This document shows, piece by piece, positions 1 through 64,000 of a stretch of DNA of 64,000 bases. Below the pieces are notes generated by a model that worked only from the letters and a program-made list of their open reading frames with translations, did no database searches and was not told where the DNA came from. This DNA is from Shigella phage JK32. Numbering within the stretch: the stretch's first letter is position 1; every line of letters starts with the position of its first letter. The position numbers were made by a program, and so were the translations under genes. The stretch is taken from the sequence record MK962753.1; one strand, written 5' to 3'.

Positions 1-1733
1 TTTGGAACAACCGTTACATCGTCGGAGATCAACACCCTAACCGCTTCTGACATTTTAGAAACTCGATGTTCACCGAATCCAGCCGATACACGGCATGTAT
101 AAACGCCAGTAGATGTTAATTGTGCATGATCTTCGCCATATACATTTCGTTGTTCAATTCCTGCTGGGAAAAGATCCTCACCATCTTTAAACCAACGGTA
201 ACGAACTGGCAAAGCATCATTAGACGTTGCCTTGATGGTAAGCGCCCATTGTCCACCGGAGCGAACTTTAACTGCTTTCGGTTGTACAGTGATCTCTAAC
301 GTTGCCTTTGAGTTATCAACTGTCACCTGAACTGCATTAGACTCAGCCGAAATTCTGTGATTCTGGATACCCATAGAAACTTTACATTTATATTGACCTT
401 CGTCTGCTTTAGTGATTGAGGAAAAATGCAAAGTTTTAGATGTTTTTCCAGGAATCAACTCATCATTTTTATACCACTGATAATCAAGTTTATAATGTTC
501 GTAGTCTGTCTCTGCTTCACAAATAAGAGTTTGTGAGGAACTAACTCGAACATTGGTTAACTGCTGTGGTTGTTGAGTGATTCGAATTGTTGGCGCAGCA
601 CCGACAAGAAGATCCGCTTCTTGTGATTCTGAAACCATATTATCACCGTAAGTCACTTTTGCTTTATATTTCGCCTGATTTAATTCCGCAGTTGCTGGTG
701 CAATGTGGAGATCTTTATTAGTTGCGCCAACAATTGGTTTAAATTCATCTTCACCATTTTTCTTGATGTACCATTGAACTTTTACTGGTTCATAGTTTGT
801 TGCATAATCAACACTGAACAAACCTAAAGCACCAGCACCCACATTTATTGTGAGTGGTTGTTTAGTGAATCGAAAGAACGATCGACCTTCGACTGTAACG
901 TGACAATCTTTTGAATAGATCGTTGTTTCTGCTTGACGAACTTCAAGACGCCATACACCCTCGTCTTTTTTCGTGACGTGGGTTATAGTTAATGCAGTGC
1001 CGTCTTGATCCAACACCATCCTATCGTTGTGAATCCACACATATGATAAAGGACGAGTTTTGTCATCGGTTGTCACCTGTGCTTGTAGTTCAAGTCTTCC
1101 ATCTTCTGGAACTGTAACCGCTGATGGGTAATGTTCCTGAATATGAACTTTAGGAGCATCTTTATTTTGTTCCACTACTACAGGACTGATCCAATAGTGA
1201 GAACGTGCATCATCGGTAACAAATACCTTACAAGTATAGTTGCCAAAATCCTCATAACCAACTCGATCTACATGCACGTTTTTTTGACGGATTTTATCTG
1301 GATTTAACTGAATGTGGTTTTTATACCAAATAGTATCAAATTGCTTGTTATCTTCGATGAACGGAGTAACAAAAATATCCAATTCTTCGCCTAAACGCTT
1401 ATAAATGTAGGTCGGAGATTGATCCTGTGGTGCAAGGAAGGTGCGACGTTCAACAAGAATAGGCTTAATATCAACCGATTCAAGCGGATTATCTTTCAGC
1501 TTAACTTTCGCTGTATACGTGCCGAATTGATCTTGAGTCATTTCAGCAATATACAGAGATTGATCTGGTTCTGCAACCTGATCTGATGGTACGCTTTGAC
1601 CGTTTAGCTTCCATTCTACGATATAGTCTTTAAAATCTGCGGTACTTACTACGAGCTTAAGAACAAGTTCATGTCCTACAGACGCGTAGACCGGACCCAT
1701 AGTTTGATGTAAAATATTGATTTTATCAGACAT
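1..1733 (-). CDS. hoc: Hoc-like capsid decoration protein with tandem Ig-like domains (partial; C-terminus runs off window start)
   Basis: Open frame from ATG at 1733 to the window edge, SD AGAGGA upstream; repeated ~90-aa units with W-Y/F-K-N ... Y-x-C-x-V pattern; absent from ORF track because no stop in window; sits beside uvsW as in T4. Confidence 0.5.
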   Translation of the reverse strand, partial: MSDKINILHQTMGPVYASVGHELVLKLVVSTADFKDYIVEWKLNGQSVPSDQVAEPDQSLYIAEMTQDQFGTYTAKVKLKDNPLESVDIKPILVERRTFLAPQDQSPTYIYKRLGEELDIFVTPFIEDNKQFDTIWYKNHIQLNPDKIRQKNVHVDRVGYEDFGNYTCKVFVTDDARSHYWISPVVVEQNKDAPKVHIQEHYPSAVTVPEDGRLELQAQVTTDDKTRPLSYVWIHNDRMVLDQDGTALTITHVTKKDEGVWRLEVRQAETTIYSKDCHVTVEGRSFFRFTKQPLTINVGAGALGLFSVDYATNYEPVKVQWYIKKNGEDEFKPIVGATNKDLHIAPATAELNQAKYKAKVTYGDNMVSESQEADLLVGAAPTIRITQQPQQLTNVRVSSSQTLICEAETDYEHYKLDYQWYKNDELIPGKTSKTLHFSSITKADEGQYKCKVSMGIQNHRISAESNAVQVTVDNSKATLEITVQPKAVKVRSGGQWALTIKATSNDALPVRYRWFKDGEDLFPAGIEQRNVYGEDHAQLTSTGVYTCRVSAGFGEHRVSKMSEAVRVLISDDVTVVP

Positions 1734-1811
1734 GTAATATCCTCTTTTTTAATTGCATAACGGAACTACAATTAAAAACATAACAAATATTTCACAACTT
1801 TTACACTCTTA

Positions 1812-2537
1812 TTATTTAAGCGTGTGGAATTGGCTGTGTTTAGTCTCTCGCACCTTGACAGACCCATCGCGTTTGATATAATAGATCAGTGACTTGAGGG
1901 TGTCGTGTACATACGCGTGCGGGAAACGTTCTGGATACTTCTTCCAATCTGGAGTATTAACGATCCAGTCGAAAATCCACCACGGGCAGGAGTAGTAACC
2001 ACGACCGCCACCGATCAAGCAAATGGTCGGACGGAAACCAGTAAGATCGCAAAATGAGTCAGTGTCATGTGCTGGGGAACGATGCTCTGCTTCGTCAGAG
2101 AAAATGTTTGCTACCGGAGATTCCGCTTTAACTTCCGATGCTTCTTCAAAATCTAACTTAACTTCTTCGACCACTGGTTCAACTGCTGGAGATTCTTCTT
2201 TTGTTTCTTCAATGACGATCTCAGGTTCTTTCATTGCTTCAACCAGAGACGGATCAACTTCGTCGAATACCACTTTATCATCTGCGGTGTCTGCTGCCAG
2301 AATAAGATCGTTAATACTGGTTCCCTCTTCTGGGGTTTCTTCTTCCATTTCGGACGCCAGTTTAGTTAATTCGGTTTCTACGAACTCGATCATATTCTCT
2401 AGCGAGAGCGTCTTTTTGACCTTGATATCAAATTGTTTTGCGTAGTCCGCTAATTCTGTTTTAGCGGTTTTCTGTGCTTCTTTGTCGTCGGACGCCGCAA
2501 TAGCGCGGAGTTCTTCGAAATATTCTTTATCAAACAT
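1812..2537 (-). CDS. hypothetical protein, acidic central region and Cys/Trp-rich C-terminus (positional counterpart of T4 inh, unverified)
   Basis: 241-aa ORF, SD AGGAGAA 6 nt upstream of ATG. Confidence 0.5.
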   Translation of the reverse strand: MFDKEYFEELRAIAASDDKEAQKTAKTELADYAKQFDIKVKKTLSLENMIEFVETELTKLASEMEEETPEEGTSINDLILAADTADDKVVFDEVDPSLVEAMKEPEIVIEETKEESPAVEPVVEEVKLDFEEASEVKAESPVANIFSDEAEHRSPAHDTDSFCDLTGFRPTICLIGGGRGYYSCPWWIFDWIVNTPDWKKYPERFPHAYVHDTLKSLIYYIKRDGSVKVRETKHSQFHTLK

Positions 2538-2563
2538 GTTATTCTCCTGATTGGGGGTGTTTG

Positions 2564-2571
2564 TATAAATA
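2564..2571 (+). promoter_or_regulatory. T4-type late promoter box TATAAATA upstream of uvsW
   Basis: Exact TATAAATA ~37 nt upstream of uvsW ATG. Confidence 0.5.
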
Positions 2572-2607
2572 TTTGTATACTGTATTTATTGAGTGAGGCT
2601 ATTCGCT

Positions 2608-4110
2608 ATGCAAGATATTAAAATTCACTTTCTGAACTACTCTCATGTTCAAATTGAATGTAGCGATTCAATTTTATTAGAAATGCGAGATTATTTTAGT
2701 TTTGAAGTCGAGGGAGCGCGGTTTCAAAAAAGATTTAAGTATGGTGGATGGGATGGGCGTATTCGTCTTTTAGATTACAATGGAAAGCTGCCAATCGGCC
2801 TAACTAAAACCGTGGGAATCTTCGCTAAAAATATGGGCTATAGCGTATGGGTAGACCCTCGCTTATTCGAAAAAGAACAAGTTACAGAAGAAGAAATTAC
2901 AAAATGGTGTAATGATCTGGAATTATATTCCGGTGCTAACAGGATCACCCCGCATTGGTATCAATCAAAGGCTGTCTTTGAAGGTATTCATCATAAACGC
3001 CGTATGTTAGTTTTGCCTACGTCCGCTGGTAAATCTGCGATTGCTTGTATGTTGTCTCGCTGGTACTTAGAGAACTACGAAGGGAAAGTGCTGATCATCG
3101 TTCCTACCACGTCGCTAGTGCTGCAAATGCGTGATGATTTTGTTGATTATCGCCAGTTTCCTTATGAAGCAATTCATACTATCATGAGCGGTACTAGTAA
3201 ACACGTAGGTGATCGCCTGATCGTTGTTAGTACATGGCAATCTGCATGTAAACAGCCTCGTGAGTGGTTCCAACAATTTGGGATGGTAATTGTTGATGAA
3301 TGTCACAAGGCCACTGCTAAAAACCTGCTAAACATCGTTACTGATATGGATCATTGCCAATTTAAGATCGGCATGACTGGTTCCCCTCGTGACGGGAAAG
3401 CTAACATGATGCAGTATGTCGGGCTTTTCGGTGATATTTCTAAGATCGTGAGTATTGACCGCCTGATGGAAGAAGGTCAAGTGACAAAACTGAAAATTAA
3501 CTGTCTTTTCCTTCGTTATACCGATGAGGAATGTAGCGCGGTTAAGGGGAGAGAATATGCGGAAGAGATCAAGTATATTACATCTAACCCACGACGAAAT
3601 AAGTTTGCTTGCAATTTGGCGCTAAAACTCGCTAAGAAGGGCGAAAACGTATTCCTTATGTTCCGCAATACTAAGCACGGAAAACTTATGTATGACGCGT
3701 TACAGAAGGTACACGACAAGGTTTATTATATTGACGGTGGAGTTAAGACAGAAGAACGTGATGAATTTAAGAAAATGGCGGAGGGTGACACCGGGATCAT
3801 TTGTGTTGCGTCTTATGGTGTGTTCTCTACTGGTGTTTCCATCAAGAACTTGCACCATGTTATTTTCGGGCATCCAGTTAAAGAATCAACCATTGTTAGA
3901 CAGAGTATCGGTCGTGCATTGCGTAAACATGGTTCTAAGGATATTGCTACCGTTTGGGATCTTATCGATCATTTGGCGGTTAAGACAAAGAGCAAGAATG
4001 CTAAGAAACAGTTTAGCCACCTTAATTATGCTCTTAAACATGCGCTTTTGAGGATACAGCTTTACAATACCGATAAATTTGAGTATGCTACCAAGACTAT
4101 AGAAATCTAA
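2608..4110 (+). CDS. uvsW: UvsW DNA/RNA helicase (SF2)
   Basis: Strong similarity to remembered T4 UvsW along whole length (LPTSAGKS Walker A, DECH box); first ATG at 2608, track start 2593 is GTG. Confidence 0.9.
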   Translation: MQDIKIHFLNYSHVQIECSDSILLEMRDYFSFEVEGARFQKRFKYGGWDGRIRLLDYNGKLPIGLTKTVGIFAKNMGYSVWVDPRLFEKEQVTEEEITKWCNDLELYSGANRITPHWYQSKAVFEGIHHKRRMLVLPTSAGKSAIACMLSRWYLENYEGKVLIIVPTTSLVLQMRDDFVDYRQFPYEAIHTIMSGTSKHVGDRLIVVSTWQSACKQPREWFQQFGMVIVDECHKATAKNLLNIVTDMDHCQFKIGMTGSPRDGKANMMQYVGLFGDISKIVSIDRLMEEGQVTKLKINCLFLRYTDEECSAVKGREYAEEIKYITSNPRRNKFACNLALKLAKKGENVFLMFRNTKHGKLMYDALQKVHDKVYYIDGGVKTEERDEFKKMAEGDTGIICVASYGVFSTGVSIKNLHHVIFGHPVKESTIVRQSIGRALRKHGSKDIATVWDLIDHLAVKTKSKNAKKQFSHLNYALKHALLRIQLYNTDKFEYATKTIEI

Positions 4111-4158
4111 TGATACAAAAATACCCCGCGCTATGCGGGGTATGGAGGAAAGAAAATC

Positions 4159-5244
4159 ATGGAACTTGTATTTGCTAAAGATATAGAATTTGTAAAGAAA
4201 ACAAACAATAAGTCCCCTCAATATTATGAAGACCTTATTATCAAACGCTGTGCTGATCTGAAACTTAACTTTGATGGATTTATTCTTCCGTGGACTGGTG
4301 CTAAGACTAAATTAATTATATCAAATCCAGAAAACGGTTTGACACAGACAATAAATGTTAACAGAATGATAACTTCTACAAATCCAGGTGACAAACTAAA
4401 ACGAGCAAATGAATTGCACTACAAGTCAGAAGCAACAAAATATCTGTTAAACGCTGGTCTTGAATTTATTGGTTGGAATGGGGAATATAATAAAAGTAAT
4501 TCTCTGTCTACATGGTGCGACGCTAAATGTTTGATTCATGGAACTACTCATCGATATTTATTGCGAACTATAGTTCAGCATAAAGATATGGTAAAGACAA
4601 AATGTGTTGAATGTTATCGGATCAATGAATTGACGGAAAAATACGGTAGTGTTGATGCAGCAATAGAAGACCAAGAAAAGCGAGTTTTCGATATTGTTTC
4701 TAAGTTGGGGTATGAAATAAAACATTTCACTGGAGACCGATTGAGAGACAGCGAAACTGATGTAGTTCTATATTGCCCTAAACATGATGTTGAGTTTAGT
4801 CGAAATGTTTGCGACCTGGTTTATAAGAAATTTGTATACTGTCCTACATGCATTTCTGTTAATAAAGGAATGAGAAGTGGAATAATCCATTCCTCCAATA
4901 TAGGGGCATCTAAACCGACTTCAATCTATTTGCAAAATTTGAGCGATAAGTTTTGTAAGTTTGGCGTTAGCGTTCGCCCAAAAGTTAGGATGTATGAGCA
5001 ACAAAAAGTTTCTCAATATAACCACTCTCTTGTGTATGTTCACACTTTCGAAAAAGGCTGGATGGCTGCCGATGTGGAATATGGGATAAAACTTAACTTT
5101 AAAGGGCGTGGTGCTAGCCCTACAGCCGTTCCTGATGGGTATACGGAAACGAGAGATATTAGTATGCTCGATAGTATAAAACAGTTTATAGAAAACTATA
5201 TAAGAGAGAATCCAGAAAATCCTCTATACCTAACAGAAATTTAA
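4159..5244 (+). CDS. zinc-ribbon repeat protein with GIY-YIG/T5orf172-like C-terminus (putative homing-endonuclease-like accessory gene)
   Basis: 361-aa ORF, SD GGAGGAAAG; several CxxC...CxxC pairs; C-terminal PDGYTET motif shared with ORF 39536..40774. Confidence 0.7.
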   Translation: MELVFAKDIEFVKKTNNKSPQYYEDLIIKRCADLKLNFDGFILPWTGAKTKLIISNPENGLTQTINVNRMITSTNPGDKLKRANELHYKSEATKYLLNAGLEFIGWNGEYNKSNSLSTWCDAKCLIHGTTHRYLLRTIVQHKDMVKTKCVECYRINELTEKYGSVDAAIEDQEKRVFDIVSKLGYEIKHFTGDRLRDSETDVVLYCPKHDVEFSRNVCDLVYKKFVYCPTCISVNKGMRSGIIHSSNIGASKPTSIYLQNLSDKFCKFGVSVRPKVRMYEQQKVSQYNHSLVYVHTFEKGWMAADVEYGIKLNFKGRGASPTAVPDGYTETRDISMLDSIKQFIENYIRENPENPLYLTEI

Positions 5245-5249
5245 TAAAT

Positions 5250-5275
5250 AGGGGCATATAGCCCCTATATTTTTA
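5250..5275 (+). terminator. rho-independent terminator
   Basis: Hairpin AGGGGCATATAGCCCCT followed by T-rich run. Confidence 0.6.
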
Positions 5276-5289
5276 CGGAGATTAAAATA

Positions 5290-5529
5290 ATGAGTATTAG
5301 CTTTAAAAGATTCCTTGTAGAAGCGGTTATTGATGGTTTCATGAATAAAATCTATTCTTGTAATACTATGGAAGGTTTGGACGAGCTTGAAAAATATTAT
5401 GAAAAGCGCAAGAAAGAGACCGATCTCAAACCGTCAGATGATATCTCTATTCGTGATGCAATAGCAGGTCGGAGAAAACAGTTAGAGAGTGAAAACGAGC
5501 CGGAGGAGGAGCCGGAAGAGGATTTTTAA
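5290..5529 (+). CDS. small acidic protein (uvsW.1-like by position)
   Basis: 79-aa ORF with SD GGAG; acidic C-terminal tail. Confidence 0.55.
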   Translation: MSISFKRFLVEAVIDGFMNKIYSCNTMEGLDELEKYYEKRKKETDLKPSDDISIRDAIAGRRKQLESENEPEEEPEEDF

Positions 5530-5544
5530 TAAATCATCGGATAC

Positions 5545-5571
5545 AAAAAAAAGCCCCATCAATGATGGGGC
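5545..5571 (-). terminator. rho-independent terminator (bidirectional hairpin)
   Basis: Hairpin GCCCCATCAATGATGGGGC flanked by A8 on plus, giving a U-run on minus. Confidence 0.6.
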
Positions 5572-5609
5572 AAACAAAACCAATTAAAATCGGTTATCAA
5601 CAAATTCCT

Positions 5610-5783
5610 TTAGAGAATCAAAGTAGTTTCTACCAGTTGTTCTTGTTCTTCTGCACTTGATTCGCTCAAATGATTCCGGTTTGCAAATTCTTCGCAATAT
5701 CCCGGATGAACAACATGATTTTCGATTTTAACAGCCAACGCCATTTCGACTGGCTGTTTACATACAGCACAAATACAAGTCAT
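5610..5783 (-). CDS. small Cys-containing protein (uvsY.-2-like by position)
   Basis: ORF with strong SD AGGAGGAAGG before the second ATG (5783); track ORF extends to 5801. Confidence 0.5.
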   Translation of the reverse strand: MTCICAVCKQPVEMALAVKIENHVVHPGYCEEFANRNHLSESSAEEQEQLVETTLIL

Positions 5784-5813
5784 AAATCCTTCCTCCTGCA
5801 TATATTTAGTGTC

Positions 5814-6221
5814 TTACTTTCCAGACTCAAGCATACGCAACTCTATAGCATTCTTGATCGCGAATCCTCGCGATTTGATTATATCAAGAGCCTTGCCAGC
5901 AAAATCCATAACCATTTGATAATAAGCAATTTTTGTGTCCAATGGTAGGATATCATCATCTGCCGCCATCACAACTTTCAATTCTGATGTGGCGTACTCA
6001 ACTCTACACCATTCATCACTACGATTAGTGTAAAAGTCAAGTTTATTTTTTGTGGCTTTCTTTTTCTTTGCTTCCAGCGCAATGATCTCGCGCTTTGCTT
6101 CACTATACACACGAAGCCATTTAGAGTAAACTACAGGGTTATTAAGTGCTTCCCATTGTAGCTTTGTTGCGTCGATCTTGACGTCAGCGTCAAGCTGGTC
6201 TTTGAGTTCATTCAGGTCCAT
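5814..6221 (-). CDS. uvsY: UvsY recombination mediator
   Basis: Matches remembered T4 UvsY (KSRGFAIK C-terminus); first ATG at 6221 with SD GAGGTG, track start is TTG. Confidence 0.9.
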   Translation of the reverse strand: MDLNELKDQLDADVKIDATKLQWEALNNPVVYSKWLRVYSEAKREIIALEAKKKKATKNKLDFYTNRSDEWCRVEYATSELKVVMAADDDILPLDTKIAYYQMVMDFAGKALDIIKSRGFAIKNAIELRMLESGK

Positions 6222-6236
6222 AGTAAAACACCTCAA

Positions 6237-6623
6237 TCATTTAGACAATCTAACTCTAAGTTGTTCTAACTCATCTGGATTGTCTATAACAGAAAAATAA
6301 ACCGTTACGATAATCGAGTTCTCATCATACTGCGGAGTTACGTCTACGTCAAGCCTTTTTACTCGTGGTTCGTAGTTTCTTATCGATTCTGTGATATTCT
6401 TAGACAAGGTATCCACAGTCAATGGGTTGATGTTTTCGAATAGTGCGCGGTTTAGATCACATCCAAAGTTAGGATCAAACGGGCGAGATCCCTTAGCCGT
6501 GGTTATGATCAGCAATATGGAATCTTTAACCGCTTTAATCCCTGTGTTCTTTTTAATATCGTTGTTCCATGCTCGCTTAAACTCTAGATTTAAGTCAGTG
6601 TACATCTGGTTAACTGTTGTCAT
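6237..6623 (-). CDS. 25: baseplate wedge subunit gp25
   Basis: Matches remembered T4 gp25 (KGSRPFDP-FGCDL motif); 128 aa. Confidence 0.9.
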   Translation of the reverse strand: MTTVNQMYTDLNLEFKRAWNNDIKKNTGIKAVKDSILLIITTAKGSRPFDPNFGCDLNRALFENINPLTVDTLSKNITESIRNYEPRVKRLDVDVTPQYDENSIIVTVYFSVIDNPDELEQLRVRLSK

Positions 6624-6630
6624 AACTACC

Positions 6631-7260
6631 TCAAAGGATCGTCAGAAATTCATTAAGACCCCTGATCGAATGAATACCGGACTCCCCGCACTCACACTTG
6701 ATCGGCACTGCCAGTGTGATTTGTGGTCCTGTCAACTCATCGATGATAGTCTCTACATGTTCTGTTGTCAACATGCTTAGTATGGTGTCGAAGTCTTGCT
6801 CGTTTAGGTCATTAATATCAAATTCCTGATTATCTATGACAATATAATCAATACAAGCAATTACCATCTGCATGATATCGTCATCTTCTGTAAAACGCGG
6901 AGGACGGAATTTAATTTTAACCCCTCCTAAATCTAACAGATATGGTTCTGTGTCTGGGATCTGTGTCCGTTCAACGTTAAGATTGTATTCTTTCTCTTTG
7001 TTACATACTCCACACACCCACGTAGATTTGAAATTTTCTTTTGCTAGGCTATGACACCATAGCATAAGGAATAGATATTCAGCCTCGCACTTCTCTAGCT
7101 CTAATGCGTTAATTCCTGTACATTCATTGATAATGTCTAATACCGCTTCCTTAAGACGTCCAGTGCTCTTATATTCTACTAATTTTTGAAATTCTTCATA
7201 GGTGAATGCTCTAGCGGTGATCGTCTTATCACCTAACTTGATCTTGAAAATATGTTGCAT
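6631..7260 (-). CDS. 26: baseplate hub subunit gp26
   Basis: Size and position equal to T4 gene 26; ATG at 7260 with SD AAGAGGTG. Confidence 0.7.
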   Translation of the reverse strand: MQHIFKIKLGDKTITARAFTYEEFQKLVEYKSTGRLKEAVLDIINECTGINALELEKCEAEYLFLMLWCHSLAKENFKSTWVCGVCNKEKEYNLNVERTQIPDTEPYLLDLGGVKIKFRPPRFTEDDDIMQMVIACIDYIVIDNQEFDINDLNEQDFDTILSMLTTEHVETIIDELTGPQITLAVPIKCECGESGIHSIRGLNEFLTIL

Positions 7261-7301
7261 AGTATACACCTCTTATGATACATAGAAATTATTTAGTATT
7301 T

Positions 7302-7309
7302 TATAAATA
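7302..7309 (+). promoter_or_regulatory. late promoter box TATAAATA upstream of gene 51
   Basis: Exact TATAAATA ~21 nt upstream of ATG 7330. Confidence 0.5.
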
Positions 7310-7329
7310 CCCGAAAGGGGGATTGTATT

Positions 7330-8103
7330 ATGAATGTTATACGAATTAAAATGCCAGATGGCGGGGCTAAACGTTTTAAGCCATTCACTGTAAAAGATTA
7401 TCGTGATTTTCTTTTAGTTTCGGCTGATATGAAAGGCAATCCATCGGAGGAACAACTGATTCTGGATGAATTGCTGGAGGAATTATACCCTGATGTGGAC
7501 CCGATATTCCGAGAATATATTTTCCTGAACGTTTTTACTAGCTCAATAGGCAAAACAAAATTACCACTTTCTTTTAAGTGTCCAACCTGTGGTAAGGAAA
7601 AACGAATACTGTTAAACCTTGCTGTTCCGGCACTGCAACCAATCGTCCTAGAAACGGCTGGGCTTAAAATTAAGTTTAAGTATGTGAAACCATCAAGCGA
7701 CTACGCAAAAACGTTTCTAGAAGCTATTGAGAGCGTTTCTGACGGTGATCATGAGTATGTATGGACCGAATTGCCGGAGGAAGTGCGCGATCAGGTTATA
7801 GATTCGATATCCTTCGCAGAATTTGAAACCATAGTAAAGAAAATGCACACCATTTTGATTGAGCAGAAGATCAAATGTTGTGATACACACGAATTAAGAT
7901 ATACTGATTTGTTGGGGTTATATAAACTAATCCTTAATCCAGATGAGCTTTTTACTTTTTATAGGATTAATCATTTGCTTGTAAAAAGTAGTTATACGTT
8001 TGGTGATCTAATGGATATGTTGCCAGTAGAAAGAAATATCGCCCTAACATTAGTAGAAAAAGACGTTAAAGAGGCAAATAATGCAAAGACCCGGATTTCC
8101 TAA
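7330..8103 (+). CDS. 51: baseplate hub assembly protein gp51
   Basis: 257 aa, divergent from 26 as in T4; synteny and size. Confidence 0.7.
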   Translation: MNVIRIKMPDGGAKRFKPFTVKDYRDFLLVSADMKGNPSEEQLILDELLEELYPDVDPIFREYIFLNVFTSSIGKTKLPLSFKCPTCGKEKRILLNLAVPALQPIVLETAGLKIKFKYVKPSSDYAKTFLEAIESVSDGDHEYVWTELPEEVRDQVIDSISFAEFETIVKKMHTILIEQKIKCCDTHELRYTDLLGLYKLILNPDELFTFYRINHLLVKSSYTFGDLMDMLPVERNIALTLVEKDVKEANNAKTRIS

Positions 8104-9190
8104 CGTCTCTATAAAGCTATATCAGGACTATGAAGCATTTTTGGAAAATAGATTTGTTGAATTGGGAGCAACCTTCATTACAATGACATTACGAGATTCT
8201 CTTCGTGGTGTCAATGAAGGTCTACTACAGATCTATGATTCTAAGGCGCTTCATACGAAATTAGCAGGAACAGAGATTATACAAATTTCATTATCAACGG
8301 CTAATACTGAACAAGTATTCAACCGGATATATGGTATCGCGCATAGTAATGTGACCGTTGACTCTAAGGCCGATAATATAATAACCTTCCAGTTAAAGAG
8401 CTACCATGAAACGCTGAATCTAAAGTTTTCTCGCGCTACCGACACTAACGCGATGAATAACATCACCAGTATGATAGACGCGATCTATAAGAATGTTCCC
8501 TTGTGGAAACCTACCATTACAGGAGTAAACGTATTCATTCCTAAGTGTCCGTGGGTTAGTACCGTCAATGACTATTTTGAATATGTGAGAACACATGGTC
8601 AGAGTGTAGACAACGAATCGTTCGTTTACTGTTGGGAAGACTTTGACGGGATCAAGATCACCGATCATAAACTACTAATGCAGGGTGATCCAATTCCTGC
8701 TATCGTCACCGAGCCTACCCTAACAGGACAATTCATGGATATGAGCGAATATTTGATGGTGTTTAACTTTGAGTGGGATACTAAGAGTAATGCGGTAACA
8801 AAAAACTCATTCGCTAATGTCACTTACACAACAATTGATTTCATCACGAAGCAGTATAACAAGATTGTAGTGGGTAATGGTGATAACATAGCTCATTTTG
8901 CACATGGTGGTGCCTATGGTAATTTGACATATAAAAACGCGTATCTTGAAGGTTCTAAACTGGCAACTTTTGGACAATTTGATTCCTATGCCAGCGCGGT
9001 GTGTCATGGTAATTTCTCTCTACGTCCGGCACAAAAGCTAAGATTCTTTGATGCTAAACAGCAAATTCGCACCGACTTTATTGTCGATGAAGTTGTTCAT
9101 GAAATTTGTCGAGAACAATCATTAACACATATTCACATGTTTAGTCATAGTGAGATTTTGAAAGATGTACAATTTGAAGGTAAAATGTGA
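8081..9190 (+). CDS. 27: baseplate hub subunit gp27
   Basis: 369 aa; synteny and size (T4 gp27 391 aa). Confidence 0.7.
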   Translation: MQRPGFPNVSIKLYQDYEAFLENRFVELGATFITMTLRDSLRGVNEGLLQIYDSKALHTKLAGTEIIQISLSTANTEQVFNRIYGIAHSNVTVDSKADNIITFQLKSYHETLNLKFSRATDTNAMNNITSMIDAIYKNVPLWKPTITGVNVFIPKCPWVSTVNDYFEYVRTHGQSVDNESFVYCWEDFDGIKITDHKLLMQGDPIPAIVTEPTLTGQFMDMSEYLMVFNFEWDTKSNAVTKNSFANVTYTTIDFITKQYNKIVVGNGDNIAHFAHGGAYGNLTYKNAYLEGSKLATFGQFDSYASAVCHGNFSLRPAQKLRFFDAKQQIRTDFIVDEVVHEICREQSLTHIHMFSHSEILKDVQFEGKM

Positions 9191-9708
9191 TGACTGATAC
9201 TAAACCATCTCTAAAATTTGTTGTTCCTGTTAAAAATATTACCGTTAACGGGAAACATATCAAGATCCCTAAAATGGGGATCAAACAGCACAGATTATTA
9301 AAAGATGTTCGTAGCTGTGAAGAGACTTTAAAAATTCTACTTGATTCCATTCACCCAGGACTAAATGCAGCCGAAGCAGAATATGTTATGCTTCACTTAT
9401 GCTCTTTTAATGGCAAATGCCTAGAAGAAAAAGATGGTTTGCGATTGGATGATGTTTATATCTGTACAGAATCGGAGTTTGAATTTAATGGCGAGAAATT
9501 CAAGTTCACGCCTCCTATGCTCTCTTCTGAATATACACATGATGATGCAAATTTCCTAAGCAATCACTATCACGATCCTAGTGTAGACTTTCATAAATTC
9601 CCAGCGTTTATTATGAATTGGGCTACAGGATTAAGAAAAACCGTTGCCTTAGATACTCCAGAAGGTACTATCTATGGTGGCATTAACATATTGGATCGCC
9701 TATCATGA
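9190..9708 (+). CDS. 28: baseplate hub distal subunit gp28
   Basis: ~172 aa; ATG overlaps gp27 stop (TGATG). Confidence 0.65.
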   Translation: MTDTKPSLKFVVPVKNITVNGKHIKIPKMGIKQHRLLKDVRSCEETLKILLDSIHPGLNAAEAEYVMLHLCSFNGKCLEEKDGLRLDDVYICTESEFEFNGEKFKFTPPMLSSEYTHDDANFLSNHYHDPSVDFHKFPAFIMNWATGLRKTVALDTPEGTIYGGINILDRLS

Positions 9709-11384
9709 ATGACACATTAACATCATTTCGCGGAATGCGTAAAGACGCAGAAAATGATCCGCTTGATAAATTAGAAAAATTGGACAAACTAGATTCTATT
9801 GATAATCTTCAAGCTGCAAGCGAATTGGTAGCAGAGACAGTAGAACAAAAATCTAATGAAGTTATTGGAGCGGTGGAGGATAACACCGCCGCCAACGAAT
9901 TAACGGCAGAAAACACACAATCAACTGCTGGTAATACTCAAAAAACCTATGAAGAATTGCAGAAGTTGAACAGCTTTTCTTCTCAGATGAATGAGAAATT
10001 ACGCGGTTTTGGTGTTATGATGGAACGTAGATTCAGCGTAGTTTCTAAGATCACCAGTGGTCTTGATGCAATTGAAAAGGCCATCAAGGATGAGAAACAG
10101 CCGGAACAAACTATGCCATCACCGCAACCAGTTTTGCCGAGTGTACCGGAACAACAAAATAACGATAACTACCCTACGTTACCTAAGAAGCCTAAAGACG
10201 ATAAGAAAAAGAAAGATAAGAACAGCGACCGTGACAATAATATGCAAATGCTAATAAAAGCGGTTCGCGGTGGATTTAAAGAGACTGTTGGTGTATCCAA
10301 CAAGATATTCTCTATGCTGTTTAAAATGACCGTAACTGCATTGCTGGAAGTTGCCAAATGGGGAGCTATTCTTCTGGGGATCGTTGTTGCTATTGATACT
10401 CTTATGATTCATTTTAGATACTGGAGCACGCAGTTTAACGAGAACTTTGGCGGGTTTATGAAGAAGGCCGGAGGATGGGGTACATCACTAACAAGTATTT
10501 TAGCTAGTGTTGACGCGATTAAAGATTTTTGGGCTAAAAAACAATATGGTGATCTAGTTTGGGAAATTGTTAAAGGCATCGGTAAATCATTAAAAGATGC
10601 ATTCTTCCAGTTAGATAAAATTGTCACTCAAGGCGTAGCGTCTGTATTGCGAACTATTCCTATGATGGGTGATGTTGCTGATACTATGGAATATAACGCG
10701 CTAAAACAAGCTAAAGAGCATGGTGGATATAAACTTACACCAGAAGAAAATAAACTTTATCTTCGTAAGAAAAAAGAAGAAGATATGGAAAAAGGTAAAC
10801 TTGCTAAAGCTAAATTAGCCGTTGAGAAATATAATCAGCCTTTGGGGATGCAAACAGAAATTTTGTTGTCGCCCGAAGAACAAAATGCTGTAGATAGATA
10901 TGAAGAATTGAAGTCTGTGAGTGAGGAAAAATATTTGCGTAGTGGTGCTATTACTAGCGATGCAGAATCTGACTTAAAAAGAAATATTTCTATGTTGGAT
11001 TCGCTTAAGCCAAACTTACATGACAAACAGATTGCCGAACTTGATGCTAATGTAAATGAATATCGATCTTTGGTTAATGATGACTCATTGCTTTCTACTG
11101 ATCGCAGAATGATTCAGGATCTGCTTAATCGTTATGACAAACTTCGTGCGGATAAAAACGCTAAGGTAACAGTAACCGCGCCTCCACCGGATGAAACCGA
11201 TACAGCAAAACAAGCAACGGCAATAGAACAGGGGCAATTACAGAATATCAGGAATGATAATTCTATTTCTAATACAGCCAACGTTGCAAACACGCAGATC
11301 TATAACAATAATAGAACGGTGCAGATAACACGGCCTCAAACTAGTACGCCTTCTCCCGGCCTATTACAGAAAGGAATAGTTTAA
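9705..11384 (+). CDS. 29: baseplate hub / tail length determinator gp29
   Basis: 559 aa; ATGA overlap with gp28; synteny and size. Confidence 0.7.
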   Translation: MNDTLTSFRGMRKDAENDPLDKLEKLDKLDSIDNLQAASELVAETVEQKSNEVIGAVEDNTAANELTAENTQSTAGNTQKTYEELQKLNSFSSQMNEKLRGFGVMMERRFSVVSKITSGLDAIEKAIKDEKQPEQTMPSPQPVLPSVPEQQNNDNYPTLPKKPKDDKKKKDKNSDRDNNMQMLIKAVRGGFKETVGVSNKIFSMLFKMTVTALLEVAKWGAILLGIVVAIDTLMIHFRYWSTQFNENFGGFMKKAGGWGTSLTSILASVDAIKDFWAKKQYGDLVWEIVKGIGKSLKDAFFQLDKIVTQGVASVLRTIPMMGDVADTMEYNALKQAKEHGGYKLTPEENKLYLRKKKEEDMEKGKLAKAKLAVEKYNQPLGMQTEILLSPEEQNAVDRYEELKSVSEEKYLRSGAITSDAESDLKRNISMLDSLKPNLHDKQIAELDANVNEYRSLVNDDSLLSTDRRMIQDLLNRYDKLRADKNAKVTVTAPPPDETDTAKQATAIEQGQLQNIRNDNSISNTANVANTQIYNNNRTVQITRPQTSTPSPGLLQKGIV

Positions 11385-11385
11385 T

Positions 11386-12432
11386 ATGAAAATTAAAATT
11401 TTGGATGATGCTAATGACGCCTTAAAAAAAGGCGTCAAAGCGTCTGCTGGGTTTACTCAAAAACAAGACAAGTCAACTTTAACCGCTCAATTTCCATCTG
11501 AACGAGCTAGCGGTAATGATTCGTCTGGTATATACATAAATGACCTTTATAGTAATGGCTTGTTGTTTACTGCCTATGATTATAGAGAACGTGTTACTAG
11601 TTCTCTTCGTGATTTTAGAAATGAGCACAGTACATTACGTGGATTTGGTGCGAATGGGAAAATAGGGTCAAAAGATTTTTATAAAACATCGTTTGACCGT
11701 GATGCTGTTGCTAATATCCTGCTTCCTCGTAGTCAATCAGATGTTGATGCGGTAAGTCACAAGTTTAATGATGTTGGTGAATCTCTCGTTACTCGTGGTG
11801 GTGGTACTATTTCTGGTGCATTATCTGCTATGGCATCGACCGCAGTATTTGGTGGTTTGGAAAGTTTGACAGGTGGTTATCTTGCGGATAAAAACGAGCA
11901 GATCTATAATACCGCTCGTAGTATGTATGCTGGGGCAGATCCTAGAACTAAAAACTACGTCTGGCACTTAACCCCACGTAGTATTGAAGACCTGCGAAAT
12001 ATCCTGATTATCTATGAAACGTTTGTAGAATTGTCTTATGGATCTAGTGGTATTTCCAGTACCGCAAAACAATTAAAAGCGGAAGTTGATGCATGGTATA
12101 AAAAGACAATTCTTTCTAAAACGGTTCCAGAAGGTGCTGATACAACGGGTACTGTATTTGAGGGAATAACTGACTTTTTGACAAACGTAACCACTGTGTC
12201 GAATCCTACTATATGGATGGTCTCAAATTTCGGTAAGAGATCTGCTTATGAGGGACGTAATGACTCTTTCGGACCAGCGCAGATCACTAACGTAAGACTT
12301 GATAAATCACCAGATGGTAAATTTGGTGGCCTGGCAATATCTCCTAACTTACCGAGTACCTTTGTTTTGGAAGTATCGTTTAGGGAGATTCTTACTCTTT
12401 CCCGTGGTACTGTATTTGGGAGTCAATTATAA
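11386..12432 (+). CDS. 48: baseplate-tail tube junction protein gp48
   Basis: 348 aa; synteny and size. Confidence 0.7.
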   Translation: MKIKILDDANDALKKGVKASAGFTQKQDKSTLTAQFPSERASGNDSSGIYINDLYSNGLLFTAYDYRERVTSSLRDFRNEHSTLRGFGANGKIGSKDFYKTSFDRDAVANILLPRSQSDVDAVSHKFNDVGESLVTRGGGTISGALSAMASTAVFGGLESLTGGYLADKNEQIYNTARSMYAGADPRTKNYVWHLTPRSIEDLRNILIIYETFVELSYGSSGISSTAKQLKAEVDAWYKKTILSKTVPEGADTTGTVFEGITDFLTNVTTVSNPTIWMVSNFGKRSAYEGRNDSFGPAQITNVRLDKSPDGKFGGLAISPNLPSTFVLEVSFREILTLSRGTVFGSQL

Positions 12433-13361
12433 TGTTTGATTTAAATGATTTCAACGAACAAGCCGCTAATCTAGACTTTCAGCGATCTAATCTATTTTCG
12501 GTGGCGTTTGCCACCGTTCCTAGTAGCAAGACACAGCAAATTCTAGAAAATTTTGGTGGTGCTATTCATGATATTATACCTGGTAAATTAAATGATTATT
12601 TTGGTATTACAGAGGGTGATTATACCGATGCCGTAACAAATTTGGCTATACATGGAGTGCGTAGAGCCGTTACATCGTCCGGTGTCAAAAAGTATCTTTT
12701 AGGTGCAATGTCATCCCGCGTAGTTCAATCTCTTCTGGGGCAATTTGAAGTTGGTACATATGTCATGGATTGGTTCAATATGGCATATAAGACAAGCGGT
12801 TTGATGGTATATGCTGTTAAAGTTCCAGAAAACCGATTGAGTTATGAAATGGACAGAAACCACAATGCGCCTAACATTAGAATTACTGGACGTGATTATG
12901 ACCCGTTGATTCTTAGCTTTAGAATGGACGCTAGCGCGTCTAATTACAGGGCGATGCAGGATTGGGTTAACTCAGTAGAAGACCCCGTTACAGGGCTTCG
13001 TGCGCTTCCTGTTGACGTTGAAGCAGATATTCAGGTCAACTTACATAACCGAATGGGAGTTCCTCACACGATCATGATGTTTAATGGTTGTGTTCCTGTT
13101 GGTGTGAGTTCCCCTGAATTAAGCTATGAAAATAACAACGAAATCACAACATTCGATGTTACTTTTGCGTATAGGACTATGCAAACTGGTGCTGTAGGAG
13201 AGCAAGCCGCGCGAGAATGGATTGAGGATAAGGCAATAAACCTGATTCAAAATACTATTGGTGATGGTACATCTGGATCGTTGACCGCTGCTGGTAGTGC
13301 GTTATCTCGCCTACAGGGTGTTGGTGGTAGGATAGTTAATTCTATTACTAGGTTGTTTTAA
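12432..13361 (+). CDS. 54: baseplate tail tube initiator gp54
   Basis: 309 aa; TAATG coupling to gp48; synteny and size. Confidence 0.7.
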   Translation: MFDLNDFNEQAANLDFQRSNLFSVAFATVPSSKTQQILENFGGAIHDIIPGKLNDYFGITEGDYTDAVTNLAIHGVRRAVTSSGVKKYLLGAMSSRVVQSLLGQFEVGTYVMDWFNMAYKTSGLMVYAVKVPENRLSYEMDRNHNAPNIRITGRDYDPLILSFRMDASASNYRAMQDWVNSVEDPVTGLRALPVDVEADIQVNLHNRMGVPHTIMMFNGCVPVGVSSPELSYENNNEITTFDVTFAYRTMQTGAVGEQAAREWIEDKAINLIQNTIGDGTSGSLTAAGSALSRLQGVGGRIVNSITRLF

Positions 13362-13365
13362 TGTT

Positions 13366-13388
13366 AAAAGGGGCATTGCGCCCCTTTT
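13366..13388. terminator. bidirectional rho-independent terminator between convergent genes
   Basis: AAAAGGGGCATTGCGCCCCTTTT hairpin with A/T runs on both sides. Confidence 0.65.
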
Positions 13389-13390
13389 AA

Positions 13391-13903
13391 TTAATTTAGT
13401 ATATCTTCACACTGTTTACGCAGTTTATACCGGTATTCTTTAGAACTCAGCAATTGAACTTTTTCATAATCTCCAGACTCATATGCACTTGACAGGTCGT
13501 CTTGATATGCTGCCTCTACCCCGATTCGACAAATGTCATATTTTCGTGCTTTCTTCAAGTCCAATTGTTCTCGCTCAAACTCTTTTCTTCTTTTCTCTAA
13601 ATCTTCCTGATAGCTCTTATTTCTGCGATCTATCTTATCTTGAATCTCTGCGATTCTTTGTTGTGCTTCTTGTGGTAGTCCTATACGCGCTGCTGCCTCA
13701 TCTTTTTTCTGTAGCATATCAATCACGCAATGTTCAGGGTCTTGATATACAAATTGCTTGACTTGCGAATGATTGTACCATTGAACACAATATTCTTCAA
13801 CTTGCTGTATTGATGCTGTTGCGACTCGATAATCTTTTAACCCAGCGCACCCATTAAGCATAGCCACTAAAGCCGCAAGACCAATCAGTTTAATAATTTT
13901 CAT
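13391..13903 (-). CDS. predicted lipoprotein with coiled-coil region
   Basis: 170 aa; signal peptide with lipobox LNGC; ATGA overlap with upstream ART paralog; SD GGTGAGGTGA. Confidence 0.7.
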   Translation of the reverse strand: MKIIKLIGLAALVAMLNGCAGLKDYRVATASIQQVEEYCVQWYNHSQVKQFVYQDPEHCVIDMLQKKDEAAARIGLPQEAQQRIAEIQDKIDRRNKSYQEDLEKRRKEFEREQLDLKKARKYDICRIGVEAAYQDDLSSAYESGDYEKVQLLSSKEYRYKLRKQCEDILN

Positions 13904-14733
13904 TTAGTCACCTCACCGAAAATTGTAAATTGTCTACGATTCTCATCGCCGAAGGATTCTACTACGTCGTTTACCTTTATGCAAGTCCCGCGCGGTAAAA
14001 TTACTTCACATTCGCAAGGATTCCACGCAATCGACCCAACAACAAAACCTTTATGATCTTTTACATCAATTACCCATGATACATTACAAGAATGTTGCAT
14101 CTTTCCGGTCATCGATTCATATCGATTCTCACAATAAAGGCTAGTGCTGTTTGAAAGCCATCCTCCAAAAATGATCGGTGTCATGCTGGTCGACACAAAG
14201 TTTTTAAAGGTAAATTCCTTATCTTCAATAATACGCTCTATTGTTTGAATGTCAAGATGTTGACCACGATAAAGAGTACCGTTTAACTTTTCGGTTTTAT
14301 CCATGACACAATCCATCAAATCGACAATCTCTGATATCTCGTCGGTCATGTCTTCCTCGCCTAAGAGAGCACCATTTACCCATTCGTATTGTTCAGACAC
14401 ATAATCACAGATTGCATTATATTCTGCTGGGGTTATGTTGTTATGTTTGTAATATTTGAATACATTATCTCCAAAATCTTCGGAGTGTACTTCATACATC
14501 ACATTAATGATTTTCTTGACAAATCCATAATCTTGTGTCTCTCGCTCAAGGAAGCGGATAATCTTCACATAATCATCAAAGTTAATCTGATCGCTGATCA
14601 TCTCAGTGATCATGTAACCATTAATCCCCTCAATGCCATATGTTTCGATGTAATTATCCATACGTTCCATCATTGATTCGCGTGAATCTTCTGAAAGACG
14701 AAAATCCTGTAATTGTTTGAACATTTTGAACAT
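13900..14733 (-). CDS. ADP-ribosyltransferase paralog (Alt/Mod-like ART domain)
   Basis: 277 aa; C-terminal region parallels Alt (FKNFVSTSM..IFGGW..ECEVILPRG) with R / S-T-S / E-x-E triad; SD GGGAGG. Confidence 0.7.
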   Translation of the reverse strand: MFKMFKQLQDFRLSEDSRESMMERMDNYIETYGIEGINGYMITEMISDQINFDDYVKIIRFLERETQDYGFVKKIINVMYEVHSEDFGDNVFKYYKHNNITPAEYNAICDYVSEQYEWVNGALLGEEDMTDEISEIVDLMDCVMDKTEKLNGTLYRGQHLDIQTIERIIEDKEFTFKNFVSTSMTPIIFGGWLSNSTSLYCENRYESMTGKMQHSCNVSWVIDVKDHKGFVVGSIAWNPCECEVILPRGTCIKVNDVVESFGDENRRQFTIFGEVTK

Positions 14734-14746
14734 TTTAAACCTCCCA

Positions 14747-14778
14747 TATAACAGAAAACGGGGCTAGTATAAAACTAG
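14747..14778 (-). terminator. rho-independent terminator after alt
   Basis: AAACGGGGCTAGTATAAAACTAGTCCCCGTTT hairpin with U-run on minus. Confidence 0.55.
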
Positions 14779-14811
14779 TCCCCGTTTGAGTCAACCATTA
14801 TTTCTTAAAAA

Positions 14812-16863
14812 TTACATTTTAAATTTATCTGGCATTGCGTCTACAGATACCAGATCAGCGATAAGCTGACGTAGAGTTGCCTTATCTGCTTTCTTACGTT
14901 CGGTTTTAGCTTCGGTAATAAAGCTGGAGAAAGACAGGTCAGAAGCAGGTTTAACAACACCTTCACGGATGAATGCATCACCGTCCGCGATCATCTCGCC
15001 AGATTCTTGTAATGCTGCCAGTTCATTTTTGTTCATAATATGTGCCTCAATGTAATAAGTTTCTTGTGAATCCGTCGATGCCGTAGCACGAGTTACCGTA
15101 TCAAAGGATAACACAACACCGCGAGGAAGTAAAATCTCGCATTCTTTGTAAGCAAATGCTTTGTTACCTACTGGCAATACGGGGATGTTTTCCGCGCCAG
15201 CAATGGAGAAAGCAACATTAGCGCCACCTTCACCGCGAGATCCAGCCATAGAATCTACACCAGCAACGGCACTAGCCACGTTTGCATTCCAGCCGCCAAA
15301 AATGTTAGGTGCAAGGGAAGTGCTCACATAGTTTTTAAAGTAAAACGCTTTTTGCTTACGTGCAGTTTCCCACATTTGCGACCGGAAGTCCATACCACGA
15401 TACAGAATAGTACCAGGATCAAGTTTAACGCCATAGTTGGAGAAGGCATTATCCAGTGCATCGCACATCTTGACCAATTCTTCTGGATCTGCGATGCCTT
15501 CAAACTCTTCCAGCTTACGGTCGGTTAGGAAGTTGTTCATATTGATGTATGCTGCATCGGCATATTCGCTCAACACAAAACCTTCCGCGCCCGGCAGATC
15601 AAGATCAATATCTGCCATCATTTCACCCATGTTGCTAGCAATTGCTTCAAACATACCGGAAGCAACATTACGTAGGGCATCGGTTTTAATCTGTGTGATG
15701 TGACTACGCAGCATTTCAGCTTTTACATCTGCTGGCATAGACTGGTCTACTCGATCCATTGCCAGGGCGGTGATCTTGTTTTCGAATACTTCCTCGCTCA
15801 TGATTTCTTTTAAGCGTTTGATTGATGCTGCGATAACTTCCGCAGACAACGGATCATATTGATCCTGAACTTTTACCAGTTCGCTTACTGCATATTTTGC
15901 ATCGGCTTCGCTTTCAAAAATAGTACGCATGAAACCATAGCGAGTGATAATATCACTTGTCCAGTCATTCAGAGAACGAGCGGTTGAACGTTCTAAGGCT
16001 TGACGATCAATCAGAGTATTAAACTGTTTCTTAGGTTCGGCTTCGGTGATATCTTCTTCTGGTTTAAGATTAATTTTTTCTGGATGATTCACGTAGTCGC
16101 TGTTATATGTCGCTTGAGTTTTCAGCATTTCTTCTTTAGTCAAACGAGATTTAGCCGCTACGCGTTGTTCCGCTTCCGCGTTTCGTTCTTCTTCTGACAC
16201 AAGACTAGCCGCATACGCCTCATCTTTAGTCAGAGATTCACCAGTAGCCTTAGATACCCAGCGATCACCTAAATCACTTTCTACTTTAGTGAACAAGGAT
16301 TCATCAAGTTTAATCCCTTTAATCTTATCAATCGCCATCCCGCGACGCTTGACAACAACTAAAGCGATCTTTTTGCTGGTCATTACTTCCTGCTGGAATA
16401 CTTCAAACTTCGGTGTACGACGCACCAAACGCTCTATAACGCGCTTAACCAGTTCGGTCTTACCTTTCATGCGGGATACGTTAAAACGGAACATAACAGC
16501 GTCTAATTGCGCTTTACGGGCTGTTTCCATAACCACATCAAAAGCACTTGCCATAACTGCAATCGGGTTATCGCCTAGACCATTTTTAAGCTGTACAATA
16601 CGACCGCTTTTGTTCATTTCGCACAGTACAACATGTGCGGTCTTGTCACCCATACGAATGATTTTAGGTGTTTTGTTGGTGAAGTTACAAAGACGGACAA
16701 TCACATCTTTATCGCGTGTCTGTACTGCAAAAAGCTGTTTAGGATTCTGCTTAGGCTTTAAGCACTGTACCGGAGCAATACTGCCAAAGTTTTCTTCCTC
16801 TTCCGTCAACAGCCATTTCTCGAAAGATTCAATCATTAGATCGTCGATTTCTAAGTTAAACAT
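14812..16863 (-). CDS. alt: Alt ADP-ribosyltransferase (injected RNA polymerase-modifying enzyme)
   Basis: 683 aa (T4 Alt 682 aa); ART motifs LYRG / STS / ECEILLPRG near C-terminus; position after gene 54. Confidence 0.8.
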   Translation of the reverse strand: MFNLEIDDLMIESFEKWLLTEEEENFGSIAPVQCLKPKQNPKQLFAVQTRDKDVIVRLCNFTNKTPKIIRMGDKTAHVVLCEMNKSGRIVQLKNGLGDNPIAVMASAFDVVMETARKAQLDAVMFRFNVSRMKGKTELVKRVIERLVRRTPKFEVFQQEVMTSKKIALVVVKRRGMAIDKIKGIKLDESLFTKVESDLGDRWVSKATGESLTKDEAYAASLVSEEERNAEAEQRVAAKSRLTKEEMLKTQATYNSDYVNHPEKINLKPEEDITEAEPKKQFNTLIDRQALERSTARSLNDWTSDIITRYGFMRTIFESEADAKYAVSELVKVQDQYDPLSAEVIAASIKRLKEIMSEEVFENKITALAMDRVDQSMPADVKAEMLRSHITQIKTDALRNVASGMFEAIASNMGEMMADIDLDLPGAEGFVLSEYADAAYINMNNFLTDRKLEEFEGIADPEELVKMCDALDNAFSNYGVKLDPGTILYRGMDFRSQMWETARKQKAFYFKNYVSTSLAPNIFGGWNANVASAVAGVDSMAGSRGEGGANVAFSIAGAENIPVLPVGNKAFAYKECEILLPRGVVLSFDTVTRATASTDSQETYYIEAHIMNKNELAALQESGEMIADGDAFIREGVVKPASDLSFSSFITEAKTERKKADKATLRQLIADLVSVDAMPDKFKM

Positions 16864-16904
16864 TTTATATCCTCTAGTTGATAACCTATAAACCTATATT
16901 TATG

Positions 16905-16930
16905 AAAAAGGGGCTTAACGCCCCCTTTTT
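16905..16930. terminator. bidirectional hairpin terminator
   Basis: AAAAAGGGGCTTAACGCCCCCTTTTT. Confidence 0.6.
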
Positions 16931-16931
16931 A

Positions 16932-17144
16932 TTATAATGCACCATCAAGCAATTGCTCTAAGGTGTATCCTGAATAGTCTTTTTCAATCAGGATATATTT
17001 TCCTACTCGTTTAATCCAACCGCGCATTTCAACGTATTCTGCGTAGTTGATGGTACGAGTTGTTCCATCTTCCAGTAATGCAGTACCGATTTCGTTGATG
17101 CGGTCATAAGTTACGTCGGTAATGATGATTTCGATGTTAGCCAT
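16932..17144 (-). CDS. hypothetical small protein (70 aa)
   Basis: ORF with SD AAGGAG; own early promoter upstream. Confidence 0.6.
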   Translation of the reverse strand: MANIEIIITDVTYDRINEIGTALLEDGTTRTINYAEYVEMRGWIKRVGKYILIEKDYSGYTLEQLLDGAL

Positions 17145-17180
17145 TTGATACTCCTTAGTAGTTCGTTTCGGTATGTGTGC

Positions 17181-17209
17181 ATTATAGGGGATCGATGATC
17201 CCCTGTCAA
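17181..17209 (-). promoter_or_regulatory. early promoter with palindromic spacer
   Basis: TTGACA, spacer GGGGATCATCGATCCCC (17 nt, perfect palindrome), TATAAT. Confidence 0.7.
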
Positions 17210-17216
17210 CAACTTT

Positions 17217-17735
17217 TTAGTTATTTTTTAATTGCTCATCTTGCAATAAAGCAATCACATGCTGGCGATGTTCTTCCGATTGAGGCACACCGAAAAAGTT
17301 TGTTTTGTAGAAATACTCTAATCGGTCTTCTCGTGTGCTCTCTTCCATCATGATCGCGGGTAGTCCGAGATTTCGGAAACGTCGCTTTTCTGCTGGCGTA
17401 AAATCGCTGTAATACAGCATAGAATCATCATTACCAGCAATGCTAAACTCATCCTTCATGAAGGAGAATATTGCGTTTAAACGCTGTTTACCGTCCACTA
17501 TTTCGATTTCATAGCGAGAGCCATCATCAATCTTAGCCATTGCGATAGCACCAACCGGAAAATCATTAATCAGGTTTTCGATAAACATACGTTTGTTTTC
17601 TGTGTCCCATACTAAAGGACGCTGATAATCTGGGTTCATGTTGATATAGCCATCTTCTAACCATGCATCATAAACAGAGATGACAAAGTTTTTAGTATTG
17701 GTATAGTAACGGCGTTTAGGCGTTAAACGGTTCAT
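17217..17735 (-). CDS. DUF262 / ParB-like nuclease-NTPase domain protein
   Basis: NPDYQRPLVWD ... IVDGKQRL motifs (DGQQR-type); ATG at 17735 with SD AGGAGA; last gene of a four-gene operon. Confidence 0.7.
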   Translation of the reverse strand: MNRLTPKRRYYTNTKNFVISVYDAWLEDGYINMNPDYQRPLVWDTENKRMFIENLINDFPVGAIAMAKIDDGSRYEIEIVDGKQRLNAIFSFMKDEFSIAGNDDSMLYYSDFTPAEKRRFRNLGLPAIMMEESTREDRLEYFYKTNFFGVPQSEEHRQHVIALLQDEQLKNN

Positions 17736-17736
17736 G

Positions 17737-18069
17737 TTATAGTCTCCTGAATGGATCATCACGTAAATCAATATCTTTTAAGAACTCATCCCATGAATGG
17801 CGGATATTGTTCTTAATTCTCCAGATAAGCGCAGGGATTGAACGCTCTCCCATCTGGAAGTAAGGATCATATGATCCGTATGCCCAATATGCTACTACAA
17901 TTCCACAATCAGCGCAATAGTATTCTATTTCACTTGCTGGCGACCAAAGTCCATCAATATGATCGGTGATCTTGCTTTCGATGTTATGGCTATGGCAATC
18001 AGGGCAACGGATGCAATGACCTTGTTTATCGTAATTTGACGTTAGCGAATACTTAAACAATCTCATCAT
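17737..18069 (-). CDS. small Cys/His-rich putative zinc-binding protein
   Basis: 110 aa with CxxC-x2-H and CxxC motifs; start overlaps stop of upstream gene. Confidence 0.6.
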   Translation of the reverse strand: MMRLFKYSLTSNYDKQGHCIRCPDCHSHNIESKITDHIDGLWSPASEIEYYCADCGIVVAYWAYGSYDPYFQMGERSIPALIWRIKNNIRHSWDEFLKDIDLRDDPFRRL

Positions 18070-18782
18070 AGATCCTTATTGGCTTCAAATACTGCCTTTG
18101 CGAATCCTCGCGGGGTAAGTGACCTGATAGTCTTTGTTCTGGTTCCTTTTCCGCCTAGCTTAGAATGCTGTTTGCTGTACCCTTTATTAATCGGCAACGG
18201 TTTCTTTTCTGGCATTATAAAGCCTTGTCCGGTCCATAAGCAAGTCTTTTTCGGGTACATATCACGGGAGGCAATATACTCAGGAAACGTAGGATGTATA
18301 TCATCTTCCGGCAAATAACCGCCATATTCCCACGGATGGAACATGTAATCAGGCTTACGCCACATACTAGAGATAACGCTTACAGGATTCTCTATCATGT
18401 AGGGAACTCCTAGCCATTCACCCAAATAAGCGGTTATTTTAGCTGCCCGTACATCATGAACTTGAATCAATGGTCCTTGCTCTCGTTTCTTTCGTTCAAA
18501 GTGTGCAGCGCCACTAACAGCTAAATTGGTGCACGGTGGGAATGCAAATATAATATCCGGTTTCCCCCATTCAAGGTCCATTGCTCTTTCCAGCCAGTTC
18601 AAATCAATCCATGTGTTTACATAGGTAATGTTTGGATGTTCAAATCGGGTATTATACTTTTTGTATGTGCCGTGGTCGCCATCGTCAGCATTAAAGCAGA
18701 TCACCTTATGACCTGCTTTAGCCCATTCTAGCCCCATTATCCCCGATCCGTCAAAGTTGCAGAATATTAATTTTTGTTTCAC
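18066..18782 (-). CDS. truncated C5-cytosine methyltransferase-like protein (SAM-dependent MTase core, no obvious target-recognition domain)
   Basis: 238 aa; motif I-like FDGSG, motif IV-like FPPCTNLAVSG, motif VI-like ENP in canonical order; GTG start overlapping upstream stop (GTGA). Confidence 0.55.
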   Translation of the reverse strand: MKQKLIFCNFDGSGIMGLEWAKAGHKVICFNADDGDHGTYKKYNTRFEHPNITYVNTWIDLNWLERAMDLEWGKPDIIFAFPPCTNLAVSGAAHFERKKREQGPLIQVHDVRAAKITAYLGEWLGVPYMIENPVSVISSMWRKPDYMFHPWEYGGYLPEDDIHPTFPEYIASRDMYPKKTCLWTGQGFIMPEKKPLPINKGYSKQHSKLGGKGTRTKTIRSLTPRGFAKAVFEANKDL

Positions 18783-19030
18783 GCTGCCCCCATTGGTTTG
18801 ATAGTAACAGAATCTAAAAGACCTTTGTTAGCCAGTTCGCGGCAAGTTTTCAGATCCGTAACTTCCCAGCCAGCCGCAATCAGGTTATCGATGAGGATGT
18901 TAGCAACTTCCTCGCTCATGAAAGAGCACTGTTTGCCGATGGTGTAGCGTACACGCTGTAATTTCAGTTTACGGAAGCCTTTAACGTTCAGGTCTTTAGC
19001 GATTTTCTTTGCGGTTTCGATGTTAGCCAT
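18779..19030 (-). CDS. hypothetical small protein (83 aa), first gene of operon
   Basis: SD GGAGAA; early promoter directly upstream. Confidence 0.6.
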   Translation of the reverse strand: MANIETAKKIAKDLNVKGFRKLKLQRVRYTIGKQCSFMSEEVANILIDNLIAAGWEVTDLKTCRELANKGLLDSVTIKPMGAA

Positions 19031-19070
19031 TGTTTGATTCTCCTAAGTAGTATCTCGTCTTGATGTGTGT

Positions 19071-19098
19071 AGTATAGGGGATCTCCCGATCCCCGTCA
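19071..19098 (-). promoter_or_regulatory. early promoter with palindromic spacer
   Basis: TTGACG, spacer GGGGATCGGGAGATCCCC-type palindrome, TATACT. Confidence 0.65.
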
Positions 19099-19114
19099 AC
19101 AACTTTTTTTAAAA

Positions 19115-19396
19115 TTATTCGTGATTAGTTTCGATGTTGTACATTTTGCACCAGTTCAGCCAATCGCCCAGATCTTGATAGTTGATGCTTTTATCTGCTG
19201 CCATCGTTTTTGTCTTGATACCCATATGTGCGTTATGAGTAAGCATTTTTACAGTGAACTCAATTTTATCGCCTTTAGCTTTAACATCAACCAGTTTGGT
19301 CCACTGGCTACCAGCGCCGCGAATGTTCATACCAACGATGTTTCCGATGTATGCTTCTTTGTTTTTCAGGATTTCGGTTGCTTTGATGAATTTCAT
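19115..19396 (-). CDS. hypothetical small protein (93 aa)
   Basis: ORF with SD GGAGAG; early promoter upstream. Confidence 0.6.
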   Translation of the reverse strand: MKFIKATEILKNKEAYIGNIVGMNIRGAGSQWTKLVDVKAKGDKIEFTVKMLTHNAHMGIKTKTMAADKSINYQDLGDWLNWCKMYNIETNHE

Positions 19397-19429
19397 TTTT
19401 GACTCTCCAGTTCGTTTCGGTATGGGTGT

Positions 19430-19458
19430 ATTATGCTATGTTCTTACTTTGGTGTCAA
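19430..19458 (-). promoter_or_regulatory. early promoter
   Basis: TTGACA, 17 nt, CATAAT; inverted repeat flanks -10; conserved ACACCCATCGAAACGA downstream. Confidence 0.65.
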
Positions 19459-19466
19459 CAACTTTT

Positions 19467-19736
19467 TTAGATATTTTCAGAAATAAATTTTAAAACTTGA
19501 CGTAAATGCTTCTCATCTTTGATAGTCGCCGGAAGTTCTTCTTTTACTTCCTGTGCAAGATAGATATTGCCGTTCCAAGTGAAAGATCCGTCTTCGTTTA
19601 CGCGATAGCTGAACATCCATTCGCAATCATTTTCGATTTCATATACACACAGAAGGGTGTAATCTTCAAAGCTATTGATTTCAAGGTCGAGGCCGTGACG
19701 TTTTGCAAAGTTGGTAGTGGTTTTAGTCAATGCCAT
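19467..19736 (-). CDS. hypothetical small protein (89 aa)
   Basis: ORF with SD AGGAGAA. Confidence 0.6.
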   Translation of the reverse strand: MALTKTTTNFAKRHGLDLEINSFEDYTLLCVYEIENDCEWMFSYRVNEDGSFTWNGNIYLAQEVKEELPATIKDEKHLRQVLKFISENI

Positions 19737-19776
19737 TGTTTGATTCTCCTAAGTAGTATCTCGTTTCGATGGGTGT

Positions 19777-19805
19777 ATTATGATATAGGCGTGATCTGGT
19801 GTCAA
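19777..19805 (-). promoter_or_regulatory. early promoter
   Basis: TTGACA, 17 nt, CATAAT. Confidence 0.65.
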
Positions 19806-19828
19806 CAACTTTTTTAAAATTTAGGCAA

Positions 19829-19852
19829 TAAAAAGCCGACACTAAGGTCGGC
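19829..19852 (-). terminator. rho-independent terminator
   Basis: GCCGACCTTAGTGTCGGC hairpin plus U-run on minus strand. Confidence 0.65.
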
Positions 19853-19857
19853 ACATT

Positions 19858-20112
19858 TTAAAAATTCTTGCTATATATGCAAGCCTCATAATCTAGAGGA
19901 TGACCGCCAATCCTACCAGGCTTAATATTCCAACCGCATCGATATTTGCTGACCATGCTAACCGTTTCGGTTCTTAGAGCATTTCTTTGCAAATCATACC
20001 CCCTAAATTCTTGTCTATAAGGACAGTCCGCTTTGCAAGTTGGCGGTTCTACGTCATTTAGCGGGTCAGAAGCAGTTGGCTTTATTATCAATTCTTTGTT
20101 TGCAATAATCAT
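19858..20112 (-). CDS. hypothetical Cys-rich ORF overlapping 3' end of upstream gene
   Basis: Open frame between 59-aa gene and terminator; start uncertain (ATG at 20112 or 20142); no clear SD. Confidence 0.35.
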   Translation of the reverse strand: MIIANKELIIKPTASDPLNDVEPPTCKADCPYRQEFRGYDLQRNALRTETVSMVSKYRCGWNIKPGRIGGHPLDYEACIYSKNF

Positions 20113-20245
20113 AAGCACATCCCATTGAAGGCAATTTAACATCTTCGCAATAAGTGTTGAATCCGTCAAATACAATCACTTCGTATTTGACTCCATCGGC
20201 GATAGCTTTTACTTTATACCATCCATGCTTGTATAAAATCTTCAT
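20066..20245 (-). CDS. hypothetical small Cys-rich protein (59 aa)
   Basis: ATG at 20245 with SD GAGGGAAAT; track start is TTG. Confidence 0.5.
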   Translation of the reverse strand: MKILYKHGWYKVKAIADGVKYEVIVFDGFNTYCEDVKLPSMGCAYDYCKQRIDNKANCF

Positions 20246-20276
20246 CTTTATTTCCCTCAATCTCGTTTCGATGGGT

Positions 20277-20305
20277 GTATTATGCTATACACAGGATCTA
20301 GTGTC
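20277..20305 (-). promoter_or_regulatory. early promoter
   Basis: TTGACA, 17 nt, CATAAT. Confidence 0.65.
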
Positions 20306-20329
20306 AACAACTTTTTAAAATTTTATGCA

Positions 20330-20353
20330 ATAAAAAAGCCGACACTAAGGTCG
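20330..20353 (-). terminator. rho-independent terminator
   Basis: Same hairpin as 19829..19852 followed by U6 on minus. Confidence 0.65.
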
Positions 20354-20363
20354 GCTAATAAAA

Positions 20364-20669
20364 TCATTTAGACAAATAATCATTCTGTGCAATCCGGTCG
20401 GCATGTTCCGGCGTTACGTCAATTGCAATCACTTTAACGCGCGCTTTCTTGACTGAATTTTCTCGTAGCCAGTGCGTGTGACCGTGCACATTTTTATATT
20501 TTGATGCGGTTTCGAAGGTACGGATCGGACCTGGGTAATCAGCGTAAAGGATCTCTAGGTCATCGGTGATGTAAAAATATACGTTGTAATTACTGTTCTC
20601 TAGCTTAAGCAGAGACTTTCGGAACATTGGGAGATTTTCGCGGGTAAATTCAAAGATATTATCTTTCAT
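20364..20669 (-). CDS. HxHW-family small protein, paralog A
   Basis: 101 aa; motifs YFYITDDL ... HGHTHW ... VIAIDV..ADR shared with five neighbouring ORFs. Confidence 0.65.
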   Translation of the reverse strand: MKDNIFEFTRENLPMFRKSLLKLENSNYNVYFYITDDLEILYADYPGPIRTFETASKYKNVHGHTHWLRENSVKKARVKVIAIDVTPEHADRIAQNDYLSK

Positions 20670-20692
20670 AGTATTATCCTCAATAGTTGGAT

Positions 20693-20713
20693 GAAAAGGG
20701 GGCTTAACGCCCC
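20693..20713 (-). terminator. hairpin terminator (likely partial)
   Basis: GGGGGCGTTAAGCCCCC followed by TTTTC on minus. Confidence 0.45.
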
Positions 20714-20719
20714 CATATA

Positions 20720-21007
20720 TTAAAACAGTCCTTCCTGTACACCGTAGTAGAGTTCGTCGCTGATAATTTCATTAATGCGACGGTGTGCATATTCCTGATT
20801 TGCGAAGTTGTCAGCAAGTTCTACTTTAGTTTCGCCGTCATGAGTCCATTTAGTGATAACTTTACCGTCTGCAAATTTGAAGTTGAACTCTTTAGCTACT
20901 GCATCGCGTACCAGACGTGCAAACTTATTGTTGCGGATTGCATTATCGGTTTCGTGTGCAGCGTGAGCAAATTTGTTAACTTTCAGCGTGATAGTGATGT
21001 ATGCCAT
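20720..21007 (-). CDS. hypothetical small protein (95 aa)
   Basis: SD GGAGAA; early promoter upstream. Confidence 0.6.
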   Translation of the reverse strand: MAYITITLKVNKFAHAAHETDNAIRNNKFARLVRDAVAKEFNFKFADGKVITKWTHDGETKVELADNFANQEYAHRRINEIISDELYYGVQEGLF

Positions 21008-21053
21008 AATTTGATTCTCCTAGTTAGAAAGTGTATCTCGTTTCGATGGGTGT

Positions 21054-21082
21054 ATTATGCAATACACCCGATCTTATGTCAA
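21054..21082 (-). promoter_or_regulatory. early promoter
   Basis: TTGACA, 17 nt, CATAAT; upstream gene stop abuts the -35. Confidence 0.65.
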
Positions 21083-21088
21083 CACTTT

Positions 21089-21367
21089 TTATAAAATAAT
21101 TTTTTGATATTTTTCTATGATGTTCGTGTAATCCACATCAACCGCTATCACCGTTGCTTCGAATCCACCGTTTAGCCAATGGCTATGGTCATGATCGTGA
21201 AAGAAACCAAGACCAGTACGAAGACCTTCTTTATATTCGGCGCGTACATTTAGATCATCATCGATAAACAGATAAAACCATGAATTTTTACTAGGATTGA
21301 TGATACAACCTTTCAGATTAGGGAGAATATCACGACTAAGAATAAACTTATCACCTACTTTGAACAT
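21089..21367 (-). CDS. HxHW-family small protein, paralog B
   Basis: ATG at 21367 with SD GTGAGGA; motifs WFYLFIDDDL ... HDHSHW ... VIAVDV. Confidence 0.65.
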   Translation of the reverse strand: MFKVGDKFILSRDILPNLKGCIINPSKNSWFYLFIDDDLNVRAEYKEGLRTGLGFFHDHDHSHWLNGGFEATVIAVDVDYTNIIEKYQKIIL

Positions 21368-21371
21368 AATA

Positions 21372-21692
21372 TTAGTCCTCACTTATAAGGTCAAACCAAT
21401 TGTTTTTCGCATAATGCTTAATGCGTGCTTGATCTGCTTCCGCTGGTGATAGATTCCATGCAACCACTACAACTTCTGACGCATCGTCATCCGTTTCTGA
21501 TACCCAATGATTATGATTCATACAATTGTTTGCTATCGCGTGAGCAAATGATTTCATCACTGGAGACGTATAATCATAGTAACGGATTTTCAGATTTTCA
21601 TCAACGTACAAATAGATCGTATAAGGTTTATATTCAGTAACCAGTAACAGACAGTTACGCAATTCTGGGAAAATATTTTTAGTTAATTTCAT
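21372..21692 (-). CDS. HxHW-family small protein, paralog C
   Basis: 106 aa; YLYVDENL ... HNHW ... VVVAWNL..AEADQ; SD GGAGAA. Confidence 0.65.
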   Translation of the reverse strand: MKLTKNIFPELRNCLLLVTEYKPYTIYLYVDENLKIRYYDYTSPVMKSFAHAIANNCMNHNHWVSETDDDASEVVVVAWNLSPAEADQARIKHYAKNNWFDLISED

Positions 21693-21894
21693 ATTCTAGT
21701 TCTCCGTAATACACGGTAATCCATTTTTCTTCATACTTTGTATCTTTCCAACACACAATCCCGTTTACTGTGCAATCTTTGGAATTGACGAATGATTCAT
21801 ATTGTTCTGCATCTTCCATCATTGCATGAGCGGTCTTTTCATCGAATATATCGCAGATCGCTTTATATGCTCGATAATCTTTAAATTTGCTCAT
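21679..21894 (-). CDS. hypothetical small protein (71 aa), tandem duplicate 1 (MSKFKDY family)
   Basis: N-terminus MSKFKDYRAY, paralogous to adjacent 21897..22106; ATG at 21894. Confidence 0.55.
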   Translation of the reverse strand: MSKFKDYRAYKAICDIFDEKTAHAMMEDAEQYESFVNSKDCTVNGIVCWKDTKYEEKWITVYYGELEYEIN

Positions 21895-21896
21895 AA

Positions 21897-22106
21897 TTAA
21901 GACCACTCAAGAGTTTTTGAAAACACATCTATCCATTGTTGAGTATATGCGGTTTCTTTCCATGATACAATACCAGTCGAATAATGGTTTTTGTTTCCAG
22001 AAAAGGACGGGCATTTTGAGGCATCTTCCATCATCTTTTCGGCGAACTCTGGTTCGTATACTCGCAAGATCTGTTGATATGCTTTATAATCTTTAAATTT
22101 GCTCAT
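21897..22106 (-). CDS. hypothetical small protein (69 aa), tandem duplicate 2 (MSKFKDY family)
   Basis: N-terminus MSKFKDYKAY; SD AAGGTAG. Confidence 0.55.
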   Translation of the reverse strand: MSKFKDYKAYQQILRVYEPEFAEKMMEDASKCPSFSGNKNHYSTGIVSWKETAYTQQWIDVFSKTLEWS

Positions 22107-22371
22107 AATTGTTAACTACCTTATCAGCTTCTTTTATTGTTTTTACATCAACTGCGATAATCCGTAAAGGTTCGTCGAAGGTCCACCAATGATCGTGAAT
22201 ATCGGCTTGTGATTTATCACCAAAGGAATCACGAATATCATTTTTACATTTATAGCTAATGTGACCTTCATAGTCAACATAAAGGTAATTATCGAAAATC
22301 GGCGTTTTTAAGATCATACCGAAAAATCTTTCTTTGTGTGTCTTATCCAGTGTTGCAGTAATTCTCATCAT
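22093..22371 (-). CDS. HxHW-family small protein, paralog D
   Basis: 92 aa; YLYVDYEG ... HDHWW ... IIAVDV..EADK; SD AAGAGGAA. Confidence 0.65.
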   Translation of the reverse strand: MMRITATLDKTHKERFFGMILKTPIFDNYLYVDYEGHISYKCKNDIRDSFGDKSQADIHDHWWTFDEPLRIIAVDVKTIKEADKVVNNYEQI

Positions 22372-22383
22372 AATATATTCCTC

Positions 22384-22563
22384 TTAGAAAGGGATGGTCA
22401 TTTCTTGAGCTTGTACATTCTCGTTAGGATTAAACTTCATCCAACCGATATTGTCTACCAGCATATGCACATTTTTATCATATCCTACGTGAGTAGTCAA
22501 TACTGTATGTGCTTTACCTTCAACGATGATTTCCATGTACTTCTGAACTTCGATAGCTTTCAT
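22384..22563 (-). CDS. hypothetical small protein (59 aa, below track cutoff)
   Basis: Hand-translated ORF starting MKAIEVQKYMEI; SD GGAGAATC; early promoter upstream. Confidence 0.45.
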   Translation of the reverse strand: MKAIEVQKYMEIIVEGKAHTVLTTHVGYDKNVHMLVDNIGWMKFNPNENVQAQEMTIPF

Positions 22564-22595
22564 TTTGATTCTCCGTTTGTTGTCTTGATGGGAGT

Positions 22596-22624
22596 ATCTT
22601 ACTACTCCCTTTAATCATTGTCAA
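22596..22624 (-). promoter_or_regulatory. early promoter with inverted repeat around -10
   Basis: TTGACA, 17 nt, TAAGAT; GGGAGTA ... TACTCCC inverted repeat flanks the -10. Confidence 0.6.
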
Positions 22625-22627
22625 CGA

Positions 22628-22795
22628 TTATTTGTTAATTTCCGGTGCGTTGCTTGGATAGTAACCTTCTTTAACACCCAGATATTTTGCAACCATTCCG
22701 GTGATCTTCTGTGCTACTACGATATCGAATTTCAGGTAGTCTTCACCGTGGTTTGCTACAATGTATGCTTCGCATTCTGCTTTAGTCTGGAACAT
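22628..22795 (-). CDS. hypothetical small protein (55 aa)
   Basis: ATG at 22795 with SD AGGAGAATC; track ORF starts further upstream. Confidence 0.5.
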   Translation of the reverse strand: MFQTKAECEAYIVANHGEDYLKFDIVVAQKITGMVAKYLGVKEGYYPSNAPEINK

Positions 22796-22829
22796 TTTTG
22801 ATTCTCCTATATCTCGTTGGTATGTGTGC

Positions 22830-22859
22830 ATTATAGGGGATCGGTGACCCCCCTGTCAA
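22830..22859 (-). promoter_or_regulatory. early promoter with palindromic spacer
   Basis: TTGACA, spacer GGGGGGTCACCGATCCCC, TATAAT. Confidence 0.65.
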
Positions 22860-22866
22860 CAACTTT

Positions 22867-23169
22867 TTATTCTTCGTCTTTATCTTTATATGCGTATTTC
22901 ATAAATTTGTCTGCCACTTCGTCCGCGTTTTCAGGTTCTACGTCTGACGCTAGGACAACAGCTAGTTCGGTTTTGTCGTTTCCATCATACCAATGATTAT
23001 GAGTGTCGTTTTCTTCGATATAAAACGAATCATTTGGAGATGGGCGACAATATACGTCTAAATTCCCATCGATATAAAAGATCCAATCCGAATACAAAAT
23101 GATTGTTTTAGCCAGATTTTTATTGTCTCTTACAAAAGGTTCCGCGACAAATAGCTTAGTTTGTTCCAT
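22867..23169 (-). CDS. HxHW-family small protein, paralog E
   Basis: ATG at 23169 with SD GAGGAGA; IFYIDGNL ... HNHW ... AVVLASDV..ENADE. Confidence 0.6.
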   Translation of the reverse strand: MEQTKLFVAEPFVRDNKNLAKTIILYSDWIFYIDGNLDVYCRPSPNDSFYIEENDTHNHWYDGNDKTELAVVLASDVEPENADEVADKFMKYAYKDKDEE

Positions 23170-23185
23170 AGTAATCTCCTCAAAA

Positions 23186-23377
23186 TTATACAACTTCGTA
23201 AACTTCCCAATGTCCAACACCGGAACGCTTAACGAAAAGGTTTTCTTTGATGTTATTCATAAACGTCTGGATGGATTTAATGCGGTTGGAAGGTTTCCAG
23301 TCTTCGTTGGCATTGCGGCGATACATAATAACATTACCAGTTCTCTTATATTCAGCAACCATTTTAAGACCACACAT
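23186..23377 (-). CDS. hypothetical small protein (63 aa)
   Basis: SD GAGGA. Confidence 0.5.
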   Translation of the reverse strand: MCGLKMVAEYKRTGNVIMYRRNANEDWKPSNRIKSIQTFMNNIKENLFVKRSGVGHWEVYEVV

Positions 23378-23434
23378 AATATTATCCTCAATTTATGGGA
23401 GAGTATTACCCCTCCCAATGATTGTTATATTACA

Positions 23435-23755
23435 TCACATAAAATGGCGTTTCAATGCTTCTTTTGCGGTTCCGCTAAGACTTTCGATCTCGCCTGGCAT
23501 AACATCAACTGCCAGAACTTCTACAACATCCTCTGACCCCAACCAGTGAGTATGACCTTTGTAGAACTTGATAACCAGACTACCTTCCTCATCCCATTTA
23601 ACGCTATCGCTAGCCCACCACACATCACCGTCGATAAAGTTGATGTAAAGCACACTACGCCACATTGAATTAATTACTTTCAATACTGCGCCTTTCATAT
23701 CTTCCACGGTGTGGTCTTCCATTTTGAAGACCTCGCCTACCTGAACTTTTGCCAT
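23435..23755 (-). CDS. HxHW-family small protein, paralog F
   Basis: 106 aa; YINFIDGDV ... HTHW ... VLAVDV; SD GAGAGGTGA. Confidence 0.65.
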   Translation of the reverse strand: MAKVQVGEVFKMEDHTVEDMKGAVLKVINSMWRSVLYINFIDGDVWWASDSVKWDEEGSLVIKFYKGHTHWLGSEDVVEVLAVDVMPGEIESLSGTAKEALKRHFM

Positions 23756-23772
23756 TTAGTCACCTCTCTTTA

Positions 23773-23952
23773 TTACATAACAATCACGCCAGCCGTTGAA
23801 AGTTGATGTTTCAACTGAGCATTTTCTGCTACTGTCAAATCAATGATTTCTTGTGACGCTGCAATCATATAACCATTGGTGATATTGTTTTGCATCAGTT
23901 CAATGGTTTCTTCGTTGTAGCGGATTTTAGCGATGATTTCGTTGAAGTTCAT
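23773..23952 (-). CDS. hypothetical small protein (59 aa, below track cutoff)
   Basis: Hand-translated ORF starting MNFNEIIAKIRY; SD AGGAGAATC; promoter upstream. Confidence 0.45.
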   Translation of the reverse strand: MNFNEIIAKIRYNEETIELMQNNITNGYMIAASQEIIDLTVAENAQLKHQLSTAGVIVM

Positions 23953-23986
23953 GTTTGATTCTCCTAGTTCGTTTCGGTATGTGTGT

Positions 23987-24015
23987 AGTATAGGGGATCA
24001 CCGATCCCCTGTCAA
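23987..24015 (-). promoter_or_regulatory. early promoter with palindromic spacer
   Basis: TTGACA, spacer GGGGATCGGTGATCCCC, TATACT. Confidence 0.65.
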
Positions 24016-24028
24016 CAACTTTTTTGAA

Positions 24029-24505
24029 TTATTTTTCTTGATGCTCGCGCTCGTACTTTTCGAAATAAAATTCTACTGGCTGGTCGTGGATTGACAGTAA
24101 GCCAAAGCGTTTAGCCGCTCGCAACCCCATATTGCGCTGAATGTACTTCTGGAAGTTCTCGCGTATACACTTACGCCAGTATTCTAAGCCCATACAGCTT
24201 TTATAAAGATTGCATTGCACACACGCCGGATTCATGTTATCAAGTATATCATGCTCCGGTTTATGCATTCCTACAACCTTATACTTCCACGATCCATCAT
24301 CATTACGGGCAATTCGTCCATTTTCATCATAGACTACTTTTGAGCGTCGTAATACTGGTTTGATGTGGTCTGCGTGCCAGCGATCCCCTAGTTCCTCGCC
24401 ACAATAGGCACAACGTCCACCATATTTCATTTTCAGGATCTGGCGTTGCTCTTTCTTTGACAATTTTTTAGGTTTAGGGGCTTTCGCCCCTTCATTATCA
24501 CACAT
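24029..24505 (-). CDS. HNH endonuclease
   Basis: 158 aa; CxxC ... HADH ... N ... CxxC HNH-type motifs; start overlaps ligase stop (ATGTGTGA). Confidence 0.75.
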   Translation of the reverse strand: MCDNEGAKAPKPKKLSKKEQRQILKMKYGGRCAYCGEELGDRWHADHIKPVLRRSKVVYDENGRIARNDDGSWKYKVVGMHKPEHDILDNMNPACVQCNLYKSCMGLEYWRKCIRENFQKYIQRNMGLRAAKRFGLLSIHDQPVEFYFEKYEREHQEK

Positions 24506-26000
24506 CGAATACCTCTTTTACTGTATTTGCAGTGGTCTTGTCGTAGCGAATACGTTTGATGATCGGGAGAAATAAAGAGAACTCCGGTTCATCTTCTTTA
24601 CGTGATTTGCTGCGGATATACCCGTTGCATGTCATCTCAATGACTTTTCCAATCAGGTTATGACGGTCAGCCCATAACATTTCTCGGTCAAGTTCATTTC
24701 GACGATCGAACGGAATTACACGTTCGATACCATCATCACCTTTTTCGGTTGTAGTGTCGGTTAATCCCGATCCGGTGTTAGTCATCATTCGTCCACACGC
24801 ACTACGGACAGTAAAACCGCCTACCTTATTGGGGTCTTTACTATGCGGATATACATCAACAATTTCCGCGTCGAAGTCAATCACTTCTTTAAATTTAACC
24901 TGATCTTTACTACGGCGATCTTCAAATACACCATGCAGATTTTTAAGGATAATACCTTCTAAGCCCATGTTTACATAGCGATGATATACTTCGCGAGCTT
25001 CATCGATATTGTTAACTACAGTATTTTCGATTATCTGAACACGAGGATCGTTAAGTTCTTCAACAATCTGTTTTAGTTCTTCGAATCGATCTTTATATTG
25101 CTTCGTTGCTTTCTCGTTTCCGTAATACACATCACGGTCGATAACATCCCAGACAGTGTAAACAATACATTGGGCTTCTTCTTTTGGAATAGTTCCTTTC
25201 AGTGATTTGTTGAGGATACCATTTCCGGTCTGACGATCTGCAACAACGGATTCTTTCACTGCTTCCGCTACTGGCGTTAATGGCATTTCCTCTTCTTCAA
25301 ATATCCATGACAGAGTACCATCATAAACGCTCTCAACGAAGTTCTGCGCTGGTGTTTGCGAAAGGGTAGGCATATATACCAATTCGCCATCTAGAACAAT
25401 TCCACGGCCTCGTAGACGCTCTAAAACCGCAAACAAATCATCAAGCCCCTGATAGGTATTACCTGAACGGGTATAGATTGCTAATGTTTCCCCGTCAATA
25501 TCAGCCATACCACGAGCGCCATCGCTTTTAAGTTGTGCATATGCAGGATATTTGATATTAGCAATGGCCTTATCAGAATATGACGATGCAAGGTGGCACG
25601 GCTGCTGGGGGATCAGTTTCTTCCATACCTTGTTTGCAGTGGTAGCGGAACAACCGCATTCCAGATCACGATTCAGGACCATCATTGCAACTTTAGCATC
25701 ATCTTCTGACAAGCAAGTCAGAGTATCGGTAACTAGCTGTAATGCTGCATTACCAGTTACTTGACGCGTGGCAAGTTTATTTTTAAAGACCTGTAATGCA
25801 CCGGATAAAGACAATACAGACGAATAACGCGATGGTTTATCGTATTTCTTTACGCCAAACGTAACCTGTTTGCAATATGCCAGATAAAAGCATTCTTTCA
25901 GCGTTTCATTGCTTGCAGATTCTTTCAGAATCTTTTCTTTCAGCGATGTTTTGTCTGTTGCTGCAAGCTGATTAATGATATTAAGAATTGACATTTTCAC
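24498..26000 (-). CDS. 30: ATP-dependent DNA ligase gp30
   Basis: 500 aa (T4 487 aa); adenylation motif KSDGAR; position after alt region as in T4. Confidence 0.9.
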   Translation of the reverse strand: MKMSILNIINQLAATDKTSLKEKILKESASNETLKECFYLAYCKQVTFGVKKYDKPSRYSSVLSLSGALQVFKNKLATRQVTGNAALQLVTDTLTCLSEDDAKVAMMVLNRDLECGCSATTANKVWKKLIPQQPCHLASSYSDKAIANIKYPAYAQLKSDGARGMADIDGETLAIYTRSGNTYQGLDDLFAVLERLRGRGIVLDGELVYMPTLSQTPAQNFVESVYDGTLSWIFEEEEMPLTPVAEAVKESVVADRQTGNGILNKSLKGTIPKEEAQCIVYTVWDVIDRDVYYGNEKATKQYKDRFEELKQIVEELNDPRVQIIENTVVNNIDEAREVYHRYVNMGLEGIILKNLHGVFEDRRSKDQVKFKEVIDFDAEIVDVYPHSKDPNKVGGFTVRSACGRMMTNTGSGLTDTTTEKGDDGIERVIPFDRRNELDREMLWADRHNLIGKVIEMTCNGYIRSKSRKEDEPEFSLFLPIIKRIRYDKTTANTVKEVFDV

Positions 26001-26460
26001 CTCGTTTTGTTAAACGTTCACGAATATCATTGAGGATACTACAAAATTCCGATTCGGTCAATATGGTCTTTAACGGATCTGATCCACCTATGCTATGACG
26101 TAATTTCTTATTTCCGGTAGCGAGTAATGCTTTACAAAATTCTGGGTTATTCCGTGCCATCGTAACAAATGCCAGATGTACCAGTCTGTAATAATGCTCA
26201 CTCATTCGATGAATCTGGCGACCCTGAAAATATAACATGTGATTCTCAACCTTTTCAGTCCTTCCGGTTCTTTTTGCTTTGCCACCGTGCATCAAAAAGA
26301 TTTCTCTTTGTCTCTGAGGGTTCTTAAATCTTAGACCCTGTAAAAATCCTTCTGTGCTGTTAATATCGCAACCAAATAGACGGAATGGTCTTTTATTGAA
26401 GTTGCTCAATTCACCCGATGGATAAGGTCCACCCGCATAGATATCAATTTCAGAAGTCAT
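25981..26460 (-). CDS. NADAR-domain (YbiA/DUF1768-like) protein, putative ADP-ribose-processing enzyme
   Basis: 159 aa; N-terminal GGPYPSGELSNF ... FRLFG ... STEGFLQGLRF resembles NADAR signature; 3' end overlaps ligase start by 20 nt. Confidence 0.65.
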   Translation of the reverse strand: MTSEIDIYAGGPYPSGELSNFNKRPFRLFGCDINSTEGFLQGLRFKNPQRQREIFLMHGGKAKRTGRTEKVENHMLYFQGRQIHRMSEHYYRLVHLAFVTMARNNPEFCKALLATGNKKLRHSIGGSDPLKTILTESEFCSILNDIRERLTKRGENVNS

Positions 26461-26614
26461 TGAAACTAATCTCGCTAATCAGAGAGAACGGATCATAATC
26501 GTCATTAGGAATATCGATAGTAATCGAGTGAGGATTTACCCATACACCAAACTGGTCTTCTTCGGTGAATACTTCGGTATGGATTTCGTGGATGTTTACA
26601 TTCATAGTTTTCAT
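26450..26614 (-). CDS. hypothetical small protein (54 aa, below track cutoff)
   Basis: Hand-translated ORF starting MKTMNVNIHEIH; SD AAGGAA; 3' end overlaps NADAR start. Confidence 0.35.
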   Translation of the reverse strand: MKTMNVNIHEIHTEVFTEEDQFGVWVNPHSITIDIPNDDYDPFSLISEISFNDF

Positions 26615-26656
26615 AATAAAATTCCTTAATAATCAATAACTTACAAAATCATATAG

Positions 26657-26685
26657 CCAAAATATAGGCGGGATTATTTCCCGCC
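26657..26685 (-). terminator. rho-independent terminator after gene 31
   Basis: GGCGGGAAATAATCCCGCC hairpin then T-rich run on minus. Confidence 0.55.
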
Positions 26686-26695
26686 GTTTAAATCA

Positions 26696-27019
26696 TTAAC
26701 CGTAAACTACCACAATATTCTGTTTGTGTGTTACAGTCCATTTCAGGTCGATCTCTTCTTCCTTCTTAACGCCGTTAATAACGTCTGGATGAGGAACTTT
26801 ATTAAGTTTCCCATGAGGAAGCAATACAGTCTTGCCCAGCAATTCTTTATCTACAGTTTCACCAATATCAATAATCTTACCTACCAGCGGAATCTCGCCC
26901 ATAGTGCGCTTTTGCTCAATAATGATCCCCATAGAGCTTTTTACTTCGGTCCCTGCGCTTTCTGCTTTAGCTTCGATAATTACATAATCACCAAGTGCTT
27001 TAGGAGTTTTAACGGTCAT
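26696..27019 (-). CDS. 31: co-chaperonin gp31 (GroES analogue)
   Basis: 107 aa; resembles remembered T4 gp31 including NKVPHP motif. Confidence 0.8.
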   Translation of the reverse strand: MTVKTPKALGDYVIIEAKAESAGTEVKSSMGIIIEQKRTMGEIPLVGKIIDIGETVDKELLGKTVLLPHGKLNKVPHPDVINGVKKEEEIDLKWTVTHKQNIVVVYG

Positions 27020-27060
27020 AATTTTATTACCTCTTCAAATCAATACAGTTTAATGATGAA

Positions 27061-27381
27061 TTATTTATAAATTTCGACGATCTGCGCTGGAGTCAGCCCG
27101 TCTACATTAATCAGACTATCAAGCCCAAAACTACGGAAACCTTCAACTGCAATTTCATATACTGGCAAAGATGTTTCTGATTCTTTACGCGGTTTTTCAA
27201 CATTCGGAACTAACCACTTTTCGTATGTTTCAAACGGCATCAGTGCCGGATCTCTCGTAGCGATCATCTCGCGGACAGTACCATCTTTCTTAGTAAACTG
27301 CAAAGAGTGAGTACCGACCGAAAACATTTTCTTTAGTGCTTCACGAAGTGCGATATTATCAATTTGTTCGGTCATTATCAA
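27061..27381 (-). CDS. hypothetical protein (106 aa)
   Basis: ORF between cd and 31. Confidence 0.55.
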   Translation of the reverse strand: MIMTEQIDNIALREALKKMFSVGTHSLQFTKKDGTVREMIATRDPALMPFETYEKWLVPNVEKPRKESETSLPVYEIAVEGFRSFGLDSLINVDGLTPAQIVEIYK

Positions 27382-27874
27382 TACCCTTCAAATCAGTCAA
27401 TAATGCTTTTGGAATACGCGTGATCGTAATATCTGCATTATTAAGAATATCAGCCCAATCACGCCCACCATTTCGATCATATGTGTCGCAATAGTATAGA
27501 TGTTTAATTCCACTGTTTGCAATTGCTTTAGCGCAATCTGGACACGGTGAAGCAGTACACCACATACTAGCACCTTCAATCGATACACCGCTACGGGCAG
27601 CAAACAAAATAGCATTTAATTCAGCATGGATCTCGTTTTTCTGTGACCATGCACTATGTTCTGGTCGTTTTTCTGGGATCATTTTGCCGTCATCATCCAG
27701 CCAACCGCTTTTATGTGCATGACAGCTACAATTTACTTGCCCTGCTGGAGTGCCGTTAAATCCAGTAGAAATGATTCGCCCGTCTTTTTCAATTAGTGCG
27801 CCTACCTTCCACGAAACGCATTTAGAGTTCTTTGCGATTAGATAGGCGATCTGCATGTAAGTTTGTGACAACAT
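27359..27874 (-). CDS. cd: dCMP deaminase
   Basis: 171 aa; zinc-binding deaminase motifs HAELNAI and PCPDCAK. Confidence 0.9.
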   Translation of the reverse strand: MLSQTYMQIAYLIAKNSKCVSWKVGALIEKDGRIISTGFNGTPAGQVNCSCHAHKSGWLDDDGKMIPEKRPEHSAWSQKNEIHAELNAILFAARSGVSIEGASMWCTASPCPDCAKAIANSGIKHLYYCDTYDRNGGRDWADILNNADITITRIPKALLTDLKGIDNDRTN

Positions 27875-27895
27875 AATATAATCCTCACATATTAA

Positions 27896-28099
27896 TTAAC
27901 CGTATACGCGAAAGTATTCTACTGATCCGTCGCTATACTGTTTTACATTGAATGTATTCACACCATGATCATTGCTCATAATGACATATACACTACGACG
28001 CTCATCACCAAACGGGTTAACTGGTGCGGGTTCAATTTCAACATTAAAACCACGTTTAGCAAGTGCTTCGCCTAATTGCTTGAGTTTATCGGTAAACAT
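27896..28099 (-). CDS. hypothetical small protein (67 aa)
   Basis: ORF abutting pseT stop. Confidence 0.5.
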   Translation of the reverse strand: MFTDKLKQLGEALAKRGFNVEIEPAPVNPFGDERRSVYVIMSNDHGVNTFNVKQYSDGSVEYFRVYG

Positions 28100-28998
28100 T
28101 AAAAGTCTCCGTAGTTAACCTGAAAACATTCTACACCAATTGATCGGTACATGTCAACCACTTGATCACGGTCATCTACTGCCAACACAACATGATAACG
28201 CGGTGCAATTTCAGAGAAGAAAATCTCTTTCTTCACTTCATGATCAGGACGACGATCATTAGTTTCACGTTGAAAGTGATCACTAGGTTCGATACCTTGT
28301 TCACGCAACCATTGCAGCGTATCTTCCTCGCAAACATCCTCACGTCCTGAGCACGTAATGATACGATAGCCATTATCACGATACAGTTTAAGCATTTCGA
28401 TCACTTGCGGACGCGGTTTATCTTCTTTGACCTTTGTCCAGTCAAACGGATGACGACCGCCCTTATCCGCTAATGTTCCATCAATATCAAAGATCACTGC
28501 CTTCGGCAGCATGGTATTCGGTTTGTATACTTCTTGACCCATATATTCCTGCATCAGATAAAATTGGTTACGCAAATGAGAAAGTGGAATTGCTTTCTCG
28601 CCGCGATAGAAATTACGTTTCTTTAGTGTCTCAAATGATTCATTGAACACCTGTTCAGTATACACCGCGTTAAATTCTTTTGCAAGTTCTTTGTAGAATA
28701 CACGATGTTTTTCTTTCAGGTTAGTATCAGAGACAATGATACTCAATCCGCGTGATAGAGTCTCACGAGCAATCATTCTCTGAATAGACTCTACCAGCTT
28801 TTCTTTTTCCTTAGTATACTTGTATTTCAAAAGTGAGTCAACACCAAACAACATAAGACGAAGATCATCGCGATTCACATTACGATAATTACTAAACCGT
28901 TTACATGTTTCCATAGCCCATGTAGTTTTACCAGACCCAGAACAACCAACGGTTAAAATCACTTCACATTTCGGCATTATTTCTCCTTCGGTTTGCAC
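28099..28998 (-). CDS. pseT: polynucleotide 5'-kinase / 3'-phosphatase
   Basis: 299 aa; P-loop GCSGSGKT at N-terminus and HAD-type DIDGT phosphatase motif; matches T4 PseT architecture. Confidence 0.9.
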   Translation of the reverse strand: MQTEGEIMPKCEVILTVGCSGSGKTTWAMETCKRFSNYRNVNRDDLRLMLFGVDSLLKYKYTKEKEKLVESIQRMIARETLSRGLSIIVSDTNLKEKHRVFYKELAKEFNAVYTEQVFNESFETLKKRNFYRGEKAIPLSHLRNQFYLMQEYMGQEVYKPNTMLPKAVIFDIDGTLADKGGRHPFDWTKVKEDKPRPQVIEMLKLYRDNGYRIITCSGREDVCEEDTLQWLREQGIEPSDHFQRETNDRRPDHEVKKEIFFSEIAPRYHVVLAVDDRDQVVDMYRSIGVECFQVNYGDF

Positions 28999-29429
28999 CG
29001 TTCCTCATTAAGTTCTTTGCGATAATAACACATGATCAACTTACTTTCAAGTGTATATCTCTTGATATCCGCAAGCCAGACTCTGAATTTTTGGGAGTCC
29101 TCCCACGACATAGAAACTCTAGGTTTACCGTCTATTGTATCCACTTTCAGGTCAATGTCAACTTTTTCTATTGGTGCTGGTAGTGGAGGATGTAATTTCG
29201 GTTCCTGTGAATAATGGTCCATTGTACACGAAGAAAGAGCAAATACAATAGGTACAGCGAAGACATGGATTATGGCGGTCTGAAAATTCTTATGTGCTTT
29301 CTTAAACATCCAGTGTATCACGAAAATTGAAAACACCATCAGGATAATAATGCTTGCACCTATCCCCAGATAATCAACCAGATTAAAATTGCTTATCTGC
29401 TCTTGCGTAGGCAATATTTCTATGCTCAT
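28977..29429 (-). CDS. hypothetical membrane protein (two predicted TM segments)
   Basis: 150 aa with hydrophobic stretches; ATGA coupling to upstream gene. Confidence 0.55.
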   Translation of the reverse strand: MSIEILPTQEQISNFNLVDYLGIGASIIILMVFSIFVIHWMFKKAHKNFQTAIIHVFAVPIVFALSSCTMDHYSQEPKLHPPLPAPIEKVDIDLKVDTIDGKPRVSMSWEDSQKFRVWLADIKRYTLESKLIMCYYRKELNEERCKPKEK

Positions 29430-29749
29430 TTAGTAGCCTCCTTTAATTCTTCGGTAAACTCCTTAAATGAATCATTAAGCTGTTTCTCTACCAACTTGGG
29501 TTTTTGTGCTACTACATAGCCTCGTGTAGCGTCTTTCATTGCTTTGTTTTGTTCTTCGGCAAACTTAGTTCTTATTCCGTACATCTCCTTTTGTAGCGAG
29601 TCTACAATCTTCATCTTCTCATCTGTCTTTTTCTTATACTCTGTAAATTCCTGATTCAGTCGATCTACCTCCTTTTTATTTTCCCACCACATATTGCCAC
29701 CTATCCCCAACAACACAGATATGATAACAATGTATATCAGCTTTGACAT
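29426..29749 (-). CDS. hypothetical membrane-anchored coiled-coil protein
   Basis: ATG at 29749 (MSKLIYIVIISVLLGIGG, N-terminal TM) followed by Lys/Glu-rich helix. Confidence 0.55.
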   Translation of the reverse strand: MSKLIYIVIISVLLGIGGNMWWENKKEVDRLNQEFTEYKKKTDEKMKIVDSLQKEMYGIRTKFAEEQNKAMKDATRGYVVAQKPKLVEKQLNDSFKEFTEELKEATK

Positions 29750-29764
29750 ATTACCCCCAACGAC

Positions 29765-29789
29765 AAAAGGCGGGGAACTAGCCCCGCTT
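29765..29789 (-). terminator. rho-independent terminator
   Basis: GCGGGGCTAGTTCCCCGCC hairpin then TTTTG on minus. Confidence 0.55.
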
Positions 29790-29793
29790 ATTA

Positions 29794-30963
29794 TTACCAA
29801 TCAATCTTATCAGCCGGAATTAGTTTCTTATAATTCCGTAGATAGTAAGTTTTCATTGAAGCCAGAATACGGTCATAATCAAGACCATCAAATGCAATCA
29901 TCAGACACATGAAAATATATGCTTGTGCATCACCATGTTTACGTGATTCGATAGTCGCATTGGATGCATATGTCTTTCTGTCTTCTCCCGCGTGTGCGTT
30001 ATAAAATTCTGTTGCTGTCGTGAAGGCATTGCGAAGAATAGACCTGAATGCTTCCTCGAATAGCTCGATTCGTTCCAGTGCTTCCGGTTCGCCTTCATAT
30101 GCAGCACGCAAATCATCGGTTTCACTTTCTACGACATAGTAGATCAGGTTATTAGGAAACATCGATGTGTTTTTAATGTTATGCACACCAATATACCATT
30201 CACTCTTCACCTTGAACATTTGACCGTCTTTAGTGCGTGCAACAATTCCTTCGATACCTTCTGCGGTCCGAACTTCATCAAGAATATTGCTAAAACGCGC
30301 TGAATCAACCTGTAACGCATTTACCAGATGAGGACGTAGGATTGCATCAGCAAATAGCATTTGATGCGGTACATACTCTCCTGTGACGTTATGGCGTACA
30401 TTCAGAAGTGTTAGCGACGGTTCAGAATATTCTACAACAATTCGGTTGCTGGGTGCTGTATATTCAAAGTTGAAAGTATAATCAGACCCGATATCGGCGA
30501 TCTTAGCGCGTAGATCCGCATACTTCTCTGAATACAGAAGACCGTTTGCTCTCTCCGCTTGGCTTGAGTACAAGGCCGCTTTAGACTTCAACTGAACATA
30601 GCCGTTATCAATGTATGTGCTTACTAGACTACCGTCCATTTTGTCCATGACCATTTCCACATCTTCCGGCTTAAAGCGAGAGCGTTCATTCTCACCTAAA
30701 TTAAAAAACTTCTCCATAGGACGAGATGCAATGCGGACAGGTCGGTCTTTATCATCGATTTCAAACATGATCCCGCGACACTCTAACGCATCTGGTTTAT
30801 TCCACATTTCCGGTTTGCTCAAGTACAAATAACTAAAAATGCGCATACGGGTTTGCATCGCCGTAATTTCATCTTTGTAATAGAACGTATCAGATCCGTC
30901 ACATAGTGTCATCAGATTTTTGAACAATGCTAAAACTTTTTTGTTGTTTTCTTTTGTTGACAT
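29794..30963 (-). CDS. rnlA: RNA ligase 1
   Basis: 389 aa; ligase motif KMDGSL and LECRGIMFE block as in T4 RnlA. Confidence 0.85.
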   Translation of the reverse strand: MSTKENNKKVLALFKNLMTLCDGSDTFYYKDEITAMQTRMRIFSYLYLSKPEMWNKPDALECRGIMFEIDDKDRPVRIASRPMEKFFNLGENERSRFKPEDVEMVMDKMDGSLVSTYIDNGYVQLKSKAALYSSQAERANGLLYSEKYADLRAKIADIGSDYTFNFEYTAPSNRIVVEYSEPSLTLLNVRHNVTGEYVPHQMLFADAILRPHLVNALQVDSARFSNILDEVRTAEGIEGIVARTKDGQMFKVKSEWYIGVHNIKNTSMFPNNLIYYVVESETDDLRAAYEGEPEALERIELFEEAFRSILRNAFTTATEFYNAHAGEDRKTYASNATIESRKHGDAQAYIFMCLMIAFDGLDYDRILASMKTYYLRNYKKLIPADKIDW

Positions 30964-31360
30964 AATTTGTGTTCCATTCTGGTTTAAATTTGGTGATCAA
31001 AACAGGTTCTTCGATATCGGCAGTGCTTATAATATCTTTACCCGTTGGATTCTCTATGTACAACTCAAAGCACTGGCGGTAATAGAATGTTACTGTCTTC
31101 CCTTCCTCTAGCGCCTTATGAATATTCTTACTCTTGCGAGTATCCGCCGTTGGTGTCTGTCTGTTAATGCTAGTCCGGTAATAGTTGATCCGCTTTCTGA
31201 GATTAACAGTCTGACCAATGTATACCAGTTCATCATCAACCGCAATAGCGTAAAGAACATTTAAACGGTTCTTCTGAGGCGGTAGAATCACATCACCATC
31301 TTTACACTCTAAACATGAATATTTAACGAATCCATAGTTTTCTATTAGCTCATTAATCAT
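30899..31360 (-). CDS. denA: endonuclease II (GIY-YIG family)
   Basis: Strong match to remembered T4 DenA (NVLYAIAVDDELVYIGQTVNLRKRINYYRT); SD GAGGAAAGGA. Confidence 0.85.
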   Translation of the reverse strand: MINELIENYGFVKYSCLECKDGDVILPPQKNRLNVLYAIAVDDELVYIGQTVNLRKRINYYRTSINRQTPTADTRKSKNIHKALEEGKTVTFYYRQCFELYIENPTGKDIISTADIEEPVLITKFKPEWNTNYVNKRKQQKSFSIVQKSDDTM

Positions 31361-31380
31361 TATCCTTTCCTCACGTCACA

Positions 31381-31403
31381 ACAAAGGCGGGATTTCTCCC
31401 GCC
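31381..31403 (-). terminator. rho-independent terminator
   Basis: GGCGGGAGAAATCCCGCC hairpin then TTTGTTG on minus. Confidence 0.55.
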
Positions 31404-31410
31404 CACCTTA

Positions 31411-31809
31411 TTAACTTTCCAGAATATCGCGAGCTTCGTTACGCTCCTTGATGATTTTCAGGACAAATTCCAGTTTTTCTTTGTTCAGTGTTCCGTTTTC
31501 CATTGCTTCTTTGACGGTAAGCACTCCGCCACCTTGCCCGTATACAGTGACAGTGATTTCACCTAACATCGTGGTATGAAAACCGCCAATTTTCGGTGAT
31601 TCGAAAGAAACAATCACCTCACGGATAGTATTGCCATCGTTGATTTCTTCCAGCGTAATATCGCTTTTGTAAGCGGTTGCTTTAACCATACGGATCAGCA
31701 TAGTCTGATCTGGGGAGATGGTCATTTTGTCCATTGCATGTTGCAATGCAGCGTAACCGAAAACTTTAACGAAGTCCAGAACGTCTTTGCGAGTTTGAAA
31801 TTTAATCAT
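31411..31809 (-). CDS. hypothetical protein (132 aa)
   Basis: SD AAGGAG; early promoter upstream. Confidence 0.6.
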   Translation of the reverse strand: MIKFQTRKDVLDFVKVFGYAALQHAMDKMTISPDQTMLIRMVKATAYKSDITLEEINDGNTIREVIVSFESPKIGGFHTTMLGEITVTVYGQGGGVLTVKEAMENGTLNKEKLEFVLKIIKERNEARDILES

Positions 31810-31850
31810 CTTGATACTCCTTAGTAAGTTAGTTTCGTTTCGATGGGGGT

Positions 31851-31879
31851 ATATTACTACCCCCGTTTCAGGCTGTCAA
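31851..31879 (-). promoter_or_regulatory. early promoter with inverted repeat around -10
   Basis: TTGACA, 17 nt, TAATAT; GGGGGTA ... TACCCCC inverted repeat. Confidence 0.6.
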
Positions 31880-32101
31880 CTACTTTTTAATGACAAGTTC
31901 GAATTTTGCTACCTTACGTCCTCGTTTATTGAAAGCAACCCACGGACGGTTTTCAATGTAGAACAATTCTTCACCAATAATGAATACTGGCTGATTGTAA
32001 AGGCGACCCATCAGGTCACGCTGGCGAATGGTAGTAGATTCGTATACTTCGCCTACTACAAAGTGTTTGCTGATAGAGTCGGTGCAGATAAATTTCATTT
32101 T
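31880..32101 (-). CDS. hypothetical small protein (73 aa), MK-x2-C family
   Basis: ATG at 32101 with SD GGAGAATC; paralogous to 34471..34638 and 59493..59699. Confidence 0.55.
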   Translation of the reverse strand, partial: KMKFICTDSISKHFVVGEVYESTTIRQRDLMGRLYNQPVFIIGEELFYIENRPWVAFNKRGRKVAKFELVIKK

Positions 32102-32126
32102 GATTCTCCTTTGTTTCGATGGGGGT

Positions 32127-32155
32127 ATATTACTACCCCCGCTATTCAGTGTCAA
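32127..32155 (-). promoter_or_regulatory. early promoter with inverted repeat around -10
   Basis: TTGACA, 17 nt, TAATAT; near-duplicate of promoter at 31851..31879. Confidence 0.6.
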
Positions 32156-32162
32156 CTACTTT

Positions 32163-32381
32163 TTACTTGTTGTATTCATTCCACCATTGGGTTAGCTTAT
32201 CAATTATTTTTGTGTTTCTATCCAACTTCTCCCACCGTTTTCGAGGGTTTATCAACCGGAATAGGTAAGGTGTACTTGTTAAGTGAACTCGGTCAATGTA
32301 GTGATTGATGTACTGCTTTTCAATTCTAAGTTTCATCTTTTTACGATGAAAATATGCAATGACTTGTTCTTCTGTTTCCAT
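32163..32381 (-). CDS. hypothetical small basic protein (72 aa)
   Basis: SD GGAGGA. Confidence 0.55.
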   Translation of the reverse strand: METEEQVIAYFHRKKMKLRIEKQYINHYIDRVHLTSTPYLFRLINPRKRWEKLDRNTKIIDKLTQWWNEYNK

Positions 32382-32405
32382 ATGTTCCTCCGTTTCGATG
32401 TGCGT

Positions 32406-32434
32406 ATTATGCTATGGTAAGATCCGATTGTCAA
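32406..32434 (-). promoter_or_regulatory. early promoter
   Basis: TTGACA, 17 nt, CATAAT. Confidence 0.65.
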
Positions 32435-32444
32435 CACCCAATAA

Positions 32445-32470
32445 CAAAAAAGTCGCCACTATGGGCGACT
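32445..32470 (-). terminator. rho-independent terminator
   Basis: AGTCGCCCATAGTGGCGACT hairpin then U6 on minus. Confidence 0.65.
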
Positions 32471-32481
32471 TTGAACAAACA

Positions 32482-32958
32482 TTAATCATGACCGTGATTT
32501 GCAATATCCGCTCGCGTCTTGTCTTTGTGATTTCCTACGTCAAAGACACGATAGCCGTTTTCTCTAAGAACTTTAATCACTTCTGGGTTATCCTCAAAGA
32601 CTCCGACAACTTCATCTTTATCAAAGGATTTAATTACCTCTAATTTGATGTGATAGTCTTTACGGGAATCGGTACGGCCTCTCATAAAGATTTTATCAAA
32701 ACACACTCCGTTAGAAATTAACCAATCAATTGTTTCCATGTAAGCATGTGAACTTCGTCCGGTGAGGATGTAAATCAAATGACCGTTGTCAGAAAGAGCA
32801 TTGATAACACGAATTACATCGTAAATGGGGGAATCTCCCCCACATGCCTTGTTATATTCGATCCATGACTCGACTTTATCAAGATTTTCGGTTGGCATCT
32901 TTGCTAGTCGATGCGTTGGATCTGTGATCGTAAAATCTAAATCGACAAAATATATCAT
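32482..32958 (-). CDS. HAD-superfamily phosphatase-like protein
   Basis: 158 aa; DLDFT motif I, LTGR motif II, Lys and FEDNPE motifs; ATGA coupling to nrdB. Confidence 0.55.
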   Translation of the reverse strand: MIYFVDLDFTITDPTHRLAKMPTENLDKVESWIEYNKACGGDSPIYDVIRVINALSDNGHLIYILTGRSSHAYMETIDWLISNGVCFDKIFMRGRTDSRKDYHIKLEVIKSFDKDEVVGVFEDNPEVIKVLRENGYRVFDVGNHKDKTRADIANHGHD

Positions 32959-34115
32959 AGATATTTCCCGAATCGGTTGTAGTCGTCGTCTGTTAAATCG
33001 GTATTAACCTGAGATACCAGATACATAATCTCTACTTCTTGCGCCGCGTTTTGAACTTCGTCAGAGTTCAACCATTTACGCATCCACGGTAAAGGATGAC
33101 GACGAACACTAAACGGGCTTTTCAGTCCGGCAGCACGCATACGGGAATCTGCCAGGTATTCTACATAGGTTTTCAGAATTTCCGGTGACAGGTTAGGAAT
33201 TGCCCCCATTGCGAATAGGTGGTCTACCCATTCTTTTTCTTGCTCGACAACATCCAGAAAGATTTTCGTTGCTTCGTCTTCAAGTTCTTCCGCAATCTGT
33301 TTCCACTCATCACCGTCAGCCCCCGTTTGCCATTGACGAATAATGTATTGTGTGCCTTTTAAGTGAAGTTGTTCATCACGCGCAATAAATTTCATGATCT
33401 TCGCGTTACCTTCCAGTAAACCACGTTCGGCAAAGCTGAAAGTACATGCAAAGGACACATAAAAACGGATTGCTTCCAAAGCATTAACGCAGTGTGCACA
33501 CAGATAAATCGACGCCATCAGATCTCGTTTTGTATCTTCAAAAAATCTTCTTGCATCATCTAATGCTGTCTGGTCTTCTCGGTCTTCCCAATAGCGGAGA
33601 TCTTCTTTTGCATTCTCATACTTACGAATCCAATAAAGAACATCATCATAATATTGCCCGATAGATTCCGCTCGCTTCATGATAGCAGGGTTATCGATGA
33701 TCTGGTCAAACTCACTAGCCGGATCAATGAAACAGTTACGCATAATGTGAGTATAACTGCGGCTATGAATTGTCTCGCTGAATGTCCATGTTTGCAACCA
33801 TGTATCGAGAGTCGGATCAGATACAATTGGACCAAATGCTGCGGACGGTGCGCGACCTTGAATAGAATCAAGTAATGTCTGATACTTCAAGTTTTCTGTA
33901 AAGAAACGTTTTTCAACATCGCCCATATTAAGATATTGAATACGGTCGGTTGCAAGTGAAATCTCTTCTGGACGCCAGAAAAATGACAGAGATTTTTCAA
34001 TTAATTCTTCAAATACTTGATGACGCTGAATATCATAGCGAGCGATACCCAACCCACTACCCAGAAACATTGGTTCGTTCATAATATCAACATGTTCGCG
34101 GTTAAATACGCTCAT
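32955..34115 (-). CDS. nrdB: ribonucleotide reductase small subunit
   Basis: 386 aa; diiron/tyrosyl-radical R2 fold features; SD GAGGTGA. Confidence 0.9.
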   Translation of the reverse strand: MSVFNREHVDIMNEPMFLGSGLGIARYDIQRHQVFEELIEKSLSFFWRPEEISLATDRIQYLNMGDVEKRFFTENLKYQTLLDSIQGRAPSAAFGPIVSDPTLDTWLQTWTFSETIHSRSYTHIMRNCFIDPASEFDQIIDNPAIMKRAESIGQYYDDVLYWIRKYENAKEDLRYWEDREDQTALDDARRFFEDTKRDLMASIYLCAHCVNALEAIRFYVSFACTFSFAERGLLEGNAKIMKFIARDEQLHLKGTQYIIRQWQTGADGDEWKQIAEELEDEATKIFLDVVEQEKEWVDHLFAMGAIPNLSPEILKTYVEYLADSRMRAAGLKSPFSVRRHPLPWMRKWLNSDEVQNAAQEVEIMYLVSQVNTDLTDDDYNRFGKYL

Positions 34116-34130
34116 TAATTCACCTCACTA

Positions 34131-34298
34131 TCACTTTTTAACACAAAAGAACTTAGTATTTCTGTTTATTTCTCTATCCTGTTGCAATTCCTGCATGGCT
34201 TCAAAACAACTTTGATGTGATGAAAACTCTACGCTGGTAACAGTTCCTTTATTATATACCCCGACACTAACGGAAAGCAATAACCATAATGTAGCCAT
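34131..34298 (-). CDS. hypothetical small protein (55 aa, below track cutoff), tandem paralog 1
   Basis: Hand-translated, starts MATLWLLLSVSVGVYNKG; start overlaps stop of upstream paralog (TAATGGCTAC junction). Confidence 0.4.
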   Translation of the reverse strand: MATLWLLLSVSVGVYNKGTVTSVEFSSHQSCFEAMQELQQDREINRNTKFFCVKK

Positions 34299-34471
34299 TA
34301 GTTCACCTTCTGCTTTTCAATGCAATACAGATTCATAAAGCGTTTATTGTCTTCGCGGATAATCTCGCGAGCTTTAACGCAATCCTGCTTTGTTGCAAAT
34401 TCAATGCTTGACATGTTTCCGTAATTATACATTGAATTGCTTATTGCAATCAATAACCATACAGTAGCCAT
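34298..34471 (-). CDS. hypothetical small protein (57 aa, below track cutoff), tandem paralog 2
   Basis: Hand-translated, starts MATVWLLIAISNSMYNYG; same TAATGGCTAC junction. Confidence 0.4.
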   Translation of the reverse strand: MATVWLLIAISNSMYNYGNMSSIEFATKQDCVKAREIIREDNKRFMNLYCIEKQKVN

Positions 34472-34638
34472 TATCCGACAACCTCAAAACATTTATCATC
34501 AGGAAGAATAGCCCATTCTACGCCGTATTCATCCTCAACGTAGTAGCAAGTCCCATCATGTCGAGCATCATATACATCACCGACAACAAAGCTATCAGCT
34601 AGCTCAAAATCTACAGCAACACATTTTAATTTTGCCAT
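34471..34638 (-). CDS. hypothetical small protein (55 aa), MK-x2-C family
   Basis: ATG at 34638 with SD GAGGA. Confidence 0.5.
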   Translation of the reverse strand: MAKLKCVAVDFELADSFVVGDVYDARHDGTCYYVEDEYGVEWAILPDDKCFEVVG

Positions 34639-34669
34639 AATAAAATCCTCATTTGTTTTTGATGGTTGT

Positions 34670-34698
34670 ATTATAGCGGGGATTTCTCCCCGCGTCAA
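34670..34698 (-). promoter_or_regulatory. early promoter with palindromic spacer
   Basis: TTGACG, spacer CGGGGAGAAATCCCCGC, TATAAT. Confidence 0.65.
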
Positions 34699-34706
34699 CA
34701 CTTATT

Positions 34707-36950
34707 TTACAGTTTGCAAGATGAACATTCGCTAGCGTCTTCCGTACCATCAGCACCATCACGCACGTTAGCGTAATACAGTGTCTTGAGACCGTAATAT
34801 TGAGCAAACAACATATCATCTAATACATCAGCAATATCGACTTTACCAGTCTTATAAGTGCTTGGATCGTAGGATGTATTGGAACTAATCGCCTGATCTA
34901 CAAACTTCTGCATGATCGCTGCCAGTGTCAGATAAGGCTTGTTACCTTTCTTGATCAGTGTCCAAAGCAGGTCAATAACATCAGCATTATTCTCTACGTT
35001 CGGAATAACCTGATTAAATTGCCCTTCTTTCGATCCTTTAACCGATACAATCCCGCGAGGCGGTTCAATACCGTTTGTGCTGTTAGACACCTGAGAAGAC
35101 GACTCACAAGGCATCAGAGCCGAAAGCGTACTGTTACGAATGCCATATTTTTTCAGGTCTTCGCGCAGTTCTTCCCAATCCATCTCATACACCGGATCAA
35201 CCAGTTCATCTACTGTCTTTTTGTACCAGTCGATAGGCAGTTCACCGCGACCATAACGTGTTTCGTGCATCAGTTCGCAAGCACCCTTCTCTTTAGCCAG
35301 TTGCACACTAGCCTTAATCAGAGCATATTGCAAGCGTTCAAACGTTTTATGCGTAAACTCGTTAGCGTCTTCATATGTGAAGAAATTATCCGCCAGATAC
35401 GATGCAAAGTTAGTCACGCCAACACCCAGAGAGCGACGTTTTTTGGCTGTCAGAGCTTGTTCTACAGGATAATCCTGATAATCTAACAGGTTGTCAAGTG
35501 CACGCACCATAACCATAGCAATGCGTTCTACTTCTTCCATGTTTTCGATATCGAAATTACCTAAAACATATGCTGCCAAAGTACATAGGCTGATCTCTGA
35601 ATCATCACGCCCCATTGGTTTAGTAGGCAGTGCAATTTCGCAACACAGGTTAGATTGTTTAATCGGTGCTACATTGCGAATAAACGCCCCGTGATTGTTC
35701 ATGTTGTCTGTGAATGCTGGATAGATTCGACCAGTGTTAAAACGTTCAATCGCCACCGCTAAAAATAGGTCTTCGGCTTTAACACGAGTTTTACGAACAC
35801 TCGGATCTTTTTCCAGTTTTTCGTAAAGCTGGCGGAAACCTTCCTCATCTCGGAAGTACAGATCCCACAACAAGCCACCCGCAACATCTGGACTAAACAG
35901 AGTAATGTAATCCCGTTTAAGGAATCGCTCTACCATCAGGTTATTAATCTGTACGCCGTAATCAAGATGACGAATGCGGTTATCTTCTACCCCTTTGTTA
36001 TTCTTCAACACAATAAGACTTTCAAATTCTAAATGCCACATTGGGTAATAGAGAGTCGCTGCCCCGCCACGAATACCGCCTTGTGAGCATGACTTAACGG
36101 CAGTCTGAAAATGTTTCCAGAATGGGATAACGCCAGTATGACGAACTTCACCATGCCCGATCTTAGATCCTTCCGCGCGAATCATGCCAGCGTTGATACC
36201 GATACCAGCACGCTTGCTAATATACTTGATGATTGCATTTGCGGTTTCATTAATACCCTGCAATGAATCATCAGATTCGATCACCACACACGAACTAAAT
36301 TGTCGTGTTGGAGTACGCACACCCGCCATAATCGGAGTAGGCAGAGAGATTTGCTTATTCGCAACAGCATTATAAAAATCAATCACATGTTCAAGTCGAT
36401 TTTCTGTCTCTTCTTGATGTAAGCACATACCGATCAACATATACGCAAATTGCGGTGTTTCAATGATTTTCTTAGTGCTGCGATCCTGAACAAGATATTT
36501 CTCTTTTAACTGCATCGCACCCGCATAGGTCATTTTAAAATCAAGTTTATGGTCGATAAATTTCTCCAAATATTCCACTTCTTCACGGGAATACTTTTGC
36601 AGAATTTCACGATCATATTTTCCGGTTGCAATATTACGCTCAATATGGCTGTAAAAATCACTCGGTTGGAATTGACCGTATACTGATTTACGAAGCGCGA
36701 ACATTGCAAGGTTACTTGCTACATATTGATAATCAGGAGTTTCTACAGTGATGTTATCTGCGGCGACCTTAATCAATACTTTCTGGATATCATTGGTAGA
36801 CATACCTTCTGTCAGAAGTGGTTCAACCATATCAAACAATTCATATGGATCAACGTTATGACCTTCGGCTGCCGCTTCCAAAATTTTCATTACTTTTTCT
36901 TTTTCAAACGGAACAGTCAGACCGGAAGACTTAACAACATTTTTAATCAT
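34707..36950 (-). CDS. nrdA: ribonucleotide reductase large subunit
   Basis: 747 aa; N-terminal ATP-cone and catalytic Cys-containing blocks (NLCCEI, PCESS) typical of class Ia R1. Confidence 0.9.
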   Translation of the reverse strand: MIKNVVKSSGLTVPFEKEKVMKILEAAAEGHNVDPYELFDMVEPLLTEGMSTNDIQKVLIKVAADNITVETPDYQYVASNLAMFALRKSVYGQFQPSDFYSHIERNIATGKYDREILQKYSREEVEYLEKFIDHKLDFKMTYAGAMQLKEKYLVQDRSTKKIIETPQFAYMLIGMCLHQEETENRLEHVIDFYNAVANKQISLPTPIMAGVRTPTRQFSSCVVIESDDSLQGINETANAIIKYISKRAGIGINAGMIRAEGSKIGHGEVRHTGVIPFWKHFQTAVKSCSQGGIRGGAATLYYPMWHLEFESLIVLKNNKGVEDNRIRHLDYGVQINNLMVERFLKRDYITLFSPDVAGGLLWDLYFRDEEGFRQLYEKLEKDPSVRKTRVKAEDLFLAVAIERFNTGRIYPAFTDNMNNHGAFIRNVAPIKQSNLCCEIALPTKPMGRDDSEISLCTLAAYVLGNFDIENMEEVERIAMVMVRALDNLLDYQDYPVEQALTAKKRRSLGVGVTNFASYLADNFFTYEDANEFTHKTFERLQYALIKASVQLAKEKGACELMHETRYGRGELPIDWYKKTVDELVDPVYEMDWEELREDLKKYGIRNSTLSALMPCESSSQVSNSTNGIEPPRGIVSVKGSKEGQFNQVIPNVENNADVIDLLWTLIKKGNKPYLTLAAIMQKFVDQAISSNTSYDPSTYKTGKVDIADVLDDMLFAQYYGLKTLYYANVRDGADGTEDASECSSCKL

Positions 36951-37018
36951 ATTACCTCACTTCATATTTTAGCAGGAACAAGTTTATCCTCCATATTGGG
37001 GGCTTTCGCCCCCTTTGT

Positions 37019-38239
37019 TTATACTGCCATTTGAGCGGTGATCGCTGGATGGCTTTGATAGTTGTGAATTTTAAAGTCTTTCGGAGTCTTTGTCAATACC
37101 TCATCTAAAGACTTAAATTCCGGCAACTCAATTGTTGGTTTATCAAACGGAACACGGTTTAATTGTTCCATAACTTGATCAAAGTGGTTTTTGTAAATGT
37201 GAGTATCTCCACCAGAGAAAATCAGTTCTCCTACCTCAAGATCACACATTTTCGCTATGATGTGGGTTAAAAGTGCATAGCTGGCAACATTAAAGGGCAA
37301 GCCCAAAAAGCTGTCTACGCTTCTCTGAAACCACATACAAGACAGTTTACCTTCATTGACGTAGAATTGCACGAAAGGATGACATACACCTAACACAGCA
37401 TTATGTGTTCCTTGTACGTTCCATGAGTCAATAATGATCCGGCGATCCGTTGGATTGTTTTTAATTTGTTCAATCACGTTTTGTAACTGGTCTTCCCAAA
37501 TCTTCGGTCGATAGATATATTCTTCATCGTCTTTAGGGCTTGATGTGTCTACGTCCATATTAACAAAGATCGTGGTATCCGGTGCGAACATATCCCCACC
37601 CAGATAATCACTATCAAGCAGATAACCGAAATAACCATCATCTACCCATTCCTGGAATCCCCACAAGCAATATGCATCATTAACAAAATTAGATTGAGTC
37701 TTCCAGTGGTCTGCTACCAGAATATAATCAAACTCTTCATAACGCATACCACGCCAGATAGCACATAAACGGTCTTCTGTGTCATTGGTTGGCGTAAAGT
37801 CTTCTACCCACGGGTGCTTAAATGTATGTGTATATTTGCTCTTAACGCGCTTAATTTTGATTTCACCGTGTGGATGAATCGGTTTGCGTCGCCAAGCCAT
37901 ACCATACATATTGCCGACATTATAACCATTGAATCGCAAAGGATTCTTTTCTTTCATATCAAGACAGTTGCCGCGCCAAATGTCGAAGGCTTCTTCGTCA
38001 AACTTACCGCGTGTAATTTCCTGTAAGCGACGGCGGTCAAGTGATCCCTCCATAAACCATAGCAACTCGCCAATTACAGAGGCTGTAGCCATCTTTTTAG
38101 TGGTCAGTAAGGGGAAACCCTTGCTTAAATCGATTCGCATCTCTGCGCCGAATTTAGAGAGCGTACCTACCCCCGTGCGGTCTTCACGAGGCCAGCCATT
38201 ATCAAGAACATCACGCAACAGTTTCAAATATTCTTTCAT
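37019..38239 (-). CDS. td: thymidylate synthase with ~120-aa internal insertion
   Basis: N-terminal RTGTGT and C-terminal catalytic blocks conserved; 406 aa versus 286 aa in T4; insertion after the YG-x-WR block. Confidence 0.85.
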   Translation of the reverse strand: MKEYLKLLRDVLDNGWPREDRTGVGTLSKFGAEMRIDLSKGFPLLTTKKMATASVIGELLWFMEGSLDRRRLQEITRGKFDEEAFDIWRGNCLDMKEKNPLRFNGYNVGNMYGMAWRRKPIHPHGEIKIKRVKSKYTHTFKHPWVEDFTPTNDTEDRLCAIWRGMRYEEFDYILVADHWKTQSNFVNDAYCLWGFQEWVDDGYFGYLLDSDYLGGDMFAPDTTIFVNMDVDTSSPKDDEEYIYRPKIWEDQLQNVIEQIKNNPTDRRIIIDSWNVQGTHNAVLGVCHPFVQFYVNEGKLSCMWFQRSVDSFLGLPFNVASYALLTHIIAKMCDLEVGELIFSGGDTHIYKNHFDQVMEQLNRVPFDKPTIELPEFKSLDEVLTKTPKDFKIHNYQSHPAITAQMAV

Positions 38240-38480
38240 CCCACTTCACCTTTTTCTTATTGATTGCTTTCTTACGCAGTTTTGCTACTGTCTCGTCAAT
38301 ATCGATAAAGACAACGCCCGGATCGAATACAGTAACAGGTCTTGAAATGTCGCTATTTTCCTGTACTGGAAGCCATGACGCTTTAGCTTCATCATAGAGA
38401 TATTGTAAACCGTAATAATCTACGGCTACTGCGTAGTTTTCACTGGTAGCTGACCATAATTGAATAATGGTTATTTTCAT
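38211..38480 (-). CDS. hypothetical small protein (89 aa)
   Basis: First ATG at 38480 (track start is GTG); overlaps td start. Confidence 0.45.
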   Translation of the reverse strand: MKITIIQLWSATSENYAVAVDYYGLQYLYDEAKASWLPVQENSDISRPVTVFDPGVVFIDIDETVAKLRKKAINKKKVKWDERIFETVA

Positions 38481-38572
38481 TATTGTTCCCGTCCGCAATG
38501 TAAACACCGACTACCAGCAAACATCAAAGATTCACCACAATGTTTGCACTCATAATCTGTCAGAATTTTCAT
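38480..38572 (-). CDS. putative 30-aa zinc-ribbon micro-protein
   Basis: Hand-translated MKILTDYECKHCGESLMFAGSRCLHCGREQ; SD AAGGTG 5 nt upstream; TAATG coupling to next gene. Confidence 0.3.
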   Translation of the reverse strand: MKILTDYECKHCGESLMFAGSRCLHCGREQ

Positions 38573-38573
38573 G

Positions 38574-39143
38574 TTACACCTTCTTACGTTCTAAAATTTG
38601 TTCGCTGATCAGGTAATCATCAAGGAAGTAATTATGTTCTTCTTTTGTTGCAAAGTCAAAATATAATTCCTGAATCATTTCCTTAGAGATACCAACATCA
38701 TATTCAAATGGATCGTTGATTCCTGAACGTTGAACATACGTTAACACAATACGATCCGCAAAGTCAACCGCTTTTTCAATCAGGGAAGGTCCACCGATAA
38801 CACTTACCAAACCTTGCGTTTTCTCTAGGGCTTTTAACAGATCCTTCAATTCAATTCCAGTGTACACATCAGGTTGGTCGCCGTTTTTGGCTTTAGGTGT
38901 CGGTTTGCTGGCATCGGTACTAATAACCACATTAAGACGACCTTCCAGTGCTTTAGGCAGACTTTCAAAGGTATTACGTCCCATTACTACCGCCGCAAGA
39001 TCAACATCTCCCATAGTGCGCATTTTAAAGTTTTCCATGTCCTTTTTGATTGGACGACCCCACGGTAAACCGCCTTTAAAACCAAAAGCCCAGTTTTCAT
39101 CTGACATTTTAGTGTCACCAATCGCAAATACACATTGAATCAT
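38574..39143 (-). CDS. frd: dihydrofolate reductase
   Basis: 189 aa; DHFR-like GLPWGRP motif; adjacent to td as in T4. Confidence 0.85.
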   Translation of the reverse strand: MIQCVFAIGDTKMSDENWAFGFKGGLPWGRPIKKDMENFKMRTMGDVDLAAVVMGRNTFESLPKALEGRLNVVISTDASKPTPKAKNGDQPDVYTGIELKDLLKALEKTQGLVSVIGGPSLIEKAVDFADRIVLTYVQRSGINDPFEYDVGISKEMIQELYFDFATKEEHNYFLDDYLISEQILERKKV

Positions 39144-39158
39144 AATATAAATCTCCCA

Positions 39159-39488
39159 TCAAATCAGTTTGAAATAGTTTTCGTTTACATTTTCTTCTGT
39201 GATTGCTGTCTTAAATTCTTGACCGTTATCCGGTGTGATGAAATAACGGTCAGAATAATCACGAAAACGTTTTAAGTGAGATACCCCAACATTAACACCA
39301 TTTTCCCAGAAACGAAAGGTAATCATTTTTGGTTCATATCGATAGTCGCTGGTTAACACAGTACCATCCCCGCGACGGGCTTCATAAACCGTAATACATT
39401 CACGATTGGCGGCTTTTAGGCATTCTTCAATAGTGCCACATGAGATAATACTTACTTTTTCATCTACGATTTGTTCTACAGTCCACAT
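39159..39488 (-). CDS. hypothetical protein (109 aa)
   Basis: ATG at 39488 with SD AGAGAGGA. Confidence 0.55.
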   Translation of the reverse strand: MWTVEQIVDEKVSIISCGTIEECLKAANRECITVYEARRGDGTVLTSDYRYEPKMITFRFWENGVNVGVSHLKRFRDYSDRYFITPDNGQEFKTAITEENVNENYFKLI

Positions 39489-39519
39489 AATATAATCCTC
39501 TCTTTGTTTCGATATGTAC

Positions 39520-39548
39520 ATTATACACTATTGCGTTACGCTGTCAAC
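39520..39548 (-). promoter_or_regulatory. early promoter
   Basis: TTGACA, 17 nt, TATAAT. Confidence 0.6.
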
Positions 39549-40774
39549 TCTTTTTCAAAAGTTTTTACGATATACATGATAGTGCTCAATTCTGACGGCG
39601 CTACTGTTTCTGTGTAGCCATCCGGCATATCTTCTTTTGAGATATAGGAAGTTTTACCTTTCATCGCTTCCTTGATCTTGTTCTCTAATTCTAAGATCTT
39701 TTGACCATCTTGTAAAGTCAATTCATAAAAGATCTCGTGATCGAATTTAGATTTTGCTGATTGGTTTCTCATACGTTCTCTTGTTGTCAAATTGGTTATT
39801 CCAAATTTAACACCTTCAAAAACGTCTCGTCTTAACAATTTTTGAATATATAATGTTCCTTGTTTTAAACGTTTGTAACCAGATTTCGTACACGAAGGAC
39901 ATCTCTTATGCGTTCTTGTTATGCTATGTATAGTTGGTGTCCAGACGCTACCACATCCACATAACATTGATATTCTTGTTGATGACCCGTTATACTCATC
40001 GATAATTCCATTATATTTGATGTTTTCGGATTTACATATAGAGTATATTATTTTTTCATAGTGCTCTAATGGTTTAATTCTAAGACTTGAATTATTTTTA
40101 TATGCACATATTCTGCAATTATAACCTCTAAGAAAACTAGTTACATCAGTTGTATATGCGTGACCTCCGGTGCATTGTATAGTAAGTTTGGTATCATGTG
40201 TGATATCGTTATCAAGTAAAGTTATTATTTTGTAATTAATTGCTGAACATCTTTTCAAGATTTCTGATTTGTAATACGTTGATTTTTTATTCGTCTCTTG
40301 TATATTTTTTGTGTGACATTGTGGACATCTAGTTCCTTTCTTGGTGAAATGTGTTACTGTTGGTGTATATATGTGTCCATCTAAACATTCAATCATTATT
40401 TTTGTTTTTAATTTATTCGAAGTCCATTCACCAACAACGCCACGATATTTCAACTTTTCGGATTTACATATTTCTATAATTTGTTTCTCTTGTTGTTCTT
40501 TTGTTATATATTCTCGCTTCTTGCTTTTTTGTTTTGCACATTTTGGGCATCTACTGCCTTGTTTTATACTAGATACGATAGGTTCCCAATAATGACCGCA
40601 CTTACAAAGTAAGGCCGTGCGAGTTCTATTCCCGATACATTCACCAATAAACCCCAAAAAGTTTATATCATCGGAAGAACACACATCGTGCATAAATTTT
40701 TCATGTTCTAACATCTTTTTAATTTTGCTGGTGGATAGCATATTGACTATATCTTTAACGAAATATGTTTTCAT
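39536..40774 (-). CDS. zinc-ribbon repeat protein with GIY-YIG/T5orf172-like C-terminus (putative homing-endonuclease-like accessory gene)
   Basis: ATG at 40774 with SD GGAGGA; four ~60-aa repeats C-x-C-G-H ... CPxC; C-terminal KFGITN ... R ... PDGYTET; paralog of 4159..5244. Confidence 0.7.
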   Translation of the reverse strand: MKTYFVKDIVNMLSTSKIKKMLEHEKFMHDVCSSDDINFLGFIGECIGNRTRTALLCKCGHYWEPIVSSIKQGSRCPKCAKQKSKKREYITKEQQEKQIIEICKSEKLKYRGVVGEWTSNKLKTKIMIECLDGHIYTPTVTHFTKKGTRCPQCHTKNIQETNKKSTYYKSEILKRCSAINYKIITLLDNDITHDTKLTIQCTGGHAYTTDVTSFLRGYNCRICAYKNNSSLRIKPLEHYEKIIYSICKSENIKYNGIIDEYNGSSTRISMLCGCGSVWTPTIHSITRTHKRCPSCTKSGYKRLKQGTLYIQKLLRRDVFEGVKFGITNLTTRERMRNQSAKSKFDHEIFYELTLQDGQKILELENKIKEAMKGKTSYISKEDMPDGYTETVAPSELSTIMYIVKTFEKELTA

Positions 40775-40802
40775 TTTTATCCTCCGTTGTTTCGATGAGT
40801 GC

Positions 40803-40830
40803 ATTATACATTATCTCGGATCGGTGTCAA
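40803..40830 (-). promoter_or_regulatory. early promoter
   Basis: TTGACA, 16 nt, TATAAT. Confidence 0.6.
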
Positions 40831-40855
40831 TACCTTTTCATAAAATTTTAGGCAA

Positions 40856-40881
40856 TAAAAAGCCTTCCCGAAGGAAGGCTT
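40856..40881 (-). terminator. rho-independent terminator after gene 32
   Basis: AAGCCTTCCTTCGGGAAGGCTT hairpin then T-run on minus. Confidence 0.65.
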
Positions 40882-40900
40882 AAAATTACTTATAAATCAA

Positions 40901-41848
40901 TCACATAGCCAACAAGCTATCAAGGTCATCCAGATCAGAAGCGGAGGAACTACCGCCACCCAGATCCAGAGATGTCATCAGATCATCAGCGGAAGAACTC
41001 GACGCGGTGCTCATTGCGCTAGTTCCTGCATCGAATGCATTCATCTGAGCATCAAAATCATCAAGCTGGCTGTTAATCGCTGCCGCAGCACCAGAAGCCG
41101 AAGCACCAGCTACCAGACTTACACCTTTAACTTTCTTAAATTTAGCATCCAGTTCCTCGAAAGATTTAAACTGGTCTTTTGCTACGATAACATCAATATC
41201 TACCATGTTTTCGAACAGATATTTCTGGAATGCTTCATCTTCGATGTTCGGAATCGCTGATTGCTGCATGAAACGTGAATCATCGTAGTTCAGGAATTTA
41301 TCTACTTTCTTAGCTTTCAGAAGGAAGTTAGCGCCTTCGAACGGACATACGATGTTTACAGGTTTTTCGCCCAATTCCGTGTTTACGTTGCTCATTGCCA
41401 GAATCTTGTCATAAATTTTCTTACCGAAGCGGAATTTAAATACTTTACCTTCGTTTTCCGGCGCTTTCGGATCTTTCATGACCAGAATGTTTGCGAAGTA
41501 AGAAGATTTACGCTTAACATCTTGATATTCTTTATTGTTGGTGTTGTACAGGTCATTTTCGCTAATGTATTTGCACACAGGGCAAGAATCAAAATCACCG
41601 TGGGTGCTAGGGCAGTTTTCCCAATAATACTTACCATTTACTTTGAAAGAATGGTTTACAAGGTTGATGATCGGTAAACCGTCTTCGGTGCGTGCTGGAA
41701 GAAAACGAATCACCGCTTCACCGTTACCCGCCGCGTCAGTTTTAATCTTCCACTCTTTCGGATCTTCTTTGGAGAAACCGTTGCTACCTTTCAGTGCTGC
41801 CAGTTGAGCTTGCAGTTTGGAAGAATCTTGACGACGAAAAATGTTCAT
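40901..41848 (-). CDS. 32: single-stranded DNA-binding protein gp32
   Basis: Matches remembered T4 gp32 (GNG-AVIRFLP, acidic Ser/Asp-rich C-terminus); ATG at 41848 with SD AAGAGGT. Confidence 0.9.
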
Positions 41849-41890
41849 AATTATACCTCTTTTATACATTAACTATTAATTTGCTAGACT

Positions 41891-41918
41891 ATTATACAGA
41901 TTTAAATTTACTTGTCAA
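41891..41918 (-). promoter_or_regulatory. sigma70-type promoter upstream of gene 32
   Basis: TTGACA, 16 nt, TATAAT. Confidence 0.55.
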
Positions 41919-42595
41919 CTATTTGTTTCGGCTTTTAATTGAGATATTTCTTTACACTCTTTAACTACTTTAACAAATAATGCTCTTGCTTTTGCGGCGT
42001 CAATAACAAGTAGTTTCTTGTACGCCTTCATTTTAACACTATAAGTTTGCCAAATCAAGTCTTTGGCTACCTTGTCGTGTTCGTCGATTATATTTAGAAA
42101 GCTATCTAACAACATAAACGACTCAAACGATATAATCCGATTTTGCAGTAGTTTAAAGATACCGCTAGTTTCGGTTGCGGGATTGTATGTAATTAGCTCT
42201 TTAAGAGTAACCCCGCGTTTCTCGGAGAAGTATACCAGACTTTTAATGTCATCGTCAAATCTTGTTGCTGCATCGGTTATCTTTCCTATGTATTCCATAT
42301 AAAAGCCGTATGCGTCAACATCAGTGATTTCACCTACCCATGCATCGGTATTGGCTACCAGATTGCTTAGGAATAGAAAGTATAATTCTCTTAGATTGTA
42401 CTTTTCCGCTAATTTTGCGAAATAATACTTATCTCTGCGTTTATTGAATGCGGCATCAGACAACCGCATCCTCCAATTGTATTTTACGCAATCATAACGC
42501 CCGTTCATATGAGCTTTCATCATGCAATATAACATATACACAGATTTAGCATTAATTCGCATATCTGGATCTGGAGGAAGACGGTTTCTGATCAT
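41915..42595 (-). CDS. 59: helicase loader gp59
   Basis: Strong match to remembered T4 gp59 (KSVYMLY..HMNG..KYNW..RRDKYYF). Confidence 0.9.
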   Translation of the reverse strand: MIRNRLPPDPDMRINAKSVYMLYCMMKAHMNGRYDCVKYNWRMRLSDAAFNKRRDKYYFAKLAEKYNLRELYFLFLSNLVANTDAWVGEITDVDAYGFYMEYIGKITDAATRFDDDIKSLVYFSEKRGVTLKELITYNPATETSGIFKLLQNRIISFESFMLLDSFLNIIDEHDKVAKDLIWQTYSVKMKAYKKLLVIDAAKARALFVKVVKECKEISQLKAETNS

Positions 42596-42604
42596 ACATA
42601 CCCC

Positions 42605-42874
42605 TTAAATATCGAGAGTGTTGGTCGGTTCGTCGATCACTCCCTTCCTGAGCGTTCTATTTACTATACATTCTTGTGTGATCTTGTCAATAATGGACAC
42701 CGGAATATACTTCTGATAGTGACCATATTCGATAGAGTTTTCCTCTACAAACTGAGTTGTCGCTTCAAGATAAGTCAATCCCTCTTCAACAACCAGTTTT
42801 TCGATTGCAAGACCGTTTGCTGTTTTGTTCGCGGCTTTTACCGCATGTTCATTAAGCATTGAACACCCGATCAT
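42605..42874 (-). CDS. 33: late transcription accessory protein gp33
   Basis: Resembles T4 gp33 core (LEATTQFVEENSI, C-terminal TNTLD); start ambiguous (42874 or 42859). Confidence 0.65.
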   Translation of the reverse strand: MIGCSMLNEHAVKAANKTANGLAIEKLVVEEGLTYLEATTQFVEENSIEYGHYQKYIPVSIIDKITQECIVNRTLRKGVIDEPTNTLDI

Positions 42875-43127
42875 AGAGTTCTACTGCTTCGTCGCGTTCT
42901 GCTTCGAAGGTTTCGCGCTGTTGTTGGTGATACAGTTTAAACAGAATGCCCCACATTTTACCGTCTACGCCTAATTCTTCTTTAGCACGCTGCTTGATCT
43001 CTTTGATCTTATCGCCGTATGCTTCTTGAATGGTTTTCTGATCGCTGGCTTCTTTAATCAGTTGTGCCAGGGTATTTCCGTGCACTGCTTCATCAAATAC
43101 TACTTTTTCTTTTTTCTGTTCAGTCAT
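42852..43127 (-). CDS. dsbA: double-stranded DNA-binding protein DsbA
   Basis: 91 aa, size and position as T4 dsbA; SD AAGAGGG. Confidence 0.75.
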   Translation of the reverse strand: MTEQKKEKVVFDEAVHGNTLAQLIKEASDQKTIQEAYGDKIKEIKQRAKEELGVDGKMWGILFKLYHQQQRETFEAERDEAVELYDRVFNA

Positions 43128-43131
43128 AATA

Positions 43132-43728
43132 TTAACCCTCTTTAATCATTAATTGAAAACCACGTTCAGCTTTTGAGATTTCGCTAGGACTTAAATCATC
43201 GCTGACATATTCTAGCATCATTTCTCTGATAATGTCAAGTGCTTTTTCATCACCTGATTTTAACTCGAACTCAAGTTCATAGTGGGCATCGCCCATTCCT
43301 TCGTCTAAACGTCGATAATAGAAAGTGTCTTTGCACATTTCCACTATACCACAACCCATATCTAGAGTCAATGACTTGCGATGTGTCATTATCTGCATTA
43401 GAGGAATGACATGTTCTGAGTTCACCCCTAGACTATCAACAAAATGGGCGAACTCATCCCATTTTGAAAACGTCACTTCCTCACGGTTGAACAGTCCAGA
43501 TTCACTATCTCCAATTTTGACCATGACTAATGTTCTGTAAACGTCAAGTCGTGCATAAATTCCTTTTCGACGTAGTGCATGGTCTTCGGTGTCATAATAA
43601 AACTCGTGTTTTAATATGTTATCTCTGTCTACGAGATTGTACCCGTCATACATTGCTACCCACACATCATGGATTGTTTCTACACCTTCCTGTGAGTGTG
43701 CATAGTATTTTAATTCAAGTTCTTTCAT
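43132..43728 (-). CDS. CYTH-like (triphosphate tunnel metalloenzyme-like) protein
   Basis: 198 aa; N-terminal ELELKYY (ExExK-type) and further acidic beta-strand motifs (YELEFEL). Confidence 0.5.
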   Translation of the reverse strand: MKELELKYYAHSQEGVETIHDVWVAMYDGYNLVDRDNILKHEFYYDTEDHALRRKGIYARLDVYRTLVMVKIGDSESGLFNREEVTFSKWDEFAHFVDSLGVNSEHVIPLMQIMTHRKSLTLDMGCGIVEMCKDTFYYRRLDEGMGDAHYELEFELKSGDEKALDIIREMMLEYVSDDLSPSEISKAERGFQLMIKEG

Positions 43729-43738
43729 GTGTCAACCC

Positions 43739-44686
43739 TTAGAACTCACCAATTTTCTGCAACATTTTAACTAACGCATTTGTTACAAAATAGTTATAAA
43801 TCTTACCGCGTGGTGCTGGTTTAGATTTTTCCCATTCTAACAAAATTTCATATTCGATGTTATCGGGAATAAATTCAAAATCAATAAGTTCGCGGTTTTC
43901 GTCAAAACGTCGTGCTTCTTCCTCTGTCATCAAAGACTTTGGATCTTCGGCATTGAAAATTTGCTCTAACCATTTGGTTGCAATTGGTTTAGCTCGTTCC
44001 CCTTCCAGTCGTGAGATAATGAAATCACTACGGCACTTGATAGAAGCTACACCGTCTTTTGCGTCACCCTTAACACATTTTACCATAAGGTCTTTGTAAG
44101 GGCTACCATATTTGCATTTCTTCCATGCTTTCTGTACTGGCGCCCACTGTTTCACGTTTTTGTATTTGTGCAACTGTGTGTAGTCACCATCGCCGGAGTT
44201 GATTAGCACCTGGCGACCTTCTACAGAAAACTTTTTAGTTAACACAGCGATTATATCATCCGCTTCAACTTTGTCAACCTTAATAACGTGATAAGGCATG
44301 TTCTCTTTAAACTCTTCGGTGATCTTATTGATCGCAGCAAAGATCATCTCCCAATCACGCGGATCTGCGTCTCGTTTTTCCTTACGGTTACGCTTGTAAT
44401 AAGGTGCGATATCACGTCGCCAGTAACCTTTGCTTGAATCAAAAGCAAGTACCGTGATTGGGTATTGCTCTTTGAATTTTGTCATATTATAACGCATGGT
44501 GTCAAGAATAAGATGACGGATCATGCCTTCACTAATAGGATCTTCCGGTTTAAAGGTATGCGAGATAGTAGCAATCATAAGCTGCGACATATCAATCAAA
44601 TGCACACCTTCCGGTAGTTTATCTTCTGGATCATCGAAGAAATCATTAAGTGTAGCGGTAGTTTTTGTAAACGGGTTATACGTCAT
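43739..44686 (-). CDS. rnh: RNase H / FEN-family 5'-3' exonuclease
   Basis: 315 aa; matches T4 RNase H blocks (SGYWRRD..YYKKNR, KYEADD). Confidence 0.85.
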   Translation of the reverse strand: MTYNPFTKTTATLNDFFDDPEDKLPEGVHLIDMSQLMIATISHTFKPEDPISEGMIRHLILDTMRYNMTKFKEQYPITVLAFDSSKGYWRRDIAPYYKRNRKEKRDADPRDWEMIFAAINKITEEFKENMPYHVIKVDKVEADDIIAVLTKKFSVEGRQVLINSGDGDYTQLHKYKNVKQWAPVQKAWKKCKYGSPYKDLMVKCVKGDAKDGVASIKCRSDFIISRLEGERAKPIATKWLEQIFNAEDPKSLMTEEEARRFDENRELIDFEFIPDNIEYEILLEWEKSKPAPRGKIYNYFVTNALVKMLQKIGEF

Positions 44687-44688
44687 AA

Positions 44689-44874
44689 TTAAGTTCTCTC
44701 CACTCTCACAACAACATATTCGCCAAACGAGTTAGATACTTCACGATCATACCCGTATTTCTCCATAACTCGCAGAATTGCATTGTTTAATTCGGCACGG
44801 AAATAATTGTAATCCTTATCAGGGATTCTGTCAACTATCCATTTTGCACCGTCTGACAAATCAACTTTAACCAT
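44689..44874 (-). CDS. hypothetical small protein (61 aa)
   Basis: SD AAGAGGA. Confidence 0.5.
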   Translation of the reverse strand: MVKVDLSDGAKWIVDRIPDKDYNYFRAELNNAILRVMEKYGYDREVSNSFGEYVVVRVERT

Positions 44875-44912
44875 AATATATCATCCTCTTTTGTTTCTAT
44901 CAAGCCTCATTT

Positions 44913-44920
44913 TATAAATA
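44913..44920 (+). promoter_or_regulatory. late promoter box TATAAATA upstream of gene 34
   Basis: Exact TATAAATA ~29 nt upstream of ATG 44949. Confidence 0.55.
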
Positions 44921-44948
44921 TGAACATACTATAAAAGGAGACCCAATA

Positions 44949-47900
44949 ATGGCAGATTTTTCTCAACATTTCAAGGCCACATTTGGCTTTGACGCTGGTA
45001 ATGAAAAGGTCGTCAATGTAGCATTGGCTGATAAGAATGTCAACACCGATGCGGTCAACGTTGAATTTTTCAATTACCATAATGGTATTACTCAGTATGA
45101 CACAACTCGCGGTTATGATCAATACGGAACTACAATCTATCAAAACCGTCCGTATTATGCAAAAGAAGATATCACAAAGCCAGCAGGTGATTTTGACCCG
45201 ACTAAATGGCAAGCACTGCGCACGGACCCACGTTGGGATTATATTGCAGCAACTTCCGGTGATACTCCTTTAAAGTCTGGTGATTATATCGCAGCAGATG
45301 GTCAATTTGCAAACTTGACTTTCTCTATGCCAAATAAACCAGCCGAGGGAGACACTATAACAGTAAAAGATATCGGTGGCAAGTGTGGTGTTAACGAATT
45401 ATCGTTCTTGAGTTCAGGACATGAGTTTTACCATAACGGTAATGTGTATAACCGAAAATGGTATTGCACTACCCCGTATGCAATGAACTATTTCATCTTT
45501 GTTCGTAATCGTTGGCATGTTTATCAGACAGGAACAGAGCCACGCGGTGTGTACGCACAACCAGCGATTGATGCTATTCAAATGCAGAATGGTGATCAGG
45601 TATTTCGTCGTAGTTCATTGGGTAATATTACCTTAGTGCTTCCTAAGTTTGCCAACAATGGCGACATGATCCAGACTACAGATCTTGACGGGTTAACCGC
45701 AACCAACCACGTTACGGTTAAAGTTCATGAGCACGCAGAAGAACAATCAATTGGCACGTTCGGTCTAAAAGAGATTATCGGTAAGCGTAGCGGTCATGGT
45801 GTATTCATCTTTGATAAGCCTGAAAACTTATGGCGTGTGTGGGATGGTGATCAGTCTGTTCGTCTTAAACCGATCATCGATGACACTCGCTTGCAACCTA
45901 ATAGTTATGTTGCTGTATTTGGTGATCATGATGTTACTCTGACGCTACCGACCAATGTCGAGCCGGGTGATCGTATTCAAGTTTCTATGCAGTATATGCA
46001 CGGAAACCAGAATTGCCGTATTATCACCGCCGCAGAGGATACAAAAATCCTTATGCAGAAAAACATGGTTCAGTTTCCTAAGCGTAGCGAGTACCCATTC
46101 AACGGGACCGAGACGTGGAAGGAAGTGTCTGAATTGTCGTTCAATGCAGCTAGTGATTATGTTCCTTATCTGGAGTTCTCTTATTCAGAAGGTGATGATG
46201 GTAAGAAACATTGGTTGGTAGCACATGCTCACCCAATCGTAGAACGGGTAGATCCGACTCGTAAAGCGCGTGTTGGTGTAATTGCACTGGCTACCCAGAA
46301 TGAAACGAATAAAAACCATGAAGAGAATCCTAGCGACGAAGTTGCAGTAACGCCAAAAATGCTGGCTAATAAAACAGCCAACGAAACTCGACGCGGTATT
46401 GCTCGTATTGCTACTCAGGCGGAAACGCATCAAGATACTGGTTCCAGCTTCCTGGATGATGTTATCGTTACACCTAAAAAGTTAAATGACTGTGTTGCTA
46501 CCGAAGCCCGTCGTGGTGTGATGGAAATTGCAACCCAGCACGAAACCAATGAAGGTTTAGATGATACCCGCGCTATTACTCCTAAGAAATTAGAAGAACG
46601 TCGCGCATCCGAGGATCTCGCTGGTATTGCTGAAATTGTTCAGGCTGGCGGTAGTGCTGCCGATCGACGTGGCGAAGCTGGTACAGGAATCTATAACATC
46701 AATGACCATGCTAAAATTGTTACGCCACAAAACATCAACGAAGTCAAGGCGACCGAAACTTCCCGTGGTGTTGGCTATCTGGCAACTGACGCGGAAGTGC
46801 AAGGTGCTACAGAATCAACCCCGCAAGATGCTTTACTAATCACGACTCGCACGCTAACGAAACGTACTGCTACCGAATCGCGTACTGGTATCGCTGAAAT
46901 TGCAACTCAGGAAGAAACAAACTTAGGTCAAAGTGATAACCATATCATCACGCCTAAAAAGCTGCATACTCGCCGCGCAACGGAAACTTTACACGGTTTA
47001 GCAGAAATTGCAACTCAGCCGGAATTTGACGCAGGTCGTGACGACGCTCGCATTTCTACCCCGTTGAAGATTAAAACCTTCTTTGAGAATGCACAGCGTT
47101 TGAAAGTAGATCCGACTCAGGGGCTTAACCTTACTGGTGATTTGTGGCAAGGTATCATGATCAGCGGTCTGGATGCAACCGAAGACACAAAAGGTGTCGC
47201 GAAAGTTGCAACTACTCAGCTTACGGACGCTGGTCAAGATGATACTACAATCATTACTCCTAAAAAGCTGCAAGGCAAAAAGGCCACCGAAGGTAAAGAA
47301 GGTATTATCCGAGTTGGTACTCAAGCCGAAACCGTGGCTGGTGCACTGGCTAATGTAGCAATTTCTCCGAAGAACTTCAAATATGTTGTTCAGACAGAGG
47401 ATACATGGAAAGCAACCGAAGCGCGTCGTGGTTTCTTGAAAGTTGCTACTCAGGAAAACTGTTTTGTTGGTGATAATCTACAAGGTTCTACTCAAGAGCT
47501 AGGAAACTACCAGCATGACGGAATTGCTGTTACCCCGAAAGGATTAAACTACGCACTTGCTAATTTCTTGCCTAAGATGGCAACCGCTCAGAATAGTTTG
47601 AAATTGGGTAACGTAGAGGCCGCTAAATGGGCGCGTAGAGACATTGACCAGACCATTGAGAGCAATTACACGTTTAATAAAAACGTTAACGTGAAGGGCG
47701 ATTTAGAGTGCTTAAAATCTGGTTCCTTTGAAACGCTGTTTGTGACTAAGAACTCAACCGACGATCCGAGTAATGGTCATCTGGTGTTGGGTGAGCGTGG
47801 AGTTGATGGTCACACCGGAATTACTCTGCATGGCACAACCGCATCGGAAGGCATGGAAAACTCATGGTCTATTATCGTTGGTGGTACTGGAACAGCGCAA

Positions 47901-48689
47901 GTTGTTGATAGTGATGCTATCGCTTTCGGTAAGATTAACGATTCTGGATTCGTCGAGCATTACGCCTTTGCTATGGAACACAATGGCGACGCGGCAGCAT
48001 ATAGAGACTTTATTGCAGGTCGTAACCTGTATGCGAAACAAGGCGGTTTATACATTGTTGACCAGTCTAATCCGGCAATGACTCGTTCCCCAGATGGTAT
48101 GCTGAATATCGGTCACGGTGGAAGTGTTAACATCAAGGCAGGTTATCAAACGTTAACTACAGAGATCGCCGGACAGAAATATCAGATCGTACACGCAGGA
48201 AACGCTGACGAAGTTCTTAACCGTCAGTTTGTTAAAAATGCTGGCGATACAATGGTTGGTAAGCTGATTATGGATAATGCGCCTATTGTTTCTGTTAAGC
48301 ATGAAGCTAGCGCGGCAACCGCTCCGGCAATCGGTAATATCGGCTTCTGGAACATGCGCGTTACTACCCAGAACATCAAAGAAACTTATCCAGAGAAGAA
48401 AAACGGTACTCTGATGCAATGGGGTACTGACGAGGACGGGCTTACCCAGCTTTGGTCCCCTGATGGTACTCATAAACATTATATCCGTTCCGGTACTGGT
48501 GGTCAATGGACCGCATGGGGTGAAATTTACACCAAACAGAATAAGCCTACCGCTCAGGAAATCGGGGCAGTAGTTGCAGAAGGTGGTTTAATGAACTCTA
48601 TGACGGTTCGTGATTGGATCAAAGTTGGTAATGTTAAAATCATCGCCAATAATCTGACTCGTACCGTAGACTTTATCTGGGAAGACTAA
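44949..48689 (+). CDS. 34: long tail fibre proximal subunit gp34
   Basis: 1246 aa; N-terminus and repeated ...ATE.RRG.AEIATQ.E.. units match remembered T4 gp34. Confidence 0.9.
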   Translation: MADFSQHFKATFGFDAGNEKVVNVALADKNVNTDAVNVEFFNYHNGITQYDTTRGYDQYGTTIYQNRPYYAKEDITKPAGDFDPTKWQALRTDPRWDYIAATSGDTPLKSGDYIAADGQFANLTFSMPNKPAEGDTITVKDIGGKCGVNELSFLSSGHEFYHNGNVYNRKWYCTTPYAMNYFIFVRNRWHVYQTGTEPRGVYAQPAIDAIQMQNGDQVFRRSSLGNITLVLPKFANNGDMIQTTDLDGLTATNHVTVKVHEHAEEQSIGTFGLKEIIGKRSGHGVFIFDKPENLWRVWDGDQSVRLKPIIDDTRLQPNSYVAVFGDHDVTLTLPTNVEPGDRIQVSMQYMHGNQNCRIITAAEDTKILMQKNMVQFPKRSEYPFNGTETWKEVSELSFNAASDYVPYLEFSYSEGDDGKKHWLVAHAHPIVERVDPTRKARVGVIALATQNETNKNHEENPSDEVAVTPKMLANKTANETRRGIARIATQAETHQDTGSSFLDDVIVTPKKLNDCVATEARRGVMEIATQHETNEGLDDTRAITPKKLEERRASEDLAGIAEIVQAGGSAADRRGEAGTGIYNINDHAKIVTPQNINEVKATETSRGVGYLATDAEVQGATESTPQDALLITTRTLTKRTATESRTGIAEIATQEETNLGQSDNHIITPKKLHTRRATETLHGLAEIATQPEFDAGRDDARISTPLKIKTFFENAQRLKVDPTQGLNLTGDLWQGIMISGLDATEDTKGVAKVATTQLTDAGQDDTTIITPKKLQGKKATEGKEGIIRVGTQAETVAGALANVAISPKNFKYVVQTEDTWKATEARRGFLKVATQENCFVGDNLQGSTQELGNYQHDGIAVTPKGLNYALANFLPKMATAQNSLKLGNVEAAKWARRDIDQTIESNYTFNKNVNVKGDLECLKSGSFETLFVTKNSTDDPSNGHLVLGERGVDGHTGITLHGTTASEGMENSWSIIVGGTGTAQVVDSDAIAFGKINDSGFVEHYAFAMEHNGDAAAYRDFIAGRNLYAKQGGLYIVDQSNPAMTRSPDGMLNIGHGGSVNIKAGYQTLTTEIAGQKYQIVHAGNADEVLNRQFVKNAGDTMVGKLIMDNAPIVSVKHEASAATAPAIGNIGFWNMRVTTQNIKETYPEKKNGTLMQWGTDEDGLTQLWSPDGTHKHYIRSGTGGQWTAWGEIYTKQNKPTAQEIGAVVAEGGLMNSMTVRDWIKVGNVKIIANNLTRTVDFIWED

Positions 48690-48722
48690 TTAAAGGGGGC
48701 GAAAGCCCCCTATGGGGTTATT

Positions 48723-49862
48723 ATGACACAAGAGATAGAATTACGCAACACTGGAATTAAGTTTGCGCATTTCGACGAAGACTCCGCGACATTTACCAGC
48801 ATTTCAGAAAACAACTCTGTGATGTATAAACTTGAGGTTAGAGGATCTAATGCGGATTCTACCAAACCAGCAAGAATTAGATTTAATGGAGTGGAGATCG
48901 TTGGCACTGGCTATGAAAATGGCCTAAATTTTAAAGTTCTTACTCCAACTGGACGACTACACGAAGAAAAGGTATTCTATGGTCGCGGTGCTGTTTTGGC
49001 AATGCGTGATTATCTTTCTTTACTGAAAGGTGATTATATCATTGCGATGGCAACGCATGGAGAATTGTTTGCAGATCCGGTAAGTGATGATGTATTCTCT
49101 AAGCTGGGATCTGTATCATTCCCGAATCACATTTTGTTACAGCAAATGCCTCGTGTATCCTATGCAGCGATTTATTCTACTAAAATGGGTAAAATTGTGT
49201 GCGAAGGGATGCAAGCAACTCACGGGGAAGGACAAGATTCATCTATACAAATTGAGAAAGTCTATGATACTATAGATGATCTTGCTATAACAGGAACACC
49301 ACAACGATTTTTAGATTATCCGGTTGAGTATGTTAGCGAAGATGCCGAACATTTCGAGCTAATACAATGGCCTCATGATGAGATCAGCGCACCACTTGAA
49401 GATTTTAACATAAAGGCAGGTGACAAACTATCAATATCTTTTGAATTGTTCCGTGATAGTGCCGCAGCCGCAGCCAACGTAACAGCGCGTTTCTATCACA
49501 ACTATTTTACTGACGGACAATATAAAACTGGTGTTCGATACAATGCCAGCAAAAAAGATCAATGGGAAAAGTTTGAAGCAGTCTATACCGTACCGGAAGG
49601 AGTTGATAGTGTGGTAACTGGTTGCGTTAGATATCCAACCAACTCCAATGAAGGTATTGTTAAAGTTAGAAACATATTAATAACACCGATCAGTGGAGTT
49701 GTCAAAACGACTGGTCCTACTTCCTTTGGTGTTAACGGTGTTAGAACAACTCATATTCAAGATAACGGTGATTTTACTAACCCTGTAATGAGTCTTCTTA
49801 AGCTGCCTAGAGACAATAAACATATCACATCCAACAACTTTAAAGAGTTCGATGTTGATTAA
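48723..49862 (+). CDS. 35: long tail fibre hinge protein gp35
   Basis: 379 aa (T4 372 aa), between 34 and 36. Confidence 0.7.
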   Translation: MTQEIELRNTGIKFAHFDEDSATFTSISENNSVMYKLEVRGSNADSTKPARIRFNGVEIVGTGYENGLNFKVLTPTGRLHEEKVFYGRGAVLAMRDYLSLLKGDYIIAMATHGELFADPVSDDVFSKLGSVSFPNHILLQQMPRVSYAAIYSTKMGKIVCEGMQATHGEGQDSSIQIEKVYDTIDDLAITGTPQRFLDYPVEYVSEDAEHFELIQWPHDEISAPLEDFNIKAGDKLSISFELFRDSAAAAANVTARFYHNYFTDGQYKTGVRYNASKKDQWEKFEAVYTVPEGVDSVVTGCVRYPTNSNEGIVKVRNILITPISGVVKTTGPTSFGVNGVRTTHIQDNGDFTNPVMSLLKLPRDNKHITSNNFKEFDVD

Positions 49863-49873
49863 CATTTTTAACA

Positions 49874-49903
49874 AGCCGATCCATGTGGTCGGCTTTATTT
49901 TTA
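49874..49903 (+). terminator. rho-independent terminator after gene 35
   Basis: AGCCGATCCATGTGGTCGGCT hairpin followed by TTTATTTTTAT. Confidence 0.65.
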
Positions 49904-50023
49904 TACAGTTGGTTAAAATGTAACCAAAACGAAGAAAGATCTTTAGAATATAGAAAAGTTTGTTTCGGTTAAAAATTAGTCAGTGCCTACGGCACGTCGC
50001 GAAGCGATATTTTGTTAACATTC

Positions 50024-50031
50024 TATAAATA
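50024..50031 (+). promoter_or_regulatory. late promoter box TATAAATA upstream of gene 36
   Basis: Exact TATAAATA ~34 nt upstream of ATG 50065. Confidence 0.55.
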
Positions 50032-50064
50032 CTCGGAACTATAACTAATTTTTGAGGTTACTTT

Positions 50065-51555
50065 ATGGCAGATTTGAAACATGGATCTACTGTAGGCGGA
50101 TCTCCCATTTGGACGCAAGGAAACTTGACGATCCAGCCAGCGGGGGACCAGCTTTTCTACAAAGGTCATAAAATCTATACCGCTTTTGATAGACCTTCGG
50201 CTACCGATTTTGATGCTGTTAGTGCATCCGAAGGTGGCACATTTCAAAAGCAAGTTCATTTCGAGGAAGGTTTAAGCGTAGGTAGCGCATCGGCTGGAGA
50301 AACCAAAAAGAATGGTATCTTTAAAGGTCAGAGTGACGCTGCTAATTTTGACGGTGTAAGCTGGGGTTTGCATTCATGGAAATCAATCGGCTTTGTTAAT
50401 GCCCGTGATGGCGTTATCATGGCGTATATTGACACCACAACGGGCGAATTTAAGTCTAAAGGGACTATCGAAGGGACAACCATTAAAGACACAGGTCAAC
50501 GCGTCTATAGCCCTGTTAATAAACCAACGAATAATGATTTAGATTTGGTGTCTCGTCGCGGTGATACTCTCACAGGAACATATAATTTAAACACTGTCAC
50601 TGTTAAACTATCGGTTGATTCGAAATTAATTGCAAGGGAACGTGATTTAATTAATTTTGATGCGACTAAGATCTATTATGGTAACGTTCTTGACACGTTG
50701 GTCTTCCGAAGTAAAGATGAGCCTACCATTTTTGTTAATGGCAAAGAAGGTCGTTTTTATCACACCAACAATAAACCAACTAAAGCCGATGTTGGACTAG
50801 GCAATGTCACCAATGATGCACAGGTTAAACGTGCTGGTGATATTATGGAAGGTAACTTACAAGCGCCTAGAATGTTGGCGACAAACGATCCTGCTGGTCC
50901 TAATGAATTGGTTCGTTTGAGCTACTTTGAGAAAAAATCAATGGTAGCAAATCCAACCATCATTGGAAATGTTGATTGGAACACTCTTATTAATCGCGGT
51001 ATCTATCGTGTGGAAAATGCTGGATCAGGTACTAATAAACCGTCTGATAGCTATTATAACGGCGTTTTGATGGTATATCGCCCAGAAGATGCGGTCGGTA
51101 CTCGTCGAATTGTTCAGGTGTATTATCCTGAATCTATTGACCATCCGATGTGCTGGCGTTCGTGTTCTAATGAATCATGGACTGCATGGAACTATGTAGA
51201 TCACCGTAAATTGGCTGATATTCGCTATGTTAACGTCACTGGCGATACCATGACAGGACCGTTAACTGTTCCGGCTGCAAACGGTGTTAGAACAGCTAAA
51301 ACTAACTATAACGGGGATAACTGTTATGCGGCGTTAAGCGGTGCTGATGGCACTGCTATGATTCACCGCATTAGTGATATTAAAGGGACCGAAAAGCTGG
51401 GGATCACCCACGACTCAAAGGTCGTGTTTTTCCGTTCTAGAAACAATACTCAAACCGTGGACCGCTATCAGCTTTATCATGAAGGTAATAAACCTACTCC
51501 GGCTGATGTTGGCGCGGTTCCACTTAATGCGGTGATTGATTTCGGTACTTTCTAA
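50065..51555 (+). CDS. 36: long tail fibre distal connector gp36 (expanded, 496 aa)
   Basis: N-terminus MADLKHGSTVGGSPIWTQGN parallels T4 gp36 MADLKVGSTTGGSVIWHQGN. Confidence 0.75.
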   Translation: MADLKHGSTVGGSPIWTQGNLTIQPAGDQLFYKGHKIYTAFDRPSATDFDAVSASEGGTFQKQVHFEEGLSVGSASAGETKKNGIFKGQSDAANFDGVSWGLHSWKSIGFVNARDGVIMAYIDTTTGEFKSKGTIEGTTIKDTGQRVYSPVNKPTNNDLDLVSRRGDTLTGTYNLNTVTVKLSVDSKLIARERDLINFDATKIYYGNVLDTLVFRSKDEPTIFVNGKEGRFYHTNNKPTKADVGLGNVTNDAQVKRAGDIMEGNLQAPRMLATNDPAGPNELVRLSYFEKKSMVANPTIIGNVDWNTLINRGIYRVENAGSGTNKPSDSYYNGVLMVYRPEDAVGTRRIVQVYYPESIDHPMCWRSCSNESWTAWNYVDHRKLADIRYVNVTGDTMTGPLTVPAANGVRTAKTNYNGDNCYAALSGADGTAMIHRISDIKGTEKLGITHDSKVVFFRSRNNTQTVDRYQLYHEGNKPTPADVGAVPLNAVIDFGTF

Positions 51556-51559
51556 TTTT

Positions 51560-51585
51560 AGCGGGGATTATCTCCCCGCTTTTCT
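51560..51585 (+). terminator. rho-independent terminator (probably partial) after gene 36
   Basis: AGCGGGGATTATCTCCCCGCT hairpin then TTTTCT. Confidence 0.5.
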
Positions 51586-51625
51586 AAATAATATTATTCT
51601 AATAACCGTTTAAGGATTTTATAAA

Positions 51626-54394
51626 ATGGCAGATTTAAACAGAATCCAATTTAAACGCACTAGCACTAAAGGTCGTCGACCTGATGCTAGTACGATGAAT
51701 CCGGGGGAATTGGCAATCAACCTTGCGGATCAATACATGCTCACTAAAAATGATTCCGGTGCTATTATCAATTTAAGTTGTCCTCCGGTTTATGACCGCG
51801 ATGTTACAATGGCTGGTAAAGTTAAAGGTAATAATTATATCTTAAGTAAAACCGCTAACTATCTGGAAGATCAGACAGCGCGAGATCTTAACTACTTTGG
51901 TGCTTTCCGTACCAATGGTCTTGATGGTTTTCTTGAACTCACGCTAAACGTTCCTCATTCTTCTGGTGTTCAGCATGGTCGAGGATTTACTTTCCAGTAT
52001 GGACACACTGGATCGCGTGTAGAAACTTATGGATATAATAGAGAAGGTCAAAAAGCATTTAGCTATAAAATGTATCACGAAGGTGATAAACCAACTCCAG
52101 GAGAATTGAACGTTTATAGCAAACAAGAAATTGACCGTATGTTTGTTAAAAACGTTAAACTTGCTACAGTTCCTGGTGATACAGTTGAAGGCTATTTTAA
52201 ATTAGCAACTGCAATGATTCCACAAAACGGTCGTAGTGTATTTTTCCGTATTCATGGTGGTAACGGATATAACGTTACTGCATACGATCAAGTTGATATT
52301 GTAGAAATTGTTATTCGCAGTGGAAATAATCGCCCTAAAGGTGTTAACGTTATTGCATATCGCCGAAATACAAACAAATCATTTGATGTTTTGGCTGTTA
52401 ATACTTCTGGTGATAACTATGATATCTATGTTAAATATCAGCGTTACACTGATAACGTTATTGTTGAATTTGGTAAAAGTGTTGATGTTAATCTGGTAGT
52501 TCATGACGTTCCAGATTTTGTTGCTGAACGTCCTGCTGGCGATAATGTTATTGGCGGTCGTGCTGTAACTCTTTTTAACACAGAAAATAAGCGTGGTGTG
52601 TTGAGTTTTGACGATAACACACAAAACAGCTATGATATTGTTCATATGAGTAATGATAAAGGTACTGGTCGGAAATATATTCGTAAATTCCGTAGTAACT
52701 ATAATGAAATGATCTGGCATGAGACGGTTCAAGGTTCCAGTTATCGTCTGGCTACTGGTAGCACTGATGCTCAGGAAATTATAACTATTGAATCTAGTAG
52801 CTCAATTGCTGGAACTCATAAAGGTAATATTATTTCTGGTCGTATGCTGTTAAATGGCGGATCTAATGCCATTACACTACGCCGACCTGCTGGTCAGTCT
52901 AATCATATTGCGTTTCAAGATAATCGTACTGGAGATATTACCCGTCAAGGATGGATCGGTTATGCAAACGCCGATACTGACGTTTTTGAATGGTATAGTG
53001 ATGTAGGTGGCAGTTCTATTCGTCAACATATCGACGGACAGATCGAATTTCAGACAGGTAACATGAAGCGAGTCTATACCAACGGTCAATTCATTTCTTT
53101 ATATGCTGATGGCTTCCGTACTGTATATGGTAACTATGGTTCATGGTGGCGAAATGACGGTAGTAACGTTTATCTGATGAGCACAAAATCAGGCGACACT
53201 ATGGGTCCGTGGAATACCTTTAGGCCGTTCATCTATAGCCTAGCCAATGGTAACGTTACATTGGGGGGTAGTGATGCTGGCAACCATTTAATGCGTCTCA
53301 ATAATGAAAATCGTCAAGTAGAAATAAATGCAACAACACATTTAGGGTCTCGATTATATTGGGAACGTAGCGAAGGATCGGCATCTAGATTTTTTATTAA
53401 GAATTGGGGTAATGGAACTTCTCGCGCTCAAGTGTGGGAACTTGCTGACGAGACAGGTTATCATGTATATTCTCAGCGAAACGACGCGGGTGTTCTTCAA
53501 TTCCGTACTGCTGGTAATTTTGAGACTGGTGGTGATGCTCAAGTAAACGGGACTTTACTTGTCACCAATGTTCTTCGTACAAATAACCAAATACAGATTT
53601 ATCGCGATAACAACAAAGAACTCTGGTTTAAGGATGCTAATGGTACTAACCGTGGTGTTATCTGGGGTGATAGCACAGGTCAAATGCGCATTCGAAACTA
53701 TAACAGCGGAGAATTTGACCATGTTTTCCAGACTGGTATGATTCGCTTAGAACGTGGGTCTGCAAACGGTAGCGACCGTGGTTTGATTCGCGGAGAAGTA
53801 CAAGGTGGTGCATGGTCAGACTGGAAAATTCGTGCGGCTGGATTGTTGGTTGATTGTCCTAATGCTCAAACTTCCGCATATAACGTATGGAAAGCGACCA
53901 AATGGGGTTTAGACCACATCGCGGCAATGGGCGTTCATGTTCCTAGTGGTGTTATTACTAATGCTATGGCACGTCTTCATATTCATACCACAAACTTTGA
54001 CTTTAACGCCTCCGGTGATTTCCAAGCAGGTCGTAATGGTAATTTTAACGATGTGTACATTCGTTCTGATGCTCGCCTTAAAATCAATAAGGAAGAGTAT
54101 AAAGAGAATGCCACTGATAAAGTTAATCGCTTGACGGTATACACCTATGACAAGGTTAAATCTTTAACCGACCGTACTGTCATTGCTCATGAAGTTGGTA
54201 TTATTGCACAGGATCTTGAGAAAGAATTGCCGGAAGCCGTAACAACTTCTAAGATCGGCGATCCAGATAAACCAGAAGAGATCTTAACAATTTCTAACTC
54301 TGCTGTCAACGCTCTTTTAATTAAGGCGTTTCAGGAAATGAGCGAAGAATTGAAAGCCGTTAAAGCTGAACTAGCGGAACTTAAAAAGAATTAA
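51626..54394 (+). CDS. 37: long tail fibre distal subunit gp37 with C-terminal intramolecular chaperone-like domain
   Basis: N-terminus MADLNRIQFKRT..RRPDAS..GELAINL matches T4 gp37 start; C-terminal ~120 aa carries IRSDARLKINKEEY and a terminal coiled coil. Confidence 0.85.
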   Translation: MADLNRIQFKRTSTKGRRPDASTMNPGELAINLADQYMLTKNDSGAIINLSCPPVYDRDVTMAGKVKGNNYILSKTANYLEDQTARDLNYFGAFRTNGLDGFLELTLNVPHSSGVQHGRGFTFQYGHTGSRVETYGYNREGQKAFSYKMYHEGDKPTPGELNVYSKQEIDRMFVKNVKLATVPGDTVEGYFKLATAMIPQNGRSVFFRIHGGNGYNVTAYDQVDIVEIVIRSGNNRPKGVNVIAYRRNTNKSFDVLAVNTSGDNYDIYVKYQRYTDNVIVEFGKSVDVNLVVHDVPDFVAERPAGDNVIGGRAVTLFNTENKRGVLSFDDNTQNSYDIVHMSNDKGTGRKYIRKFRSNYNEMIWHETVQGSSYRLATGSTDAQEIITIESSSSIAGTHKGNIISGRMLLNGGSNAITLRRPAGQSNHIAFQDNRTGDITRQGWIGYANADTDVFEWYSDVGGSSIRQHIDGQIEFQTGNMKRVYTNGQFISLYADGFRTVYGNYGSWWRNDGSNVYLMSTKSGDTMGPWNTFRPFIYSLANGNVTLGGSDAGNHLMRLNNENRQVEINATTHLGSRLYWERSEGSASRFFIKNWGNGTSRAQVWELADETGYHVYSQRNDAGVLQFRTAGNFETGGDAQVNGTLLVTNVLRTNNQIQIYRDNNKELWFKDANGTNRGVIWGDSTGQMRIRNYNSGEFDHVFQTGMIRLERGSANGSDRGLIRGEVQGGAWSDWKIRAAGLLVDCPNAQTSAYNVWKATKWGLDHIAAMGVHVPSGVITNAMARLHIHTTNFDFNASGDFQAGRNGNFNDVYIRSDARLKINKEEYKENATDKVNRLTVYTYDKVKSLTDRTVIAHEVGIIAQDLEKELPEAVTTSKIGDPDKPEEILTISNSAVNALLIKAFQEMSEELKAVKAELAELKKN

Positions 54395-54435
54395 GGAAAA
54401 ATCCCAGGGAAGGGAACTACTAAGGAGAAACGGCT

Positions 54436-54675
54436 ATGGTCTATAATATCGTCATTGGTGCTTTGTCTAGTTTCGGAATGAAATTATTGTCAAAGTTAAT
54501 TAGTGAAAAGATGCTCACTAAAATTTTCTTCTACTGCGCTCGTCGTCTTGCGGCGTATACCAATACGCCAATTGATGATCGTTTTGTGGAAGAACTTTAT
54601 AAGGAGTTTAATAAAGATCAATCAGAAGATAGCAACGAGCAAGATAAACCTAGTGATAGTCAACTACCTAAATAA
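54436..54675 (+). CDS. hypothetical small protein (79 aa) in the position of gene 38
   Basis: SD AAGGAGA; hydrophobic N-terminal segment, acidic C-terminus. Confidence 0.5.
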   Translation: MVYNIVIGALSSFGMKLLSKLISEKMLTKIFFYCARRLAAYTNTPIDDRFVEELYKEFNKDQSEDSNEQDKPSDSQLPK

Positions 54676-54708
54676 GAGTACACTGTCATAGTTATCTTAG
54701 GGCATTAT

Positions 54709-55365
54709 ATGCAAGTTTCTGAAAAAGAGAAAGACTTTGCTATCTCAAATGTCCTGCGCGCTATTTTCACAACTAAAAGCACGGAGTTGCTCGTACTTCG
54801 TGTTTTTGCTGCCGTCGTGTTGTCCATATTAGCATTTGTCGTTTATAGCAAAAACGAGTTATTTGCCTTGTATAAAGAGACTCGTTATGAGACTTATGCT
54901 CACGTTCTCCAGGTAGAGAAAGACCGCAATTTTGATAATGCAGCACAGGAGCAGTTACAGATAGTTCATGTGTCGGCTGATGCCGATTTTTCTGCTGTTT
55001 TTAGTTTTCGTCCGAAAAACCTAAACTATTTTGTTGATTTGGTGGCATATGAAGGAAAGCTGCCGCATACAATCGATGAAAAGAATTTAGGCGGATTCCC
55101 TATCAATAAAACGAGTGAAGAATATCGTAGGCATCTTTTAGGTAAATCATATTTTACCGATAAAGATTTCCAGTATATTCCATCGAGGGAGAAAAAATTA
55201 GAGACTATCGATATAGGGTTTATGTATTCTTGTCCTATATTCAATCTCGATAATGTCTATTCTGGTAGTATCGCCATTGCATGGAAGAATAAACCGGATA
55301 TTGACATTGAGAATTTAGATACTCTTTGCAATCAATCTGCCAGAATCCTCGGAAGGATTAGATAA
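54709..55365 (+). CDS. t: holin
   Basis: 218 aa; strong match to remembered T4 holin T (LQIVH.S.ADFSAV.SFRPKNLNYFVD..AYEGKLP, C-terminal ARILGR). Confidence 0.85.
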   Translation: MQVSEKEKDFAISNVLRAIFTTKSTELLVLRVFAAVVLSILAFVVYSKNELFALYKETRYETYAHVLQVEKDRNFDNAAQEQLQIVHVSADADFSAVFSFRPKNLNYFVDLVAYEGKLPHTIDEKNLGGFPINKTSEEYRRHLLGKSYFTDKDFQYIPSREKKLETIDIGFMYSCPIFNLDNVYSGSIAIAWKNKPDIDIENLDTLCNQSARILGRIR

Positions 55366-55370
55366 CTTAA

Positions 55371-55404
55371 AGGGGAAGCCTTTCGGCCTCCCCTTCTTTT
55401 TTAT
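55371..55404 (+). terminator. rho-independent terminator after t
   Basis: AGGGGAAGCCTTTCGGCCTCCCCT hairpin then TTCTTTTTTATT. Confidence 0.7.
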
Positions 55405-55649
55405 TGGCGCATAGAAGCCCCTGAATCACATTTTGACGCTGTATGATGAAAACAGGTAGCGTACCAGTCATCTGCTTGTTTGTCTTCGTCAGAAAACGCG
55501 TAATTTCGTTGTACGCCGTTTTCTACTTTGACCAGCGCAATAGCTGTTTCTGGAAGATCAATCAATCGGACAAAATCGCCATCTTCCCACTCTACACGAG
55601 CAATATCATAGCCCATCTCAAAGTATACAATCGCTTGTTCTAATTTCAT
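55401..55649 (-). CDS. hypothetical small protein (82 aa)
   Basis: ATGA coupling to upstream gene. Confidence 0.5.
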   Translation of the reverse strand: MKLEQAIVYFEMGYDIARVEWEDGDFVRLIDLPETAIALVKVENGVQRNYAFSDEDKQADDWYATCFHHTASKCDSGASMRQ

Positions 55650-55969
55650 TCTGGAAACTTCCCGTAAACATTCTCTGCCAGCTTACGTGCATCTTTTACA
55701 ATATCTTTCATGTAATGACTATAATTTTTAGCTAGATCAATGATGCAATCAACAAAGAAGTAATAGCGTCGCAGTGCTACCAGCTCAACATCTTCGAGAT
55801 GACCATTTTCTCCAATCGCTGAAATATGTTTAAATTCCTTTCGGATCGCGTCCATCGCTACATTAACTTCTTTTATAATATCTTTCGTATTATATGCACC
55901 TCGACTAATCAAAATTTTGGTTAGGTCTTCTGCTTTTTCGTGAAAGTTGTCAATTTCAAACTCGATCAT
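55646..55969 (-). CDS. hypothetical protein (107 aa), tandem paralog pair member 1
   Basis: ATG at 55969; C-terminus ARKLAENVYGKF parallels ARIMTENIFGRF of 56084..56416. Confidence 0.55.
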   Translation of the reverse strand: MIEFEIDNFHEKAEDLTKILISRGAYNTKDIIKEVNVAMDAIRKEFKHISAIGENGHLEDVELVALRRYYFFVDCIIDLAKNYSHYMKDIVKDARKLAENVYGKFPE

Positions 55970-56081
55970 AATCACCTCTCATAATTTCACGCTGTTGTGT
56001 CAACATTTTTTCGTGGTTTGCTAATTCTATACATTGTAATAGCATAACCAGTGCAATTTTCAATGATTCATCATCTTTCAT
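55956..56081 (-). CDS. possible 41-aa micro-ORF
   Basis: Hand-translated MKDDESLKIALVMLLQCIELANHEK...; starts 2 nt after stop of upstream gene; weak SD. Confidence 0.25.
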   Translation of the reverse strand: MKDDESLKIALVMLLQCIELANHEKMLTQQREIMRGDYDRV

Positions 56082-56083
56082 AA

Positions 56084-56416
56084 TCAAAATCTACCGAAAA
56101 TATTCTCTGTCATAATTCTTGCTTCGTCGATTATTTTCGTCATGTTCATGGTGTAGTTATGATCATTTAGTGCCTTAATGACAACGAGCAAGGAATCTAA
56201 AAACACTCGATAACGGGTATATTCTACGCTATTTGTGAATACCGATGTTTTCTCTACTTTATCGATCAGATAGCCTAAAACCGATAGCGCCTCGTTTACT
56301 TCCCTTGTTACTTTATCGGCGCTAAACAGCACCGGATAAAGACGCGGTGTGATTAACCGCGCTGCCTCTTTCAATTCGGTCGCTTTCCATGATTCATATT
56401 TGTCATAGTTAAACAT
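56084..56416 (-). CDS. hypothetical protein (110 aa), tandem paralog pair member 2
   Basis: SD AAGGA; see pair member 1. Confidence 0.55.
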   Translation of the reverse strand: MFNYDKYESWKATELKEAARLITPRLYPVLFSADKVTREVNEALSVLGYLIDKVEKTSVFTNSVEYTRYRVFLDSLLVVIKALNDHNYTMNMTKIIDEARIMTENIFGRF

Positions 56417-56428
56417 TGTATAATGTCC

Positions 56429-56761
56429 TTACAGATGAAAACCTGTTACAATTACCGCATCGATTGTACCGCTAGGAATAAACGGTTCGCCCTCTTTTAT
56501 TTCAACTTTGAATTGATGCCATTTTGCTAATACTTCTTCCGGTACACCCAGCGATTCGGCGTCTGCTTTAGTTTCATCCATAATCCAACTAGGCTGCATG
56601 AGAGCATAGTTTACATAGTCCATTTCTGGGGTCATGTCATCAATGTTAATATATTTGCAGTTGACTCGTTTCAGAATTTCAAATTCTTTATTGTCAACCT
56701 GTACCATGTATAATTCAGTAGTTTCTGGAATCAGTTCCCACACAATCAGTACATTTTTCAT
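56429..56761 (-). CDS. hypothetical protein (110 aa)
   Basis: SD GAGGTGA. Confidence 0.55.
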   Translation of the reverse strand: MKNVLIVWELIPETTELYMVQVDNKEFEILKRVNCKYINIDDMTPEMDYVNYALMQPSWIMDETKADAESLGVPEEVLAKWHQFKVEIKEGEPFIPSGTIDAVIVTGFHL

Positions 56762-56769
56762 AGTTCACC

Positions 56770-57138
56770 TCACTTAACAAAGATTTTCTTTAATGCTTTC
56801 AGGATCGTTGCCTCCGGCGCTTCTTCCGGTGGAGGAAGCAATTCTACCACTTCATCCTCCAACTCGATATAGTCTACCAGATATTCTACATAGAATGCAA
56901 GTGCTTCCATGAAATTAAATGCTACATCCGATTCACCACAAGCGCCTACATGCATTGTATAAACATCACTGCGATCAAGTTTGTGGATACTTCCTAGATA
57001 GTTTCTGTTATACCAGACTTCCCACACTTTCAGCTTTCCGGTTTTGGTTGCTGTTTTATAATCGGTTTCGTAGTTGTGCAATTGACGTTGCAGATCATTG
57101 ATAATAACACATTTTTCGTAATTGTTTTGAATTTCCAT
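56770..57138 (-). CDS. hypothetical protein (122 aa)
   Basis: SD GAGGA. Confidence 0.55.
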   Translation of the reverse strand: MEIQNNYEKCVIINDLQRQLHNYETDYKTATKTGKLKVWEVWYNRNYLGSIHKLDRSDVYTMHVGACGESDVAFNFMEALAFYVEYLVDYIELEDEVVELLPPPEEAPEATILKALKKIFVK

Positions 57139-57148
57139 GATGTAATCC

Positions 57149-57340
57149 TCACTTATCGTTAAGAAGTTCTAAAACTTTCTGTCGTACTTTGTCAATATTA
57201 GTTGATTCAAAAACTGTACGGTATCCCCAGCTTTGACCGTATGATCGCGAGCAATCCCCATATCCCCATTGTTCAACCTGATAGTATTCAAGGAATGGGT
57301 GTTGCCGAACTATGATACCATCACGATTAAAAATTACCAT
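57149..57340 (-). CDS. hypothetical small protein (63 aa)
   Basis: SD GAGGA. Confidence 0.5.
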   Translation of the reverse strand: MVIFNRDGIIVRQHPFLEYYQVEQWGYGDCSRSYGQSWGYRTVFESTNIDKVRQKVLELLNDK

Positions 57341-57363
57341 AATATAATCCTCAAGTCAACAAC

Positions 57364-57645
57364 TTATTTTCGGTTGTACTTCTGCCACTTTCGGTAATAC
57401 TGCTTGTAAACCTGTTTTGCGTTTTCACCATCTTTACTATACATGTTATCTACCATCAAGTCAATAAGACCTTCCGGTGTCTGGTAGTTCCCCGCTCGAA
57501 TAAGTTCTTTAATTAAAGTGTCCTGATGATCTTTGTATACTACGTTAATGATGGTCTTTTCTGCTTTCTTCGTCCCGATCATCCGGTGATTAGCTTTCAT
57601 CGCATCCCACCAATCTTTTGTGATCTTCATGTTATTGAATTGCAT
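57364..57645 (-). CDS. hypothetical basic protein (93 aa)
   Basis: SD AAGAGG. Confidence 0.55.
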   Translation of the reverse strand: MQFNNMKITKDWWDAMKANHRMIGTKKAEKTIINVVYKDHQDTLIKELIRAGNYQTPEGLIDLMVDNMYSKDGENAKQVYKQYYRKWQKYNRK

Positions 57646-57656
57646 AATTTAACCTC

Positions 57657-58415
57657 TTACTTGCACACGTATTGATCTACATCAATTGCGCCACCGAATG
57701 TAGGATGACGTTTTTCAAATCGAATAGTTCCGTCGTTTGGTTCGAAAACGGAGTATTCATATAGATCTTTCTTGCCAACATTCTTATAAAACCCGCCTTT
57801 AGTCATAACGGTTTCTTGTACGTTTGCTTTGTGTACGTTGTATTCGTCAATGTATACAAAATCAACCATCTTCCCATTTTTAATGGTTACTTTAAGATCT
57901 CCTGGTTGGTTTCCATATTTTGCATACAGTGGAGCTTCTTTAATTTTGGTGGAAATTCCATCTTTCATACTCCACTCATAACGAACGGTGCATTGATAGG
58001 TAAAAGTTTCGACCTTCGGTTCTTCCACCACTTTTTCTTCCTGTTTCGGTTGTTCTTCGTCAACCTTCACGGAAGTCTCTGAATCGCTTTCTGACGCGGT
58101 TTCTTCTTTAGGTAATACATTCATCAAGTTTTGGATTTGAGCGTTGTATACAGCCTCCAGTGGCTGAATCTGCCCGATATTGATCATTGTATCACGAACA
58201 GTTTTATTCCAGTTGCGTTGCTCTTGTTTCAGAGACGGATCAATCTTAACAGCCTTAACATATACTTCATGAAGTTTCGAATCCAGTGCGGAGATTGACT
58301 CATTAGCACAAATAAACTTCTCTGATTTGGTAGTGGCTTTAGCGCAATCAAAGGACGCAGCATTAGCACCGAAAGCAGTAGCGGAAAGAACGATAGCAGC
58401 GATAATGTTTTTCAT
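57657..58415 (-). CDS. secreted DUF1311-like (LprI/YecT N-terminal domain-like) protein
   Basis: 252 aa; signal peptide with AxA site; SFDCAKA ... FICANESISALD ... QRNW matches DUF1311 signature; SD GAGGAA. Confidence 0.65.
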   Translation of the reverse strand: MKNIIAAIVLSATAFGANAASFDCAKATTKSEKFICANESISALDSKLHEVYVKAVKIDPSLKQEQRNWNKTVRDTMINIGQIQPLEAVYNAQIQNLMNVLPKEETASESDSETSVKVDEEQPKQEEKVVEEPKVETFTYQCTVRYEWSMKDGISTKIKEAPLYAKYGNQPGDLKVTIKNGKMVDFVYIDEYNVHKANVQETVMTKGGFYKNVGKKDLYEYSVFEPNDGTIRFEKRHPTFGGAIDVDQYVCK

Positions 58416-58449
58416 AATATATTCCTCAGTGTTTTGTCTTGATTGGAGT

Positions 58450-58478
58450 ATCTTACTACTCCATTAATCTGGTGTCAA
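58450..58478 (-). promoter_or_regulatory. early promoter with inverted repeat around -10
   Basis: TTGACA, 17 nt, TAAGAT; GGAGTA ... TACTCC inverted repeat. Confidence 0.6.
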
Positions 58479-58485
58479 CTATTTT

Positions 58486-58641
58486 TTAAATTTCTTCTAC
58501 ACTAAAGTCTTCAATGTTGTTGTGCTCGGAGAACGTTGCCAGACCAGCATTCCATGCATCATCCTCAGAGAAGAATACACCGTAACGTTCATATCCTTTA
58601 GCGCCTTCAAATTTAATCATTAATTTGTGAGTATGTTTCAT
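58486..58641 (-). CDS. hypothetical small protein (51 aa)
   Basis: ATG at 58641 with SD GGAGAATC; track ORF extends upstream into the promoter. Confidence 0.45.
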   Translation of the reverse strand: MKHTHKLMIKFEGAKGYERYGVFFSEDDAWNAGLATFSEHNNIEDFSVEEI

Positions 58642-58672
58642 TTTGATTCTCCTTCGTTGTCTTGATGGGTTT

Positions 58673-58701
58673 AGTATAGGGGATCGCCGATCCCCTGTCA
58701 A
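58673..58701 (-). promoter_or_regulatory. early promoter with palindromic spacer
   Basis: TTGACA, spacer GGGGATCGGCGATCCCC, TATACT. Confidence 0.65.
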
Positions 58702-58712
58702 CAACTATTTTT

Positions 58713-58925
58713 TTAATTTTTACCCGCTCGTGCATTAATACGCATTTTCTGCATAGCCATGATCTGGCTTACTGCTTCTTCTTTACGTTCTTGCGTGATA
58801 ACGTGACCAGATTCCGCAAACTCTCCCGCAACTTCTTCTACGATCTCGCGAACTTGAGAACGTCCAAAGATGCGGTTTCCTTCGTAGCTCATAAACTCGG
58901 TTACTACTTGCTCGATAGATTTCAT
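58713..58925 (-). CDS. hypothetical small protein (70 aa)
   Basis: SD GGAGAATC. Confidence 0.55.
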   Translation of the reverse strand: MKSIEQVVTEFMSYEGNRIFGRSQVREIVEEVAGEFAESGHVITQERKEEAVSQIMAMQKMRINARAGKN

Positions 58926-58955
58926 GTGATTCTCCTTTCGTTTCGGTGTGGGAGT

Positions 58956-58984
58956 ATGTTAATACTCCCATTTCTTTACGTCAA
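58956..58984 (-). promoter_or_regulatory. early promoter with inverted repeat around -10
   Basis: TTGACG, 17 nt, TAACAT; GGGAGTAT ... ATACTCCC inverted repeat. Confidence 0.55.
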
Positions 58985-58987
58985 CAA

Positions 58988-59149
58988 CTATTTTAAATTA
59001 TTTTCGACCTTCATCCATTCCGCGTATTCTTGCGCGGCTACTTTCGGATTTAGTCCGTCTTCGTACATTGCTTCAAGTAATTCTTCGTCGGTGGGCTTAT
59101 ACCCTAGATAAGCCTCCACCTGATTTTTCCAAATTTTATACCAGTTCAT
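58988..59149 (-). CDS. hypothetical small protein (53 aa)
   Basis: ATG at 59149; SD GGTGA; coupled to upstream gene stop. Confidence 0.45.
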   Translation of the reverse strand: MNWYKIWKNQVEAYLGYKPTDEELLEAMYEDGLNPKVAAQEYAEWMKVENNLK

Positions 59150-59153
59150 ATTA

Positions 59154-59426
59154 TCACCAGTCAAGAGCGCGTGTCTCTGCGTCTTCCCATGCTTGGTCCA
59201 TAACAGCCTTGAAAACATATTCTAAAGTATCATCTTTAGAGAATCCGAAGACCTTAGACGGAATATCTTCAATTGCTACTCCAGCAACTTCTGCATTACG
59301 CGCTTGGCAATAATGCAACTCTAAGTTATCGAGATAGCGACCGCCTAATTTCTCCATATCATCCCAGCATTTCCAGTAACCTACTTTATCTGCAATTGCC
59401 AACACTTTGCTGTTTTTGTTGCTCAT
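59154..59426 (-). CDS. hypothetical protein (90 aa)
   Basis: ATG at ~59426 with SD GGAGAATC; track start is TTG. Confidence 0.55.
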   Translation of the reverse strand: MSNKNSKVLAIADKVGYWKCWDDMEKLGGRYLDNLELHYCQARNAEVAGVAIEDIPSKVFGFSKDDTLEYVFKAVMDQAWEDAETRALDW

Positions 59427-59455
59427 CTTTGATTCTCCTTTTGTTTGATATGGGA

Positions 59456-59484
59456 GTATATTACTACTCCCATTATTCACTGTC
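59456..59484 (-). promoter_or_regulatory. early promoter with inverted repeat around -10 (approximate coordinates)
   Basis: TTGACA, ~17 nt, TAATAT; GGGAGTA ... TACTCCC inverted repeat. Confidence 0.55.
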
Positions 59485-59492
59485 AATAGATT

Positions 59493-59699
59493 TTATTCGA
59501 TTATTTCAAATTTTGCTACCGGATCACCGTTTCGTTTGGTTGCAGTAAGTTTCTGTTTGTCAAAGTAAAACCAAATATAGTCACCATGAACTACATCAAA
59601 TGTGTTTCCGCTATTGTCCGTGAATACATCAACATCATAATCACACCCAACACTAAAGCTATAATTGATGTGATCGGTTTCAATGCAACGTACTTTCAT
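59493..59699 (-). CDS. hypothetical small protein (68 aa), MK-x2-C family
   Basis: ATG at 59699 with SD AGGAGATTC; resembles 31880..32101 (MKVRCIETD... versus MKFICTDS..., C-terminal VAKFE). Confidence 0.5.
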   Translation of the reverse strand: MKVRCIETDHINYSFSVGCDYDVDVFTDNSGNTFDVVHGDYIWFYFDKQKLTATKRNGDPVAKFEIIE

Positions 59700-59730
59700 T
59701 TTTGAATCTCCTTTTTGTTTCACTGTGTGT

Positions 59731-59759
59731 ATTATGCAATGCTGGATTATGGAAGTCAA
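59731..59759 (-). promoter_or_regulatory. early promoter
   Basis: TTGACT, 17 nt, CATAAT. Confidence 0.6.
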
Positions 59760-59772
59760 ACAACTTTTCAAA

Positions 59773-59799
59773 TAAAAAAGCCGACCACAAGGATCGGCT
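59773..59799 (-). terminator. rho-independent terminator
   Basis: AGCCGATCCTTGTGGTCGGCT hairpin then U6 on minus. Confidence 0.65.
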
Positions 59800-59809
59800 T
59801 AATAGTCAG

Positions 59810-60205
59810 TTACTTACTAAATTTCTTTTTGGCTTCGTCTACTGCATGAGATGCCAGCACCGCTGCCGCATGTGCACTTTTATCTGTGTTGCATAGAACA
59901 CCCAGATAAACATCACGCCAAAGTTTAATCATCTCGTAGATCATATCAATATCATTTTCTTGTTTGTTGGCGATGCTATTCGTCGTTATCTGGTAAGGCA
60001 ACGGCTTGATCTGTACTGGTTCCGCCATCGGGCTAATCGGTTTCGGATCGGTCATAATAGGTGCTGTTGTTGGTGATGTTTTCCATACGTCATTATTCCA
60101 CGGTTTAACGGTTGTACCGTATATTTTATAAGGATTTTTGTCTGGATTAACCATCCAGGCATGATGAGTACCCAAACCATTTGAAGTAATGCGTCGTTCA
60201 GTCAT
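59810..60205 (-). CDS. hypothetical protein (131 aa), Pro-rich
   Basis: SD GGAGGG; overlaps stop of upstream gene. Confidence 0.55.
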   Translation of the reverse strand: MTERRITSNGLGTHHAWMVNPDKNPYKIYGTTVKPWNNDVWKTSPTTAPIMTDPKPISPMAEPVQIKPLPYQITTNSIANKQENDIDMIYEMIKLWRDVYLGVLCNTDKSAHAAAVLASHAVDEAKKKFSK

Positions 60206-60401
60206 ACTTTCCCTCCAAAAATTCTTTCATCAAATAATCTATCGTTGCTCTGTGTTCTGGTGTGTTTGTTATCTCTGCTAACTTGTTCAGAGATTCAATA
60301 GTGATCCGGTTGGCTTCTTCCATAGTCTCAACGACCATTGGTACAATCTTTTCATTGTTGTACACGAAAGCCATATAACCACCTACGGGATATTCTTTCA
60401 T
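60198..60401 (-). CDS. hypothetical small protein (67 aa)
   Basis: ATG at 60401, 2 nt after gp52 stop. Confidence 0.5.
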   Translation of the reverse strand: MKEYPVGGYMAFVYNNEKIVPMVVETMEEANRITIESLNKLAEITNTPEHRATIDYLMKEFLEGKYD

Positions 60402-60403
60402 AA

Positions 60404-61750
60404 TCAACCCTTCTTAAGTTCTTTAAGATCTTTCTTATATTCCTTCATTGCGGTCGTCTTTGTCCAATACTCATATTCACTATGATGTTTATCGGCATCT
60501 TTGACCAGTCGATCATACTCTTCTTGGGTAACGCTGTACAATGGCATAGAAACGAGCTTATCGGCGTATGGACGCAGTTTTTCATGTCCATTGATGGATT
60601 GCATTACCTCGACCTTTTTCTTGCCCTGTAGCTCGATTTCGCCCTTAATTACGCGATCGATAAATTCAGCTTTAGCCATTGCATAATTGTATGCTTCCAG
60701 TGTTTCCGCTTGCATCAATTCAATGCGTTTATCGACATACCCTAATCGGATTTCGACGAATCGACGGATCAGATCGCTCGCTTTCTCGAATACTTCTACT
60801 AAACCACGTTCATTAACCACTACGATATTCTGGGCTACTAACTGCGTTAGTTTAAAATCCTTCATGATTTGCTCATGTCGAGCGGATTCATCTTCGCTTT
60901 TGAAATAATCGCGTTTCAGTGTTACTTCAAATCTGAATCCGTCCTTAGAGCAACGGTCATTATATGAGACAATCAGATCTTTTTCTTCCAGTGCATCCAG
61001 TACCGCTACATATTCTTCACGGTCGAACTTATAAGGAACTTCTGATATTGTCAGTTTAGTCTTGCCGTTTAGTTCATATGTACCCTCAAGAATCACACCA
61101 TCGCGATCATCTCGCGGGATAACTTTACCAGTGAATTTCGGGAATTGAACATTAGGTTCTTTATCCAGTTTTCCGGCAAGTGCTAGCTCTGTGCATTCAA
61201 TGAGGCTTTCCAGTGAATGCGGTAAAATGTCAGTTTTATACCCTGTAGCAATACCACTAATACCATTAGCCAATACCATTGGCACAACTGGCAAGTAGAA
61301 CGCTGGCGGGATGTGTTCCAGGTCTTCGTGCTTAGGTGCGCAATTCATATCTTTATAGATTTTAAAGAAGTTTTCATGCACACGAGCAAAGATATAACGT
61401 GCCGCACCTGCTTTCTGGACTAAACGCGATCCGAAGTTACCTTGACCGTCAAGCAGTGGAGTATTATTGCTCCATGTATTCGCCATGAGTGATCCAGCTT
61501 CTACGGCATTGGTTTCCCCGTGGTGATACCCCAACTCAGCAACACCAGATCCAATATCTGCCATCTTACGGAATTTCTTACGGTCGCCTTTACTCTTTTG
61601 AAGTGCGCACTCCATAACAAAGCGTTGTACTGGTTTAAGACCATCGACTAATTGAGGAATCCCGCGTTCCTCGGCAGAATAGATCGCATATTCCTTAGCT
61701 TCATTATGTACAATGCTTTCAAGGCTGCGGTAAGTAACTGATTTATTCAT
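60404..61750 (-). CDS. 52: DNA topoisomerase II medium subunit gp52
   Basis: Strong match to remembered T4 gp52 (KPVQRFV, LLDGQGNFGSR, AARYIFARV, EHIPPAFYLP); ATG at 61750 with SD GAGGTGA. Confidence 0.9.
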   Translation of the reverse strand: MNKSVTYRSLESIVHNEAKEYAIYSAEERGIPQLVDGLKPVQRFVMECALQKSKGDRKKFRKMADIGSGVAELGYHHGETNAVEAGSLMANTWSNNTPLLDGQGNFGSRLVQKAGAARYIFARVHENFFKIYKDMNCAPKHEDLEHIPPAFYLPVVPMVLANGISGIATGYKTDILPHSLESLIECTELALAGKLDKEPNVQFPKFTGKVIPRDDRDGVILEGTYELNGKTKLTISEVPYKFDREEYVAVLDALEEKDLIVSYNDRCSKDGFRFEVTLKRDYFKSEDESARHEQIMKDFKLTQLVAQNIVVVNERGLVEVFEKASDLIRRFVEIRLGYVDKRIELMQAETLEAYNYAMAKAEFIDRVIKGEIELQGKKKVEVMQSINGHEKLRPYADKLVSMPLYSVTQEEYDRLVKDADKHHSEYEYWTKTTAMKEYKKDLKELKKG

Positions 61751-61757
61751 CTTCACC

Positions 61758-62120
61758 TCATACACGCTTACAAATCACATTCTTTACTTTATCAGATTTA
61801 TCAGCCCAATCCAATAGCCATTTTAACGGAAGGATTGAAACAATAAACGGGGCAGCAATCAAAGCAAACATCATACACCGGATAATCAAGAAAACGCAAG
61901 TAACAAAGCTAGCGATAGTGATCCCGACAAAACAAAATACCATAGAAAACAGAGTAATGATATAGAAAGGCCAGAATACCCACTCCCGCATCTTAACACC
62001 TTTGTATTCCCTGAATTGCTTAAAATCTACAAACAACTCTCGGATAGACGCATACAGGACCGAAAAATCATCTTTCATTGCTCGAAATGAGCAATCTTCT
62101 ATTTTAGAATGACCTAGCAT
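61758..62120 (-). CDS. hypothetical membrane protein (120 aa)
   Basis: Two long hydrophobic segments. Confidence 0.55.
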   Translation of the reverse strand: MLGHSKIEDCSFRAMKDDFSVLYASIRELFVDFKQFREYKGVKMREWVFWPFYIITLFSMVFCFVGITIASFVTCVFLIIRCMMFALIAAPFIVSILPLKWLLDWADKSDKVKNVICKRV

Positions 62121-62122
62121 TA

Positions 62123-62416
62123 TTAACCGCCTTTAACCATTGATACCGGAATTGTTTTCTGATTTGTGTATAAGTGGCCTACTTCAAATTTTTCCTGAAT
62201 CACCACAACGTTACAATATCCACTGTCTTTAAGTTTTCTGATAATGTCTCGCTTTTGTTCGTCGGTGATAGGATTGACGGTTCTCACCAATTCACCGCAA
62301 ATAATAGCACCATCTTTACAATTACCAGTAACTTTCATGCTACGACCGTGAACAACAACCACATCACCGTAAATCACATTTTCGTCGTCGTATTTGGTAA
62401 TAATCGTGACCGTCAT
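62123..62416 (-). CDS. hypothetical protein (97 aa)
   Basis: SD AGAGGGAA. Confidence 0.55.
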   Translation of the reverse strand: MTVTIITKYDDENVIYGDVVVVHGRSMKVTGNCKDGAIICGELVRTVNPITDEQKRDIIRKLKDSGYCNVVVIQEKFEVGHLYTNQKTIPVSMVKGG

Positions 62417-62430
62417 AATGTATTCCCTCT

Positions 62431-62454
62431 AAGAAAGGCCGCGCAAAGCGGCCT
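62431..62454 (-). terminator. possible weak terminator hairpin
   Basis: AGGCCGCTTTGCGCGGCCT hairpin, poor U-run. Confidence 0.3.
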
Positions 62455-62461
62455 ATGTTTA

Positions 62462-62788
62462 TTATTGTTCTACAGTATAGCCGTTGTTTTCAAGCCATGC
62501 AATAACAATCTTTTCACCAATTTCATCGAGCATTTCATCAGCGCCATATTCTTTAATGAAAGTCGATGGATCATTATTGCTTACTACGTGCTGGATCACA
62601 ACATGTTCAGGGATTGCATCTAACAGTTCGCTATGATCATACTCATTAACGATATCTTCAACACTAACATTATTAACCAAATCAACATCATCCATAGTCA
62701 CAGTAACGCGACCGGACGGACGAAGTGAATATTGGCTACTTTCAACTTCAACATGTGCACTTTCGCAAGTAACTTTCATATCAACCAT
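62462..62788 (-). CDS. hypothetical acidic protein (108 aa)
   Basis: SD GAGGAA. Confidence 0.55.
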   Translation of the reverse strand: MVDMKVTCESAHVEVESSQYSLRPSGRVTVTMDDVDLVNNVSVEDIVNEYDHSELLDAIPEHVVIQHVVSNNDPSTFIKEYGADEMLDEIGEKIVIAWLENNGYTVEQ

Positions 62789-62802
62789 AATTAATTCCTC
62801 TG

Positions 62803-63795
62803 TTAGTAATGGCTAAACCCTTCGGTTACATCTTCAACCACATAGTAACGATGACAGCGCATTTTGGCATTCGCATAATCTTTCGGGATACTTACAACGT
62901 GACGCGGATCAACTTTGCATTTAATGATTCGTCCTCGTCCACCGCCATAGTGCGGAATATAGTGTTTCGCTGCAACATGGAGGCCATTAGAGCAAGTGCG
63001 ATCATCATCTGGGTCCACGTCTTTACGCTTCATTTTAACCGTGCGCCCTGGGCTATTATCAAACGTATGCGTAAAGAAATCTTTATAATCAACATCAACA
63101 CGTTTCCATGCATAGAAACAACCATCTTCCCCGATCTCAATGTCGTTGTGCTCTAAGAAGTCAAACAGACGATCTACCGCCTTACGGCTAGGGTTTTTCT
63201 TGCACTTCTCAAAGAAGTTCAGATAGTGCGTATATGGCTTATTCTCTTTAATCGACTCCACAACTCGACGAGTCAGATTATTATCAAGAACAATATTATG
63301 ATAATACACAATACCATTTTCGATACGGAAAGCACCGTGATAATATACTTCAACCGCTTTCTTAATGTCAATCAGCGTAATTGCTTTAATGAAATCATTC
63401 TGCTTAACCGCTTCCAGTGCTTCATTAAAGTTAACATGTGATGGATCAGCAGTATAAACAATGTCACCGCATGTAATAGTAATAAATTTAGATGAGGCTA
63501 TTGCTACGATTTTTGAGGAAGTAGTCACGGGCTTTTTTGCGCGTTCACCGCCTTTTCCTTTACTGGTTTTACGGCGTGCTTTACGTTTTTCTAGTGCCTT
63601 GCGGCCTTCCGCTACTGCGTCTTTCTGAATCAGTAATACACGGGAAGCAGTACGACGAGATACACCAAATGCTGCCGCAAGTGCTTCGCGGGTAGTAAAC
63701 TTACCTTCGCCCCACTGTTTAGCCAGTTTGATTTGTTTCGCAGAATCCAGGCATTGAACGTTACGGTCAGAGATGGTGATTTTTGCTTTAGTCAT
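62803..63795 (-). CDS. rIIB: rIIB lysis-inhibition / membrane integrity protein
   Basis: C-terminal two-thirds matches remembered T4 rIIB (SRKAVDRLFDFL, FYAWK, FDNSPG, CSNGLHV, VVEDVTE); N-terminal HTH; ATG at 63795 preferred (SD AGAGGAA), track start 63804. Confidence 0.8.
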   Translation of the reverse strand: MTKAKITISDRNVQCLDSAKQIKLAKQWGEGKFTTREALAAAFGVSRRTASRVLLIQKDAVAEGRKALEKRKARRKTSKGKGGERAKKPVTTSSKIVAIASSKFITITCGDIVYTADPSHVNFNEALEAVKQNDFIKAITLIDIKKAVEVYYHGAFRIENGIVYYHNIVLDNNLTRRVVESIKENKPYTHYLNFFEKCKKNPSRKAVDRLFDFLEHNDIEIGEDGCFYAWKRVDVDYKDFFTHTFDNSPGRTVKMKRKDVDPDDDRTCSNGLHVAAKHYIPHYGGGRGRIIKCKVDPRHVVSIPKDYANAKMRCHRYYVVEDVTEGFSHY

Positions 63796-63845
63796 AGTAT
63801 TCATTCCTCTATTAGTTGGGCGACTATCGCCGCCCGATTCACATC

Positions 63846-63874
63846 ATTATACCAGAATTATTTTTCTTCGACAA
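63846..63874 (-). promoter_or_regulatory. candidate sigma70 promoter with extended -10 upstream of rIIB
   Basis: TGGTATAAT extended -10 with TTGTCG 17 nt upstream; hairpin GGGCGGCGATAGTCGCCC in the leader. Confidence 0.4.
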
Positions 63875-63989
63875 CCTTGCGGATTGTGCGGTCTGATACA
63901 TTATAGATTCGTGCCAGTTCGCCTTTAGTCAAGCCGCGAGCGTATTGTTTACGGATGGTTTCTTTCTGGATAGCGGTCAGTTTAGTCAT
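63858..63989 (-). CDS. 43-aa helix-turn-helix mini-protein upstream of rIIB
   Basis: Hand-translated MTKLTAIQKETIRKQYARGLTKGELARIYNVSDRTIRKVVEEK; strong SD GAGGTGA; frame is open upstream so could be part of a longer ORF beyond the window. Confidence 0.4.
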   Translation of the reverse strand: MTKLTAIQKETIRKQYARGLTKGELARIYNVSDRTIRKVVEEK

Positions 63990-64000
63990 AATATCACCTC

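Follow-up and report, generated by a model that had tools for sequence, protein, structure and literature searches.

A small gene of Shigella phage JK32 encodes a predicted secreted protein that stands above an ordinary 'hypothetical secreted protein' on several counts: its layout is LprI-like, with a DUF1311 module joined to a PliC-shaped but motif-less barrel, it shows sharp cassette polymorphism, and its constant module recurs almost identically in a prophage of Escherichia coli. The gene lies in a stretch of 64,000 nucleotides (sequence record MK962753.1), referred to below as the window. Tentatively, and with somewhat less than even confidence, we propose that the protein binds or inhibits, in the periplasm, peptidoglycan hydrolases arriving from outside and thereby acts in superinfection exclusion. 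The DUF1311 annotation, the signal peptide and the early promoter are already public for the ortholog of phage RB49 and are not new; new here are the cassette-type C-terminal module, the sharing with prophages, and the presence in Krischvirus of a gp5 lysozyme without a detectable Spackle or Imm.

The window derives from a Krischvirus, an RB49-like T4-type coliphage, and about 60 Krischvirus genomes match its region 57000-59200 at 92-98% identity. The gene is located in a leftward cluster of small early open reading frames (ORFs) between the holin gene t and the topoisomerase gene 52 (Table 1). RB49p262 is annotated as 'hypothetical protein', the RB49 protein carries the UniProt name 'Lysozyme inhibitor LprI-like N-terminal domain-containing protein', and the E. 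coli copies are called 'lysozyme inhibitor LprI family protein' by NCBI. For RB49ORF260c, a weak DUF1311 match (E 0.2, Table 3), a signal peptide at residues 1-20, no transmembrane segment and, in the supplement, a predicted early promoter directly 5' of the gene (Pe:158760, score 38.9) have been reported (Nolan et al., 2006; PMC1524935). Searches of titles and abstracts that combined LprI with prophage or superinfection exclusion, or Krischvirus with superinfection, returned no function for the protein. It is matched over its full length by phrog_14799 (E 7e-156), while zero matches were obtained in NCBIfam and in a sequence search of the whole protein against the PDB, and the matches of a structure search of BFVD were limited to the RB49 ortholog and to phage proteins that are themselves uncharacterised. 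A weak PADLOC match to the candidate defence family PDC-S13 (residues 54-111, E 0.011; E 0.0044 for the E. coli allele) is probably compositional.

Several small ORFs lie upstream of the gene, at 58486-59300 (-), and for each of them a separate early promoter is predicted in RB49 (Pe:158983, 159267, 159769). The nearest of them (58486-58704, -) is 72 aa long from a TTG start in the window versus 51 aa in the RB49 annotation. In some Krischvirus genomes this stretch is longer by about 500 bp (spans of ~2710 bp versus a 2201-bp query), Phi1 ORF263.1 being an example.

Table 1. Features of the DUF1311 gene and its phage relatives. Positions refer to the window unless a retrieved segment is named.
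Feature	Position	Strand	Description
Whole CDS, 252 aa + stop	57657..58415	-	ATG start; from the ORF list; ortholog of RB49p262 / RB49ORF260c / UniProt Q7Y3G7
Predicted Sec (SPase I) signal peptide, residues 1-19 (or 1-20)	58359..58415	-	Hydrophobic core, A-N-A at -3/-1, no lipobox
Constant module: LprI/DUF1311 helical domain, residues ~22-100	58116..58352	-	Pfam PF07007; Cys24 + Cys36
Acidic, disordered linker, residues 101-134	58014..58115	-	Composition and pLDDT; last part holds the upstream recombination boundary of the cassette
Variable module: C-terminal beta-barrel (modelled), residues 135-252	57660..58013	-	Allele class 'A1' (RB49 type)
Predicted early-type sigma-70 promoter	58450..58478	-	-35 TTGACA 58473-58478, 17-nt spacer, -10 TAAGAT 58450-58455, A-rich tract upstream
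Shine-Dalgarno GAGGAA	58422..58427	-	6 nt 5' of the ATG; conserved in the Krischvirus alignment
Downstream 93-aa gene	57364..57645	-	Start codon 11 nt past the stop of the DUF1311 gene; second variable cassette
Klebsiella phage Marfa protein, 252 aa	1501-2259 of retrieved segment		Between primase and dCTPase
Lambdoid phage ev099 protein, 232 aa	2501-3199 of retrieved segment		Between ea22 and xis/int
Aeromonas phage CC2 protein, 239 aa	1474-2193 of retrieved segment		

The initial annotation had described a cleavable signal peptide, a DUF1311 pattern, an acidic linker, a beta-rich C-terminal domain and an early promoter belonging to the gene itself, and each of these elements was recovered, the C-terminal domain as a confident model and the promoter as a predicted site. 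The protein begins with MKNIIAAIVLSATAFGANA followed by ASFDC, and cleavage is predicted after A19 or A20. K2 lies in the n-region of the signal, whose 13-residue core (residues 4-16) has a mean Kyte-Doolittle value of 2.28, and these SPase I features agree with the published prediction for the RB49 ortholog. The absence of a lipobox led us to reject a lipoprotein, and the mature protein is expected to reside in the periplasm.

The motifs FDCxKA, ICxxxxLxxLD and QRxW are all found in the constant module (SFDCAKA...FICANESISALD...EQRNW), and the domain search passed the gathering cut-off of PF07007 (LprI, formerly DUF1311), with 24.8 bits versus 22 (E 3e-5, residues 24-76). This match covers profile positions 1-71 of 106 only and is not that of a full-length domain. 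The module also has two cysteines (C24 and C36) instead of the four of DUF1311, and the other two cysteines of the protein lie in the barrel. Allele variants and relatives from other phages score 22.4-28.4 bits against the same profile. AlphaFold2 models the module as four helices with a pLDDT of about 61-79, and its rates of substitution (dN 0.004-0.035 versus dS 0.07-0.19) indicate strong constraint.

The predicted promoter directly upstream of the gene is of the early type and has 10 of 12 consensus matches at 58450-58478. It is conserved in RB49, Phi1 and JSE and coincides with Pe:158760 of the RB49 genome study (Nolan et al., 2006; PMC1524935). Promoter-like sites are not in excess in the whole local scan (6 versus 5.8 in shuffled sequence), so support for this promoter comes from its position, its conservation and the published prediction, not from the scan count. 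Expression of the gene is accordingly predicted to be early. Since no terminator-like site was found between 55300 and 57700, the transcript probably spans the downstream small genes as well, and the 93-aa gene is probably co-transcribed with the DUF1311 gene. The window allele of this 93-aa gene is that of JSE (93-100% nucleotide identity, versus 42-75% for RB49 and Phi1), and the identity profile indicates that it assorts independently of the barrel allele. It is a neighbour of the DUF1311 gene, with no evidence of a functional partnership.

Between the two modules, the linker combines 12 D/E with 5 K/R (pI 4.26 for residues 101-134), and pLDDT falls below 50 at residues 104-132. The C-terminal domain that follows is modelled by AlphaFold2 with a pLDDT of about 90 in the full-length model and of 91.1 (pTM 0.83) when taken alone. 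The model is an up-and-down barrel of about 8-9 strands with the flattened antiparallel arrangement of MliC/PliC barrels. The first strand contains Cys142 and the last strand Cys251, both of them invariant across alleles, and the barrel is probably closed by a disulfide; the two cysteine pairs of the protein would fit the oxidising periplasm. The modelled shape resembles PliC/MliC-type barrels and also the ligand- or protein-binding barrels of the surface lipoproteins NHBA, TbpB and fHbp. At the level of formal searches, a Foldseek comparison of the full model with the PDB gave zero matches at E <=0.001, and a profile of the C-terminal module gave chance-level matches only against PDB sequences. 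A HMMER search of 1.84 billion representatives with this module yielded 3 matches, comprising one further allele of this family and two repetitive proteins that were judged spurious. The barrel appears to be effectively an orphan in sequence space. It has no match to PF09864 (MliC) at E values up to 1 and the protein lacks the SGxxY loop (SG..Y), the nearest string, KGGFY, being not conserved in other alleles; canonical membership of the MliC/PliC family was rejected on these grounds.

Only 20 relatives were found among the 5.8 billion proteins searched. In their alignment, residues 1 to ~130, comprising the signal, DUF1311 and most of the linker, are almost invariant, whereas the last ~118 aa are very different, and beyond residue 109 the invariant positions are Cys142, Gly153 and Cys251 only. 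The same discontinuity is seen in the DNA, where Phi1 and JSE match the window at 95-100% in either flank and at 33-58% over 58040-57680. The drop begins in the bin 58040-57981, and JSE returns to 98-100% right past the stop codon. A constant module, a diverged module and sharp boundaries between them, as in cassette-type recognition proteins, are all present. Published Krischvirus genomes contain three alleles, namely the RB49 type (found in 45 records, with protein identities of >=95%), the Phi1/GEC-3S type (about 63-66% overall identity) and the JSE type. When metagenomic and E. coli sequences are included, at least eight allele classes, which represent our own grouping of the alignments, fall into two sequence-unrelated types: type A with five classes that are 27-39% identical to each other, and type B with three. 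Shared ancestry of the type A and type B barrels is not demonstrable, as the hhalign probability is 3.9% and the first strand (FxYxC..IDG) alone aligns. With types that are not detectably homologous, the targets of different alleles may be quite different.

Selection acts in the same direction on both parts of the protein. In the barrel, the window and RB49 differ by 0 non-synonymous and 3 synonymous changes, and ongoing positive selection was not seen inside allele classes (pN/pS at most about 0.5, from few differences); both modules are under purifying selection. The pattern, as read from these comparisons, is that of old, discrete alleles recombined onto a recently shared constant module, and not of ongoing hypermutation. 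Discrete, anciently diverged and recombined alleles under purifying selection fit a recognition module that faces diverse antagonists.

The gene is also found in the E. coli chromosome, with 94-96% nucleotide identity in 26 of 5426 complete genomes, and the match sets in near the start codon and ends at the linker. At the five loci examined, it is the last, att-proximal gene of a siphovirus-like prophage inserted in hicB; the full prophage was read in strain H2 and the other loci were checked for the hicB-adjacent position. In H2 (NZ_CP028733.1), the prophage of ~35 kb (8566-44161 of the retrieved segment; 41.6% GC) encodes a serine recombinase, tail, capsid and terminase. It splits the antitoxin gene hicB, and hicA is intact beside the truncated hicB. 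The H2 copy is accompanied by a promoter-like site (42771-42798) and by a terminator-like hairpin with a 10-bp stem (43788-43812), both of which are consensus matches only, and it would form an autonomous promoter-gene-terminator unit at the prophage end that is absent from related genomes. Self-contained units of this kind at the end of a prophage are the usual layout of exclusion or conversion genes. Three different barrels are carried by the prophage copies: one, in a 264-aa protein, is of type B like that of JSE, and the rest belong to type A classes that also occur on phage-sized metagenomic contigs. The synonymous distance of the N-terminal module between phage and prophage (0.07-0.19) is no larger than that between phages. 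Because the N-terminal module and the barrel classes are the same and the synonymous distances are phage-like, virulent and temperate phages have one gene pool for this protein.

A similar design is present in other phages, including Marfa, ev099 and CC2 (Table 1), where a signal and an AASFDCxKA-type DUF1311 (profile positions 1 to ~71) are followed by a linker and an unrelated C-terminal domain devoid of Pfam matches. The unrelated C-terminal domains of these proteins contain cysteines, which suggests a broad phage family of secreted 'DUF1311-X' proteins.

Which enzymes could such a protein meet in a cell infected by a Krischvirus? In RB49 (OZ035808.1), gp5 (599 aa, 44783-46582 (+) of the retrieved segment) is the sole protein with a T4-lysozyme-like domain, and the RB49 endolysin must consequently be of another type. 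The lysozyme domain of gp5 shows 97.7-100% identity in every listed Krischvirus record. Between phages that represent the three phage allele classes it does not differ at all (100% identity), and for this reason co-variation between the barrel allele and the gp5 lysozyme domain of the same phage was rejected. No homolog of T4 Spackle was found in the whole RB49 genome or in the window (best tblastn E 0.069, inside gp41), and none of Imm was detectable in the whole RB49 genome; following this whole-genome search, a hidden Spackle or Imm homolog in Krischvirus was rejected. Spackle and Imm are not annotated in the interval between genes 61 and 41 of RB49, which holds other small ORFs (Dc1, Dc2). 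Krischvirus does possess rI, which adjoins tk.

The distal fibre tip of gp37 gives a second view of the phage's own entry machinery. In the window (53495-54391, +) it is 97.5% identical to that of GEC-3S and 66-69% identical to those of RB49, TB34, Phi1 and JSE, and the window phage is a mosaic that no single genome in the databases matches. TB34 combines a 100% identical DUF1311 protein with a 69% identical tip, whereas GEC-3S combines a 97.5% identical tip with a different allele, and co-variation of the allele with the gp37 tip was rejected. Given the invariance of gp5 and the lack of tracking of gp37, the variable barrel is not adapted to the machinery with which the phage itself enters the cell. 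Should own-kind gp5 be a target, the constant module is a better candidate for binding than the barrel.

These comparisons also bear on a different role, in which the barrel would mask an outer-membrane receptor, a transporter on its periplasmic side or the machinery of DNA entry, thereby keeping competitors from adsorbing or delivering their DNA, the alleles corresponding to receptors. The models for such a role are Llp of T5 and Cor of phi80 and N15, small exported outer-membrane lipoproteins that target FhuA and block competing phages. The JK32 protein is also small and predicted to be exported, and its prophage copy is similarly self-contained at the prophage end, but it has no homology to Llp or Cor and lacks a lipobox. 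Masking would account for the export signal, the early promoter and the self-contained prophage unit, for the polymorphism of a recognition module, and for the likeness of the barrel to those of NHBA, TbpB and fHbp. However, the protein is predicted to be soluble and not a lipoprotein, its allele does not follow the phage's own gp37 tip in TB34 and GEC-3S, and the strongly conserved DUF1311 module would be left without a role. We consider masking unlikely.

The closest parallel in layout is LprI of Mycobacterium tuberculosis (Rv1541c), a lysozyme inhibitor that combines PF07007 DUF1311 with PF09864 MliC and whose inhibitory activity is attributed to the MliC domain. The order of domains in LprI is DUF1311, then MliC. 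At the fold level, and as far as the model of the barrel goes, the phage protein is comparable in its predicted export and in joining a DUF1311 module to a PliC/MliC-shaped barrel. Unlike the lipoprotein LprI, it has a predicted SPase I signal without a lipobox, its barrel is polymorphic and lacks the MliC signature and SGxxY, and its DUF1311 match is restricted to positions 1-71 of 106 with two cysteines, not four. Among the closest known barrels are those of the PliC/MliC family, namely Brucella PliC, Brucella PhiA and Neisseria ACP. PliC/MliC barrels are stabilised by disulfides, and their SGxxY loop plugs the active site of lysozyme; PhiA, which is also devoid of SGxxY, neither bound nor inhibited lysozymes in vitro.

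With regard to function, T4 Spackle (gp61.3) is a precedent. This early periplasmic inhibitor of the gp5 tail lysozyme is part of T4 superinfection exclusion and consists of a single, highly conserved 75-aa helical bundle. The phage protein resembles it as the product of a T-even-type gene of predicted early expression, as a small, predicted periplasmic protein with a cleavable signal and a probable disulfide, and in the role proposed here. It differs from Spackle in the absence of sequence similarity, in having two modules, one of which is hypervariable, and in its occurrence in temperate prophages.

DUF1311 proteins of bacteria provide further precedents. Etsi4 of EHEC rescues the periplasmic toxicity of the cell-wall-directed type VI secretion system (T6SS) effector Etse4, and in Pantoea homologs of two LprI-domain genes are located directly 3' of lysozyme-like T6SS effectors. 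Salmonella ScwA is a periplasmic DUF1311 protein that controls MltD levels, and its deletion left lysozyme sensitivity unaffected. Etsi4, the Pantoea orphan immunity proteins and ScwA share with the phage protein a signal and a DUF1311, and they are periplasmic and linked to cell-wall-active enzymes. In contrast to the phage gene, theirs are found in T6SS islands or the chromosome and lack a variable barrel. In ScwA, moreover, DUF1311 is at the C-terminus, and the protein acts on MltD levels and is not a lysozyme inhibitor.

From these cases it could be argued that the phage protein is an orphan immunity protein against peptidoglycan-degrading T6SS effectors or lysozyme-like bacteriocins, which would let the infected cell or the lysogen survive, its alleles matching effector families. 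In T6SS loci, DUF1311 proteins do act as immunity proteins, either cognate or orphan, a constant part joined to a variable part is reminiscent of polymorphic immunity repertoires, and carriage by a prophage would benefit the lysogen. Against this, no copy adjoins an effector gene; the close homologs occur in phage or prophage contexts or on short metagenomic contigs, T6SS islands numbering 0 among the loci examined; and a virulent phage with a short latent period would gain little. This reading seems to us quite unlikely.

ScwA raises yet another possibility, that the protein modulates host cell-wall enzymes or the timing of lysis, either by acting on a lytic transglycosylase as ScwA does or as an accessory of the holin or antiholin, and stabilises the sacculus until lysis. 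Besides the control of MltD levels by a periplasmic DUF1311 protein, the holin gene t lies only ~2.3 kb away, and the initial annotation had itself suggested lysis inhibition. We nevertheless judge this improbable, as rI is encoded elsewhere in the genome, the siphovirus-like prophage with the same gene has a different set of lysis genes, and conserved host enzymes do not explain at least eight deeply diverged alleles. The functions put forward initially were superinfection exclusion, lysis inhibition and protection of peptidoglycan. Lysis inhibition appears the least likely of them, because Krischvirus has rI and the gene also occurs in an unrelated siphovirus-like prophage. Exclusion or peptidoglycan protection is favoured in view of the immunity precedents among DUF1311 proteins, the PliC/MliC-like barrel, the lack of a detectable Spackle or Imm homolog, and the self-contained prophage unit.

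In the mechanism that we propose for such a hydrolase binder or inhibitor, a soluble periplasmic protein would be made early in infection, and also from the autonomous promoter-gene-terminator unit of prophages. Its near-invariant LprI/DUF1311 helical module would be tethered by the flexible acidic linker to the exchangeable barrel. The protein would bind and neutralise peptidoglycan hydrolases that enter the periplasm from outside, the first candidate targets being the tail-associated lysozymes of superinfecting phages. The outcome would be superinfection exclusion and protection from lysis-from-without, the role that Spackle has in T4 and that is missing in Krischvirus. The alleles of the barrel would determine which hydrolases or partners are recognised, and the constant module would provide a common function, for example binding to the conserved lysozyme-like fold or to the sacculus. 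The proposal draws on the early-type promoter, the export signal, the self-contained unit of the prophage and the polymorphism of a recognition module, and it is also favoured by the DUF1311 precedents, by a gp5 lysozyme in a phage without detectable Spackle or Imm, and by the recurrence of the design in Marfa, ev099 and CC2. The target and the inhibitory activity are putative. Evidence against a hydrolase inhibitor is that the barrel has no MliC/PliC sequence similarity or SGxxY, that PhiA and ScwA are precedents without such activity, and that allele diversity does not track the phage's own lysozyme.

Beyond this, and with low probability, the findings might reflect a previously unrecognised periplasmic 'exclusion specificity' system that is shuffled by recombination and common to virulent T4-like phages and prophages. 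Here the constant DUF1311 would be combined with a barrel that picks the competitor, whether this is one class of tail lysozymes or tips of phages or a muramidase toxin of bacterial origin, as a phage counterpart of polymorphic immunity proteins and, where Spackle is missing, its functional replacement.

Of the periplasmic proteins with which T-even phages exclude competitors, only a few are understood, mainly Imm and Spackle, and homologs of these two went undetected in the RB49 group. With its LprI-like layout, the predicted early secreted protein is a testable candidate for the missing Spackle/Imm function. Its sharing at about 95% nucleotide identity with a temperate prophage indicates that modules of envelope defence come from a single pool common to virulent and temperate phages. 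The alleles may foretell co-infection between phages or the displacement of one by another, a matter of relevance to the design of phage cocktails, and the protein would offer a tractable experimental system for the widespread and poorly understood DUF1311 domain.
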